Of a stretch of 64,000 nt of DNA, positions 1 to 64,000 are shown one piece after another. The stretch is taken from contig NC_086100.1 in the NCBI RefSeq assembly GCF_963921235.1, forward strand, positions 42,036,001-42,100,000, written 5' to 3'. The notes under the pieces were generated by a model. The model was not told where the DNA came from. It saw only the letters and a program-made list of their open reading frames with translations, and ran no database searches. Position numbers and translations under genes: made by a program. Numbering within the stretch: the stretch's first letter is position 1; every line of letters begins with the position of its first letter. The stretch comes from Mobula hypostoma (lineage: Eukaryota).

Positions 1-3000
1 TGGGACAGGAGGTCCGGGAAGAAAGACAAGGAGGGGGGGGTGACCCAGAGGATGGGCAAGAGGTATATTCAGAGGGACAGAGGGAGAAAAAGGAGAGTGA
101 GAGAAAGAATGTGTGCATAAAAATGAGTAACAGATGGGGTACGAGGGGGAGGTGGGGCCTTAGCGGAAGTTAGAGAAGTCGATGTTCATGCCATCAGGTT
201 GGAGGCTACCCAGACGGAATATAAGGTGTTGTTCCTCCAACCTGAGTGTGGCTTCATCTTTACAGTAGAGGAGGCCATGGATAGACATGTCAGAATGGGA
301 ATGGGATGTGGAATTAAAATGTGTGGCCACTGGGAGATCCTGCTTTCTCTGGCGGACAGAGCGTAGATGTTCAGCAAAGCGGTCTCCCAGTCTGCGTCAG
401 GTCTCACCAATATATAAAAGGCCACATCGGGAGCACCGGACGCAGTATATCACCCCAGTCAACTCACAGGTGAAGTGATGCCTCACTGGAAGGACTGTTT
501 GGGGCCCTGAATGGTGGTAAGGGAGGAAGTGTAAGGGCATGTGTAGCACTTGTTCCGCTTACACGGATAAGTGCCAGGAGGGAGATCAGTGGGGAGGGAT
601 GGGGGGGACGAATGGACAAGGGAGTTGTGTAGGGAGCGATCCCTGCGGAATGCAGAGAGAGGGGGGGAGGGAAAGATGTGCTTAGTGGTGGGATCCCGTT
701 GGAGGTGGCGGAAGTTACGGAGAATAATATGTTGGACCCGGAGGCTGGTGGGGTGGTAGGTGAGGACCAGGGGAACCCTATTCCTAGTGGGGTGGTGGGA
801 GGATGGAGTGAGAGCAGATGTACGTGAAATGGGGGAGATGCATTTAAGAGCAGAGTTGATAGTGGAGGAAGGGAAGCCCCTTTCTTTAAAAAAGGAAGAC
901 ATCTCCCTCGTCCCAGAATGAAAAGCCTCATCCTGAGAGCAGATGCGGTGGAGACGGAGAAATTGCGAGAAGGGGATGGCGTGTTTGCAAGAGACAGGGT
1001 GAGAAGAGGAATAGTCCAGATAGCTGTGAGAGTCAGTAGGCTTATAGTAGACATCAGTGGATAAGCTGTCTCCAGAGACAGAGACAGAAAGATCTAGAAA
1101 GGGGAGGGAGGTGTCGGAAATGGACCAGGTAAACTTGAGGGCAGGGTGAAAGTTGGAGGCAAAGTTAATAAAGTCAACGAGTTCTGCATGCGTGCAGGAA
1201 GCAGCGCCAATGCAGTCGTCGATGTAGCGAAGGAAAAGTGGGGGACAGATACCAGAATAGGCACGGAACATAGATTGTTCCACAAACCCAACAAAAAGGC
1301 AGGCATAGCTAGGACCCATACGGGTGCCCATAGCTACACCTTTAGTTTGGAGGAAATGGGAGGAGCCAAAGGAGAAATTATTAAGAGTAAGGACTAATTC
1401 CGCTAGACGGAGCAGAGTGGTGGTAGAGGGGAACTGATTAGGTCTGGAATCCAAAAAGAAGCGTAGAGCTTTGAGACCTTCCCGATGGGGGATGGAAGTA
1501 TATAAGGACTAGACATCCATGGTGAAAATAAAGCGGTGGGGGCCAGGGAACTTAAAATCATCGAAAAGTTTAAGAGCGTGAGAAGTGTCACGAACATAGG
1601 TCGGAAGGGATTGAACAAGGGGTGATAAAACAGTGTCGAGGTATGCAGAAATGAGTTCGGTGGGGCAGGAGCAAGCTGAGACAATAGGTCAGCCAGGACA
1701 GGCAGGTTTGTGGATCTTGGGTAGGAGGTAGAAACGGGAAGTGCGGGGTGTGGGAACTATAAGGTTGGTAGCAGTGGATGGGAGATCCCCTGAGCGGATA
1801 AAGTCGGTGATGGTGTGGGAGACAATGGCCTGGTGCTCCTTAGTGGGGTCACGATCAAGGGGTAAATAAGAGGAGGTATCCGCGAGTTGTCGCTGTGCCT
1901 CGGCAAGGTAGAGGTCAGTACGCCAGACTACAACAGCACCCTCCTTATCAGCGGGTTTAATAATAAGGTTAGGATTAGTGCGGAGGGAGTGGAGAGCAGA
2001 GCGTTCCAAAGGAGTGAGGTTGGAATGGGGACAAGGTGCGGTGAAGTCGAGACGGTTGATGTCCCGTCGGCAGTTAGCAATAAAGAGATCCAGAGCAGGC
2101 AGAAGACCAGAGCGGGGTGTCCATGAAGAAGAGGAGGGTTGAAGACGGGAGAAGGGGTCATCGGTGGGGGTGGAAGAGTCCTTGCCGAAGAAGTAGGCTC
2201 GGAGACGGCGGAAGAAAAGTTCCGCATCATGGCGAACACGGAACTCGCTGAGGTGTGGGCGAAGGGGCCCTTACTGAGAACAGAGCATTCTGCCTCCGAC
2301 AGTTGAAGGTCGGAGGGGATGGTAAAGACCCGGCACGGATGACAGCTGGGATCAGAGGGGGGAGGGGGGAGGCTGGGGGTGTCAGTGGAGAGGGGAGGGT
2401 TGGGGTGAGAGGAAGATGGAGCCTCTGAGGGCCCAGGAGTTGACGGTGGGATCTGAGGAAGACGGGGCTGCGGAGTGGTGGTGGGGGAAGGGGAGACGGG
2501 AGTCACAATAGCAGCACATAAAGACCCGGCCTGGAGTTCAAGGCTGGAATCTTGAGAGCTGGGATCAGAGGCGGGAGGGGGGAGGCTGGGGGTGTCAGTG
2601 GAGAGGGGAGGGTTGGGGTGAGAGGAAGATGGAGCCTCTGAGGGCCCAGGAGTTGACGGTGGGATCTGAGGAAGACGGGGCTGCGGAGTGGTGGTGGGGG
2701 AAGGGGAAACGGGAGTCACAATAGCAGCACATAAAGACCCGGCCTGGAGTTCAAGGCTGGAGTCGCAGTTGGTGGTTGCGCAATCACTTCGAATGTGTCC
2801 ATGGTCGTTGCTGGAGTCCGGGTTTTGAATATGTCCTGAGGTGTTGGAGCCGCCGAGATCAATGGCAGGGGCCGCAATTTGAAGTTCATGCCTGCTAGCG
2901 TCGGGGCCAGCAGGCTCTGGAGTCCGTAGATGTAGAATCTTGCGATCTTTGCCTAACATGACAAAGTCAAAAAAACGGCGATTGCAGGCGTGAATCTGAC

Positions 3001-3384
3001 GGAGGATGAAATAACGGGTAGGACCATTACAGATGGCGAAGAAAGTGTCCCGAAGGTGTGGAAGGGTCTGGGATAGGGACACCAAGTACCTCCTCATGGT
3101 GGAGAGCGTCGCCTTCAGAGCTTGACGGGAGAAGTGGCGAGAGGCAGAGTCAATAAAATGTGAGTACCTGGGATCCTCAGAAGGTCCAAATTGAGAGGCT
3201 TGGAAATGAATCCTAAAGCCAACTGGAGTAAGTTGGCGACGGAGGCACGTTCCAAGAAAGGATATATGGCTGTGATAACGAGTTTGAGTCAAAGTGCGGT
3301 CGAAAAGTTGAAGAGCCGAAGAAATTACAGATGGGGAGCAGTGAGAGATGGTTTCACTGAACTCCCGTCGAAGAGAGGACAACT
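1..3384 (-). mobile_element. Penelope-like retroelement (Neptune-type), near full length and frameshifted: N-terminal/Pro-rich region, RT, Cys linker, GIY-YIG endonuclease; 3' end runs off the window
   Basis: ORFs 1928-3382, 1689-2009 (IIKPADKEGAVVVW...FYLLPKIHK) and 483-1454 (GVAMGTRMGPSYACLF, LRYIDD, LPFLD, CKRNKCYTC linker). An alternate frame from ~480 to 160 reads VIYCVRCSRCGLLYIGET...RFAEH...HF...GMN, with TAA at 160-162. Several frameshifts and stops. Confidence 0.92.
2344..2764 (-). repeat. In-frame tandem duplication with a 213-bp period (71 aa) in the Pro-rich linker of the Penelope ORF
   Basis: 2344-2551 and 2557-2764 are near-identical; DSSLELQAGSLCAAIVTPVS...SDPS occurs twice in ORF 1928-3382. 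Confidence 0.95.
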
Positions 3385-3468
3385 ATATATTTTTATGATG
3401 GAATATGCATCTTGCCTTTTTATCCCAGTAATACAACAATTTCAAAATCTTTTACTGTCCTAGAACTG

Positions 3469-5010
3469 CAGTACTGTGCAAAAGTCTTAGGCACCCTAGA
3501 TTTTTCATATAAATTTTGTTTTAGATGTTTATTTTTGTTTTCTGCATTAGTGTGTCAGTAGAAAAGTGCAAACTTTAGATTTCCAAGCACATTTTCCAAA
3601 CAAAATATTACAGAGAAATGTTCGTATTTCATTAAAGAAAGTAACATATTAAGTAACAGACCACTTTTCAAATAAAAATTAGATTACTTTTTAGGTATAT
3701 AACCCAGTGCATGATTAAACAAAGATAACAGACAGGCGCTAATGACACAATGAGTTGAATGAACCAAATCAAAAATGGGTGCAGAAGGAATCAAACTGAG
3801 TGAAGGACCAATTAAACTAAAAGGTGAGGGTGTGGCAGATGTGACAGTTTATCCTTCAAATCATCAACTCTTATACTCTACGCAAGAGTGAGCACAGCAA
3901 CAAGATAGTAAGGTCTCTTTCACATCAGCAAGGTCTCTCCCAAGCAGAAATTTCACAGCAGACAAGTTTCAAGATGTGATATCCAAGCTCTTTTGAAGAA
4001 GCTCAAAGAAATGGGCAAGGTGGAAGACCAGAAATGCAGTGGTCGGCCACAGAAATTGAGTGCAGCAGACACAAGAAACATCAATCTGATGTCCCTTCTA
4101 ATTTGGAAGAAGTCCAGCACTACTGTCAGTTTTGAACCTACAGAAACCACTGGAACCCAGGTACACTCCTCTACAGTCCAGAGAAGTCTTGACAGAAGAG
4201 GTCTTCATGGAAAATTGGCTGCTAAAAGCCATTCCTCCAAACTGGAAGCAAAGCCAACAGACTCATCTATACACAAAAACACAAGGATTGAAATGCTGAA
4301 AAATGGCAAAAATTTGAAATTTTTGGCTCAAACAGGAGGCAGTTTGTCTATAGAACAGCTGAAGAGTGCGACATAGATGAGTGTCTATAGCCAACAGTGA
4401 AGCACAGCAGAGATTCCCTGCAGGTTTAGGACTGCATTTCTGCAAACAGGGTTGGTGATCTGGTGAAAATTAATGGAGTCCTCAATGCTGAGAAGTAGCG
4501 AATTTTCACCCATCACACGATACCATCAAGAAGGTGTCTGATTGGTCCTAACTTCATTCTGCAGCAGGACAATGTCCCCAAACACACAGCCAAGGTCATA
4601 AAGAACTATCTTCAGTGCAAAGAACAAGGAGTTCTGCTACAGGTGGTATGGCCTCCACAAACCCTTGACTTCAACATCATTGACGCTGCCTGGGATTACC
4701 TGCAGACAGAAGCCAGCGAGACAGCCAAAGCCTGCAGAAGAACTGTGGCAAGTTCCCCAAGGTGCTTAGAGCAATGAACGAGCCAATTTTCCTATAAAAC
4801 TGCACGACAGTGTACCCAAGAGAATTGATGCAGTTTTAAAGGCAAAGGGCAGTCTCACTAAATATTGATTTAATTTAGTTTTTTTACTGTTTACTGCTCT
4901 CGATAGTAATTTTTTTGTTATTTGGTAACTTTTCATTTCTTCACTTTTGAAAGCATCTTTGCCTTACAGAATTTTTTTTTACATGTGTCTAGGACTTGTG
5001 CACAGTATTG
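3469..5010 (+). mobile_element. Tc1-family DNA transposon with a decayed transposase
   Basis: 26-bp terminal inverted repeats (TIRs): cagtactgtgcaaaagtcttaggcac versus right-end reverse complement caatactgtgcacaagtcctagacac; TA follows the right end. Transposase remnants: SGRPQKLS (ORF 3993-4376), QQDNVPKHTAK, WPPQTLDFNII. Confidence 0.9.
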
Positions 5011-8000
5011 TATGTATCTGCCCAAAGGAATAATAAAACTAGAGAGTAAATTAATCCTTTTGCCCCGCCCCCCCCCCATTTTCTACTTCACAACTGACCT
5101 TGGAAAAACTCCAGGGCTTAAATATTATTCTTAGCAGTTATAAGACTTTTAGTCCTGAATGAGAAGGATGAAAGTTCAACAGACATGATCAATATTATTC
5201 CCTTAAGAATTAATATTTCAGTGTGCCACTGATAGAATTTTAAATGATTTTTAAAAGATGTAATCGTTTTCTGAGTTACAGGCATCGCAAGCAAGGCCAA
5301 CATTTACTGCACGCAATGCTTCTTGCAAAGGTGATAGTGAACCACCCTCTTGAACTGCTGAAGTCTGATAAAGATACTTCCACAGTGCTGTTCAGCAGGG
5401 AGCTCGAGGATTTAAACATAACCACACTGAAATACTAGTGATATATTTCCAATGCACTAACTTGGAGGGGAGTTGTTCCCACATGCCTGATGCTCTCACC
5501 ATCTCTGGTGGCAAAGGCTAATGGTTTGCGAAGAGTTGTTGGAGTACATAGGGGATACCTGCACTGTGTTTTGTAAACAGTGCCATAACACACAGAGTGT
5601 GGGTGGGGTACGAAGCTGTCCGAGCAGCACTCATCCATACCAGTGGATAGAATTCCACCACATCTCTGAATTGTGCCTTGTGCATGACGGAAAAGCCATC
5701 TTCACTTTACTACCATTGGAAAGGAAGTATAGGAACCTAAAGACCCACATTCAACATTTTAGGAAAAGTTTCTTCCCTTCTACAATCAGATTTTTGAACA
5801 GTCCATGAACACAACCTCAATACTCATCTCTTTGCACTGTTTATTTATTTTTGAAACTTACAGTAGTTTTTAATGTCTTGTACTGCTGGTGCAAAACAAC
5901 AAACTTAACAACATTTGTCAGTGATAATCAACCTGTTTCTGATTCAGTTTGGTCCATGTTTACATCAATGTTCTGCTAAGGTTGGTAAAACATAAAATGG
6001 GCATTAGCAAATAGCTTGTTTGTAAATAAGTGCTATTTGGTAGCACAGTTCATCATTACTTCCATCACTTTACAGATGATTGAGAGGGCATGACAAATTC
6101 TAGAATTGGACTTGACTGCTTTTTGTGAACAGGACATACACAAGCAGATTTTCACATTATCAAGTTGATGTAACTGTGCTGGTAGAGCTTGGCAAGGGAG
6201 CAGGTACTCTTGGTTTGTAGGTCTTTATTTAGTAATACAATTGGGAAGTTGTTTGGGTCAATAATCACTGTCTCAAGTGCTCTCAGTCTGCTCACTCCAT
6301 GTAATGTCAGAAAATGTAATGGCTGGTTTTTGACTTTTGTGATGGTAGAGGCTAGAGGGGAAGCCAAGATCTATTTTGCACACAGATGCTGGGCATCATC
6401 ATCGTTGAGACTGAGGATATTCTTGGAATCTCTTCTTCTGTTAGGTATTTAACTGTTGGTCATCAATCATAATTAGACATGACTGGATAAAGCTTCAGTC
6501 CAACCCAATGATTATTTTTCCTTTTTTACATGTTGTACTGTTCACTTGGTTGACACTTCCATCAGTTTTACATATGACTGGTGCTACACTCAGAATTCCC
6601 TTCTGCTCCCTTCAATGGGCCAAACTTGGTAAAATGATGGATATGCATGAGATTATAGATTATAGTAGTGTACATTTCTGGTGGTCCACAGTATCTGATC
6701 CTTGCCGGGCTTTCTGCTGCATATCTGTTTTGAATCTATCTCAATTAGATAGACTCAAGTGCCAACAATATCGTGGGCACTGTCATCAATGTGAAGCTGG
6801 AACTTGGTCTCCACAGGGACCCGTCCTGCAGTTAGTATACCATATATACATATACATGGACAAATGTATCTGACACATACGACTCACGAGGACAAAGATT
6901 TATTTCACATGTTAGTTTATTTATTACCTGCTACAGGTCCAGTCTAGCACTATATTCTTTAGAGCTCCTTCTATAGTTATGCCTGCAAGCCACTCTTGGA
7001 CATGGGCATAGAAGCACTCACGACTGATGACAGATTTGATGGACCCAGAGTGAAATTCTCAGGAATACTATCTCCTGCCTATATGCTACTGTACTGCCAC
7101 TTCTGGTGGGTCTATCATACTGATAGGACAGGACACATCTAGGGATTGAGATAGGAATATGGAACATTGACTGTAAGGTACAGCTCTATGACCATATCAG
7201 TCTATTGCTTGACAGCTCTCCTAACTTACTGTGAGAAGCACTTTGTTGACAGTGACGTGAGCAACTTTGTCTTCCCTAAATTTGGTGGCTAAATCAAAAC
7301 AGCAGGTGATGTCTGGTTGTATTGTTTTTCTCTATATGAATGTAGTAGTGATGATATATCTGAATGTTTTGGTAGCCATTTCAGAGAGCATTTAGGAGTC
7401 AATCACAGAATTGATCTGGGGTCACAAACAAGCCAGACCAGTTAAGGATGGCAAATATTTTCCTCTGAACTAGATGGATTTTTCAGTAGTTTTTACTAAG
7501 ACGGCTGATTGTTCCTTTTTCCGCCCCAAAATACTCGATTATTAAATGATTTTAAATTCAAAACTGCCATGGTAGGAATTGAACTCAGGTCTTTAAATTG
7601 TTAGTCCAGATCTCAGGTGTCATTATGAAAATCTGTAAAATCCCTTCAACAGTGGACACTAAAGATTAGCAACACAACATGAGGAACAAATCCTGACAAT
7701 CCTTCACCCATCACCTGTAAAAAAAAAACTCTATTTACTTCCATTTTATTCCTGATTTTGGAAACTTGCAGTGTTCAAAATGTTGATGTTTATTTTCTTC
7801 AATGTAATTCATTTGTTAGAAATAATTTTGGCTGATTTGGACATGTGAAATTACTACCTAACTCTTTCTTGTTGATCATCAGTTAATGCTAAGAATGTAA
7901 AAAAAAATTAACACGGCAAAATTTAAATTAAAAAGTTGCCAGACTTGTTCTTCATACAGATTCATGATCTCAAGAAGTGACTGCCATTAACACCAATTAA

Positions 8001-8029
8001 TTTTGCTTTCAGTTATCATTAAACTGGAC

Positions 8030-8450
8030 ACTAGTACCTCCAAAAGGACCACAAATTTGTTGTGCTTTGGAGGCTTGCATACCTCAATGACTCCTACGTT
8101 GGCAGGGGTCAGGGCTTTATGCTTTGGTTCTTGGAAGGGTCATCTACGCCAAACAGGTCAAAGTGTAGAGGACAGACTAAGAGTGGTCCCCTGGTCGTCC
8201 AGGTTCAGGGACTCAGCTCGGGCTAACAACCCTGACTGGTAAAACAAAACTGTTACTGAAACAGCAATGAAGACTCTTTCTACATCTGAGTGCTTCAATA
8301 TTCCTGAGTCTCCACCAGGGACTTGCACGACTGACAGTAGTGGAAACCCAAAGGAAGCTACTAACACAATGAAAGAAGCCCTGAACACTGCCAGAGATGG
8401 AGGACATTCATTGCTGCCCTAAATATCAGCAGCATTACGAGCAGCAAGGA
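8030..8450 (+). mobile_element. Probable RTE-type LINE/SINE fragment
   Basis: GC-richer island containing gggctaacaaccctgactggtaaaacaaaactgttactgaaac, which resembles RTE 5' regions. Recognised from memory only. Confidence 0.35.
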
Positions 8451-8799
8451 AGGACATTGGTATACTGTCTTACAATTTCAATGAACCAGTGAAAAAGACA
8501 GTGACATACAAAAAATTACTCAGAGAAATTATTAAGGGAAAAAAGGCGGTACTCTGACACAAGATACATCAATCTTAGTGTTATCCTGAGAAAAAAGCTA
8601 ATGGTTCTGTCAGCATACACTTCCCCACAATAGAGATTCCTTTATTTTATAGGCTCCAAGGGGAAAATCTCATCTTTGAGATTTAATCCGTATATAAAAG
8701 AAAATACCATAAAAATGTAAAGAACTTATTATATATCCAAATGTCACAGGTTACTAAATCACCATCATCCAGTAAACTATAGTATAAAGTAGCTCATAC

Positions 8800-8955
8800 C
8801 TGAAAAAGCACCTTAAAAGAAGGGTGTACTGTGGGATTAGGGACAAATGGCAGTGCATAAAACGGCAAAAACTCTGTTGTCTGACTTAATGCTGCACCTC
8901 TAGTTTCTAGGTATGTTTTGAAATGAGAAGTTCTTTCTTCCAAATCATCTTTGTC
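8800..8955 (-). CDS. ARMC9: ARMC9 coding exon 4 ([52 protein letters not shown])
   Basis: 156 nt, cag acceptor, gtatga donor, phase 0/0. Matches the ARMC9 motif [30 protein letters not shown]. Confidence 0.95.
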
Positions 8956-11829
8956 CTGTTGAAAAGACATTAGCATTAACAAAAAGAGGTTCAATTAACC
9001 ATGCTTCAATTTAGTAAACACACTTTATTTAACACAGACTTATGTGACTCTTGAGATGCTGTCTGATGTCTTCCATTCAATCAACCATTGCTACTCTACT
9101 TTTCTTTGCAAATTTTCTTTTACGAGATGAGAAACATATATTTTAAATAATTATGTTAATTTCTTGTAGCTAACCACTTGTATCAATTTTTATGCTTCGT
9201 CCACTACTGCATATTTTAGTATGTATATCAATCTGATAAATAGTGTTCATCTAAATTAATAGTCTGTAAAAGTGGTGGTGTCTGCTTCTCACAAAAGAAA
9301 TGATATAGAATGAACAATTATGTATTCTGACCATAAGTTAAAGAGGAAGTTTTCAATAAAAAACAGTAAGTGCTTCAAAAAAGCTCAGCACTTCAGGCCA
9401 CTTCATTAGAACTGTAATGGGGATAAAAGCAGTTTGTAAATCTGCAAAGAATGTGGGGATGGGGCATAGCTAACATAAGGTAAAATGAGGGTGACCATGG
9501 GGAATATGCTATAAAACAGGGTTATCTGTTTAATAAGTGAATGGGTACAGTCAGAAGATGAAGACAGAATAAAGAACGTGGAAGTTGGATAATGTAGAGC
9601 AGAAGAACTAGCCTAGAAGATCAGGTTGGGCATGATCTCCACTCCAAGAACAGTTTCAGTCTTGGCAAAGATACTCCATTTACAACATAACAGTCAGCTA
9701 GGTACCAGAGGAATTCCATCTCAAACACAAAATTATTAAGTGCTGAGATAATTCTGAACTACACGTTTTACCTGTACTTCTGTATCAAATTTTTTATTTT
9801 GTGATTTTACAAATACAGAAAAAAAATCAAAAATATATTCCATTGCAATTCATCACATTCATCTTCTATAGCAGCAACTTTACATCAACCAAGGCAATGT
9901 GACTGCTTGTTACTGAAAGGTACAATGTAATACAACTTAAAAATGTATGTTATATTCTTATAGAGTTAAAAAAGCTGTTTTAAAAAAAAATTCACCATCA
10001 TTATATTAAGTTCCCTGCTAGCACATGATCAGATTCCTCTCAAAGTCAAATCTAAATACAGGTGTGTGCTTCATTTACAGAAGTCAAGCTATGCTAGCAA
10101 ATTTGAAAACATTGCAAACAATACAACCAGTTAAATACCCGAGGAAGAGCTTGCAAACTGAATTTAAATATGGACCCTAGTACTATAGAAGTTCTTTTAA
10201 TATATGCTTCCTTGTTGAAATGGGGTATAGGAAGAAAAATTATTTACAGTTCTTTATGATAATAGAGGATATTTGTTGCAAAGTGGTGAAAGGGTAGACA
10301 GTACAAAGAGAACATCTGTGACTGGCCAAAACCAGATCCAGTGGGTTAATGGGGAAGATAGATGGTGATTATGCTTTTCTGTCTATGTCATGTGTTGTTT
10401 ACCTGGCCATGCCTATAAGTTAGCTTGTACTAATAGTGAGCGAAACGTTGAGCTCATCATAGATGTGTGACTGGTAGAAAATGCAGTAAGTCCAATATTG
10501 ATGTCAATTTGGACATGAAATGTTAACTGTTTTTCCTTCCAAAGATGATGCTGGACTAGCTGAGAGTTTTCACCATTTTTTATGTTGTTTTTTATTTCAG
10601 ATTTTGTGCATTTGATTTTTTATTTGGATTTTCACCTACGTAATTAACATATTCATATCTTGGAATGGGAATTAAACCAAGATCCCTTCAGATGGGTAAT
10701 GAAGAGTAGAATGGGTTATTGCAGATAAAGTGCTGCATCTCTATTAAAATGACTTAACTAGAGATACAGTGAATTGGAAAGCAAATGTCCATGCCATTAC
10801 AGCCAAAATGATACTGGAATTGGTTTTGGGATCCAGAATGCACAACCATTTCTTCATATTACATAAGATGAATTAACTTGACAGAAGGTAGGACAAAGAT
10901 GACAAAGATGACAGAAGGTAGGACAAAGGTAGGACAAAGAGATGGAGTGATAATGGGGGAAATCAGGAGGATATTGAGGTGAATCATCAACTTGACATGT
11001 AGGGATACCTACACTGTTATCTTGCAAAGTTTTAGCACTGTAAATTTAAAAGAAAACTGATATCCAACTTTTATACCCTCATCATTACAAGCACAACATT
11101 AAGATAATTTCCTATGTAATCAGCAGTCCACTAAATTCTCACCAAAGTGATCATTCCCTTTGGTTACCCAATGTGGCAAGTTAAACCAAACGCAAAACAG
11201 TAAGAACTGAACCCAAGACCTTTGGTTGATATGACATGCCTTGAACAACTAGACCATTCCTACCATATTCAACATTTACAAATAAAATCAAGAAAATGTC
11301 CTTGAATTTTTCAGTGATACAGAAATGTGAAACTATTAAAAATACAAAGATAAATCAGCACCATCTGCTGGATAAATTTTGTTACCTCAACACAGCCCAT
11401 TGCTGACAATGAAATATCTACTTGCTTTGGTATTCAGATACAAATGCCCCAGATGTGGCAAATAGCAACCATATTGATTGTCTATTGACAACTAAAGAGC
11501 AATACATCATAGAAATAACATGTGAAAACACATATTTTTCAATTTTGAGCAGGTGATTTAAGTACATGATATAGGTACATTTTGAACTTTATGTCTGTGT
11601 GAAGAACTACTTTTCAACTTGAGAGTTGCTTCTTAAAATGATCTAAATATTAAATACAAGAAAGTGAAGAATGTACAGATTAAGTGCTCCCTCCACACTC
11701 CATACATATTATTCTGGTCAAACATAAAACTTTGTTTCTTGAAGTTTATTCTTTTGATTTAATCAATATCTATATGGTTGCTCTAACTTCTGAAATACAA
11801 AGCTTCCAAAAAGAAATTGTTTTCAAATA

Positions 11830-13553
11830 CGCAAACATGAGGAAATCTGCAGATGCTGGAATTTCAGGCAACACGCATAAAAGTTGCTGGTGAACGCAGC
11901 AGGCCAGGCAGCATCTCCAGGAAGAGGTACAGTCGACGTTTCGGTTCGAGACCCTTCGTCAGGACTAACTGAAAGAAGAGCTAGTAAGAGATTTGAAAGT
12001 GGGAGGGGGAGGGGGAAATCCGAAATGATAGGAGAAGACAGGAGGGGAGGGATGGAGCCAAGAGCTGGACAGTTGATTGGCAAAAGGGATATGAGAGGAT
12101 CATGGGACAGGAGGCCTAGGGAGAAAGAAAAGGGGGGGGAACCAGAGGATGGGCAAGGGGTATAGTGAGGGGGACAGAGGGAGAAAAAGGAGAGAGAGAA
12201 AAATATCTATATATAAATAAATAACGGATGGGGTACGAGGGGGAGGTGGGGCATTAGCGGAAGTTTGAGAAGTCAATGTTCATGCCATCAGGTTGGAGGC
12301 TACCCAGACGGAATATGAGGTGTTGTTCCTCCAACCTGAGTGTGGCTTCATCTTTACAGTAGAGGAGGCCGTGGACAGACATATCAGAATGGGAATGGGA
12401 CGTGGAATTAAAATGTGTGGCCACTGGAAGATCCTGCTTTCTCTGGTGGACAGAGCGTAGGTGTTCAGCGAAACGATCTCTCAGTCTGCGTCAGGTCTTG
12501 CCAATATATAGAAGGCTGCATCGGGAGCACCAGACGCAGTATATCACTCACAGGTGAAGTGTCACCTCACCTGGAAAGACTGTCTAGGGCCCTGACTGGT
12601 AGCAAGGGAGGAAGTGTAAGAAGCGTAAGGGCATGTGTAGCACTTGTTCCACTTACAAGGATAAGTGCCAGGAGGGAGATCAGTGGGGAGGGATGAATGG
12701 ACAAGGGAGTCACATAGGGAGCGATCCCTATGGAAAGCAGAGGGGGGGGGAAGGAAAGCTATGCTTAGTGGTGGGATCCCATTGGAGGTGGTGAAAGTTA
12801 CAGAGAATTATATGTTGGACCCGGAGGCTGGTGGGGTGGTAGGTGAGGACAAGGGGGACCCTATTCCTAGTGGGGTGGCGGGAGGATGGAGTGAGAGCAG
12901 ATGTGCGTGAAATGGGGAAGATGCGTTTGAGAGCAGAGCTGATGGTGGGGGAAGGGAAGCCCCTTTCTTTAAAAAAGGAGGACATCTCTTTCATCCTGGA
13001 ATGAAAAGCCTCATCCTGAGAGCAGATGCGGCGGAGACGGAGGCATCGCGAGAAGGGGATGGCATTTTTGCAAGAGACAGGGTGAGAAGAGGAATAGTCC
13101 AGATAGCTGTGACAGTCAGCAGGCTTATAGTAGACATCAGTAGATAAGCTGTCTCCAGAGATAGACACAGAAAGATCTAGAAAGGGGAGGGAGGTGTCAG
13201 AAATGGACCAGGTAAACTTGAGGGCAGGGTGAAAGTTGGAAGCAAGGTTAATGAAGTCAACAAGCTCAGCATACGTGCAGGAAGCAGCGCCAATGCAGTC
13301 ATCGATGTAGCGAAGGAAAAGTGGGGGATAGATACCAGAATAGATTTGGAACATAGATTGTTCCACAAAGCCAACAAAAAGGCAAGCATAGCTAGGACCC
13401 ATACGGGTGCCCATGTCCACAAAGCCAACAAAAAGGCAGGCATAGCTAAGACCCATACCGGTGCCCATGTCCACAAAGCCAACAAAAAGGCAGGCATATC
13501 CACAAGGCCAACAAAAAGGCAGGCATATCCACAAAGCCAACAGAAAGGCAGGC
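11830..13553 (-). mobile_element. 5'-truncated Penelope-like element (RT C-terminal half, GIY-YIG remnant, 3' pseudo-LTR) with a 14-bp TSD
   Basis: ORF 12728-13564 (LRYIDD, LPFLD) is highly similar to element 1-3384. TSD attgttttcaaata at 11816-11829 and attgttctcaaata at 13554-13567. Confidence 0.92.
11931..11966 (-). ncRNA. Minimal type I hammerhead ribozyme in the Penelope pseudo-LTR (pLTR)
   Basis: Minus strand reads AGUC-CUGACGA-AGGGUCUCGAACC-GAAA-CGUC-GACU: intact core, stem I AGUC/GACU, a short stem II and a minimal stem III, as in PLE-associated hammerheads. Confidence 0.8.
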
Positions 13554-13769
13554 ATTGTTCTCAAATAGCTTAATTAATGCTGGACAAAGTACTGTATTAT
13601 CCAATAAAAAGGAGTTAAAACAATTTCATTTTGTAACAATATTATTACCCTCCAAGCCTCTACAAAAGAAAGGTACAGGTAAATTTAAGTACAAAATTCA
13701 GGAAAATTTTAAAATATATTGGTTACATGGAAATTAAGAAAATAATTCAGTATTTTATATTTAACTTAC

Positions 13770-13940
13770 AGGTTTTCCACTAGTGTTCTTCAAAGGATAA
13801 ATGACAAAATGAACATGAAGGTGAAACTCCAGCTTTCTAAGCAGCTGATCATTTTCTCCAGCATGAGGTGAAATGTGCTGCTCCCAAAGTTTGAAGAATG
13901 CCTTTCTATTTCCTTCATCAAATGCTTCAAGTAAATTTTT
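13770..13940 (-). CDS. ARMC9: ARMC9 coding exon 3 (KNLLEAFDEGNRKAFFKLWEQHISPHAGENDQLLRKLEFHLHVHFVIYPLKNTSGKP)
   Basis: 171 nt, ttttcaatag acceptor, gtaagt donor, phase 0/0. Aligns to ARMC9 AFDNGD..FF.LWEEHI...KLEFYLHIHFAIY. This frame is absent from the ORF track. Confidence 0.93.
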
Positions 13941-14989
13941 CTATTGAAAAATGGGATAACAAAGTTACTTGTCTGCTTTTTTAAAAAAATGGTGGTATGA
14001 AGATAATGATTTCCAAGAGAAGTTGTTCTTCTACTTCGGGATCCCTTGATGCACAGGCGCACCACAGGGTGTGAGCTTAGCCCCCACCCCCCCCACCGCT
14101 CTGTTTGCTTTATACGTATGACTGTGATGCTAAGTACAGCATCAATGCCATATTTAAATTGTGGGTCAAATCAAAGCTGATGACAAATCATCATGCAGAA
14201 AGGATATTGAGAATCCGGCTGAATGGTGCCACAACAACCTCTCACTCAATGTCATCAAAACCAAACAGCTGATTATTGACCACAGGTAAAGGAAACTGGG
14301 GGTCCATCAGCCAGTCCTCAATAGGGGAATCAGAGGCGGAGAGAGACAGCAACTTTAAACTCCTTGGCATTATCATTTCAGAGGATCTGTCCTGGGTCCA
14401 GCATGTAACTGCCGTTACAAAGACATGGCAGTGTCTCTTCTTTCTTATAGGTTTATGTAGATTCAGCATGCCATCTACAACTTTGACAAACTTCTATAGA
14501 TGCACGGAGGAAAGTATTCTGACTGGTTGCATCATGGCCTGGTATGGAAACACCAATGCCCTTGAACGGAAAAGAAATACAAAAAGTAGTGGATACAGCC
14601 CAGTTCATCACAGGTAAAGCCCTCCCCACCATTGAGCACATTTACATGGAGCACTGTCAAAGGAAAGCAGCATCTACCATCAAGGAGCCCCACCATCCAG
14701 GTCATGCTCTCTTTTTGCAGCTGCCAACAGGAAGGACGTACAGCAGCCTCGGGATCCACACCGCTAGCTTCAGGAACAGTTACTACCCCTCAACCATTAA
14801 CTCTTGAACCAAAGGGGGTAACTTCACTCAGCTCAACATTGAACTGTTTCTACAACCTATGAACTCACTTTCAAGGGCTCTTCATCCCATGTTTTTGATA
14901 TTTATTGCGTATTTATTAATTATTATATATATTTTGTTTTTGTATGTGCACAGTTTGATGTCGTTTGCACATGGTTGTTTGTCTTTTTT

Positions 14990-16572
14990 GGTTATGTTCC
15001 AAGCCTACCCTTGTATCCGTCCCCCACTTTTCCTTCGCTATATCGACGACTGCATTGCTGCTGCTTCCTGCACCCACACGGAGCTCATCGACTTCATCAA
15101 CTTTGCTTCCAACTTCCGCCCTGCCCTCAAATTTACCTGGCATATTTCCCACACCTCTGTCCCCTTTCTTGATCTCTTTGTCTCTGTCTCTTATCTACTG
15201 ATGTCTATTATAAACCCAAGGACTCTCACAGCTAACTGGACTATAGCGCTTCCCACCCTGTGACTTGTAAAAACACCATCCCCTTCTCTCAATTCCTCCT
15301 CTCCACCGCATCTGCTCTAAGGATGAAACTTTACATTCCAGAACGAAGAAGTCCTCCTTTTTCAAACAAAGGGGCTTCCCTTCCTGCACCATCAACACTG
15401 CCCTCATCTCATCCTCCCGTCACCCTATCAATGGGAGGGTTCCTCTTGTCCTCACCTACCACCCCCCCAGCCTCCACGTCCAGCACATAATTCTCTTTAA
15501 CTTCTGCCATCTCCAACAGGATCCCACCACAAAACACATCTTTCCTTCCCACTCACTTTCTGCTTTCGGCAGGGATCGCTCCCTAAGCGACCCCCTTGTC
15601 CATTCGTACCTCCCCTCTGATCTCCCTCCTGCCACTTATCCTTGCAAGCAGAACAAGTGCTAAACCTGCCCATATACCTCCTCCCTCACTGCTATTCAGG
15701 GCCCCAAACAGTCTTTCCAGGTGAGGCAACACTTCACCTCTGCACAAGGAATTCTGCAGATGCTGAAAATTCAAGCAACACATATCAAAGTTGCTGGTGA
15801 ACGCAGCAGGCCAGGCAGCATCTCTAGGAAGAGGTACAGTCGACGTTTCGGGTCGAGACCCTTCGTCCTGGAGAAGGGTCTCGGCCCGAAACGTCGACTG
15901 TACTTCTTCCTAGAGAGACTTCACCTCTGAGTCTGTTAGGTCATATACTGCGTCCAGGGCTCCCGGTGTGGCCTTCTGTATATCGGTGAGACCCGATGTA
16001 GACTGGGAGACCGCTTCACCGAACACCTACGCCAGAAGAAGCAGGATCTCCCAGTGGCCACCAATTTTAATTCCACTTCCCATTCCGATATGTCTATCCA
16101 TGGCCTCCTCCACTGTCACGATGAGGCCATACTCAGGTTGGAGGAGCCACACCTTAAATTCTGTCTAGGTAGCCTCAAACCTGATGGCATGAGACTTCAG
16201 GTAATGCCCCCCACCTTCACTATTCTCCATTCCATTTCCCTCCCTCTATCTTCTTGCCTGCCCATTGCCTCCCTCTGGTGCTCCTCCCACTTTCTTGCTT
16301 CCATGGCATTCTGTCCTCTCCTATTAGATTCCCCTTTTCCAGTCCTGTATCTCTTTCACCAGTCAACTTCCCAGCTCTTTACTTCACCCCTAACCCTCCC
16401 GGTTTCACCTATCACCCTGTGTTTCTCCCTCCCCTCCCCCCCCACCTTTTAATTCTACTCCTCATCTTTTTTCCTCCAGTCCTACTGAAGGGTCTTGGCC
16501 CAAAATATCAACGGTACTCTTTCCCACAGATGCTGCCTGGCCTGCTGAGTTCCTCCAGCATTTTGTGTGTGT
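14990..16572 (+). mobile_element. 5'-truncated, decayed Penelope-like element
   Basis: PLFLRYIDDCIAAASCTH in ORF 14859-15263; degenerate hammerhead at ~16478-16515; flanked by tggttgtttgtc at 14972-14983 and 16573-16584. Confidence 0.85.
15743..15917. mobile_element. Fold-back Penelope pLTR mini-insertion with a 12-bp TSD
   Basis: Inverted arms span 15821-15916. TSD acttcacctctg at 15731-15742 and 15918-15929. Confidence 0.88.
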
Positions 16573-17679
16573 TGGTTGTTTGTCCTTTCATTGACTCTAT
16601 TAATGTTTCTTTCTATTTACAGTGAATGGTCACAAGAAAGTGAATCTCAGGGTAGTACATGTTGCCATCTATACACTTTGATAATAAATTTTGAACTTTC
16701 AGTTTAATTATTAGCTTATTTGTCATTCATTCTTGGAATACAGGCATCACTGGCAAAACCAGTATTTTTTTCCTTATATCCAATTGACCTAAACAGCATG
16801 GTGAGTTACTTTCTTGAACTGCTACAAACATTCTGGTGAAAATATCCCCATAAAGTTATTGGGTAGAATGTTCCAAAACTTGAGCCCAGTGATGATGGAA
16901 AAGGAATGTATTTCCAGAGTCAGAATTGAAGGGAACAATAAAGATTTAGGGTTTTCATATACAAGCTGCCTATGGATTTGGCAGATACTATCAAAGTAGA
17001 CTTAGTAAGCAAATGCAATACAGTTGGTAGTTTGCGTCGAGCAGATGAATATATAGGACAGTGGATGGAATGAAAAATCAAACTGGCAGCTTTGTCATAG
17101 ATTGAGTCATACTGGAGCCTCAGTTATCCATTTGATCACATTCTTGAAAAGTAAGGAGTGACTTAACACATTAGTGTAATACAGCATGAAACAGGCCTTC
17201 AGCCAAATTGGTCCATGCCAACCACTGCTAGTTCCAGTTCCACACAACCCTCCTACCCATGTACCCATTCTAATTGCCTCTTATATGTGGCAATTGGATC
17301 CATCTTGCCCATTTCCTCTGGCAGCTCATTCCAAGTACTCACTACCCTATGTAAAGAGGTTACCTCTCAAGATTGTTTAATGTCATTTCCTGTACATGTA
17401 TAAGGAGAACAAAATAATTGTTACTCTGGATCCGATGTAGCCCAAAAAAAAAACACTAAGATAAAGAACACAACAATAATAAAAAAAATACAATGAACAG
17501 AAATACATAAGACAGCTTATATTAATAAATTGATTGTATGTCCTTAAAAGCGATGCGAGACTGCACTTAAGGTGACTGACAGAAAATAATAAAGTCATGC
17601 TGGAGTTAGTGGGTGTGGATGTAGATCAGTCTGACTGCTTAGAGAAAGAAACTGTTTGAGTTTGGTGGTCCTGGTTTGG

Positions 17680-18190
17680 ATGCCTCAGGTTTCTTTTAAA
17701 CTCCCAAACCTGGGGAAAAGAATATGACTGTCCAAATTATCCATACTCCTCATGATTTTTAAACTTATATGAGGTCACCCTTCTTTGTCCTACACTCGGG
17801 TACAAAGATCCAGTGTGGCCAACCTCTCCCAATTACTCAGGACCTCTAGTCCAGGCAGGATCCTCATAACTCTCTTTTGTACCCTCTCCAGCTGAGCAAT
17901 GCCTTTCCTATAACAGGGTCTCCAAAACTGCACGCAATACTCCAAGTGTGGCCTCACCAACAAATTATATAACTGCAACATAATGTCTCTGTCCCGACTG
18001 AAGGTCAACATGCTAACTGCTTTCATCACCCTCCTGCCTACTTCCAGCAATCTGTGCACTTGTACTCCCAGGTCCCTCTGTTCTACCACACTCATCAGTG
18101 CCCTGTCATTTACTGTATAACTTCTATCCCCCCCCCCCGGTATGAATGTCCACAATGCATCAGCTCAATTTCTTTCAATTGAAATCCCCA
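17680..18190 (-). mobile_element. CR1 LINE 3' fragment
   Basis: ORF 17790-18155: QRDLGVQV, LVRPHLEYCVQFW.P, LERVQKR..R.LPGL. Confidence 0.85.
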
Positions 18191-18896
18191 GTTCATCTCC
18201 CTAATCGATCAAGATCTCTTTGCAATTATTTGCAACCTGCTTTACTATCAAAGTTCACAATACATTAATTGTCAAAGTATGTATGCAGTGTACAACCCTG
18301 AAAGTCGTCTTCCCCACAGACTGTCACGAAACAAAGGAACGTGGAATCAACCCAATCAAAGAAAAAGCATCAAATCCCTCCCACGCGCAAAAAATAATCA
18401 CACAAAGAGCAACAAAAAAAATCAAAAACACAGAATATAAAACAAAAAAGGCATATTTCAGTACAGGTCAACATGATTCTTTAATTTAGTATAATCGGCA
18501 AACTTACTAAACATGCAATTTACATTCATATCCAAAACATTTACATGCTTAATGAATAACAGAGGTACCAAAACTGACCTCTTGGGCACCCTACTGGATG
18601 AACTGGATGTTAACCATCATCTTCTGCTTCCAATCATTAAACCAATTCAGAATCGATCTCACTAGTTCACCCAAATCCCATGCAATCTAACCTTTCAGAT
18701 CAGTGTGCCATGCAGCCTGATAATGACATTGATAATGTTGTCATTATCAATCTACCTAAAAACATGTTTCATTTTAAGATATTTATTGTAATGCTGAATA
18801 CATAAAATTTTTCAAAAATACCTCAGAATGTAATATTAACTGCAGTCCGTTTTACTTAAACAAATCTCATTTAATGGTACAAAGAACACACTTTAC

Positions 18897-19022
18897 CTGA
18901 ATGCGCAATGTCTTTGAATTTTGGCCAGCACTCACTGGTGGTTTTGGGATGGTCTTTCCCTTGTTCTTGCATTCCTCATCAAACGCGTTCACTGTTTCGT
19001 CAAAAGCTGCAAACTTTAAATA
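18897..19022 (-). CDS. ARMC9: ARMC9 coding exon 2, LisH region (YLKFAAFDETVNAFDEECKNKGKTIPKPPVSAGQNSKTLRIQ)
   Basis: 126 nt, cag acceptor, gtaaag donor, phase 0/0. LisH pattern YL.F..F..T...F..EC..KGK. Confidence 0.93.
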
Positions 19023-19483
19023 CTGCATGAGAAACATTAACAGTTTAAGGTGTAGATTTATTAAAAGTGTCAACATTGAAATGATTAACGGTAAATGTTA
19101 TTATTCGTGACAGCAAGAGAAAACAAAGTTATCTCAGGTTCAAAATGAGAATAGGATGAAAATTACGATTCCATTTCTTTGAATTAGTGTATTCACTGGT
19201 GTCAATTTGTATTAAAAGTCTCCCTTTCCTCAAACCAGTTTCCCAATAATCAGGGATCAGAGTTTTCTGTGGCAGGGCATAGTCATTAATTTTATTATAT
19301 GATTAGATTTTCTAACTTTACTCATATTAAGTGCCTAAAAGACCAATATCTGAAACAGACACAACAAGTGAAATCAGTTATCTCAATTAACTGGGACAAT
19401 AATTAAGTTTACAGATTGTGAAATTAAAGTGAAAAAACTTGGAAATATAGAGTGCAGAAATTTAATTCCTACTCAAGGTCAGA

Positions 19484-20366
19484 CAAGGTCTCCCTTTCTC
19501 TTCTCCATTTACACCTCGGACTTCAACTACTGCACAGAGTCTTGTCATCTTCAGAAGTTTTCTGATGACTCTGCCATAGTTGGATGCATCAGCAAGAGAG
19601 ATGAGGCTGAGTACAGGGCTACGGTAGGAAACTTCGTCACATGGTGTGAGCAGAATTATCTGCAGCTTAACGTGAAAAAAGACTAAAGAGCTGGTGATGG
19701 ACCTGAGGAGGGCAAAGGCACCAGTGATCCCTGTTTCCATCCAGGGGGTCAGTGTGGACATGGTGGAGGATTACAAATACCGGGGGATACGAATTGACAA
19801 TAAACTGGACTGGTCAAAGAACACTGAGACTGTCTACAAGAAGGGTCAGAGCCGTCTTTATTTCCTGAGGAGACTGAGGTCCTTTAACATCTGTCGGACG
19901 ATGCTGAGGATGTTCTACGAGTCTGTGGTGGCCAGTGCTATCATGTTTGCTGTTGTGTGCTGGGGCAGCAGGCACCAACAGAATCAACAAACTCATTCGT
20001 AAAGCCAGTGAAGTTGTGGGGATGGAACTGGACTCTCTGACGGTGGTGTCTGAAAAGAGGATGCTGTCCAAGTTGCAAGCCATCTTGGACATGTCATAAT
20101 GGACTGGTTGGACACAGGAGTACATTCAGCCAGAGACTCATTCCACCGAGATGCAACACAGAGCGTCATAGGAAGTCATTCCTGCCTGTGGCCATCAAAC
20201 TTTACAACTCCTCCCTTGGAGGGTCAGACACCCTGAGCCAATAGGCTGGTCCTGGACTTATTTCATAATTTACTGGCATAATTTACATATTACTATTTAA
20301 TTATTTATGGTGCAACTGTAATGAAAACCAATTTCTCTCGGGATCAATGAAGTATGACTATGACTA
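19484..20366 (+). mobile_element. Rex1-type LINE 3' fragment with a (TATGAC)n tail
   Basis: SPFLFSIYTSDF...CHLQKFSDDSAIVGCI and KKGQSRLYFLRRLRSFN; ends in atcaatgaagtatgactatgacta. Confidence 0.85.
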
Positions 20367-20746
20367 AATAAAAAGGTTATAAGGGATCAAAAAATGACTA
20401 AGAATGAGAGGAGGAAAAATGTGGAAACATAATTATTTTTATTTCAAAATATTGCATTTTAAAGATATGAAACAACAGTTCTAATCTGTGGAAATGTGAC
20501 ACCAGGCTGTATTAGTTAATTTCCAGGAATCAAGGAGATTGCCCATCATTAATTAAACTCATTCAACAGGTATATCAACTGACATGGACAAGATTGAACT
20601 TTTTGTAACATTTACTTCACATCTACAATCAAAAGAGCAATCTTGCAGAATCAGTAGTGACAAGGACGGTGTAAATTTGGCTTATTGTTAATAATTTAGG
20701 TTAGAAATCTTTTAATGTCCAAAATGGCAAACTCTTTCCAACCTAC

Positions 20747-20797
20747 CTCTTTTATCAAACCATTTAGTTCAGCTTCATACGTCAAGTTGTCCCCCAT
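20747..20797 (-). CDS. ARMC9: ARMC9 first coding exon (MGDNLTYEAELNGLIKE); the whole exon spans 20747-20831, including 34 nt of 5' UTR
   Basis: ATG at 20797-20795, gtaggt donor, polypyrimidine tract plus tag acceptor at 20832-20833. Matches the human N-terminus MGDILAHESELLGLVKE. Confidence 0.9.
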
Positions 20798-20859
20798 GAT
20801 CCATAAATTGTACTATCACCTCATTGTCAATCTACATTAAAACAAAAAAAAACACATAA

Positions 20860-21390
20860 GGATATGAGATATATCTGGCAGATCAGATAAAGGAGAATCC
20901 TAGGTGATTTTATAAGTATATTAAGTGAAAAAGGGCTATTAGGGAGAGAACGGGTCCTTAGGGACTCGCTCACCTATGTATGGAATCATAAGAAATAATT
21001 AAGATTGTAAGTGAATGCATTTTATCTGTATTTACCATGGAGGTCATGAAGTTAGGGAAATCAAAGAAAAGAACAATTATTTCCTGAAACCTATTGTTAT
21101 TATAAAAGAGATTTATAAAATCATGGGGCATCGGCAAGGTGGATGGACAGTGTTTTTCCATGGGCAGGGCAGCCTTAAACGAGGCCAAAGGTTCAATGTG
21201 AGAGCAGGAAGAATGAGCTGCCAATCAAGGTGGTCAAGATGGATATCATCAGAACACTTAAAAGACATTTGGACAGGATCACAGATAGTGAAGGTTTAGA
21301 GGGACGTAGGCCCAATGCAGGCAAAAGAAATTAGTTCAATCAAGGTGGCACCTTGGTCAGCTTAAAATGCCTATTTCTGAGCTGCATAAC
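20860..21390 (+). mobile_element. Decayed CR1 LINE fragments
   Basis: Resembles the other CR1 copies in the window (gagaatcctagg..tttataagtatatt; gatttataaaatcatgggg...gacagtg). Confidence 0.55.
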
Positions 21391-21978
21391 ACCAAGAACA
21401 AAGGGAAGCCACCGCATTGCCACGAATCATGCACACTAGATTTTCTCATATCATTTCATATTCATTCCTTTGTTCCCCTTCTATTTCATAATTTTGTTTA
21501 AAAACCAGCAGATGAGTTTGGCAAAGTTCATTACGGGTAAAAAAAAACTTAAGGTATCAAGAAAAAATCTGTAGACCAGAATACCACCCCCCCACGCACA
21601 TAAACAATTGACAAAAATGTAAAACAAATACCTTGAATGTTTGAAAACAAACTGCATATGTATATCATAAAATGAATACCGAAAGAATAACAAGCACCCG
21701 TCTTCACATGACTGAGATAGTTTTAATTTAAACGGAAGTACTTAATGTACAGAACAAATGCCCTGCAATGTAAACCCATCACTACTGTTGTCCTATGCTT
21801 GTTTTGTTGGTCACTTGGCAGCACAGGAGCAGTGAAAATCAGATGAACTCTTTCCTTTGGTATGCTTCTGTCTGCCAAAGCAAATTTGGTGGGGGTGGGG
21901 AGGAAGGGCGGTGGTGGGAGTTGAATATGCCAATCTATCTCCTTTGTGGCTGAGAATTATGGAAGTGAATATAACAGA

Positions 21979-22098
21979 AGAGATGCTGCAAATATTGAGC
22001 ATTACACACAAAATGCTGGAGGAACTCAGCAGGTCAGGTAGCATCGATAAAGGGGAAAAAACAGTCGACGTTTCGGGCCGAGACCCTTCATCGGGACT
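21979..22098 (-). mobile_element. Penelope pLTR fragment with a near-intact hammerhead (22063-22098, core CCGAUGA)
   Basis: Minus strand agtcccgatgaagggtctcggcccgaaacgtcgactg, followed by the gatgct.cctgacctgctgagttcctccagc pLTR sequence. Confidence 0.75.
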
Positions 22099-22590
22099 CG
22101 GAACATACTCTGCCTTCCATGAACTAGGACATCACCTTATTTGGTTTTATTTTGACTAATTTGATGTTGGCATCATTGGTAAGGGAAACATTCTCTATCA
22201 CCCTTTGAAAAGGATAGTCATTCTTGAACGATGTAGGGGGACTGACGCTGTGCTGTAGCACAGGAAGTTCACGGGTTGTGATGCAATAACATGGAATTTA
22301 TTTTATTAATGCTTTTTTTTCAAAGCCGCACCTTTCTCAAGAGAGAACACGTCTTTATTTATTTCTCCTGATACTACAGAAAACAGTCACTTACAAAGCG
22401 CGAAAGAAGAACAAACGCATACAAATCAAGAAGATCTCTCATTAGTTAAAACTGATCCTTCCAGATAACCTGAATAAGGTGTTGGAAACATGCGGCCGAG
22501 CTAATCGGGCCCATCCTGTTTATAATTACTGATCCCCATTCAGCTCCAGTTCAGAACAGTTATTTGGCTACCGTATGTTATAGCACTTAC

Positions 22591-22700
22591 AACTGAATAA
22601 CTCGAGCTTTGCCACCGTGCAACGAAGCCCCATCGCCGGCAGTCGGCCAGCCGTTCGCCGGAAACAGCTCCTTGGCAACGGTAAGCAAAACACACGGCAA
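22591..22700 (-). other. ARMC9: Probable ARMC9 non-coding first exon in a CpG-rich island; the TSS position is approximate
   Basis: CpG-rich patch at 22490-22860 with a strong donor T|gtaagt at 22590, 1.8 kb upstream of the ATG exon, which itself has an acceptor. Confidence 0.6.
22658..22679 (-). promoter_or_regulatory. RFX X-box-like site (GTTGCCAAGGAGCT) next to an ETS-like CCGGAAA
   Basis: Strong GTTGCC half-site at 22674-22679 in the presumed ARMC9 promoter/first exon. ARMC9 is a ciliary gene and RFX factors regulate ciliary genes. The second half-site is degenerate. Confidence 0.45.
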
Positions 22701-22984
22701 ACAACAACAGCGCAACTCGCCGTAAAGTGTCGTAAGGCTCCCGGTCTTTGTAGGACCTCCCCCAGGTGGTGTAGGAGGGCGGCCGGACTCGAGTGGGATG
22801 GTTCCACGTACAGTACTTCACTCCCCAACACTTTGCAGCACTCACCCTTGACTGTTCGGAGATTAAGAGCTCCTGATTCCAGCATCTGCAGTCTCTTCTA
22901 TCTCCACCTCGGAGATTAGAGGAGTATGACATGAACTATTGTAAATCTTTTAAAACATGGCAATTTACTGTAGTATGTTGCACA

Positions 22985-24380
22985 GGAGGTTCTGCAGATG
23001 CCAGAAATCCAGAGCAACACACACACAAAATAGAGGAACTCAGCAGGCCAGGCAGCATCTATGGAAATCTATGGACAGTCGACATTTCGGACCGAGACCA
23101 TTCATCTTGACTGGAAACGAACGCGGAAGAAGCTGGAATAAGAAGACGGGGGAGAAGAAGGAGTAGAAACTAGAAGGTGACAGGTGAAGCCAGGTGACTG
23201 GGAGCGGGGCGGGGGGGGAGGGGATGAAGTAAGAAGCTGGGAGTAGTAGGTGGAAAAGTTAAAGGACTGGAGAAGGAATCTGATTGGAGAGGAGAGTGGA
23301 CCATGGGAGAAAGGTCAGGAGCAGTGGCATGGCGTGGGGTGGGAGAGGTGATAGGCAGGTGAGGAGAAGAGGTAAGAGGGCCAGAGTGGGGAATTGAAGA
23401 GGGAAGGGGATAGGAGAAAAATTACCTGAAGTTGGAGAAATCAGTGTATGAGGCTACCTGTCAGAATGTGAGGTGTTGCTCCTCCAACATGAGAGTGGCC
23501 TCATTGTGGCAGAAGAGGAGGCTACGAACCAACATGTTGGAATGGGATGCATCAGGAGCACTGGATACTGTAGATGATCCCAACAGATTCATAGATGAAG
23601 TATTTTTCTCACCCGGAAGGACTGTTTGAGCCCTGAATGGAGGTGAATGGACAGGTGTAGCACGTCTTCTGCTTGCTGGGAGGGACAAATGGACAAGGGA
23701 ATCATGGAAGGAACAATCCCTGTGGAAAGTGGGGATGAGGTAAGGGTATGTTTGGTGGTAGGATCCTGTTGAAGATGGTGGAGGTTGCAGAGGCTTGTGA
23801 AATAGTAGGTGAGGACAAGTGGAACTCCATCTCTGTTAAGGTACTGGGAAGATAGCATGAGTGTGGATGTCTGGGAAATATAGGAGGTGTGGATGAGAGC
23901 AGAATCAATGGTAGAGGAATCGAAAACCCTGTTGTTTGAAGAAAGTGGACATCTCTGATGTCTTGGAAAGGAACGCCTCATCCTGGGAACAGATGAGGTG
24001 GACATGAAGGAACTGAGAAGAGGGAACGGTATGTTTACAGGAGATGTTGTAAAATGTTGCAGCTGTTTTAATTTCTAATAAGATATTCCTTGGCCACAAA
24101 CAAACTTTTAATCTTCCTCAGTAAATAGTGCCATGATGGAGGCAGACTGAGCTCTACCTCGCAGAGGCTAGACAGCAGCTCTCCAACGCCTCCTCATTCT
24201 GACCCCTGGATTATGACCTTATAAATAATCATAGGCCGCTCTCTCCTGTACCACCACAGATCAGGAGATCGTCCCTCCACAGCCTCCAAACTGATGGTTC
24301 CCAAATCTTGTAATGCCGTCTTCCCCTACCCCAGAATTACAAACCAAGGATATCCTGTTTGACCCATTGTTTCTAACTGT
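22985..24380 (-). mobile_element. Old Penelope-like element with an inverted 5' piece (minus ~22985-24050, plus ~24130-24380)
   Basis: pLTR and degenerate hammerhead at 23077-23112; ATLMLEEQHLTF, VPLVLTY, CSQDEAF. The plus-strand piece is WRQTELYLAEARQQL-like. Confidence 0.7.
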
Positions 24381-24424
24381 GCTTGCCCCATTAAATTTAT
24401 CTCTTCATATTTTGACAGGATCTT

Positions 24425-24840
24425 TCGAGCACTGTTACAGGAAAGCAGCATCCATCATCAGGGGCTCCCACCATCCAGGCCATGCTCTCTTCTCACTGTT
24501 GCCAATGGAAAGGAGATACAGGAACCTCAGGTCCCACACCACCAGGTTCAGGAGCAGTTATTACCCCTCAACCACCAGGCTCTTGAAATGGGATAATCTC
24601 GTTCACCCCCAATGCTGAACTGATTCCACAACTTATGGGCTCACTTTCAAGGAATCTGCAACTCACGTTCTCAATATTTATTGCTTAAATATTTAATTTT
24701 TTTGTATTTGCAAAGGTTGTTGTATTGTGCACATTGATTGTTTGTCCATATTTGTTGTGTGTGGTTTTTCATTGCTTCTACTGTTTTTCTTTGTAGTTAC
24801 TGTGAATGCCCACGAGAAAATAAATCTCTACTTTGAACTT
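24425..24840 (+). mobile_element. Rex1/Babar-like LINE 3' end
   Basis: RKAASII...HPGHALFSLLP..RRYR.LRSHTTRFRSSYYP in ORF 24313-24618. Confidence 0.75.
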
Positions 24841-27133
24841 TTGAATCTTGGTTCTATTATACTTGGAGTATCATGTATAGTTTTGGTTGTCATTTTCCAT
24901 TGAGTGGGTTACATTTGTTTGCATATCCAATAACATACTCGCAGCTCTGTGGCAGAAAATGATTACTAGACAGAGAGAGGAAAGGTCTCAAAGATGTGCT
25001 CAAAGTATCCTTGAAATTGTGTGATATTCCCAATGATTCTTGGGAATTTTGAGGCCATGACTGCTCAAAATGGAAAAGAAGTATTCACAGTATCATTGAG
25101 AGCTTCCAGTCTATGCATTGAAAGTGCACGGAAGTCCTGCATAAATAGCAGAAAGAATGTGGTATCTTGATGTAAGGGAACAGGCTTAGATTGACATGAT
25201 ATTTATCCAGTGGTTGGCTATTTGCAGCATGCCACTGGAACAGAAACAGTTTGGCGCATCGTTGAATGTAAGTATACATCAATAAGTTTTGTGTAAAAAT
25301 TATCTTTTCGGAATTTATCCTGGGAATTGCCACAGAGAACAAAGTGAGTCAAGTTCTTGAAAGGAGACTAACTCATTTCATGGAAATTAGATAAACACCT
25401 GAGAAAGAAAGAATCTGTCTTATTTCTTACTTTTTTAAATGCACAATTTGAACTTGAGATCAGCCTGATTTGTCAATCTTTCTTCTGCCAGATATGTGCC
25501 ATTACAAAAAGAAAGCAGGAAGACATTTTTTTCTTACAATTTTGGTGGAATTACATTGTGTGACATGCGTTTTTTTACTCCATTTCATGGAAGTTGACTG
25601 TAAACCATATCGGTAACCAATTAACAATTATATTGATTAGTTAGAGGAACAGCATTAATCTATATTTATGGTCACTATCGAAAAGCATCAAAACTACAAC
25701 TTCTTTGCCAATTCCTGAGCACCCTGACCATTGAAGCATTTTGCTTAAATTTTATTTGACAACTGAAAAATGAATTAATGACCTGAATCCTGGATCTATA
25801 GCCCAGACTATTAAGATGTCGCTCAAAAGATTATAAATGATTCACACAAATTGATTCCAGCTTTTGACTCAAATGAAAATGCTAATCAAAGCTGATTGCT
25901 ACAAAAATATCTTGTGGATATTTGAATTGAATGCAATGGACAAACACATTGATCTGATTTAAATAATCTTAATATAGCATAACATCAAAGGTGATGAAAT
26001 TACAATATTCCTCTTAAAACATTGAAGATTAGCAAACCTTTTTAGTGTGTTTTACATGTTTTAGTTGTCTGCACAGAAATGAGAAAACTGAATAATTGCC
26101 TTCTCTCAAAGTGGGTTTGAAATATTTGGCTTTAGTCCATTGGATGGTGCTTTTTCTTTATGGTTACAGATTTATCTTTCCTTAAGATTGATGACTACAT
26201 TAAAGAATGTGCTGTATTTTACTCAGAAAATTAATACAATACTTTCAATAGATTTATTGAAGTACCCAGAAAAAGCTTTACATGAAATGCATTAGTCAAG
26301 TAAGAAATGTTCTAAAATAGTGCTTTATTGCATCATTTTTAAATATCTCAGTGTGCTTCACAAAGAATATATTCCTGTATGTCAATTATTCCAAAGATAA
26401 ATGAGTGGTGCTGTCAAAAGTCACTAATAAGCGAAAGGAGCATAGATACAAAGTACTATATAGACCAAAACAAACTTTTAAAATTCTGAATACAGACATT
26501 TTATAAATATACAAAGTAAAGCTTTAAAGTTCAAAGTAAAATTAAGCAAGTACACACATGCCACCACATAGATCTCTGAGATTTGCAGAGATCTGCTGAT
26601 GTGTACCAGTGCCATCTTAGACAATATTTGACAAATATACAATAAAAAAATAAAGGTTATAGGGAACTTTATGCATTATTTGGATGCATAGCCTTGATAG
26701 ACGTACCTCTGGAAGAACCCAGTGGTTCATGCAGCCTCGATGGAGGCAAAAGGATGTTGAATGTTTTGAGTCGAGTTGCATCAGGATTGATAGTGCAGAG
26801 GGAAGATAGGCAATAAATGTCTTGGGTAAGTTTATTAAATTACTGCTATTGTTAAACTGATAGGTTTGGATGGGTGAATGATTTTCTTTGTTAGCAAGGC
26901 TCAAAAATACACTAATTTGTTTGCTTTCTATTCTCATTCACAACAGCCATAATTCAGTCTCTCCTTCATGTTACAATTCTAGTAGATCTACCATATTACT
27001 GCTAAACTAAAGGAAATTATTATTGCTTAGTGAGAATAGGTGCAATCGTTCAGAGAAGTTCTTCCCTTAAATTTCTATCAAAACCTTTCCCCTAAACTAA
27101 TATTTTGTTGAGTGCATAATATCATTGCCTTTC

Positions 27134-27930
27134 TGAGACACTGCTCCTTGAAGATGTCCTGGGCACTTGCAGGCTAGTACCCCAGATGGAGCCAACTAGA
27201 TATACGACCCTTTGCAGCTTCTTTTGGTCCTGTGCAGTAGCCACCCCCACCCCCACCCACCATACCAGTGATGCAGCCTGTCAGAATGCTCTCCACAGTA
27301 CATCTATAAAAGTTTTTGAGTGTTTTTGTTGACATACCAAATCTCTTCAAACTTGTAATGAAGTATAATCGCTGTCTTGTCTTCTTTATAGCTGCATCAA
27401 TATGTTGGGACCAGGTTAGATCCTCAGAGATCTTGACACCCAGGAACCTTGAAACTGCTCACTCTCTCCACTTCTGATCCCTCTATGAGAATTGGTATGT
27501 GTTCCTTCGTCTTACCCTTCCTGAAGTCCACAATCAGCTCTTTTATCTTACTGGTGTTGAGTGCAAGGTTATTGCTGTGACGCCACTCCACTAGTTGGTA
27601 TATCCCACCCCTGTACGCCTTCTTGTCTCCATCTGAGATTCTACCATAAAGGTTGTATCATCAGCAAACTTATAGATGGTATTTGAGCTACGCCTCGCCA
27701 CACAGTCATGGGTATAGAGAAAGTAGAACAGTGGGCTGAGCACACACCCCTGAGGTGCACCAGTGTTGATTGTCAGCAAGGAGGAGATATCGTCACCAAT
27801 CCACACAGATTGTAGTCTTCCGGTTAGCAAGTCAAGGATCCAATTGCAGAGGGAGGTACAGAAGCCCAGTTCTGTAACTTATTAATTAGGATTGTGGGAA
27901 TACAAACATGGGTGTTTGTATTGTCTAGGC
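27134..27930 (-). mobile_element. Rex1/Babar-like LINE RT fragment
   Basis: ORF 27591-27830: [12 protein letters not shown]...YTHDC......YKFADDTT. Confidence 0.8.
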
Positions 27931-28230
27931 ATTTCTTATAGTAGGAGAGTCTAGGACCAGAGGGCACAGCTCAGAGTTGAAGGATGCCTTTAGAACAGAG
28001 ATGAGGAAGAATTTCTTTAGCCAGTGGGTGGTGAATCTGTGGATTTCATTGCCACAGATAGCTGTGGAGACTATTGGATAGATTTAATGCAGAGGTTGAT
28101 AAGTTCTTGATTAGTAAGGACATCAAATTTTACGGTGAGAAGGCAGGAGAATGGGGTTGAGAGAGATAATAATCAGGCATGATGGAATGGCAGAGCAGAC
28201 TCAAAAGGCCAAATTGCCTAATTCTGCTTT
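27930..28230 (+). mobile_element. CR1 3' end; its tail resumes at 28854 after a MITE insertion
   Basis: agagatgaggaagaatttctttagccag..ggtggtgaatctgtgg and gcagactcaaaaggccaaattgcctaattctgct, continuing as ctactcctatggtttatgg. Confidence 0.7.
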
Positions 28231-28853
28231 CAACATTCCCTCTAATTTTTTTTACAACTGTGCAGACTAACCATTGCACTAAGCAAGAAATTTTTACACT
28301 GCCTGAAAACTGCTGTTTTTTTTTGTTTTGTAATAAATATTTTTTATCTTGTACCAACAATTTTTAAAATTTAAACATTCTTATTAAATCAAGATTTTGT
28401 TGAAAGATTACTTAACAATAAGTCAGAATATAGAATTTTTTACTTCAAACAAACACAAACCACAATGCACAACACAAGTAAATGACATTGGGCATTTAAA
28501 ACAACTGATAGGCGCAATGGCAAAAATAAAATGTTTTGACTAGCTGGCGTCAGTGTTCAGTGGGGTGGTGGTTTATTAATAATGAGCTACAGACTTCCAT
28601 TTGTAACGGTGTTGTAACTTGAAACACTGATACTGTAAATATGTCACAGCTCTAAAATGTTTCAAAGTAAAGGTCGTGTATATTTATTATTTGGAAAATC
28701 TATGGATTATATTCATTAGCACACAATTACGGGGCATTTTACAATGATTATAGCATAGCTTCAAATTCTATTTGTGCAATAACAAAGGCTACACGCATGG
28801 GAGCATTTCAGTTACCGCATGGCCTGTACCTGCGCAGCTTAGCGGGAACAGTG
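28231..28853. mobile_element. hAT-like MITE inserted in the CR1 tail
   Basis: Imperfect TIRs caacattccctctaa versus reverse complement cactgttcccgctaa; degenerate TSD ctgcttt/ctactcc. Confidence 0.5.
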
Positions 28854-30701
28854 CTACTCCTATGGTTTATGGTGTTAAGTCTTTTATCAGAACTGAGGAT
28901 TCCTATAAATTAGAGTGCCAAGTACCACAGTGACTTGGAGAAAATCTGCTTTGTTCTTGCAGTGTATTGTGGATTTCTTCGCCTTCAAAGTGCTTTGGCA
29001 ATGATATCCACATCCCTTGAATAAATACATTGGAAAAAATTATGCTGAAGCAACTTTGCTGTTTATCCTTTTCCATTCTGAGCATGAAATTTTAAAAAGT
29101 ATTTAAATAGTATGTCTTGCATCATCAAAATGTCCCAAAGTTCCTTGTGGTCAATAAGAATTGTCACTGTTCTTTTGTAGGCAATTGCAGTCCCAAATTG
29201 TATCTGATATCTAGCTTGTAGGGTGAAGTCCAAAAGTATACACAGTATCCCTCAGAAGTCTTGTTAAGGTTTTTCATTGCCTCATATTACCATGTGATTT
29301 TTCTATCCTATTCCTCTTCTGACAAAAACTAAAATTCCATTATTTTTGTTAATACAATTGTTATCAGTTTTAGATGTTTCATCTAATATTTTGTAAACAT
29401 ATATCCCCAAATCCCTCTGCTTTTTCCCAACAGAGTCTGCTTCCACAAATTGTACAGTTAGTGCTGGTTGCTTATTATCAAAATATATTCCCTTTAGGTC
29501 TATTTCTAAATCATCGATATACACAGTGCATAGAAATAGTCCGGTGTTGAAATCTGTGAGACTAACTGATCACTCCAATGAATATCTGTAATTAATTATA
29601 ATCTCCATAATCAACATTTAATATAGTATGTTATTTCCTTTCTAATTCCATAACCCTGCTTGAAGAACTGTTTACATGTTGCAGGAGTTCTTATTTCCTT
29701 TTCCAATTAGCTCCCTCTCAGTTCCAATTAGCAACAAAAATTTCCCAGAAAGAAAGTTTTGTTTTTTTCTGCTCATCTCAAAAATCTAGCTATTTTACAC
29801 AAGATCATTTAAGATTTATGTAATAGAAACAGGACATTTCGTTCAAACAATTCTTAAAAGCACTTGTGCAGGTAATAGAATCTGGAGTGACAAACGATCT
29901 GCCGAAGGAATTTAGCAGGCCCTGATGGAGGGTTTCAATCTGAGATGTTAACAATCCCTTACTTCCAGTGGATTATTTCTATCAGGAATATCACCTTTAC
30001 TCTTTTCTCTTTCACCCACTTATAAAGAATATTGGATATATATTTACACTCTTCTCTCAAATAACCTCCTCTTCTGGTAAGATGTACTCTTACCACACTA
30101 GGTGAAGCCATTTCTTCTGGTACCTTCCTTTAATTTCTTTAAAAAAAATCCTTGAATTGTTGCTCTCTGCTTTCCTTTTGTAATATGTTGTAAGCACTTA
30201 GCAGGTCAGTTTGCATGAGCAGTGAAAGAACCAATGGATCAGATGTTGCTGGTCATTGCTAAAAGTTCTGTGTACAAAATCTGACCTTTGCCCAACTTAA
30301 ATGCCTGCAAGGTCAAGACTCTATTACAAATGAGGAAGTCCAGAACCTGCAGCATGAGCTTTGTCGTGAGGCTCCACAGGCTGTTGTCCAGAATAGGAAT
30401 ATCCTGAGATTACAGATTAGATCTGGTGCAATAGAAATGAACCACTTCATTTTAGTGTTCGTTGTTGGGCTGTTTGAAAGGAACGTTAAAAAGAACGTTA
30501 AATGGAACCTTATTATATTTTTAATAATTTTGAGTAGTCTTGTTTATGCAACAGTTAGGATGTTTGGATAGAAAGGAATTACAAAGAAAATGAATATTGG
30601 CCTTTATTACAAGAAAGAAGGTGTATAATTGAAAAAAAGGTTACAGAAATGTGGAAGACAGTGGTGCCACATGCATACAGTTTTGGTCTCCTTTTTTAAG
30701 A

Positions 30702-31425
30702 ATAGTCATAGTCATAGTCATACTTTATTGATCCGGGGGGAAATTGGTTTTCATTACAGTTGCACCATAAATAATAAATAGTAATAGAACCATAAATAGT
30801 TAAATAGTAATATGTAAATTATGCCAGTAAATTATGAAATAAGTCCAGGACCAGCCTATTGGCTCAGGGTGTCTAACCCTCCAAGGGAGGAGTTGTAAAG
30901 TTTGATGGCCACAGGCAGGAATGACTTCCTATGACGCTCTGTGCTGCATCTCGATGGAATGAGTCTCTAGCTGAATGTACTCCTGTGCCCACCCAGTACA
31001 TTATGTAGTGGATGGGAGACATTGACCAAGATGGCATGCAACTTAGACAGCATCCTCTTTTCAGACACCACCGTCAGAGAGTCCAGTTCCATCCCCACAA
31101 CATCATTGGCCTTACGAATGAGCTTGTTGATTCTGTTGGTGTCTGCTACCCTCAGCCTGCTGCCCCAGCACACAACAGCAAACAAGATAGCACTGGCCAC
31201 CACAGACTCGTAGAACGTCCTCAGCATCGTCCGGCAGATGTTAAAGGACCTCAGTCTCCTCAGGAAATAGAGACGGCTCTGTCCCTTCTTGTAGACAGCC
31301 TCAGTGTTCTTTGATCAGTCCAATTTATTGTCAATTTGTATCCCCAAGTATTTGTAATCATCTACCATGTCCACACTGACCCCCTGATACCTTTGGTCTC
31401 CTCAGGTCTACCACCAGCTCCTTTA
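30702..31425 (-). mobile_element. Rex1-type LINE 3' fragment (same family as 19484-20366)
   Basis: ORF 30967-31227 FYESVVASAILFAVVCWG; (gtcata)3 tail at ~30705-30722. Confidence 0.88.
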
Positions 31426-31713
31426 ACTTGAACTTGGAGGCAGTACAACGTCAGTTTAGCAAGTTGATTCTGACGATGAATGAGTTGCCTAATGAGAAAA
31501 AGTTGGATTTTTTTGGAGTGAGAGGTGGTTTGAAGGCTCTTGAAAATGTAGATGCAAAGATGTTTCTCCTCATGAGAACTGACAGCCAAATAGCGTAGTT
31601 TCAGAATAAGGAATTGGGCATTTCAGGCAAGGATAACAGAAATTTCCTCTCTCAAAGAGTTGTGAATCTTTGGAATTTGCTATCCAAGATAGTTGTGTAA
31701 AATGTATTGTTTA

Positions 31714-32640
31714 ATAGAAACATAGAAAAACCTACAGCACAATACAGGCCCTTCGGCCCACAGAGCTGTGCCAAACAGGGTCCTACCTTAGAACTACCTA
31801 AGCTCCATGTAGCCATCCAGGAGTCTCTTAAAAGACCCTATCGTTTCCGCCTCCACCACCGCTGCTGGCAGCCTATTCCACGCACTGACCACTCTCTGCG
31901 TAAAAAACTTACCCCTGATATCTCCCCTCTACCTGCTTCCAAGCACCTTAAAACTATGTCCTCTCCTGCTAGCCACTTCAGCCCCGGGGAAAAGCCTCTG
32001 ACTATCCACACGATCAATGCCTCTCGTTAACTTGTACACCTCTATCAGGACACCTCTCATCCTCCGTCGCTCCAAGGAGAAAAGGCCGAGTTCACTCAAC
32101 CTATTCTCATAAGGCATGCTCCCCAATCCAGACAACATCCTTGTAAATCTCCTCTGCACCCTTTCTATAGTTTCCACGTCCTTCCTGTAGTGAGGCGACC
32201 AGAATTGAGCACAGTACTCCAAGTGGGGTCTGACCAGAGTCCTTTATAGCTGCAACATTACCGCTCTGCTTTTAAACTCAATCCCATGATTGATGAAGGT
32301 CAATGCACTGTATGCCTTCTTAACCAGAGTCAACCTGCGTAGCAGCTTTGAGTGTCCTATGGACTCAGACCCCAAGATCCCTCTGATCCTCCACACTGCC
32401 AAGAGTCTTACCATTAATACAATATTCTGCCATCATATTTGACCTACCAAAATCAACCACCTCACACTTCTCTGGTTTGAACTCCATCTGCCACTTCTCG
32501 GGCCAGTTTTGCATCCTATCAATGTCCTGTTGTGACCTCTGACAGCCCTCTACACTATCCACAACACCCTCAACCTTTGTGTCATCAGCAAATTTACTAA
32601 CCCATCCATCCAGGTCATTTATAAAAGTCGCAAGAGTAAT
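31714..32640 (-). mobile_element. CR1 LINE 3' fragment
   Basis: [40 protein letters not shown]. Confidence 0.88.
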
Positions 32641-33795
32641 GTATTGTTTAATGTACTCACTATTGAGATAAATACTCTTTGGTCTACAGTGCAATCAAGG
32701 GTTATGGGGAACATGCAGGAAAGCAGAGGTGAAACCAATATCAGTTAAATTACAACCACATTAAATTGCAAAGCAAGTTCAAGGAGCTGTATGGTTTATT
32801 CCTACTCCTAACTCTTTCAACATACTAGAGACCTATGCTCAATCCCATAAAATAAACTTTTCTCTCATCTGGTACCTCAGCTTTAATCATGCTTGCGTCC
32901 TTCTTAGTTTTTAAATCAGGTTCCAGTTAGTCATTATTCACTCAATGTTACGTTATTTTTAGTTCTCCTTTGTATTTTATTTCTTTTTCCCATTAATCCA
33001 GTAACAAACTTCCTATAGTTGGACATTAAATATTTATTTACATATCAAACACAAGTTTGGCAACAACTAAATAATTATGTTGATTTCTGGGTGTCCCACT
33101 CTGGGAAAGATGTGACTGTTTTTAAGAGGATATAGAAGCAATATAACAAAATCATTCTACTATTGAGGGGTTTTAGTTTCATGGATAAGTTATTCAAAAG
33201 AAAGCTAGCTAGGTATCTGATAAGAGAATTCGGCAGCCTTTGGGGAGGGGGACATTGGGGTAGGAATATCTTGATTACGCTTATATAGATTTGACACAGA
33301 TCCAACGGCCACTTTCTATGCTGTAAAAAAATCTGTCATTCTTAATAACTGTCTCTTCCAGTTTGTTCGATAGATTTTTGAGATGCTATTTCTTAAGTTT
33401 ACATTGGGCTTCATCAGAGCAATAAGCAAAGGAACAGCATTTCATCATCCATCAAGGTATGTTGCAACCTGAGACTTAAATTGTAAGTTGAGACTCAATT
33501 TTGAATTCAATAATTTCAAATTACTAACCTTTCTATAGTAAGGCCATAAATTGTCACATCAGCTCAGCTGATGTTGTTTTATCCACTGAATGTCTCTTTT
33601 ATTTCAAAGTTCCAGCAGGTGCTGTGTTCTGCATTTCACAGTTCCAGCATGTTGGATTTTTCAACTCCAATTACATGCCTGCAGACAGATCAGTTGTGAT
33701 TAATTAGCATTTATTCCCCTCTCTGTGAAGACTCTGAAAACAATTGTTTCTTTTGAACAATCTTGCATTCAATCTAACCCTCTACATTTAATCCA

Positions 33796-33954
33796 AGAGA
33801 GACTTCAAGCTCTGGAAATCTGGAGCAACACTCACAAAGTGCTGAGGAACTTGGCAAATTAGGCAGCATCCATGGTGCCAAATGTCAACTGTTAACCTCC
33901 TTTCATAGATGCTGCCTGACTTGCTGAGCTCCAGCATTTTGTGTGTGTTGCTCC
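33796..33954. mobile_element. Older fold-back Penelope pLTR mini-insertion
   Basis: Inverted arms ggagcaacactcacaaagtgctg...aggcagcatc and gatgctgcct...cagcattttgtgtgtgttgctcc; flanks tctacatttaa/tttatatttaa resemble a decayed TSD. Confidence 0.6.
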
Positions 33955-35810
33955 TTTATATTTAACCATTATTGACACCCTATCACAGATATTCCCTTTG
34001 TTCATTCAAGCATTCATCTCTCACCACCCACTCTATACAATTCAAAACATGTTCGTATTCTCATTTTTCCAGTCCTGATTAAGGTCATTGACCTGAAGTT
34101 CACCTGTCATGCTGAATATCCAATCCTTTTCTCTTTTCCTTCATGTTAGAAAGCACTAATATAGTCTATTGACTATAATATCTCAATAACATTAGATAAA
34201 GAAGCAAGGAAGGAGGTTCAGTTTGAGCATAAATGTTGGCATTAATCATTTGAGCCATTTGATTTATGTCTGTGCTGTGGGTTCTGTAATTTTGAGGCTA
34301 GTTCCTTTTTATTGTTAGCTCAAGGAAATAGATAATGTGTATTGTAGGAAATCCATCATCAGCTCTTTACATGGTTCATTTATTATAACGCTATATGTTC
34401 CTGTGTCATGAAATCTATGTAAGTATTAACTAACAATGAATCCAAAGTCAGTTGTGACACCGTCTTTGAATGAATGCCATCCATGGATTCATAGGTGAAG
34501 AACATAAAGTTACAGAAAAGGTACAACAATTTGTGGAACCTGACTGATATGTTAATTTCTTATGAAAGGGAACATTTCATAACCAATTTCCCCCTGGGAT
34601 CAATAAAGTATGACTAAAGCTAAAACTAAAACAAAAAAATTGGGAGAAAATGCTCTATACTCTATAATTAACCAGTTATCACAATTATAATATTTGTTCC
34701 ATTTGGAACAAAAATCTATTTAAAATATGTGTGAAATGTTTGTATAAAATCACAAGCCTGTTTCTCAACACATTTAAAATGACCCCAGATCATTAGTATG
34801 CTCTTTTAAAATTTTTCATTATTTACACAGCAAACCATTTATAATACGCGGTATTTGGGACTACTAAGAGTTAATGATGGACATTAGAATTTTTAATGTT
34901 TAAAAGAGGGATCTGGCAATCATATAGCATAAACATAATTCTACAGAAAATGAAACTATGTCATGGTTCTTTATCAGAGATTAATAAAAAGATTTGCCCA
35001 GGTTTAAGAGATTTGTAAGGGCTCAAGTTTAGAAAGCTGATGCCACCAATTCTGAAATATTCAGAACTGTCACCATACAAAGTGGGGATTTCAAAATTGC
35101 ACAAAAATAATTATACAAAATAAATTTTCAGAACCATTGCTTGGCAAGTCACAACTTTTCTAAAATATAGTTATAAAATGCATACTTTTATTACAAATAT
35201 ATTAGATTACTACATTCATCTTCAAAGCTAATTCACTTGTTCACATCAAGTCTCTTGAGTCTGTTTAGAATGTGGATTACAAATACATTCCTGTGATATG
35301 AAAATCAGTTTGTGTCCACTATCAACTAATGAAAATATTTTCTTCAAATATGCCCCTTCATTGTACCACATGTCCTGTAAACTTAATTATTATTACATGC
35401 AAAATGTTCTTTCATATAAGTAGCAGATATAACTAAGGATTTGGTAAAATATTAACAGTATTTGAAGAGTAATTTTTCAGTAAATACAAATGGAAAAAGA
35501 ATAAACAATGCACGCAGTCCTCAAGTTATGTAAAAGTTCTGTTCCTGACTACTGTCTGTAAGCCAATACCTCTGTACCAGAAATGTCCATTTTCTACAGC
35601 TACCCATTTTAGATTGCTCTAAATACACTTGATAGAAGTCTTTTATTTCACTGAATTATCAGCTAACACCACCCAAAGGAATACATATTATACTCAGTCA
35701 TTAATGAATAACATGAACCATTTTATTATTACCGCACCATTTTGAAAAATGCTTTTAAAATGTAGGGGGAAATTTGCATAAAGTGAGATTTCCATAAGTC
35801 AGGTTATACA

Positions 35811-36705
35811 TGTGACAAGAATACACATAGATTAAGATGTTAGCTGTCCTGTGCTGGCACCAGTGGGGATCAGCAGTTGGTCTGCCACCTGTCTTCAGGA
35901 GAGAGAGAGAGATAAGGAAAACAATGGAGCAGCATTTGGAGATGTTAATGAAGGGACGGGAGAGTCTAACAGAAGGAGAGCTGTCAAGATCGGCTCCCCC
36001 TTTGAACCCTGAACTGTTTGAAGTGATGGACAGGCGATACCCCAGCAGGGGGATAAAAAGGGACAGGTTCGCTAAGGCAGGACACACACGACACCCGAGG
36101 TAACGAGACCCTGGAAGCGGTGCGTCTCTCACAAGTCGGTGGGAAGTTTTGGAAGGCCGGTTGCGGGACCAGGCCATAGCCGCACAGGGTGGAAAGGCAC
36201 GATCGGCGGGAACCTGGTGTGTGTCCACCCTTGCCTGGGTGCCGGGTTCACCGCAGGGAAACGATCGTATCTGGAAACGGAGGGGTCACGGTCGGTGACC
36301 TCAGATGACATCACAAAGGACTCGCCCGAAAGCTGACTGCGAAGGTCTGTGTGGAAGCCGTTTTTGAATATTCATTCGTTTTGCTCTCTCTCTCCTTCCC
36401 CCACACTGTCCATCGCCACGGCAGCGATTACTGCGAACTGAACTGAACTAAATTGAACTGAACTTTGCGTCACTTTGAAACTGGTCATTTACCCCTAGAC
36501 AATGATAGAGCTTGATTGATCCTGTTATCTTAATTCTGTGTACATGTATGTTTATCATTGCTGAACTGTTGCATTTATTATCCTTTTGATTAGAGTACTG
36601 TGTTGCTTGTTTCTTTAATAAAACTTTCTTAGTTCTAGTAATCCAGACTCCAACTGAGTGATCCATTTCTGCTGGTTTGGCAACCCAGTTACGGGGTACG
36701 TAACA
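35811..36705 (+). mobile_element. Solo LTR (895 bp), probably Gypsy-type
   Basis: Termini TGTGAC...GTAACA; 4-bp TSD TACA at 35807-35810 and 36706-36709; AATAAA at 36617-36622; CpG-rich interior in an AT-rich context. Confidence 0.85.
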
Positions 36706-36721
36706 TACATTACTCAGGATT

Positions 36722-39450
36722 CATAGAGTATTCGGCCCACAATGTTGTGCTGACCATGTAGCCTACTCTAGAAACTGCCTAGAATTTCCTTACTGCATAG
36801 CCCTCTATTTTTCTAAGCTCAATGTAGCTATCTAAGAGCCTCTTAAAAGATCCTATTGTATCTGCCTCCACCACCATCGCTGGCAGTGCATTTCACACAC
36901 CCACCACTCTGTGTGAAAAAAATTACTTCTGACATCCCCCTTGTACCTACTTCCAAGCACCTTAAAGCTAAGTCCTTGCGTGTTAGCCATTTCAGCCCGG
37001 GAAAAAGCCTCTGGCTATCCACACGATCAATACCTCTCATCATCTTATACATGTCTATCAGGTCACCTCTCATCCTCCATCACTCCAAGGAAAACAGGCC
37101 AAATTCACTTAACCTATTCTCATAAGGTACACCTTCCAATCCAGGCAACATCCTTGTAAATTTCCTCTGCACTCTCTCTATAGTATCCACATCCTTTCTG
37201 CAATGAGGTGACCAGAATTGAACACAGTACTCCACATGGGGCCTAACTAAGGTCTTGTATAGCTTTAACATCACCTCACAGCTCTTGAACTCAATCCCAC
37301 GGTTGATGAAGGCCATCACACCATACGCCTTCTCAACAATACTGTCAACCTACACAGCAGCTTTGAGTGTCCTATGGACATGGACCTCAAGATCTCTCTG
37401 ATCCTCCATATTGCCAAGAGTCTTACCATTAATAATATATTATTTCTTCAAATTTGACCTACCGAAATGAACCACTTCACACTTATCTGGGTTGAACTCC
37501 ATCTGCCATTTCTCAGCCCAGTCCTATTGATGTCCAGCTATAACCTCTGACAACTCTCCAAACTATCCACAACGCCCCCCCCCAACCTTTGTGTCATCAG
37601 CAAACTTACTAACCCACCCTTCTACTTCCTCATCCAGGTTATTTATAAAAGTCAGAAAGAGGTGGGGTCCCATAACAGATCCCTGCAGAACACCACTGGT
37701 CACCATCCTCCATGCAGAATACAACCATCTACAACCACCCTTTGCCTTCTGTGGGCAAGCCAATTCTCGATCCACAAAGCAAGGTCTCCTTGCATCCCAT
37801 GCTTCAGTACTTTCTGAAGGAATCTTACATGGGGAACCTTATCAAATCCCTTACTGAAATCCATATACACTACAGCCACTGTTTTGCCTTCATCAATGTG
37901 TTTTGTTACCTCCTCAAAGAATTCAAATAGGCTTGTAAGGCACAACCTACGCTTGACAAAGCCAATGCTGACTGACCATGCCTAATCCAATTATGTTTCT
38001 CCCAATGCTCATAAATTCTGCCTCTTAGGATCTTCTCCAACAACTTGCCTACCACTGAAGTAAGGCTCACTGGTCTATAATTTTCTGCGTTATCTCTACT
38101 ACCTTTCTTGAACAAGAGAACAACATTTGCAATCTTCCAATCCTCTGGTACTTCTCCCACCCCTATTGATAATGCAAAGATCATCGCCAGAGGCTCAGCA
38201 ATCTTCTCCCTCATTTTCCACAGTAGCCTGGGGTATATCTCGTCTGGTCCTAGAGACTTATCTAACAATACCTTTCAACAGCTCCAACACATCCTCTTTC
38301 TTAATGTCTATACACTCAAGCGTTTCCGTCTGTTGTAAGTCTTCCCCACAATTGCCAAAGTCCTTTACACTGGTGAACACTGAAGCAAAGTATTCATTAA
38401 ATACCTCTGCTGCCTCCTACGGCTCCATGCATGTTTCCACCATTGCTCCTGGTTGGTTCTATTCTCACACAGCTCATCCTCTTGCACTTCACAGACTTGT
38501 AGAATACCTTGGGGTTTTCCTTAATCCTGCTCACCAAGGCCTTCTTGTGGCCCCTTCTAGCTCTCCTAATTTAATTCTTGAGCTCTTTTCTGGCACTCTT
38601 GTAATTTTCTAGAGCTATAACAGTACCTAGTTTCTTGAACCTTTCATAAGCTTTTCTTCTCTTCTTAACTATATTTCTACATCCTTTGTACACCATGGTT
38701 CTTTAACTCTACCATCCTTTCCCTGCCTCAATGGAACATACCTATGCAGAATTCTATGCAAATGTTCCCTGAACATTTGCCACATTTCTGCCATGCATTT
38801 CCCTGAGAACATCTACTCCCAATTTCCTGCCTAATGGCATCATATTTCCTGCTGCCCCAATTAAATGTTTTCCCAAATTGTTTGCTCCTATCCCTCTCCA
38901 GCGTTATGGTAAAGGAGATAGGGTTGTGATCACTATTTCTAAAATGCTTTCCCACTGAGAGATCTGACACCTGCGACCAGGTTCATTTCCCAATACCAGA
39001 TCAAGTACAGACTCTCCTCTAGCTGGCTTATCTACATATTGCGTCAGTAAACCTTCCTGAACACACCTAACAAACTCCACCCCATCTGAACGCCTTGCTC
39101 TAAGGAGATGCCAGTCTATATGAGGAAAGTTAAAGTCACCCAACACAACAACCCTATTATTATTGCACCATTCCAGAAACTGCCTTTCTATCTGCTCCTT
39201 GATGTCTCTGTTACTGTTGGGGGGGGGGGGGTCTATAAAACACCTAGTAGAATTATTGCCCCCTTTCCTGTTTCTGACTTCCACCCACAATGACTCAGCA
39301 GACCATCCCTCCATGACTTCCTCCTTTTCTGCAGCCGTAATACTATCCCTGATTAGCAATGCCATGCCCCCATCGCTTTTGCCTCTCTTCCTGTGCCCCT
39401 TTTGAAACATTTGCCATATTCAGCAGCTATTTTTGCTCCTGAGTCTCCAT
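36722..39450 (-). mobile_element. CR1 LINE ORF2 (APE endonuclease and RT), decayed
   Basis: [89 protein letters not shown] across ORFs from 36843 to 39410. Confidence 0.92.
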
Positions 39451-39571
39451 AATGGCCACATTATCTTTCTATATTGAAAATACTCATCCTGTCAACAAAA
39501 TCCTGTGTAAGAGAAACAAAGTTATCTCAGATCAGTGATTCTATATCAGAACATACAAGAAAAAGGCTGTT

Positions 39572-39767
39572 CACATCAAAATTGCTGGTGAACGCAGCAG
39601 GCCAGGCAGCATCTCTAGGAAGAGGTACAGTCGACGTTTCAGGCCGAGACCCTGAAACGTCGACTGTACCTCTTCCTAGAGATGCTGCCTGGTCTGCTGT
39701 GTTCACCAGCAACTTTGGTGTGTGTTGCTTGAATTTCCAGCATCTGCAGAATTCCTGTTGTTTGCGT
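39572..39767. mobile_element. Fold-back Penelope pLTR mini-insertion (~72-bp arms) with a 14-bp TSD
   Basis: Arms at 39572-39643 and 39651-39722. TSD agaaaaaggctgtt at 39558-39571 and agaaagaggctgtt at 39768-39781. Confidence 0.88.
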
Positions 39768-40518
39768 AGAAAGAGGCTGTTGACGTGCCCCATTAACTTT
39801 TTCTTTGTCTTAATATGACGACTGCTGCGAAAGAGTTTCCAGCATTTTGTTCTTACTTTGAATTCTAAACAGTCACATCATTTTTGCTTTTGTATTCCTG
39901 ATCATTGGGTATTATTAAAATGACAGCTGGAAATTTCTAGATTATGAAATCACTTAATACAGCACTTAAAAGTTTTAGGAGATGATTAACTCAATTCAGC
40001 ATTTATGTACAAACAAATTAGATTCTGAAGAAATATAACAGATTTTGACATTGGACTGAAATATGTGGATAAATGTGAAAGTGTAATAATGGCACACAGC
40101 TTTCAATGAGGAATTTGATAATATACCAGCTACAAACTTGGAAATCTAAAATAATTGCAGTATTGTAAACAGAATATCATTCTCTACAATGGTGTGATAA
40201 ATGAAATTTTTATCTCTAACATTGCATTGTTAGCTTCTGATAGATGTGACAATCAAAAGACAATCTGATCTCTGAGTATTTTAGTTTCCAGTGTTGCTTT
40301 ATGGACCGCTGCAGAAACCTGTGCATTGTATTGGAGAGATGTCCACTCTGTAATGTATTGCCTGGAAGTTGTCTCTCATTCCCAGTTAAGACATCCATTT
40401 TGTTCTGCTTGTGCATGTAATATCTACCATGGCTGTCCTAAACTGGAAAGGGTTACCTCCAATGGAAATGGAAGCTTGAAAGTTTGCAATCAAATATTCA
40501 TTTGAAATGTGGTTTATA

Positions 40519-40761
40519 TGTAGGCAACCCCTCAATAAACCCATATTTAACTTTACAAATCATGCCAACTAATATGAGATACAGATTAAAATTTAACTCT
40601 CATGGAATTTATGTGTCAGTATTTGCTTTAGTTTCAGCTTTCATTTCTTGACATGCACATACACTGTATTTTTTTTGTGCTATGGAAAAATCTTGATTCG
40701 GACAATTTTTTGGAACACAACCCACTCCCCCCCCCTTCAGTAATGTAGGGTTTTGCCTGTA
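40519..40761. mobile_element. Possible Tigger/pogo-like MITE
   Basis: Ends tgtaggcaacccc... and ...gggttttgcctgta form imperfect TIRs with a terminal TA. Confidence 0.35.
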
Positions 40762-42190
40762 TTGCCACCACCGTTACCCTCTCAGGTTTAAATTTCCAAC
40801 CAGCAATTTTTGAGCCACTTCCTATCCAACCCGACTGACACTAGCTTAGAGTAGGCACTTTGTTTCAGCACATGTATATTTCCTCCACATGCGACTTTGA
40901 GCACATTTCTCTGTCTGTTTGGTAATCCCTTCCCATGACCAAACTTGGAATGGTACATCTGCTTTGGGAATCTGGTGTTAGGCCTGCAAGCAATGTGGCC
41001 TGTCTAACGTAGCTACTTGAGAGTAACTGGGTCCTGGGGATTTTGGACTGGGAGAGGTCACTGATGTTGGTTCTCTTATCCTTTTAATGAATTTGGAGGA
41101 TTTTACGGAGGCTGTAAAGATCTATAGCAAGACTCTGAAAATGTAGACCTCTTTCTGTAAGTTGTTACCTCATGGCAAAGGCAAACATCAGTAGTTAAAT
41201 TAACCACTGCCTTCAAATGAGTAAAATGTGATTTGAAAATCAAGAACTTACGGGTATCATGGCAGCGGTGCTCTGTGCCCTCTTGAGACCTGGATTACTT
41301 TTTTAGATTATGAGGACACAGTCCTTTTTTATTGTCATTTAGTAATGCATGCATTAAGAAATGATACAATGTTTTTCCAGAATGATATCACAGAAACACA
41401 TGACAAACCAACAGAACTACAGGAAGGATAAGCAAACTAGGAGTCCTCAATCAGCAAATATTCCCAATGAAAAGACACAGTTACAGCTGTAAAATGACCA
41501 ACTATGAGGCAAAGTAAATTGTGAAGTACTTTATTAAAGCTGCTGTAGCACAAGCATGTTTAAAGTTTTACTGCAGATGTTCTGAGTTGGATGGATCTGT
41601 GCCTAATTTAAAAAAATTATGTTAGCTCATACTACTACATATTCGACAGATAAAATAACCATTTTTGTTGATTTTAGCAAAATACCTTTCTAACCAGAGC
41701 TCTATGTGGGCCATATATCTGTGGCAATGCAGTGTGATGGAGTGGTAGCTCTGTGTGACTTCCCATGTACCAATCTAAAATGCTTTACTACATCAGTGGT
41801 GAGAAGAAAGCATGTATACAGAATCTTGCAAGTGTTTGATCAAGAACTACAAATGCTATAAAAGTCTGCAGTAAGTTAAACAATCTGGACTTCGCCTGTA
41901 TGGAAGGAAGCAACATTTTAAATTTACTGATTTGCTCAAATGTAGATTAGTAGATGCCTCGTAGTGAGTTAACAAATGAAACATTTTGTTTGCTGACGTA
42001 TAGATTAGCTAAAACTTCATAGCTGAGGAACTCAAAAAAAGTTTCTGAATATTGACTTTTTTAAGGAAGAATTGGCTACATCCACCAGAGTATGCAGTAA
42101 CATATAGGCTCTAAATATTTAAAATTATCCACTGTGATATGAATCATCTCTGCATGCTAATAATAACAAAACCTGAGAGTAGAAGGATAT

Positions 42191-42373
42191 TTAAAAACGC
42201 AAACAAGAGGAATTCTGCAGATGCTGGAAATTCAAGCAACACACATCAAAGTTGCTGGTGAACACAGCAGGCCAGGCAGCATCTCTAGGAAGAGGTACAG
42301 TCGACGTTTCAGGCCGAGACCCTTCGTCCAGCAACTGTCCAGTTACGTTCACCAGCAACTTTGATGTGTGTTG
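42191..42373. mobile_element. Fold-back Penelope pLTR mini-insertion with a 12-bp TSD
   Basis: TSD gtagaaggatat at 42179-42190 and 42374-42385; inverted pair caacacacatcaaagttgctggtgaac / gttcaccagcaactttgatgtgtgttg. Confidence 0.88.
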
Positions 42374-42970
42374 GTAGAAGGATATGGAAGGGCTGCAAAA
42401 GTCTTCCCACAGTCCTCATGCATGATAAATGCTGATGCAGGTCGATCCACCTTCTTTCCATCAATCAGGTAGTCTGAAGTAGCTGATGATTGCACAATTT
42501 TAAGACCATTAAAATATAGGAATATCTTAAATTCCAGTTGCAACATAACAGTGAATGAAGCAGTCATCACAATCTAGATATAGGCTGATTCAATAGTTAA
42601 CATTTACTCTACAAAATTGACAGGAAATAACCTTCTCTAGCAAGAGAACATCTAACCACCTCGTTTAGTACCACCACTGAATTGCCAATCATTAATATCC
42701 TGAGGTTTACTGTTGACCATAACTTCAAGTTTATCGTCAGCACAGGTAATACATGTACATCGAAACACACAGTGAAATCTGTTGTTGCATCAACAACCAA
42801 CTCGCTCAAGGATGTGCTAGGCGGGGCAGCCCACAAGTGTCCCCTCACATTCCAGCCCCAACACAGTATGCCTAAAATGCTCGGCAGAACACAACTTGTT
42901 TGGACAAAGGAAGCCGACTGGATTGACACACAATATCCCAACGCCAAACGTACAATCTGTGTACCGTTTA

Positions 42971-43644
42971 CAGACATCCCACCTCTCCTGGAACTTCCGG
43001 GAGTCTCCTGCATATTGATAGTGGCTCCCTGATGCCCGCAAATTATATACGATATCACGGAAATCAATTTTTTTTGAGAGTGAGTGAGAGAAAAGCAAGA
43101 GAGAGTGCTGCGGGGNNNNNNNNNNNNNNNNNNNNNNNNNNNNNNNNNNNNNNNNNNNNNNNNNNNNNNNNNNNNNNNNNNNNNNNNNNNNNNNNNNNNN
43201 NNNNNNNNNNNNNNNNNNNNNNNNNNNNNNNNNNNNNNNNNNNNNNNNNNNNNNNNNNNNNNNNNNNNNNNNNNNNNNNNNNNNNNNNNNNNNNNNNNNN
43301 NNNNNNNNNNNNNNNNNNNNNNNNNNNNNNNNNNNNNNNNNNNNNNNNNNNNNNNNNNGTACATCACCCCTGCCTACTAGGAGTCAAAATAATGACAGTG
43401 TTGCTCGCTGCACTGTTTGCAACAGTGACTTTTCTATTGCCCATGGTGGGTTAAGACTGTGAAAGACATGTTGAGGTAAGTTTAACAGGTGTCATTCGTT
43501 CATTAGCATAGCTAACGTTATTTAAACTAGCTGGCCAGCTACTAAGGAGCCACTCTATTGCAGACGTCCCACCTCTCCCAGAAGTCTCCCGCAAATTGAT
43601 GGTGCTACCTCCCTGAAATCAGTTTTTGCAGGGTGGGATGTCTG
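42971..43644. mobile_element. Non-autonomous TIR DNA transposon (hAT-like) with a 6-bp TSD, spanning the assembly gap
   Basis: TIRs cagacatcccacc and ggtgggatgtctg; cgttta on both sides (42965-42970, 43645-43650); internal direct copy of the left end at 43561. Confidence 0.75.
43116..43358. other. Assembly gap (243 N)
   Basis: Run of N. Confidence 1.
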
Positions 43645-43935
43645 CGTTTATACACTAAAGTTGGCGTCTCTACAACAAAATTCACCTGAACGGTACCTCC
43701 CAAACCATCAATCGCCAGACGAAAACAGCAGGTGCATTGACATTAAACGATAAGTGTTTTGTGTAGAACTGCTGCAAAACCCCGAAACCCGTTACGAGAC
43801 ATCCTGCTTGTTAACGAACTGAAAACCAAAGTGGTTTAGGTGTAGAATTACTTTTAGTACATTTGAAAGTGTTATTGCAATCGCCAAATCTATTAGTTGT
43901 TTAAAAACTACGCATTAAGTAGGAAGTAATGGAAT

Positions 43936-44068
43936 AAAAGTGAAACTGAAGAGAGCTGACGTGGCGGGCGATTGCACCAACTACCTCCGCCATTCTCTGC
44001 GATCCTCAACAGAAATGAGGGCGTCGGACCAGGAGGAGGAGGCTGAGGTCATGTGACTGGTCACATGA
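43936..44068 (+). promoter_or_regulatory. SLC12A9-family promoter region with paired CLEAR/M-box-like E-boxes, a TGACGTGG site and an IRF-like site
   Basis: GTCATGTGAC at 44048-44057 and GTCACATGA at 44060-44068 (inverted pair); TGACGTGG at 43957-43964; AAAAGTGAAACT at 43936-43947; CpG-rich context. Confidence 0.55.
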
Positions 44069-44133
44069 GAAGCGACAGTGCCGGTGTAGGGTACAGGCGT
44101 GGGGTCTTGTGAGCTTGTCGGCTGTTTGCAGCC

Positions 44134-44308
44134 ATGGCTGAACGCACTCCCCTGCTCAACTACAGGTTGTACGTGGCTCCCGATGCTGGCAGCCTCCGTA
44201 GACCGACAGAATGCCAGCAGACGTCAGCTAAGAAGCTGTCCACTTTCTTCGGGGTGGTGGTACCCACCCTGCTTTCCATGTTCAGTGTGGTGGTTTTTCT
44301 GCGAATAG
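44134..44308 (+). CDS. SLC12A9: SLC12A9-family cation-chloride cotransporter, coding exon 1
   Basis: Kozak gccATGg; MAERTPLLNYRL...KKLSTFFGVVVPTLLSMFSVVVFLRI; donor G|gtaagt, phase 1. Matches SLC12A9 MASESSPLLAYRL...RKLSTFLGVVVPTVLSMFSIVVFLRIG. Confidence 0.93.
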
Positions 44309-46427
44309 GTAAGTGCTGGCCCCAAAGTTTCTGCCCGACCCCGAACTTGCTGCTGTCCGGTTGTTGTTTAGCTTGGTCACAAATGGAAATTCCCTTCTTG
44401 ACGTCAACCACAGTCGGATGAGACCCGAGGTGGCTCTGTTGATGCCCGACTTTCTTACTATGTCTATCATTGTTTTTGTTCTCCAGTTTAAAGATACAAA
44501 TTCAAATACTCTCTAACTTTACTTAATACATATTATTTAGGGTAAAAGTTCACCTTGACAAAACTAAATTAGCCTGCCTTAAACATAAACAATTAGTCAG
44601 GGTGACTAGTTAACAGCCTTTTTGAACTAGCTCGGTTCATATGTACGGTAGCTCACAGTCTTGCCTGCCATAACTTTTGTAGGTCTTGTACTGTTCAATT
44701 CCTTCCTGGTTCTACCTACCCACCCACTACCTTTGTAAGCTCTCCCAGCCTCGCAGAGTTCTGGGAATTCATTGTTGCACCCCCAGTTTCATTGACCTGT
44801 AGCTTGTGACAGCATTGAGTTGTTAAGGTGACAAGCTATGAAATTATGTCCCTAAAATTTGCCACCACAGTGAGTCTTATTATATCTGCCCATTAGTCAT
44901 ACGACATATGACTAGGTTTTATTTGAAGACACTTTCTGGGAGGGGTGTGGGAGTTATTACATTGTGTTTGTACACTATCGAACACTCACCTGACGTTCTC
45001 TTTCAGTAATTCAGCCTCCAAAAGCATAGTTTATAAAGAAAGTATCCTCCTGAACTAGCTCATTGATATTGACTAATGTAACGAAAAATCGCTTACAGGT
45101 GTCCCATACCAACAAGAAAGGATAAATCAAAATCAGGGGTTGGAATGGAAGTTTTTGCTTGCATGTGATTATGAATGGCCTACTTTGTTTTTTCTGCTTT
45201 AATGACTTCACTCTTTTAAAAATACTGGTCAATGCCCTGATTGATTTCAATCTTTGTTTCTGTTGCCTTGGAAATAGATTATTAATGTGCCCTTGAGTAA
45301 CTGCGAACTATAACAGACTCAATTATTTGGAGGTGCATCCATTTTGGCAGTCAAGTATATTGGAATTTCACTTTGACTTCTTGACTTAGTTCCTTATTTT
45401 CTCCAGAGCAATGTCTGGCACGAATGAATAAAAACTGAAAAGTTACTGCCCAAATAGAAGATGTGATTTCTGCTTCATGGTACTTCTTAATCTTTAAAAG
45501 GTCATGATCTCAATTTTACATATGAATTTTTCCTTTTGTCGAAAAGAGAATTGTAGAAAAGATAATTATGCAGATTTTTGTCATTGACCAAATTTTTGCT
45601 AACTATTTTAAAATTCAGCTTTAATTTGTAGCACTTCCCTTTTGGTAATAAAGTTGTGGGTTGGATTCCTACACAACACAAGAATTTCATTGCAGAAGTG
45701 TGGGATCATTGCTTTGTCATCTTTGGATGTGATATTAAACTGAAGTCACATGTGTTCTCAGTTATTCCACAAAACAAAACATCTACCAGCAGCTGAATGA
45801 TCTTCTGTTTCTGCACTCCAAACATCCATGTGAGGTGAAGATCCTAAGGTACTCAAATTTCCCCATTCAACAAGACAGGATACTTATCTAGTATGCTGTT
45901 TATGGACCTTTTTGCATTAGCAATATTATTTGGTTGTATAGTGATCTGCTTTGGAAACTAGTTTGCCTTGTTCTATGGACAGTCTCAACAAGCACCTCCA
46001 AATAAAGTACTCCCATTTGCAAAGGCTCACTTTCCTACAGTGAAACTTTTTTTCTTCTTTCTTGTTCACGGCTCTGGATTATAAAGACATCAGAGAGCAT
46101 TTCATAGTATTGAAGGTTATAATCTTAAATCAAATCTTACCAAAATCTGTTGAAGTTGTTGGATACGATTGGAGTCATTTCTTGATTTTTTTTTCTCCCA
46201 GAGACCTTTGATATCCTAATGGAGATCAGTGGGATGAACTTAATTCCCTTTGAAAATAATTTTCCCCATAGAAATCTATGATTAATTCAACAATTCACCA
46301 ATCAGTTTGTAATATAATGTTAATACAGAAAATGGATATTAATAAATTTTTTCCCAACCAGGTTCATCGTGATACATAGCAAATGTATTTTCTTGTTTAA
46401 TAACTGCCTTTATTTTTTAAATTAAAG

Positions 46428-46562
46428 GTTTTGTTGTTGGTCAAGCAGGACTGTACCAGACTATCCTTATGTTCATTGTGGCATATCTCATCATAAGCAT
46501 GACTGTGTTATCAGTGTGTGCTATCTCCACAAATGGTGCATTGGATGCTGGTGGTGCCTACT
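46428..46562 (+). CDS. SLC12A9: SLC12A9-family exon 2 (GFVVGQAGLYQTILMFIVAYLIISMTVLSVCAISTNGALDAGGAY)
   Basis: 135 nt, aag acceptor, followed by the U12 donor GTATCCTTT. Confidence 0.93.
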
Positions 46563-47546
46563 GTATCCTTTGTGATATTTATAAAATCATTAGCTTTAAA
46601 TACTGTTGTTTAGTAATTTACCAAAGTAACATTTTGCAGCATCTAGATTTAAGAGTTTCAGTTGTATTAATATTTAGGAATAGCAATGTCAATATTTAAA
46701 AATGGTGATGACTAACAATTCTGAAAATAATTATTTTATATGTCAAAGGTCATTGAGATTGCCCACTCCATTGAATCCCACTAATTTTAAAACTTTAGCT
46801 AGTTAGCCATCCTTCTAAATGGAATGGAAGCCAACTTATTGAGATTTATCTTCATGTTTCAACCCTTGAAGCCCTCGTATTGTGAATGCAGTGTCCCAAA
46901 CAAGATCAGTTATTTGTACAGAAGCTTATGCCTTGATGAGTTTAGTTACTTTCATGAGGGTTGCTTACTTAAATCTATGCTGTCTACCAGTCTGTTTATA
47001 TTTAATGCCACTTATCCCAGTGTCGTGGCAGAGACCAAGAGAAATAGGAGAAATAAAATTGTGTTTCTCAACAAAAGGCATATTAACTGCCCTCAACTTC
47101 CACAAACAAATCAGAATATTTTTTCCTTCACCTCTTCTGCACTCTAACGTGACAGAATGAACCAATCCGTTCAGCCTGAGAATGCTAGGTATTGCTTATA
47201 AATGACGTGCTGCCAAGAAAAACGTGTGCACTTTTAAAACTTCACTAACATGGTTCTCATTTTTAGATTCAATATTTCTGAATTTTTCTCACTGTGCAAG
47301 CCAACTTTGTGGTCTGTTTTGACTCCTTCCTTTGTGCACCAGTGTCAAGTCAATACACCAATGTCATATGGGGCAGAATATAAATTAAATATACCAGCAT
47401 TATTGTGCATTGCACTTGCAAGAAGGTAACCACATCTGACTTCATCAAACAAGCCTTGTTTTAGTATCAAATACAGACTATATTGATTGCAAATAATCAT
47501 AGGATTTTCCAAAGATGTTGCTGCTTTTCCTTAATGTTGTGGCCAG
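46563..47546 (+). other. U12-type (minor spliceosome) GT-AG intron
   Basis: 5' splice site GTATCCTTT; branch site TTCCTTAAT at 47527-47535, 11 nt before the intron end (CAG); no polypyrimidine tract. Splicing gives GGAY-Y-MISR in frame. Confidence 0.92.
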
Positions 47547-47684
47547 ATATGATCAGTCGAGCTTTAGGCCCGGAGTTTGGGGGCAGCATTGGAGTCATGT
47601 TCTTCTTAGCAAATGTATGTGGGAGTGCCCTTTACGTCCTGGGTCTTGTTGAATCTATTGTTGATATTTTTGGTTTGCCACTTG
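47547..47684 (+). CDS. SLC12A9: SLC12A9-family exon 3 ([46 protein letters not shown])
   Basis: 138 nt, donor G|gtaagc; CCC family signature MISR.LGPEFGG.IG. Confidence 0.94.
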
Positions 47685-49152
47685 GTAAGCAATTTAGATT
47701 AATTCAACTTTTTTTTTGTTTCTGCAAATGCTATCGTCTTAATTTTTGGGGATTATTTACACATTTGTTGGCAAAAAAATAAAACACAGGGATTAATGTA
47801 CTGTAATAGAAAATGAACAACATATTTATCATTAAAAATGACTGTAGCTTTAAACAGACCTACTAAGAGATCCAGAGATTTTATTTCCCTGCTGTTGCAC
47901 CAAATTAAAAAAGATTTTTTTTCTGTAAATATTATATTGTTCCTGATAAATTTTATGATTTTTGTAGATTCAAGGATGAGCCTTGAACTAGGAAGCCAGT
48001 GATGTAAGACAAACAGGCCCTTCAGCCCAAAATGACAGTACTGACTAGAAAGTACCTGCATGTGCTAATCCCATTTACTGCACTTGGTGTGGAAATGTAT
48101 CTTTGTGATAAGGATGTCAAGTAGCTTGTCACATTGCAGGAGCATGTGTGGGATCTTTAAGGAAGTGAATAATGGTAGAGAGATACAAGAGACACTACAG
48201 ATGCTGGAAACCTGGAGTAATGTGCACAAAAATGAGGAACTCAGCAGGTCAGGCAGCATCTATGGAGGCAAATAAATAGTTTTTGTTTCAGACAGGGACT
48301 TTAATCAAGACTGGAGGGGAACGGGGCAGAATAAAAGGGTGGGGGGAGGAGGAGGAATACAAACTGGTAGGTAATATGTAAATCCAGGTAAGGGAGGAAA
48401 GGCAGGAGGGTAGGGATGGAGAAGAAAAGGGAGAAGCTGGGAGATAACAGATTCAGATTTGTGTGTCACCTGCACATTGAAAAGTACAGTGAAGTGCATC
48501 ATTTGCGTTGACAGTCAACATTCAAGGATGTGCTGGGGACAGCCCACAAGTGTTGCCACATATTCTGGTGCCATCATAACATGCCCAGAAGGCTCGTCGG
48601 AACAATATAACACAACAAAACCGAATACAGCAAGCAGCAAAACAAACCCATTTCTTCCCTCCAACCGACTCATTCCGACAGCCCTCCAACTTCAGGATGG
48701 GTCTCCAGGCTTTGACTTCCAGACTTCTGATTGACCTTAGGACTTCGATCTTTGGTATTGACGACTGTACTAGCTGATGGCAGGATGGCGAGGTCCAGAC
48801 TCGTCCACTAAGTTACCCTCATGTCTACTGGTTAGTTGGATGTCCAATCCTGGAACAGCCTGTCATCTACGGATGTCCTTCATCACCTCTCCCTGTCGCT
48901 CACCTTCAAGCGCAGAGCGCAGGTCTAGATTCCAGGTGTCCCCTTGGCTCAGTGCTCACGTCGCTCACCAGGGCAGAGTGGAGGCCTGGATTTCAGATGT
49001 CCTTCATCACCCATCCATGTCACTGGATTTCAGATGCAGAGTAGATGCTGACGTGTAACTCCTCCACATCCCTGATCCAAAACCCTAATCTGACCTATAA
49101 CTCTCTGAGCCCCTAAACCAGCGCTAAGAACAAAAAAAACCTGTGGCTAAGT

Positions 49153-49343
49153 CAGGGGTCAGCAACCTTTTAGCCTCTCTGGGCCGGATCGCGTATTAAT
49201 GAGCGGATGGTGGGCCCGATAAATGCCATAAAAAACTTGGAATATGGGAATTATCCATTTAAATACATCTAGTTATGTTTTGCCTCAAATTAAGGAATAA
49301 TGCATGCTAGAAAATAATTTGTGCTTAAGGTTGCCTACCCCTG
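49153..49343. mobile_element. hAT/Charlie-like MITE (191 bp)
   Basis: 17-bp TIRs caggggtcagcaacctt versus reverse complement caggggtaggcaacctt; no matching 8-bp TSD seen. Confidence 0.7.
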
Positions 49344-49856
49344 CTTTGGCCTTGACAGAGGCTGCAGCTCGGTGTCACCTTGACCAGAAGGAAGAGGCAG
49401 AGGGCTAAAGGAGGGATCTGATTGGAGAAGACCAGAGGCCATGGAAGTCACGAACTAGAGGGAAGAAGGTGAAAGTAATGGGCAGGTCATTGGGGAAGAG
49501 GAAGAGAAGGAGGTCACAGGGGAAAACGGGATGTGGGAAACAGCAGTGGTTACTGGAAATTAGAGCAATAATGGAGAGATATTACCTTGCATTCCACAAA
49601 GGAGAAGCTTTTGTTTTCAGTTTAACATTCATTTGAAACAAGCAATTGATTTCAAAAATTTCCCTGCACATTGTGAGCAAGTGAATCCTTACTCTTCTGA
49701 AAGCCAAACTGCAACCTTTAGTGTGAGCCCCTTTGAAATAGTCTCAAATCAGTACATCAGTGAGAATTTTCTCTACCTTCTTTCTAACATCTGAAAAATG
49801 TACGTACTGTAAATTACTTCCTGATCCTGAGATTAAATATGCAATTTATATATGTA

Positions 49857-50009
49857 AGCAACACACATCAAAGTTGCTGACGAAGGGTCCCAGCCTGAAA
49901 TGTTGACTGTACCTGTTCCTAGAGATGCTGCCTGGCCTGCTGCGTTCACCAGCAACTTTGATGTGTGTTGCTTGAATTTCCAGCATCTGCAGAATTCCTT
50001 GTGTTTGTG
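49857..50009. mobile_element. Fold-back Penelope pLTR mini-insertion with a 14-bp degenerate TSD
   Basis: Inverted pair agcaacacacatcaaagttgctg / cagcaactttgatgtgtgttgct; the sense arm starts at ctgacga. TSD aatttatatatgta at 49843-49856 and aacttgtatatgta at 50010-50023. Confidence 0.82.
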
Positions 50010-50179
50010 AACTTGTATATGTACTTGTGTTGTTCTGTTGAGTCCAGCTAATGTCCTAATAAACCCATGGGGCACTTCCATCCAGGACTTCTAACTTTGA
50101 TCCTGGTGTGATTCCTATGTTACGAGGGGATTGAACCCAACAGTCTCTCTTCAATATTGCACCAAGTCTGTGAAGAATA

Positions 50180-50711
50180 CAGTGATTCTGGTTCATTGGA
50201 CTGTTGCTTAATTGGGGCAAACACTTATTTAGGACAACTCTTAAAAGAACAAAAACTAACCAAGAAAATAGGATTCACTTCATTTATTTGGGACAAAATG
50301 CTGATTAATTGGTACAGGAGACTGTTGCAGAACAGTTTCCAACTACTGTCAGCTGTGTGCACTTGTGTGGCCGTTAGATAATGCACCTTGTTTTTAGAGC
50401 GAATAGTTTTTAAGTAGCATCAGTTGCTTGTATTATGTTATCCATTTGGGCTAATAGCTGATTCAAAAAAGCAGTGATTTTTTTGATAATTTTGTTTTTT
50501 ATTTTGATTTCGAAAGATTACAGCACCACTTCCTGCAGAAAGGCAAAAAAGGCAATCCATTATCTGCACTAGGTGTCTGCCCTGATTGTGGTCATTTACA
50601 GTCAATCAAAATAATATGCGCGCACACACACACACAAGTTTCCATGAAACTTTGGCTAATTGAGCCAAAATGTACTAATTTTGATGTGTCCCAATTAACC
50701 AGAATCCACTG
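50180..50711. mobile_element. Tc1/mariner (Tigger-like) MITE
   Basis: ta|cagtgattctggttcattgg ... ccaattaaccagaatccactg form TIRs. Confidence 0.7.
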
Positions 50712-51548
50712 TGTCAGTTTTCCAATAACCTCTGGAATTTGAATAAATTAGTTACTCAACACTGATTTCAAAGACGTTGTTTCCAGATGTTTTGTGAGTT
50801 GCCAGTGGTCACTCCATTTTAACTTTCTTTTCACGTGGTAAGAACAACTCTAATTGGCTCATTACCACATTGGAATAAGCAAAGTGTCCTTATAAACATA
50901 TGCCTGCCTGCCTGCTCTACAATTTACTGCTGTGAAGCCTAGTGGTTTTTTCCTGTACAGAACAGGTGTGAATTACATGACCTACGAGAGATGTCCCATG
51001 CATTCATAGTGGATGCCAGCGCTAACTAGACAATATCCCTGTGGACCTCTGCATCCACATGCATTGCTCGTGCCACTGTTTGTCCCACGCCCAATTAGAG
51101 AGGAGGTGACGTAGCATCCACACCAGGACCACCAGACTCGAAATAGTTACTTTCCCCAGGCATTAAATCTGTTCAACACCTCCACCATTTCTCTATTATT
51201 TCCCCTCATTCTCTTTATGTACAGCCTTGCGTTACTTTATGGACATACAATCAATCTGTATATAAACTAAGTTGTGCAGATGTACTTATTGTTTATTTTT
51301 GAATTATTGTTGTGTTCTTGTATTTTTTTGTGCTGCATCAGATCTAGAGCAACAATGATTTTGTTCTCCTTGTGCTTGGGTACAGGAAATGACATTAAAA
51401 TCCTTAATCTTAAATAGCATTGACAAAGAAATTACAGGAACAATATTTAACGGAACTAAAGAATTCGGCAGTGGTCTGTATCATATGTTAAGATGTAGTT
51501 CCTTTTATGCGAAAGTGGGTTGCTAATTGAAACATCTGGTTTTTACAG

Positions 51549-51848
51549 GGCAAACCACAAGAAGTGGCATTCAAGTTCTTCCTCAATCGTACTGGTATGA
51601 GCTTCTCTATGGCACAGTGATTCTCATCTTCTGCCTTCTTGTGTGTTTGGTTGGAGCTGATATCTATGCCAAAGCTACCTTCGTAATTTTCATCATTGTT
51701 ATAGTGGTGCTCTGCACAATATTTATTAGCTTTTTTGCAGTGTCACCTAGATCTATTAATATTACAGTGACATCAGGGAATATCACAGAATTTCGAGAGG
51801 GTTTATTTACTGGATTTAATCTGTCAACTCTAAAGAGCAACCTTCCAC
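51549..51848 (+). CDS. SLC12A9: SLC12A9-family exon 4 (GQTTRSGIQVLPQSYWYELLYG...FTGFNLSTLKSNLP)
   Basis: 300 nt, ttttacag acceptor, C|gtaagt donor, phase 1/1. Matches SLC12A9 VLPQGY...LLYG...FTGFN.STLKDNL. Confidence 0.94.
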
Positions 51849-51935
51849 GTAAGTTGATGCAAAAACTACTCGTAATGAAAATTGATGAATTCTAAAGGCC
51901 ATTGTTGACTTAATTGTGTATATTTCAGTTTACTA

Positions 51936-52509
51936 ATTGCCAAAATTTTAAAATTAATCTTGCATGTAAACATGTATTTAATCTAATGTAGACAATTAAT
52001 TTACATTTGCTTAAATATTTCTGAATTTTGATAGCATTTTGCTCAGAACCTTACTGGTTTTTAAGTATCAAATTCACTGGTCACAAGATTTTTGGGGAGA
52101 GTTAGATTTGTATATGTTTTCTGGATTTTGCTTTTCTGTGGTCAGCTATTCATTGAGCAACGACTAATTTTACTTAAGATTGTTTCCATAAGATTGGATG
52201 CTATCTACATAAGAAAGTTAGGGATGCAAACTCATTCCAATTTGCTATTAATCTGATGTTGATTGACTTTATGTTTTTGTTATTGCTAAGTCATGAAATC
52301 ACTTAACATAGAGTTGGGTCAACTTCACGAGCAGGAAGCTTAAGAAATGTGCTGCTTATATTCTTGAGGTTTTTTCCTGATCATGCCGAAATTGTGTGGG
52401 AAGATTGCCATGAGATGAAAAACAGACAGCGACTTCCTTTTTCCATGTATCATGGACTCCAATTGCTCTATATTGTTTAGGCCTATACTATTATTCACAT
52501 TTTTAAAAC
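51936..52509 (+). repeat. Left copy of the ~575-bp direct duplication flanking the HERO-type element
   Basis: Aligns end to end with 55159-55735; about 18 substitutions and 2 small indels by manual count. Confidence 0.95.
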
Positions 52510-55158
52510 CCGCGGAGGGGTCAGGGACTAGGAACCAATCGGGCTGTGCGTAGACCAGAAAAACTATCAAGTGAGCTGAATGTGAGGGAGCCTACATGGC
52601 AGGAAATCCAGGATATCATCGGGAAAGCTAAAGCATCAGCTGCCCCAGGCCCAAGTGGCATACCTTATAAGGTGTATAAGAAATGCCCAAAACTACTTCG
52701 GAGGTCATGAGAAAGATCTGGGCCAAAGGTACTATTCCATCAAGATGGAAATTGGTAGAGGGATGCTTTATTCCAAAGGAAGAGGTTTCTTCCACAATTG
52801 TCCAGTTTAGGACAATTTCTCTCCTGGATGTGGAATGTAAGATTTTCTTTTCTGTGCTCACAAGAAGGCTGACTTCTTACATGACACAGAACCACTATAT
52901 CAACACATCCATCCAGAAAGGCGGTATTTCAGGCTTTTCGGGGTGTCTGGAACACACCTCAATGATTAGCCATTTGATCCGTGAGGCCAAGCAGAAAAAA
53001 GGCGACCTAACAGTTGTCTGGTTAGACCTCGCGAATGCCTACGGGTCTATTCCACATGACCTCATCCGAGAAGGACTCGACCACTACTACATCCCAGTGG
53101 CTATTCGAGACATGATCACCAGCTACCTAGGAGGATTCAAACTCAGATTTACATCAGCCCATTTCCCAACTAGTTGGCAGGACCTCCAGAAGGGGATTCC
53201 AACAGGGTGCACCATCTTCCCCATCCTATTTATTATGGGAACGAACCTCCTATTATCAGCAGCAGAAGATGTAACCCACGGCCCAATGCTGGAGTCAGGC
53301 ATTGTTCAGCCGGCTCTACGAGGGTTCATGGACGACATCACTATAACAACTGTGTCACATGTCCAAGCAAGATGGGTATTGGAAACCCTGGGTGATGTAG
53401 CCACTTGGGCGAGGATGTCCTTCAAGGCCAAGAAGTCCAGGTGCATGGTGATCAGAAAGGGCAAAGTTACTAGCGAGTTTAGCCTCCAAGTTCAGGGTGA
53501 GGTCATCCCTTCCATGGAAGATAACCCAATGCTTGGGGAAGTGGTTTAATATGTCACTGACAGATGGGGCCAATGTCACCAATGCTGTGAAACAGACAGA
53601 TGAATGGCTGAAGAAGATCGACAAATCAGGACTTCCGGGTAAATTCAACACCTGGCTGTACCAATACGGCCTTCTGCCCAGGCTTCTCTGGCTCTTCACA
53701 CTTTGAGTTCCCCATGACTGCCATAGAGGGCATCGAGAGGAAAACCAGCAAGCACCTTCGGAGATGGTTGGGAGTTCCCCCAAGCTTCTCTTCAGTGGAC
53801 CTCTATATTTGATCTGGGCAACTGCAGCTTGCCCTGTCATCTGTTGTGGAGGAAGTCAAGGTGGCAAAATGCAGAGCCTTATTAAGCTTGAGAGATTCCA
53901 ATGACGTCTTGGTAAAGCAAGCAGGCGTTACAACCAGATCTGTGCACAAGTGGGCAGCCAACGCAGCTGTGGAGCCGGCAGTGTGTTCTCTGAAGCTGCG
54001 CAATATTATCGGCAACCCCTGTGTCGGGCGGCAAGGCCTTGGCTCAGTTCACTTCCAGCAGTGGGGAAACACAAGCATAAGGAACAGGCGAGACATGATA
54101 CAAGCAGAAGTATGGATCTGTGAGGAAGAGAAGCGGATGTCAAAGGCAGTGGAACAAAGGCAGAATGCCTGGACAAAATGGGATCTGCCTAAGCAAGATC
54201 TCATGGACAGAGTTATGGAGACTGGAGCCCTTCCGTATTTCCTTCCTCTTGCAATCCATGTATGACACCCTTCCTTCACCATTACATCTGTACACATGAG
54301 GGATGAGAGAGGACCCAAACTGTAAGCTCTGTGGTCAAAAGGGGACACTGGCTCATATACTGTCCGGGTGTAGAACAGCTCTAACTCAAGGATGGTATAG
54401 GTGGTGCCATGATAAGGTGCTTCTGGCTCTTGCTGACACACTAGAGGGAGAGAGATGCAAGAAGAGGACAGCTGGCACAGATTTGAGGAAGGCCATCACC
54501 TTTATCAAAGAGGGAGCCAGGCCTTTCCTAACCAAACAACCAAAGCCCAATCTGCTGCTAACGGCCTGGTCCTGGGAGATGAGGGTCGATGAGGGAAGGA
54601 GGTTGCAGTTCCCAGATGTGGTGCACACAACCCTATGCCCGGACATTGTACTGTGGTCAACCGAAGACAAAGTAATTCTGGTTGAGCTGACTGTGCCGTG
54701 GGAGGAGGGATGGGAAGAGGCCTACGAGAGAAAGGCCTTGAAGTATCAGCCCTTAGTGCAGGGGTGTAAAGACAAGGGATGGCAGGCATGGTTGTTCCCT
54801 GTGGAGATCGGCTGCAGAGGTTTCCCAGCCAAATCAGCATGGCAGTTGTTGTCAGATCTGGGCCTGGACGAAAGGAGAAAAAAAACAAGCAGCTCGTAGG
54901 ATGGGGGAAGAGGCAGAACGACCTCTTGTTGGATTTGGAGCAGGCGAGAGGAGGGAAGCTGGAAGCCAGGAGCAGATAGGCAGTGATTTGGCCACCACTG
55001 CCGGCCCACCAACTGGAGAGTGTTGTGGTTAAGGGTCGAAACACTCTGTGAAGGTTGGGAACCACCTGATGACATCTGTTCCTGGCTGAAGTCTACAGTT
55101 ACCTTACAAGGTAACTGGAGAATGTACCCTAACAGGTGTATGTAACAAGTACATGTAC
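52510..55158 (+). mobile_element. 5'-truncated HERO-type (R2 group) non-LTR retrotransposon: RT, CCHC knuckle and restriction-like endonuclease
   Basis: APGPSGIPYKVYKKCP, FRTISLLDVECKIF, SIQKGGISGFSGCLEH, WLDLANAYGSIPH, FMDDITI; CKLCGQKGTLAHILSGC, YRWCHDKVL, PDIVLW...LVELTVPWEE...KALKY. Several frameshifts and stops; no poly(A) tail. Confidence 0.9.
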
Positions 55159-55735
55159 ATTGCCAAAAATTTTAATATTAATCTTGCATGTAAACATGTA
55201 TTTAATCTAATGTAGGCAATTAATTTACATTTGCTTAAATATTTCTGAATTTTGATAGCATTTTGCTCGGAACCTTACTGCTTTTTAAGTATCAAATTCA
55301 CTTGTCACAAGATTTTTGGAGAGAGTTAGATTTGTATATGTTTTCTGGATTTTGCTTTTCTGTGGTCAGCTATTCATTGAGCAACGACTAATTTTACTTA
55401 AGATTGTTTCCGTAAGATTGGATGCTATCTACATTAGAAAGTTAGGGATGCAAACTCGTTCCAATTTGCTATTAATCTGATGTTGATTGACTTTATGTTT
55501 TTGTTATTGCTGAGTCATGAAATCACTTAACATAGAGTTGGGTCAATTTCATGAGCAGGAAGCTTACGAAATGTTCTGCTTATATTCTTGAGATTTTTTT
55601 TTCTGATCATGCCGAAATTGTGTGGGAAGATTGCCATGAAATGAAAAACAGACAGCGACTTCCTTTTTCCATGTATCATGGACTCCAATTGCTCAATATT
55701 GTTTAGGCCTATACTATTATTCACATTTTTAAAAC
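55159..55735 (+). repeat. Right copy of the ~575-bp direct duplication
   Basis: Matches 51936-52509; ends 18 nt upstream of exon 5. Confidence 0.95.
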
Positions 55736-55753
55736 TTTCATTTTTCTTTGCAG

Positions 55754-55861
55754 CTAAGTATGTAGCAGACTACACAACTGGTACGATGATGACTTTTGCT
55801 GCTGTATTTGCTGTTATGTTCAATGGATGCACCGGTATTATGGCTGGATCCAATATGTCAG
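55754..55861 (+). CDS. SLC12A9: SLC12A9-family exon 5 ([36 protein letters not shown])
   Basis: 108 nt, ttctttgcag acceptor, G|gtaagg donor; [14 protein letters not shown] signature. Confidence 0.95.
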
Positions 55862-56259
55862 GTAAGGCTCAAACCTATACTTGAAGTATAAATTATTTCC
55901 ATAAATTAATAGTACATTGTTTGCAATCAAATTATTATATGCAATCTCTGTTATAAAAGAGCAGCTTGATACAGAGCATTATTAACTATTAAATCTGAAC
56001 TGTAAAGCAAACTATTTGCCTACATTAGGGTATCAGCAAGATTTATTGCCTGATAAACATGTTTATGACTGTGCTTTATCAGCGTCTGTTGACTGGAATT
56101 AAAAATATAATGAACAAAGTGGCACTTCCTTTGCTGAATTGTTAAACTATATTGGTTGTAAGTGTAATTTTATCTCTGCATCAAGCAACATTCAATGAAG
56201 TTTGGGTTGTAAAATAAGTTAACTAAAATCATGAATCCTTGTCTTGCTATCATTACCAG

Positions 56260-56371
56260 GTGACTTAAAGAATCCCAGCTATTCTATTCCCAGAGGCACA
56301 ATAACAGCTGTAATTTTTACATACATTGTGTACAATATTTTATCTCTCATGGTCAGCTGCACATGTGATAG
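56260..56371 (+). CDS. SLC12A9: SLC12A9-family exon 6 (GDLKNPSYSIPRGTITAVIFTYIVYNILSLMVSCTCDR)
   Basis: 112 nt, ccag acceptor, AG|gtgagt donor; GDLK.P..SIP.GT CCC motif. Absent from the ORF track. Confidence 0.94.
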
Positions 56372-57674
56372 GTGAGTCTATATTTCTTATGACTGATTTT
56401 TTTTCTCATGCCCGATAACTCCAAGTGGTCAGCCCTTTGTAATACGATTACAAAGGGAACTTGATAATCATATATTCATTCAGTTTTGCTTGTAGAATTG
56501 CCATAACAATTTTGAAAGTACTGAGAAGAAACTTATTGATTCAAGAAAACAATGATGTATCATATTACTCAAGGCTTTATGAGTTACCTTCGTCATTTTA
56601 ACTATATGCTCATTCCATGTTTGAGTTGGAATTACTCTCAGGAATTTCAGCAACAATCCAACATTACATTTAAAAATAAAATTTTGCTGAACATAAAGAG
56701 TTGGATGCTTGTCAACAATGGTTGAGTTTTAAATGTTTTGTGGCTAGAGTACTCAATAACATTGATATTCTATTGATACTGTCAATGGTTTAATATATAT
56801 TGTTACCAAAGGCACTGTCTTGTTAGTGTTAACTGATAATGCTATTGCATTCAGAAACTGCTGTGCATTAGATATTTATTGATGATTTAAAATGAAAACT
56901 CTTCGCAGCACAGTTCAAAGATGGATTTTGTACTCGGACGACAAAGCAATGCAGTTTTATAACTAGTAGGTTTTCATTTGAAGTTCAACTTTTGAGATAA
57001 ACATTGAAAGTATTCCTTATTATTGGGTCCTTACTGCAACAATAATTTATCTTTTTAAATAAGCATTTCTTATGTAAAGTGCATTCAAAAGCATTTTTCA
57101 GATAGAAAGTAAATCTTCTAGAGGAACTCAGCAGACCAAACAGCATCTGTCGAGGGGAGCGGTGGGAGGTTGTCTGCATCAGGATTGCCCTGAATGGTAA
57201 CATTTCCTTTTCCCCTCACTAGTGCTGTTTGAACTGCTGTGTTCCTTCATCAGTTTTATCTTTTCTCCCAGGTTCCATGGTCTTCAGCCTTTTGTTTTTA
57301 GAAAGAAAACTTCCTTAGTTTCATATCTGGGAAAGATTGAGTTTGAATTTAAAGGAGAGAAAAATCTGTTAAACAAGAGAAATAAAAATAAGAATTTATT
57401 TTCTGTATTGAAAGCTATCTAACTGAGTTCCATTGGGTTAAATTTTATTATAAACAAATCATATTACCTGGACAAATATTTGGTGCACAATTTGCTGGTC
57501 TTTGACAGCAATTCTGAGCATAATTTCCAAACTTGTGCCCAAGAAATGGAATTAAGATGGGAGGAGCTGTGTTTTTTTGACATTGCCAACGTATTGCTTA
57601 GGGAGGATATACTTGGTGGTGGTGAGCGAGAGTCATCTACTGAGGGAACCTCTATATAAGAGGATGAACGAGGG

Positions 57675-58025
57675 ATTCTGCAGATGATGGAAATCCAGAA
57701 CAGCACTCGCACAATGCTAGAGGGGCTCAGCCAGTCATGCAGTATCTATGGAGAGGAATAAACAGTTGACATGTAGTCAGACAAGACCTTCCATAAGGAC
57801 TGGAAAGGAAGGAGGAAAATGCCAGATTAAGGAGGGGAAAGGGGAAGATGAATAAGTTGGCAGGTGACAGTGAAACCAGGTGGAGGGGAATGAAGTGAGA
57901 AGCTCGGAGGGGTGGAAGAGGTAAAGGGCTGAAGGAGGAAACTGATGGGAGAGGATAGTGGACCATGGGAGAAAAGGAAGGAGGGAGGTGATGGGCAGGT
58001 GAGGAGAAAAGAAGGGGTAAGAGAT
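57675..58025 (-). mobile_element. Decayed Penelope pLTR/3' fragment
   Basis: ttctgcagatgatggaaatccagaacagc...cagttgac...aggactgg followed by a purine-rich tract, like 11830-12200. Confidence 0.6.
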
Positions 58026-58379
58026 GATCACTTTGCTGGGGCTATTACAGACCAACCACTAGTCCATAGGACTAAAGAGCAAGTACCTGTATGTAGATAG
58101 CTGTAAGAACATTAGGTTGTAATGGTAAATGACTTCAATTTCCTCCAATGACTAGCACTGTTATTGCAGAAAGCATTTGGGTGGGACAGAAATTGTTCAA
58201 GAAAGTTTTCTCAAACAATTACTTGGGGAGGGGCAACATTAGATTTTCTAGGGCAGTGAGGCAGGTCAAGTTATTTCACATGCATATTGGGAAGCGCTTT
58301 GGGGCCAGTGGCCATAACTCGATTCACTTTGAAATGAATTGTTAAAAAACGTAGGGCTCTAGATAGGGGAAAGGTAAAT

Positions 58380-58880
58380 TTTAAAGGCTTTAGACGGGGT
58401 CCTGCAAAGGATGACTGGAAGATACAGTTGGCAAGTAATCGGATGTCTGGCAAATTTGGCTTTGAAAAGTGTGGTGTAGAGAGTTGGGAGTAAGTATATT
58501 CCTGTTAGGCAGAGCAAAGGACAAGGCTGACAGGATTAGAAAACTGTTTGAAGAAGGATATTGAGGATCTGGTCAAATTACAGCTGCACAAGACTTTGGT
58601 GAGACCACACTTGGAATATTGTGTGCAGTTCTGGTTGCCTGGGTCTAGGAAGGTGTCATTAAAGGTGCAGGGGAGATACACGGGGACATTACCAGGACTG
58701 GAAGACTTGAGTTGCAGGGGGAGGCTGGATAGTTTAGAGCTTTATTTTTATATTGATTCTCCTTGGAGTGTAGGTGGCTGAGGGGTGACATTACAGAGCT
58801 TTATGGAATCAGGAGGGTCATAGATAGGGTTAGTCATTTTCTAGGATGGAGGACATAGACTTCAGGTGAAAGGAGACAAC
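58380..58880 (+). mobile_element. CR1 LINE fragments
   Basis: KTLVRPHLEYCVQFWLP in ORF 58548-58781. Confidence 0.8.
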
Positions 58881-59123
58881 TAGCCAGACAGTTTTAGAAG
58901 TACTGATTTCTACTACGTTATTGAAAAGTTTATTCAGATGTGAGCTTCAGTGAATGTTAGATCTTTCGGTAGAACCAGTGCTTTGGCCAATTTTGACTGA
59001 TACTGGCCCAGACCGACTTTGCAGAGCCTGGGAGTAGCTTAACAGCATCTCTTTTCCATCTAACTCAGCAATATTCTAGAACAGTTGAGGTCAATTTGGC
59101 TAAGATTGACAATTCATTTTGAG

Positions 59124-61700
59124 CATAAGATGTAGGAGAAGAAATAGGCCCATTGAGTCTGCTCCACCATTTCAACATGGCTGATCTAATTTTCCTCTCA
59201 GCCCCATTCTTCCACCTTCTCCCTGTATCTCTTCATGCCCTGACCAATCAAAAATCTATCAACCTCTGCTTTAACTATGCATAAAGACTTGGCCTCCGCA
59301 GCTGCCTATGGCAAAGAATTCCACAGATTCATCACCCTCTGCCTTGAGAAATTCCTCCTCATCTCCATTTGAAAAGGATGCCACTCTATTCTGAGGCTTC
59401 TGGTCTTGGACTTTCCCACTGTAGGAAACATTCTCTCCACATCTACTCTGCCTTTCACCATTCGATAGGTTTCAATGAGACCACCCTTCATTCTTCTGAA
59501 TACAGGCCCAGAGACATCAAACACTTTTCATATGACAAACAATTTAATCCTGGAATCTTTTTCGCGAGCCTCCTTGGAACCCTCTTCAGTTTCAGCACAT
59601 CCTTTCTAAGTTAAGGGGCCCAAATCTGCTCACAATACTCCAAGTGAGGCTTCACCAGTGCTTTATAAAGTTTCAACATTACATCCATGCTTTTATATTC
59701 TGGTCCTCTTGAAATGAATGCTAACATTTGCCTTTTTTACTACAGGCTCAGCCTGCAAATTAATCTTTAGGGAATCCTGCACAAGGGTTTTTTGTATTTT
59801 CTCTCCATTTAGAAAATAGTCAACCCTTTCTTCTACCAAAGTGCAAGACCATACAACCACTTCTTTGCCCACTATCCTAATCTAAGTCCTTCTGTAGCCT
59901 CTGTACTTCCTCAAAACTACCTGCCCCTCCACCTATCCTCATATTGTCTACAAACTGCAACAAAGCCATCAATTCCATCATCCGTATCATTGACATAGAG
60001 CATAGAAAGAATCGGTCCCAGCACAGACCCCTGTGGAACACCACTAGTCACTGGCAGCCAACCAGAAAAGGCTACCTTTATTCCCTTTTTTTTTTGCTTC
60101 CTGCCAATCAGTCATTGCTTTATCCATGCGGGAATCTTTCCTGTAATTCCAACCGCTGTAAAACAAGAAGAAGAGGAATCTTTCCTGTAATACCATGGGC
60201 TTGTACCTTGTTAAGAAGACTCGTATGTAGCACCTTGTCAAAGGCCTTCTGAAATTCCAAGTACACAACATCAACTGATTCTCCTTTGTCTATCCTGCTT
60301 ATTACTTCAAAGAATTCCAAAAGAGGAAACCATGCTGACTATGGCCTATTTTGTCATGTTCGTCTAGGTACCCTGAGACCCCATCCTTAATGATAGACTC
60401 CAACCTCTTCCCAACTACTAAGGTCAGACTAGCTGGTCTATAGTTTCCTTTTTTCTGCCTCTCTCCTTTCTTGAAGAGTGGAGTGACATTTGCAATTTTC
60501 CAGTCTTCCGGATCCATTCCAGAATCTAGTGATTCTTGAAAGATCATTAATAATGCCTCCTCAATCTCTTCAACCACCTCTTTCTGAATCCTGGAGTGTA
60601 TGCTAGCGAGTCTAGGTGACTTATCTACTTTCAGACCTTTCAGGTTCCCAAGAACCTCCTCTCTAGTTATGGTGACTTCACACTCTTCATGACCCCTGAC
60701 ACCTGGAACTTCCACTATATTGCTAGTGTCTTCCACAGTGATGACTGATGCAGAATACTTATTCAGTTCATCTGCCATTTTGTTGTCCCCCATTACTACC
60801 TCTCCAGCATAGTTTTCCAGTAGTCGGATATCTACTCTCGTCTCTCTTTTACACCTTATGTATCTGAAGAAACTTTTGGTATCATCTTTAATATTATTGA
60901 CTAGTTTTCTTTCATACTCCATCTTTATCATAATGACTTTTTAAATTGCCTTCTATTGGTATTTAGAAGTTTCCCAATTCTCTAACTTCCCACTAATTTG
61001 TGCTCTATTTATTTCCTCTCTCTGACTTGACTTGTTAGCCATTGCTTTGTCATCTTTCCCTTGGGATACTTTCTCTTTGGGATGTGTATGTCCTGTGCCT
61101 TCCTAATTGCTTCCAGAAATTCCTGCCATTGCTGCTCTGCCATCATCCAAGCCAGCTGGCCAACTCCCCTCTCATGCCTCTGTAATTCCCTTTACTCCTC
61201 TGTAATACTGATACATCAACATTAGCTTCTGCTTCTCAAATTTCGGGTTGAATTTGATCATATTCTAGTCGCTTTCCCCGATGGTGCTTTTACCTTAAGG
61301 TCTCTGATCAATTCTGGTTCACTGCACAACACCCAATCTGAAATAGCTGATCCTCCAGTGGGCTCAACCTTGAGCTGCTCTAAAAAGCCATCTTGTAGGT
61401 ACTCTAGAAATTCCCCCTCCTGGAATCCAGCACCAACCTGATTTTCTCAATCCACCTGCATATTGAAGTCCCCCATGACTATTGTAACATTGCCCTTTTG
61501 GCATGCAATTTCTATCTGTTGTAATTTGTAGACCACATCCTTACTATTGTTTGGAGGTCTGTATGTAACTCCCATCGAAGTCTTTTTATCCTTGCAGTTC
61601 CTTGGCTCTATCCACAACACCTTCAACACCTTCTGACCCAATGTCACCTCTTTCTAATGGTTTGATTTCAATTTTTACCAACAGCAACACCACGCCCCTG
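59124..61700 (-). mobile_element. CR1 LINE ORF2 (endonuclease and RT), decayed with internal deletions
   Basis: YRPPN, IVMGDFN, WKIANVTPLFKKG..NYRPASLT, VYLEFQKAFDKV; 3' end cataagatgtaggag. Confidence 0.9.
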
Positions 61701-62804
61701 CCTCAACTGGAGTTAATGCTGCAGCAAACTGTGCCAAAACAATTTAGATAGTGAATAAGCTACCTAATTTATGCTTCCCCGCCCCCCCCCCCAGTTCCTT
61801 AGCCCTGATTGCAGCATCCTGCCCCTATTTTTTTCCCATTATTGTTAAAGACTGTTGGTTCATTACGCCAACATTTAACCTATGAAGTGTGCTGGAAAAA
61901 AATCATTGTGAATGTAATTTGTTCTTGGAAGTTAGAACCAGAATTTTCTGATCAATTTGACTTAATGCTGCTGCAAAGTGTGCTGAAACAATTGGAGCCA
62001 AATCATGTGTGTCCACAAATAGGCAGACACTTTCACACGATTGCATCAATCCTAATGGGCAAAGTAATAGAGGTAACATTCAATCATTTTGCATTTTGTG
62101 GCTTTATATGTTCTTCTATTAATGAAACTGAATTGAAATGCATTCCTTCTGTTGAATTGATTTAAAATGTGTGACAAAGCCATGTAATTTTAGCCAAGCT
62201 TGTGCCATTAGCAAGAAATGTTATTCTGACCACACATTATTCATTTTCACACAATGCAGTCAGATCGTTATGCTCCCTTAAAAGAAAGCATTTAACCTCC
62301 TGTGCTTTTATACACCACCTTTCAGTGCAATTACATTTTGCTGTAGCAATGCAGCATTCTTGAAATGATGAATGCATTTTCAGTTTATATCTACTCTCTC
62401 TTATGTAGGTCACCTTCAATTGTTCTGGGATTAAATTGTTAATTAGTTATTGCTCTGTTTACTGAATATGGTTACAAATCAGAAATGGTGGAAGAAAGCA
62501 GCTAATAAATCAGCATCTGTGGAAAGAGAAATTGGTAAAAGTTTTAAGTGTTGGTTGTTTTCACTTTCCACGGGTGCTGTTTCACAGGCTGAGTTCTTTC
62601 TTATGTTTTTGTTCCAAATTCCAGCACCTGCATTTTAAATTTGTTACCCATTTCTGAACTAACTGCTAGGTTTGAAAGAAGAATGAATATTATGCTGATT
62701 TAAACAACATCCTTAAAATGTGAGACATGCATCTAATTTTAAATGGGCAATACTTGAGTGGCTTGTAGATTAATTGCTTTAAATTACACCAAGGTGATTC
62801 TGAT

Positions 62805-63154
62805 TGTCATAGTCATACTTTATTGATCCCGGGGGAAATTGGTTTTCGTTACAGTTGCGCCATAAATAATAAATAGTATTATGTAAATTATGCCAGTAAA
62901 TTATGAAATAAGTCCAGGACCAGCCTATTGATTCAGGGTGTCTGACCCTCCAAGGGAGGAGTTGTAAAGTTTGATGGCCACAGGCAGGAATGACTTCCTA
63001 TGACGCTCAGTGTTGCATCTCGGTGGAATGAGTCTCTGGCTGAATGTACTCCTGTGCCCACGCAGTACATTATGTAGTGGATGGGAGACATTGACCAAGA
63101 TGGCATGCAACTTAGACAGCATCCTCTTTTCAGACACCACCGTCAGAGAGTCCA
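62805..63154 (-). mobile_element. Rex1-type LINE 3' end (third copy)
   Basis: ORF 62925-63155 HPLH...RLIPPRCNTERHRKSFLPVAIKLYN; gtcatagtcata tail. Confidence 0.88.
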
Positions 63155-63870
63155 AATTTGAACCAACTTTTTGCTATCTTTGGAGGTTTATAGGTGGTTA
63201 AATAAGTTTTGATTTCAAGTACTGACTGACCTAATGTGCAGATTTTTCCATTGCTTCTCTTGAGCATATAATGACAGGGATGTATCTTATTCCTTTCTGT
63301 GCAAATGTTGCTAAAACTTTGAAGAAACTAAATGCAATATGCTTCAATTCTCCAGTGATAACTAAAGGTAAATTTTGTGCAAAATGCAGTGTGGCAATCT
63401 GATTTTTCACACTGCATTTTTCTTGCAATGCTGAGTAAATTGCTAAATTAGTCATGAATTTATGGATGGTTTTGCATCTGAGATGGAAGTAAAGGCAAAC
63501 AAAATGCAGGCTGACATCTCCATCCTCATTAATGACAAATAGAAGGAGCTGGTGGATTTTTTCATTAAGGTAGAGTTCTTTCATTCAGATACTTCCTTTC
63601 TCCCCTTTGCCTATCTTAATTTCCTGAGCCAACTCTGTTTCTCTAATTTTTTTCCTGGCTTGTCAGATTCATCTTATTCAAAAGCATTCTTCTGTTCTCT
63701 TGATCCCACTCAGAAATTCTTATTGGCTTCCTTGTTGCCCAACATTAGAATTGGTACCCTCGCATCAGCTGCTGTTCCATGGTTCCTGAAAAGAAATTTG
63801 CTCAAGCTGCAGTACATCCAAGTTTACTATCACTACATCGCCAAGATTATTGAAAGCATTGTCATAAATT

Positions 63871-64000
63871 ACACTCAGTGGCTACTTTATTAGGTACCGT
63901 ACCTAATGGTGGCCACTGAGTGTTTGTTCAACATCTTCCGCTGCTGCAGTCGATCAACCTCAGGGTTCGTGTTGTAGGTACGTTTGGCGATGCTGTTCTG
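63871..64000. mobile_element. Tc1-derived element: short TIR palindrome followed by a transposase-like remnant; runs off the window
   Basis: acactcagtggctactttattaggtac...gtacctaatggtggccactgagtgt at 63871-63923. The downstream minus strand resembles the Tc1 T.R.L...G.SSGR segment. Confidence 0.55.

What the first reader, a model, noticed from the sequence alone, without database searches (positions are those of the whole stretch)
51936..55735. HERO-type RLE retrotransposon flanked by a ~575-bp target-site duplication
Seen: the 2.65-kb element (52510-55158) sits exactly between two direct copies of otherwise unique slc12a9 intron-4 sequence (51936-52509 and 55159-55735). The copies differ by about 3-4%, so they have aged independently, as has the frameshifted ORF. 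There is no poly(A) tail; the 3' end (...gtaacaagtacatgtac) runs directly into the duplicate. Established: target-primed reverse transcription usually leaves TSDs under ~30 bp, and the 126-bp TSD of rotifer R9 is a noted outlier among RLE elements. Inference: the second-strand nick or join occurred ~575 bp from the first nick. If that is a family property, this is an insertion mechanism that duplicates sub-kilobase host segments and could duplicate exons or enhancers.
Basis: partly seen in the sequence, partly recalled or inferred. Interest (0 to 1): 0.82.

Follow-up and report, generated by a model that had tools for sequence, protein, structure and literature searches.

The report
LINE insertion with 575-bp target duplication
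A decayed jumping gene (an R2-like, HERO-type retrotransposon) sits in an intron between two copies of about 575 bases of host DNA that it duplicated on landing; the structure is real, but this outcome of retrotransposon insertion is already documented, so it is a clean natural example, not a new mechanism.

Summary
Unique intron sequence at 51936-52509 recurs at 55159-55735 (96.4% identity). The two copies abut both ends of a 2.65-kb, 5'-truncated, frameshifted LINE that encodes a reverse transcriptase, a CCHC knuckle and a restriction-like endonuclease (RLE).

Contigs from public runs show the left junction in a second organism (about 1% diverged). Two more distant relatives (about 6-7% diverged) have one copy of the segment and no element, so duplication and insertion go together. 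The copy divergence (3.1% substitutions) dates the event between those two splits. The segment is single-copy. A mis-join is unlikely, although no listed contig bridges the right junction.

Best reading: target-primed reverse transcription began at a bottom-strand nick at 51935/51936. It was completed at a top-strand break 574 bp downstream, and the truncated cDNA joined there through a 2-nt microhomology.

This is not a new mechanism. TSDs of hundreds of bp to kilobases are published for Dualen-4b (median 900 bp), for L1 (up to 5.3 kb) and for avian R2 with a crippled second-strand nick (about 1 kb).

Whether it is a family property could not be tested. None of 11 relatives' loci in other species shows it. 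An unchecked scan note reports an L1 with a 115-bp TSD elsewhere in this genome.

The parts
51741..51848 (+). Upstream host exon (108 nt); 5' splice site GT at 51849
   Evidence: AG/GT boundaries and an open frame read from the sequence. Gene family inferred from the next exon.
51936..52509 (+). Left copy of the duplicated target segment (574 nt); its last 2 nt (AC) are shared with the element sequence
   Evidence: Single-copy depth. AC microhomology from the family loose-end consensus (table 7) and from L004.
52510..55158 (+). 5'-truncated, decayed RLE-type (HERO-like) non-LTR retrotransposon, sense to the host gene, no poly(A)
   Evidence: Aligns at 73% identity to L004 8405-11072. About 720 nt of ORF plus the 5' UTR are missing relative to L004.
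52683..53546 (+). Reverse transcriptase ORF fragment (288 aa, FMDD motif)
   Evidence: PF00078, E 4.3e-17. Best PDB sequence matches are R2 proteins, E 6e-9.
54303..54896 (+). CCHC zinc knuckle (C-X2-C-X7-H-X4-C) plus restriction-like endonuclease fragment (198 aa)
   Evidence: Conserved H36, D96, P113-D114, E128, T130 and K144 in 30 homologues. AF2 model with pLDDT 85. Foldseek top 6 hits are R2 proteins, followed by PD-(D/E)xK cap-snatching nucleases.
54897..55158 (+). 3' UTR with a block conserved across relatives (GAAAC...CCUGAUGACAUCU, plus a hairpin with compensatory changes)
   Evidence: Alignments A2 and A3. No Rfam match.
55159..55735 (+). Right copy of the duplicated target segment (577 nt), continuous with the native 3' splice region
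   Evidence: Contigs specific to this copy, with 0 differences, in X1 (table 8).
55754..55861 (+). Downstream host exon (108 nt) of an SLC12-family transporter; it starts 18 nt after the end of the duplication
   Evidence: Translation. All 17 PDB hits are SLC12A2 or SLC12A3, with weak E-values because the query is 35 aa.

Best explanation
This is one retrotransposition event of a non-site-specific RLE LINE (HERO-like) that produced an unusually long target-site duplication.

Inferred sequence of events:
1. The element's endonuclease nicked the bottom strand between 51935 and 51936 (pre-insertion coordinates). That 3'-OH primed cDNA synthesis from the intact 3' end of the element RNA.
2. Synthesis stopped about 0.7 kb or more short of the RNA's 5' end.
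3. No top-strand nick was made next to the first one. The cDNA 3' end instead joined a top-strand 3' end 574 bp downstream, through a 2-nt AC microhomology. That break lay 18 nt before the next exon, and was either a host-derived single-strand break or a distant cleavage by the element.
4. Strand-displacement and fill-in synthesis copied the 574 bp between the two breaks on both sides of the insert.

The event happened after the split from organisms C and F and before the split of organisms A and B. Since then the element has decayed and the two copies have diverged by 3.1%.

Shown: the structure, the empty site, the dating, the junction microhomology and the RLE and RT identity. Inferred: the order of the nicks, who made the second break, and strand displacement.
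For: - The repeat abuts both element ends exactly and is in direct orientation.
- The element's 3' end is complete up to where similarity to relative L004 ends. The 5' end is truncated, with AC shared between target and element (table 7). This is the polarity TPRT predicts.
- Organism C: one 3086-nt contig runs 51496-52066 and then 55300-56392 with 5 letters between, so it has a single copy and no element. Summed depth over the two copies equals one copy in C and F, and two or more in A and B (tables 2, 5c, 8).
- Organism B: a contig bridges the left junction (52293-52565).
- The copy divergence of 3.1% lies between the A-B divergence (about 1%) and the A-C/F divergence (about 5-7%).
- Mechanistic precedent in an RLE LINE: avian R2 with compromised second-strand nicking still inserts, with TSDs of about 1 kb on the sense strand of transcribed DNA (PMC13486585). 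Here too the second strand is the sense strand of a transcribed gene.
- Further precedents: Dualen-4b and L1.
Against: - It is a single event, so the source of the second break cannot be read from the sequence.
- No listed independent contig bridges the right junction.
- The empty sites in C and F could in principle be revertants made by recombination between the two copies. The divergence dating argues against this.
- An RT template switch onto local RNA would leave the same final structure.
Confidence: 0.75

Rival explanations
1. There was no distant second nick. After copying the truncated element RNA, the reverse transcriptase switched template onto local nascent or intron RNA of the host gene (or onto the displaced DNA strand) at the position equal to 52509. 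It copied about 575 nt back towards the first nick, and the resulting cDNA was joined to upstream DNA by homology. Under this reading the left copy is a retro-copy.
For: - The element and the gene are in the same orientation, so nascent sense RNA would be present at the site.
- The right edge of the duplication lies 18 nt upstream of the 3' splice site, and the duplication covers about 85% of an original intron of about 680 nt (coordinates).
- The 2-nt microhomology fits template jumping, which is known for R2-type RTs (general knowledge).
Against: - Nothing in the sequence requires it. The outcome is identical to the staggered-break model.
- The best yUnAy branch-site candidate (ttcac, A at 55723) lies 12 nt inside the duplication, so the edge does not coincide with a trimmed lariat end.
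- The published long TSDs are explained without an RNA switch.
Confidence: 0.1
2. Two unrelated events. Either a tandem duplication of the 575-bp segment arose first and the element later inserted exactly at its junction, or the element inserted with a short or no TSD and later unequal recombination duplicated the flank.
For: Tandem duplications of this size do occur. Only presence or absence in four organisms was sampled.
Against: - Both boundaries of the duplication coincide to the nucleotide with the element's ends.
- No sampled organism has the duplication without the element.
- Unequal exchange would give A-E-A-E, not A-E-A.
Confidence: 0.04
3. Assembly artefact: two haplotypes, one with and one without the insertion, were joined head to tail, creating a false duplication.
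For: - The right junction is not bridged by any listed independent contig.
- The X1 contig over 51992 carries the right-copy state (G) (table 3).
Against: - Organism B, which is not the source (about 1% different), has a contig across the left junction and contigs for both copies. Summed depth over the copies is about twice the flank depth in A, and at least twice in B.
- There is no gap at either junction (the only N run is 43116-43358).
- The 3.1% divergence between the copies exceeds the A-B divergence.
Confidence: 0.03

Closest known systems
Avian R2 (RLE LINE) insertions when protein-mediated second-strand nicking is compromised (PMC13486585, 2026)
   Same: RT plus ZnK plus RLE protein. 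Insertions complete without a proximal second nick and carry heterogeneous TSDs of about 1 kb. The second strand is the sense strand of transcribed DNA. Truncated cDNAs are joined by end-joining or microhomology.
   Different: That is an engineered, rDNA-specific system in human cells with mutant proteins. Here it is a natural, fixed germline insertion of a non-site-specific element in a gene intron. Whether its protein normally makes a proximal second nick is unknown.
Dualen-4b_cRei in Chlamydomonas mutation-accumulation lines (PMC9977147)
   Same: A LINE that carries an RLE. More than half of new insertions are flanked by duplications over 50 bp (median 900 bp), which the authors read as TSDs.
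   Different: Dualen also has an APE endonuclease, and the authors suggested that the dual endonucleases cause the long TSDs. In the relatives with long ORFs checked here (L004, L011), Pfam finds only the RT and no APE domain. In Dualen it is a family property; here there is only one case.
R9 of bdelloid rotifers (126-bp TSD; Gladyshev and Arkhipova 2009, cited)
   Same: An R2-superclade RLE LINE with a TSD far above the usual length.
   Different: R9's TSD has a fixed length at a specific rDNA site, which implies a defined second cleavage site. Here the length is about 4.6 times greater, at a non-specific site, and is not shown to recur.
Human L1 insertions with large TSDs (under 10% exceed 100 bp in HeLa; median 1.5 kb, up to 5.3 kb, in NER-deficient cells; PMC5223499)
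   Same: TPRT completed at a distant second break. That paper already discusses the duplication of functional host sequence and later loss by recombination between the TSDs.
   Different: L1 uses an APE endonuclease and a poly(A) tail. Those were cell-culture events, not a fixed insertion shared between species.
HERO clade of RLE non-LTR retrotransposons (HERODr/Tn/Fr, HERO-n_BF, HERO-1_SP)
   Same: A single ORF with an RT followed by a CCHC motif and an RLE. Many non-site-specific insertions. Relatives occur in fish, lancelets and bivalves.
   Different: Clade membership was not tested by RT phylogeny. The knuckle spacing is X7, not the X8 quoted for HERO. Two relatives carry an N-terminal Cys-His motif, which HERO is said to lack.

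Membership tests
RLE-type non-LTR retrotransposon (R2/R4/NeSL/CRE/HERO group) | LINE-type reverse transcriptase domain | tested here: met
   PF00078, E 4.3e-17. The closest solved sequences are R2 proteins (E 6e-9), ahead of L1 ORF2p.
RLE-type non-LTR retrotransposon (R2/R4/NeSL/CRE/HERO group) | C-terminal CCHC zinc knuckle followed by a PD-(D/E)xK restriction-like endonuclease | tested here: met
   The motif CKLCGQKGTLAHILSGC, with conserved PD114, E128 and K144. AF2 model with pLDDT 85. Foldseek's best matches are R2Tg, R2Pm and R2Bm over about 200 columns, probability 1.0. Sequence-only searches of the PDB found nothing.
RLE-type non-LTR retrotransposon (R2/R4/NeSL/CRE/HERO group) | No N-terminal APE endonuclease | tested here: inconclusive
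   The window copy is 5'-truncated. The ORFs of relatives L004 (749 aa) and L011 (737 aa) show only RVT_1 in Pfam.
HERO clade | RT groups with reference HERO elements in a phylogeny | not tested
   No reference HERO sequences were available through the tools.
HERO clade | No Cys-His motif upstream of the RT (PMC2790886) | tested here: inconclusive
   The window copy lacks its N-terminus. The closest relative, L004, has no such motif in its 328 N-terminal residues. L011 and L013 have C-X3-C-X8-H-X5-C near the N-terminus.
HERO clade | Mostly non-site-specific insertion (PMC4640811) | tested here: met
   Flanks of other family copies disagree (loose-end consensus agreement 0.38-0.41 at the 3' end). 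This copy lies in unique intron DNA, and the relatives' loci have unrelated flanks.
Long-TSD TPRT insertions | The duplicated host sequence abuts both ends of the insert, is in direct orientation, and is single-copy elsewhere | tested here: met
   single-copy depth.
Long-TSD TPRT insertions | The empty site carries exactly one copy of the segment | tested here: met
   Organism C: one contig runs collinear through a single copy. Organism F: the depth equals one copy, and both outer borders are continuous with the flanks.
Long-TSD TPRT insertions | Long TSDs recur among copies of the same family (as in R9 and Dualen-4b) | not testable with these tools
   No other same-family copy with flanks could be fetched. 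In more distant relatives, 0 of 11 independent loci have an adjacent flanking repeat of 40 bp or more. The same script recovers this locus as a positive control.

The most novel reading that the evidence does not exclude
This HERO-like family, which seems to have only an RLE, may routinely complete insertion at distant second-strand breaks and so leave sub-kilobase TSDs, as Dualen-4b does. If so, long TSDs would be a latent property of RLE LINEs that lack a dedicated proximal second-nick mechanism. They would not be a consequence of Dualen's dual endonucleases. With thousands of copies, such a family would be a steady source of small tandem-like duplications in a vertebrate genome.
Probability: 0.12. 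Interest if true: 0.55.

Novelty: new member of a known kind. Interest (0 to 1): 0.3.

Why it matters
This is a clean natural counterpart to what has so far been seen mostly in culture, in mutation-accumulation lines and in engineered R2 systems. An RLE LINE insertion was completed at a second-strand break about 575 bp away, became fixed, and is shared between related organisms, while relatives still carry the empty site. It shows that such events survive in a vertebrate germline.

The long duplication also left the native branch-site, polypyrimidine and 3' splice region intact next to the exon, even though one break lay only 18 nt from that exon.

It does not reveal a new mechanism. It would gain weight only if a genome-wide survey showed that long TSDs are frequent in this family.

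Tried and rejected
- Same-family copies with flanks could not be obtained. The protein search with the RLE piece gave a best identity of 79% on a 1.5-kb contig. The metagenome scan gave one 1.3-kb contig. Logan contigs of the repeat are only 130-300 nt. Notes from other windows carry no sequence.
- Eleven look-ups of relatives' loci gave 11 independent loci and no adjacent long flanking repeat. L004 was also searched for a short TSD, and none was recognisable.
- Sequence-only searches of the RLE piece, and of a 30-sequence profile, against the PDB found nothing. Only the fold search did.
- Pfam on single 35-aa exons gave nothing. The specific slc12a9 assignment was not tested.
- The 600-bp direct repeat at 31902-32507 / 36916-37522 was checked as a possible second long TSD and rejected. 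It is two same-orientation copies of the 3' end of a minus-strand CR1-like LINE.
- The GTGTAT shared by the element's 3' end and the DNA about 20 nt left of the first nick was judged chance. It lies on the wrong side of the nick to act in priming.
- The idea that the right edge marks a trimmed lariat end was considered and not supported. The best branch-site candidate lies 12 nt inside the duplication.
- Rfam finds no ribozyme or other RNA family in the element.
Full report
**Observation.** The direct repeat is real. The repeat finder, a local alignment and blastn place the two copies at 51936-52509 and 55159-55735. The alignment has 577 columns at 96.36% identity, with 18 substitutions (equal transitions and transversions over the slightly longer alignment) and two indel events. 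Neither the segment nor the element between the copies occurs anywhere else in the 64-kb window. The interval 52510-55158 has a different base composition from the surrounding intron (GC 0.44-0.54 versus 0.31-0.34).

**What the insert is.**
- The 288-aa ORF fragment at 52683-53546 is a reverse transcriptase (PF00078, E 4e-17). Its nearest solved relatives are R2 proteins, ahead of L1 ORF2p.
- The 198-aa fragment at 54303-54896 carries C-X2-C-X7-H-X4-C. Among 30 homologues, H36, D96 and D114 are invariant, and P113, E128, T130 and K144 are nearly so.
- Sequence searches of this piece against the PDB were blank. An AlphaFold2 model built on that alignment (pLDDT 85, pTM 0.78) matches the zinc-knuckle and endonuclease part of R2Tg, R2Pm and R2Bm best (about 200 columns, probability 1.0). 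PD-(D/E)xK cap-snatching nucleases come next. The element is therefore an RLE-type LINE.
- It is 5'-truncated. It aligns at 73% nucleotide identity to 8405-11072 of a nearly intact copy in Serrasalmus rhombeus (L004), whose ORF starts about 720 nt further upstream.
- Its coding pieces lie in frames 1, 0, 1, 2, 0. The same pieces are in one frame in L004 up to the last RLE segment, so this copy has at least four frameshifts plus stops.
- Homologues occur in teleosts, lancelets and bivalves, and other copies have heterogeneous flanks. Both fit HERO, the one RLE clade with many non-site-specific members (PMC4640811; PMC9004415).
- Clade membership was not tested by phylogeny. One quoted HERO feature, the absence of a Cys-His motif upstream of the RT (PMC2790886), is equivocal. 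L004 has no such motif, but L011 and L013 have C-X3-C-X8-H-X5-C near the N-terminus.

**Is the structure real, and are the duplication and the insertion linked?** Logan contigs of four public runs were laid on 51300-56400.
- Organism A (X1) matches the flanks with 0-1 differences and is the window's species. It yields contigs specific to the right copy with no differences.
- Organism B (X5, about 1% diverged) has a 273-nt contig that crosses the left junction (52293-52565, with 217 nt of host and 56 nt of element). It also has contigs for both copies.
- Summed depth over the two copies is about twice the flank depth in A, and at least twice in B.
- Organism C (X9, about 6-7% diverged) has a 3086-nt contig that runs 51496-52066 and then continues at 55300-56392 with 5 letters between. 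That is one copy of the segment and no element.
- Organism F (X19, about 5-7% diverged) also has one copy's worth of depth. Its contigs are continuous across both outer borders of the segment.
- The segment is single-copy (depth about 10 in X1), while the element is highly repeated. Its depth rises towards the 3' end, as expected for a 5'-truncating LINE.
- The 3.1% divergence between the copies falls between the A-B divergence (about 1%) and the A-C/F divergence (about 5-7%). This fits one event after the split from C and F and before the A/B split. It argues against the empty sites being revertants.
- No sampled organism has the duplication without the element.
- One limit remains: no listed contig bridges the right junction.

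**Junction anatomy.**
- The element's complete 3' end abuts the start of the right copy, so the priming nick was on the bottom strand between 51935 and 51936.
- Full-length family members read ...CACAGCG-AC-CCGCGG... (loose-end consensus; L004). The target reads ...TAAAAC|TTTCA. The two bases AC at 52508-52509 are therefore shared between target and element. This is a 2-nt microhomology of the kind seen where truncated LINE cDNAs are joined.
- The top-strand break lay 574 bp downstream of the first nick and 18 nt before the next exon.
- The original intron was about 680 nt long (51849-51935, plus the segment, plus 18 nt). The duplication covers about 85% of it.
- The right copy keeps the native branch-site candidate, the polypyrimidine tract and the AG next to the exon.
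- The downstream exon translates to [35 protein letters not shown]. All of its weak PDB hits are SLC12 transporters. The specific slc12a9 assignment was not tested.

**Mechanism.** The best-supported reading is target-primed reverse transcription that was completed at a distant second-strand break. Displacement and fill-in synthesis then copied the 574 bp between the breaks.
- A 2026 study of avian R2, also an RT-ZnK-RLE protein, shows this directly. When the protein's second-strand nick is crippled, insertions still occur but shift from small deletions to TSDs of about 1 kb. The authors attribute these to single-strand breaks on the sense strand of transcribed DNA (PMC13486585). Here too the second strand is the sense strand of a transcribed gene.
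- Dualen-4b_cRei insertions in Chlamydomonas mutation-accumulation lines carry TSDs with a median of 900 bp (PMC9977147).
- L1 insertions in culture have TSDs over 100 bp in under 10% of HeLa events. In NER-deficient cells the median is 1.5 kb and the maximum 5.3 kb. Exon duplication and later loss by recombination between the TSDs are already discussed there (PMC5223499).

**Rivals.**
- An RT template switch onto local nascent or intron RNA, followed by a homology-driven join, would leave the same structure and cannot be excluded (about 0.1). Nothing requires it, and the right edge does not coincide with the best branch-site candidate.
- Two independent events are very unlikely (about 0.04), because both boundaries coincide to the nucleotide.
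- A haplotype mis-join is also unlikely (about 0.03), given the junction contig in organism B, the depth of about two copies or more, and a copy divergence larger than the A-B divergence.

**Is it a family property?** This could not be tested for the same family.
- The protein search found nothing above 79% identity, the metagenome scan found one short contig, and repeat contigs are too short.
- As a wider test, eleven look-ups of relatives (49-65% identity in the RLE piece) gave eleven independent loci in Labeo, Cirrhinus, Serrasalmus, Branchiostoma and unnamed assemblies.
- A self-BLAST for direct repeats bracketing the coding span found none adjacent to any of them. The same script recovers this locus as a positive control (577 bp, 96.4%, at 37 and 263 nt from the coding span).
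- Long TSDs are therefore not general in this group. A family-specific tendency remains open.
- An unchecked scan note reports an L1 with a 115-bp TSD elsewhere in this genome (s1-144682).

**Verdict.** This is a new natural member of a known kind of event. Interest is about 0.3.

Noticed in passing
window 55030-55158 (with L004 10948-11073, L005, L010, L001): The element's 3' UTR has a block conserved across relatives from different species (GTCGAAACAC ... CCTGATGACATCT). It also has a hairpin (CAGTTACC...GGTAACTG) with compensatory changes. GAAAC and CUGAUGA are hammerhead-core-like words, as two other scan notes remarked for this LINE type, but Rfam gives no match at E up to 1.
   Followed up: partly
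window 51849-51935 and 55736-55753: The two breaks lie 87 nt after the 5' splice site and 18 nt before the 3' splice site of an original intron of about 680 nt. The duplication therefore spans about 85% of the intron, and the right copy preserves the native 3' splice region.
   Followed up: partly
window 31902-32507 and 36916-37522: A 600-bp direct repeat, 5 kb apart, at 80-86% identity. It is two same-orientation copies of the 3' end of a minus-strand CR1-like LINE (ORFs with FADDTK and ...LGLFSLERRRMRG...), not a TSD or an LTR pair.
   Followed up: partly
window 51323-51371: A short, very highly repeated segment (summed contig depth in the thousands in all four runs). In other copies it is preceded by a long T run, which suggests the tail of a minus-strand SINE or LINE.
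   Followed up: no
L013 9956-10552 and 10927-14469 (Branchiostoma): A 5'-truncated copy of a related element lies directly upstream, head to tail, of a full-length copy with an intact 1180-aa ORF.
   Followed up: no
L011 ORF residue 30 and L013 ORF residue 91: Relatives carry an N-terminal C-X3-C-X8-H-X5-C motif, although HERO elements are described as lacking Cys-His motifs upstream of the RT. The closest relative, L004, has none.
   Followed up: partly
window 2340-2764: A tandem duplication of a 212-nt unit at 98% identity.
   Followed up: no
window 51992: The window has A here, but contigs of all four organisms, including the same species (X1), have G, as does the right copy. This is either a private variant of the source individual or a contig that follows the other copy.
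   Followed up: no
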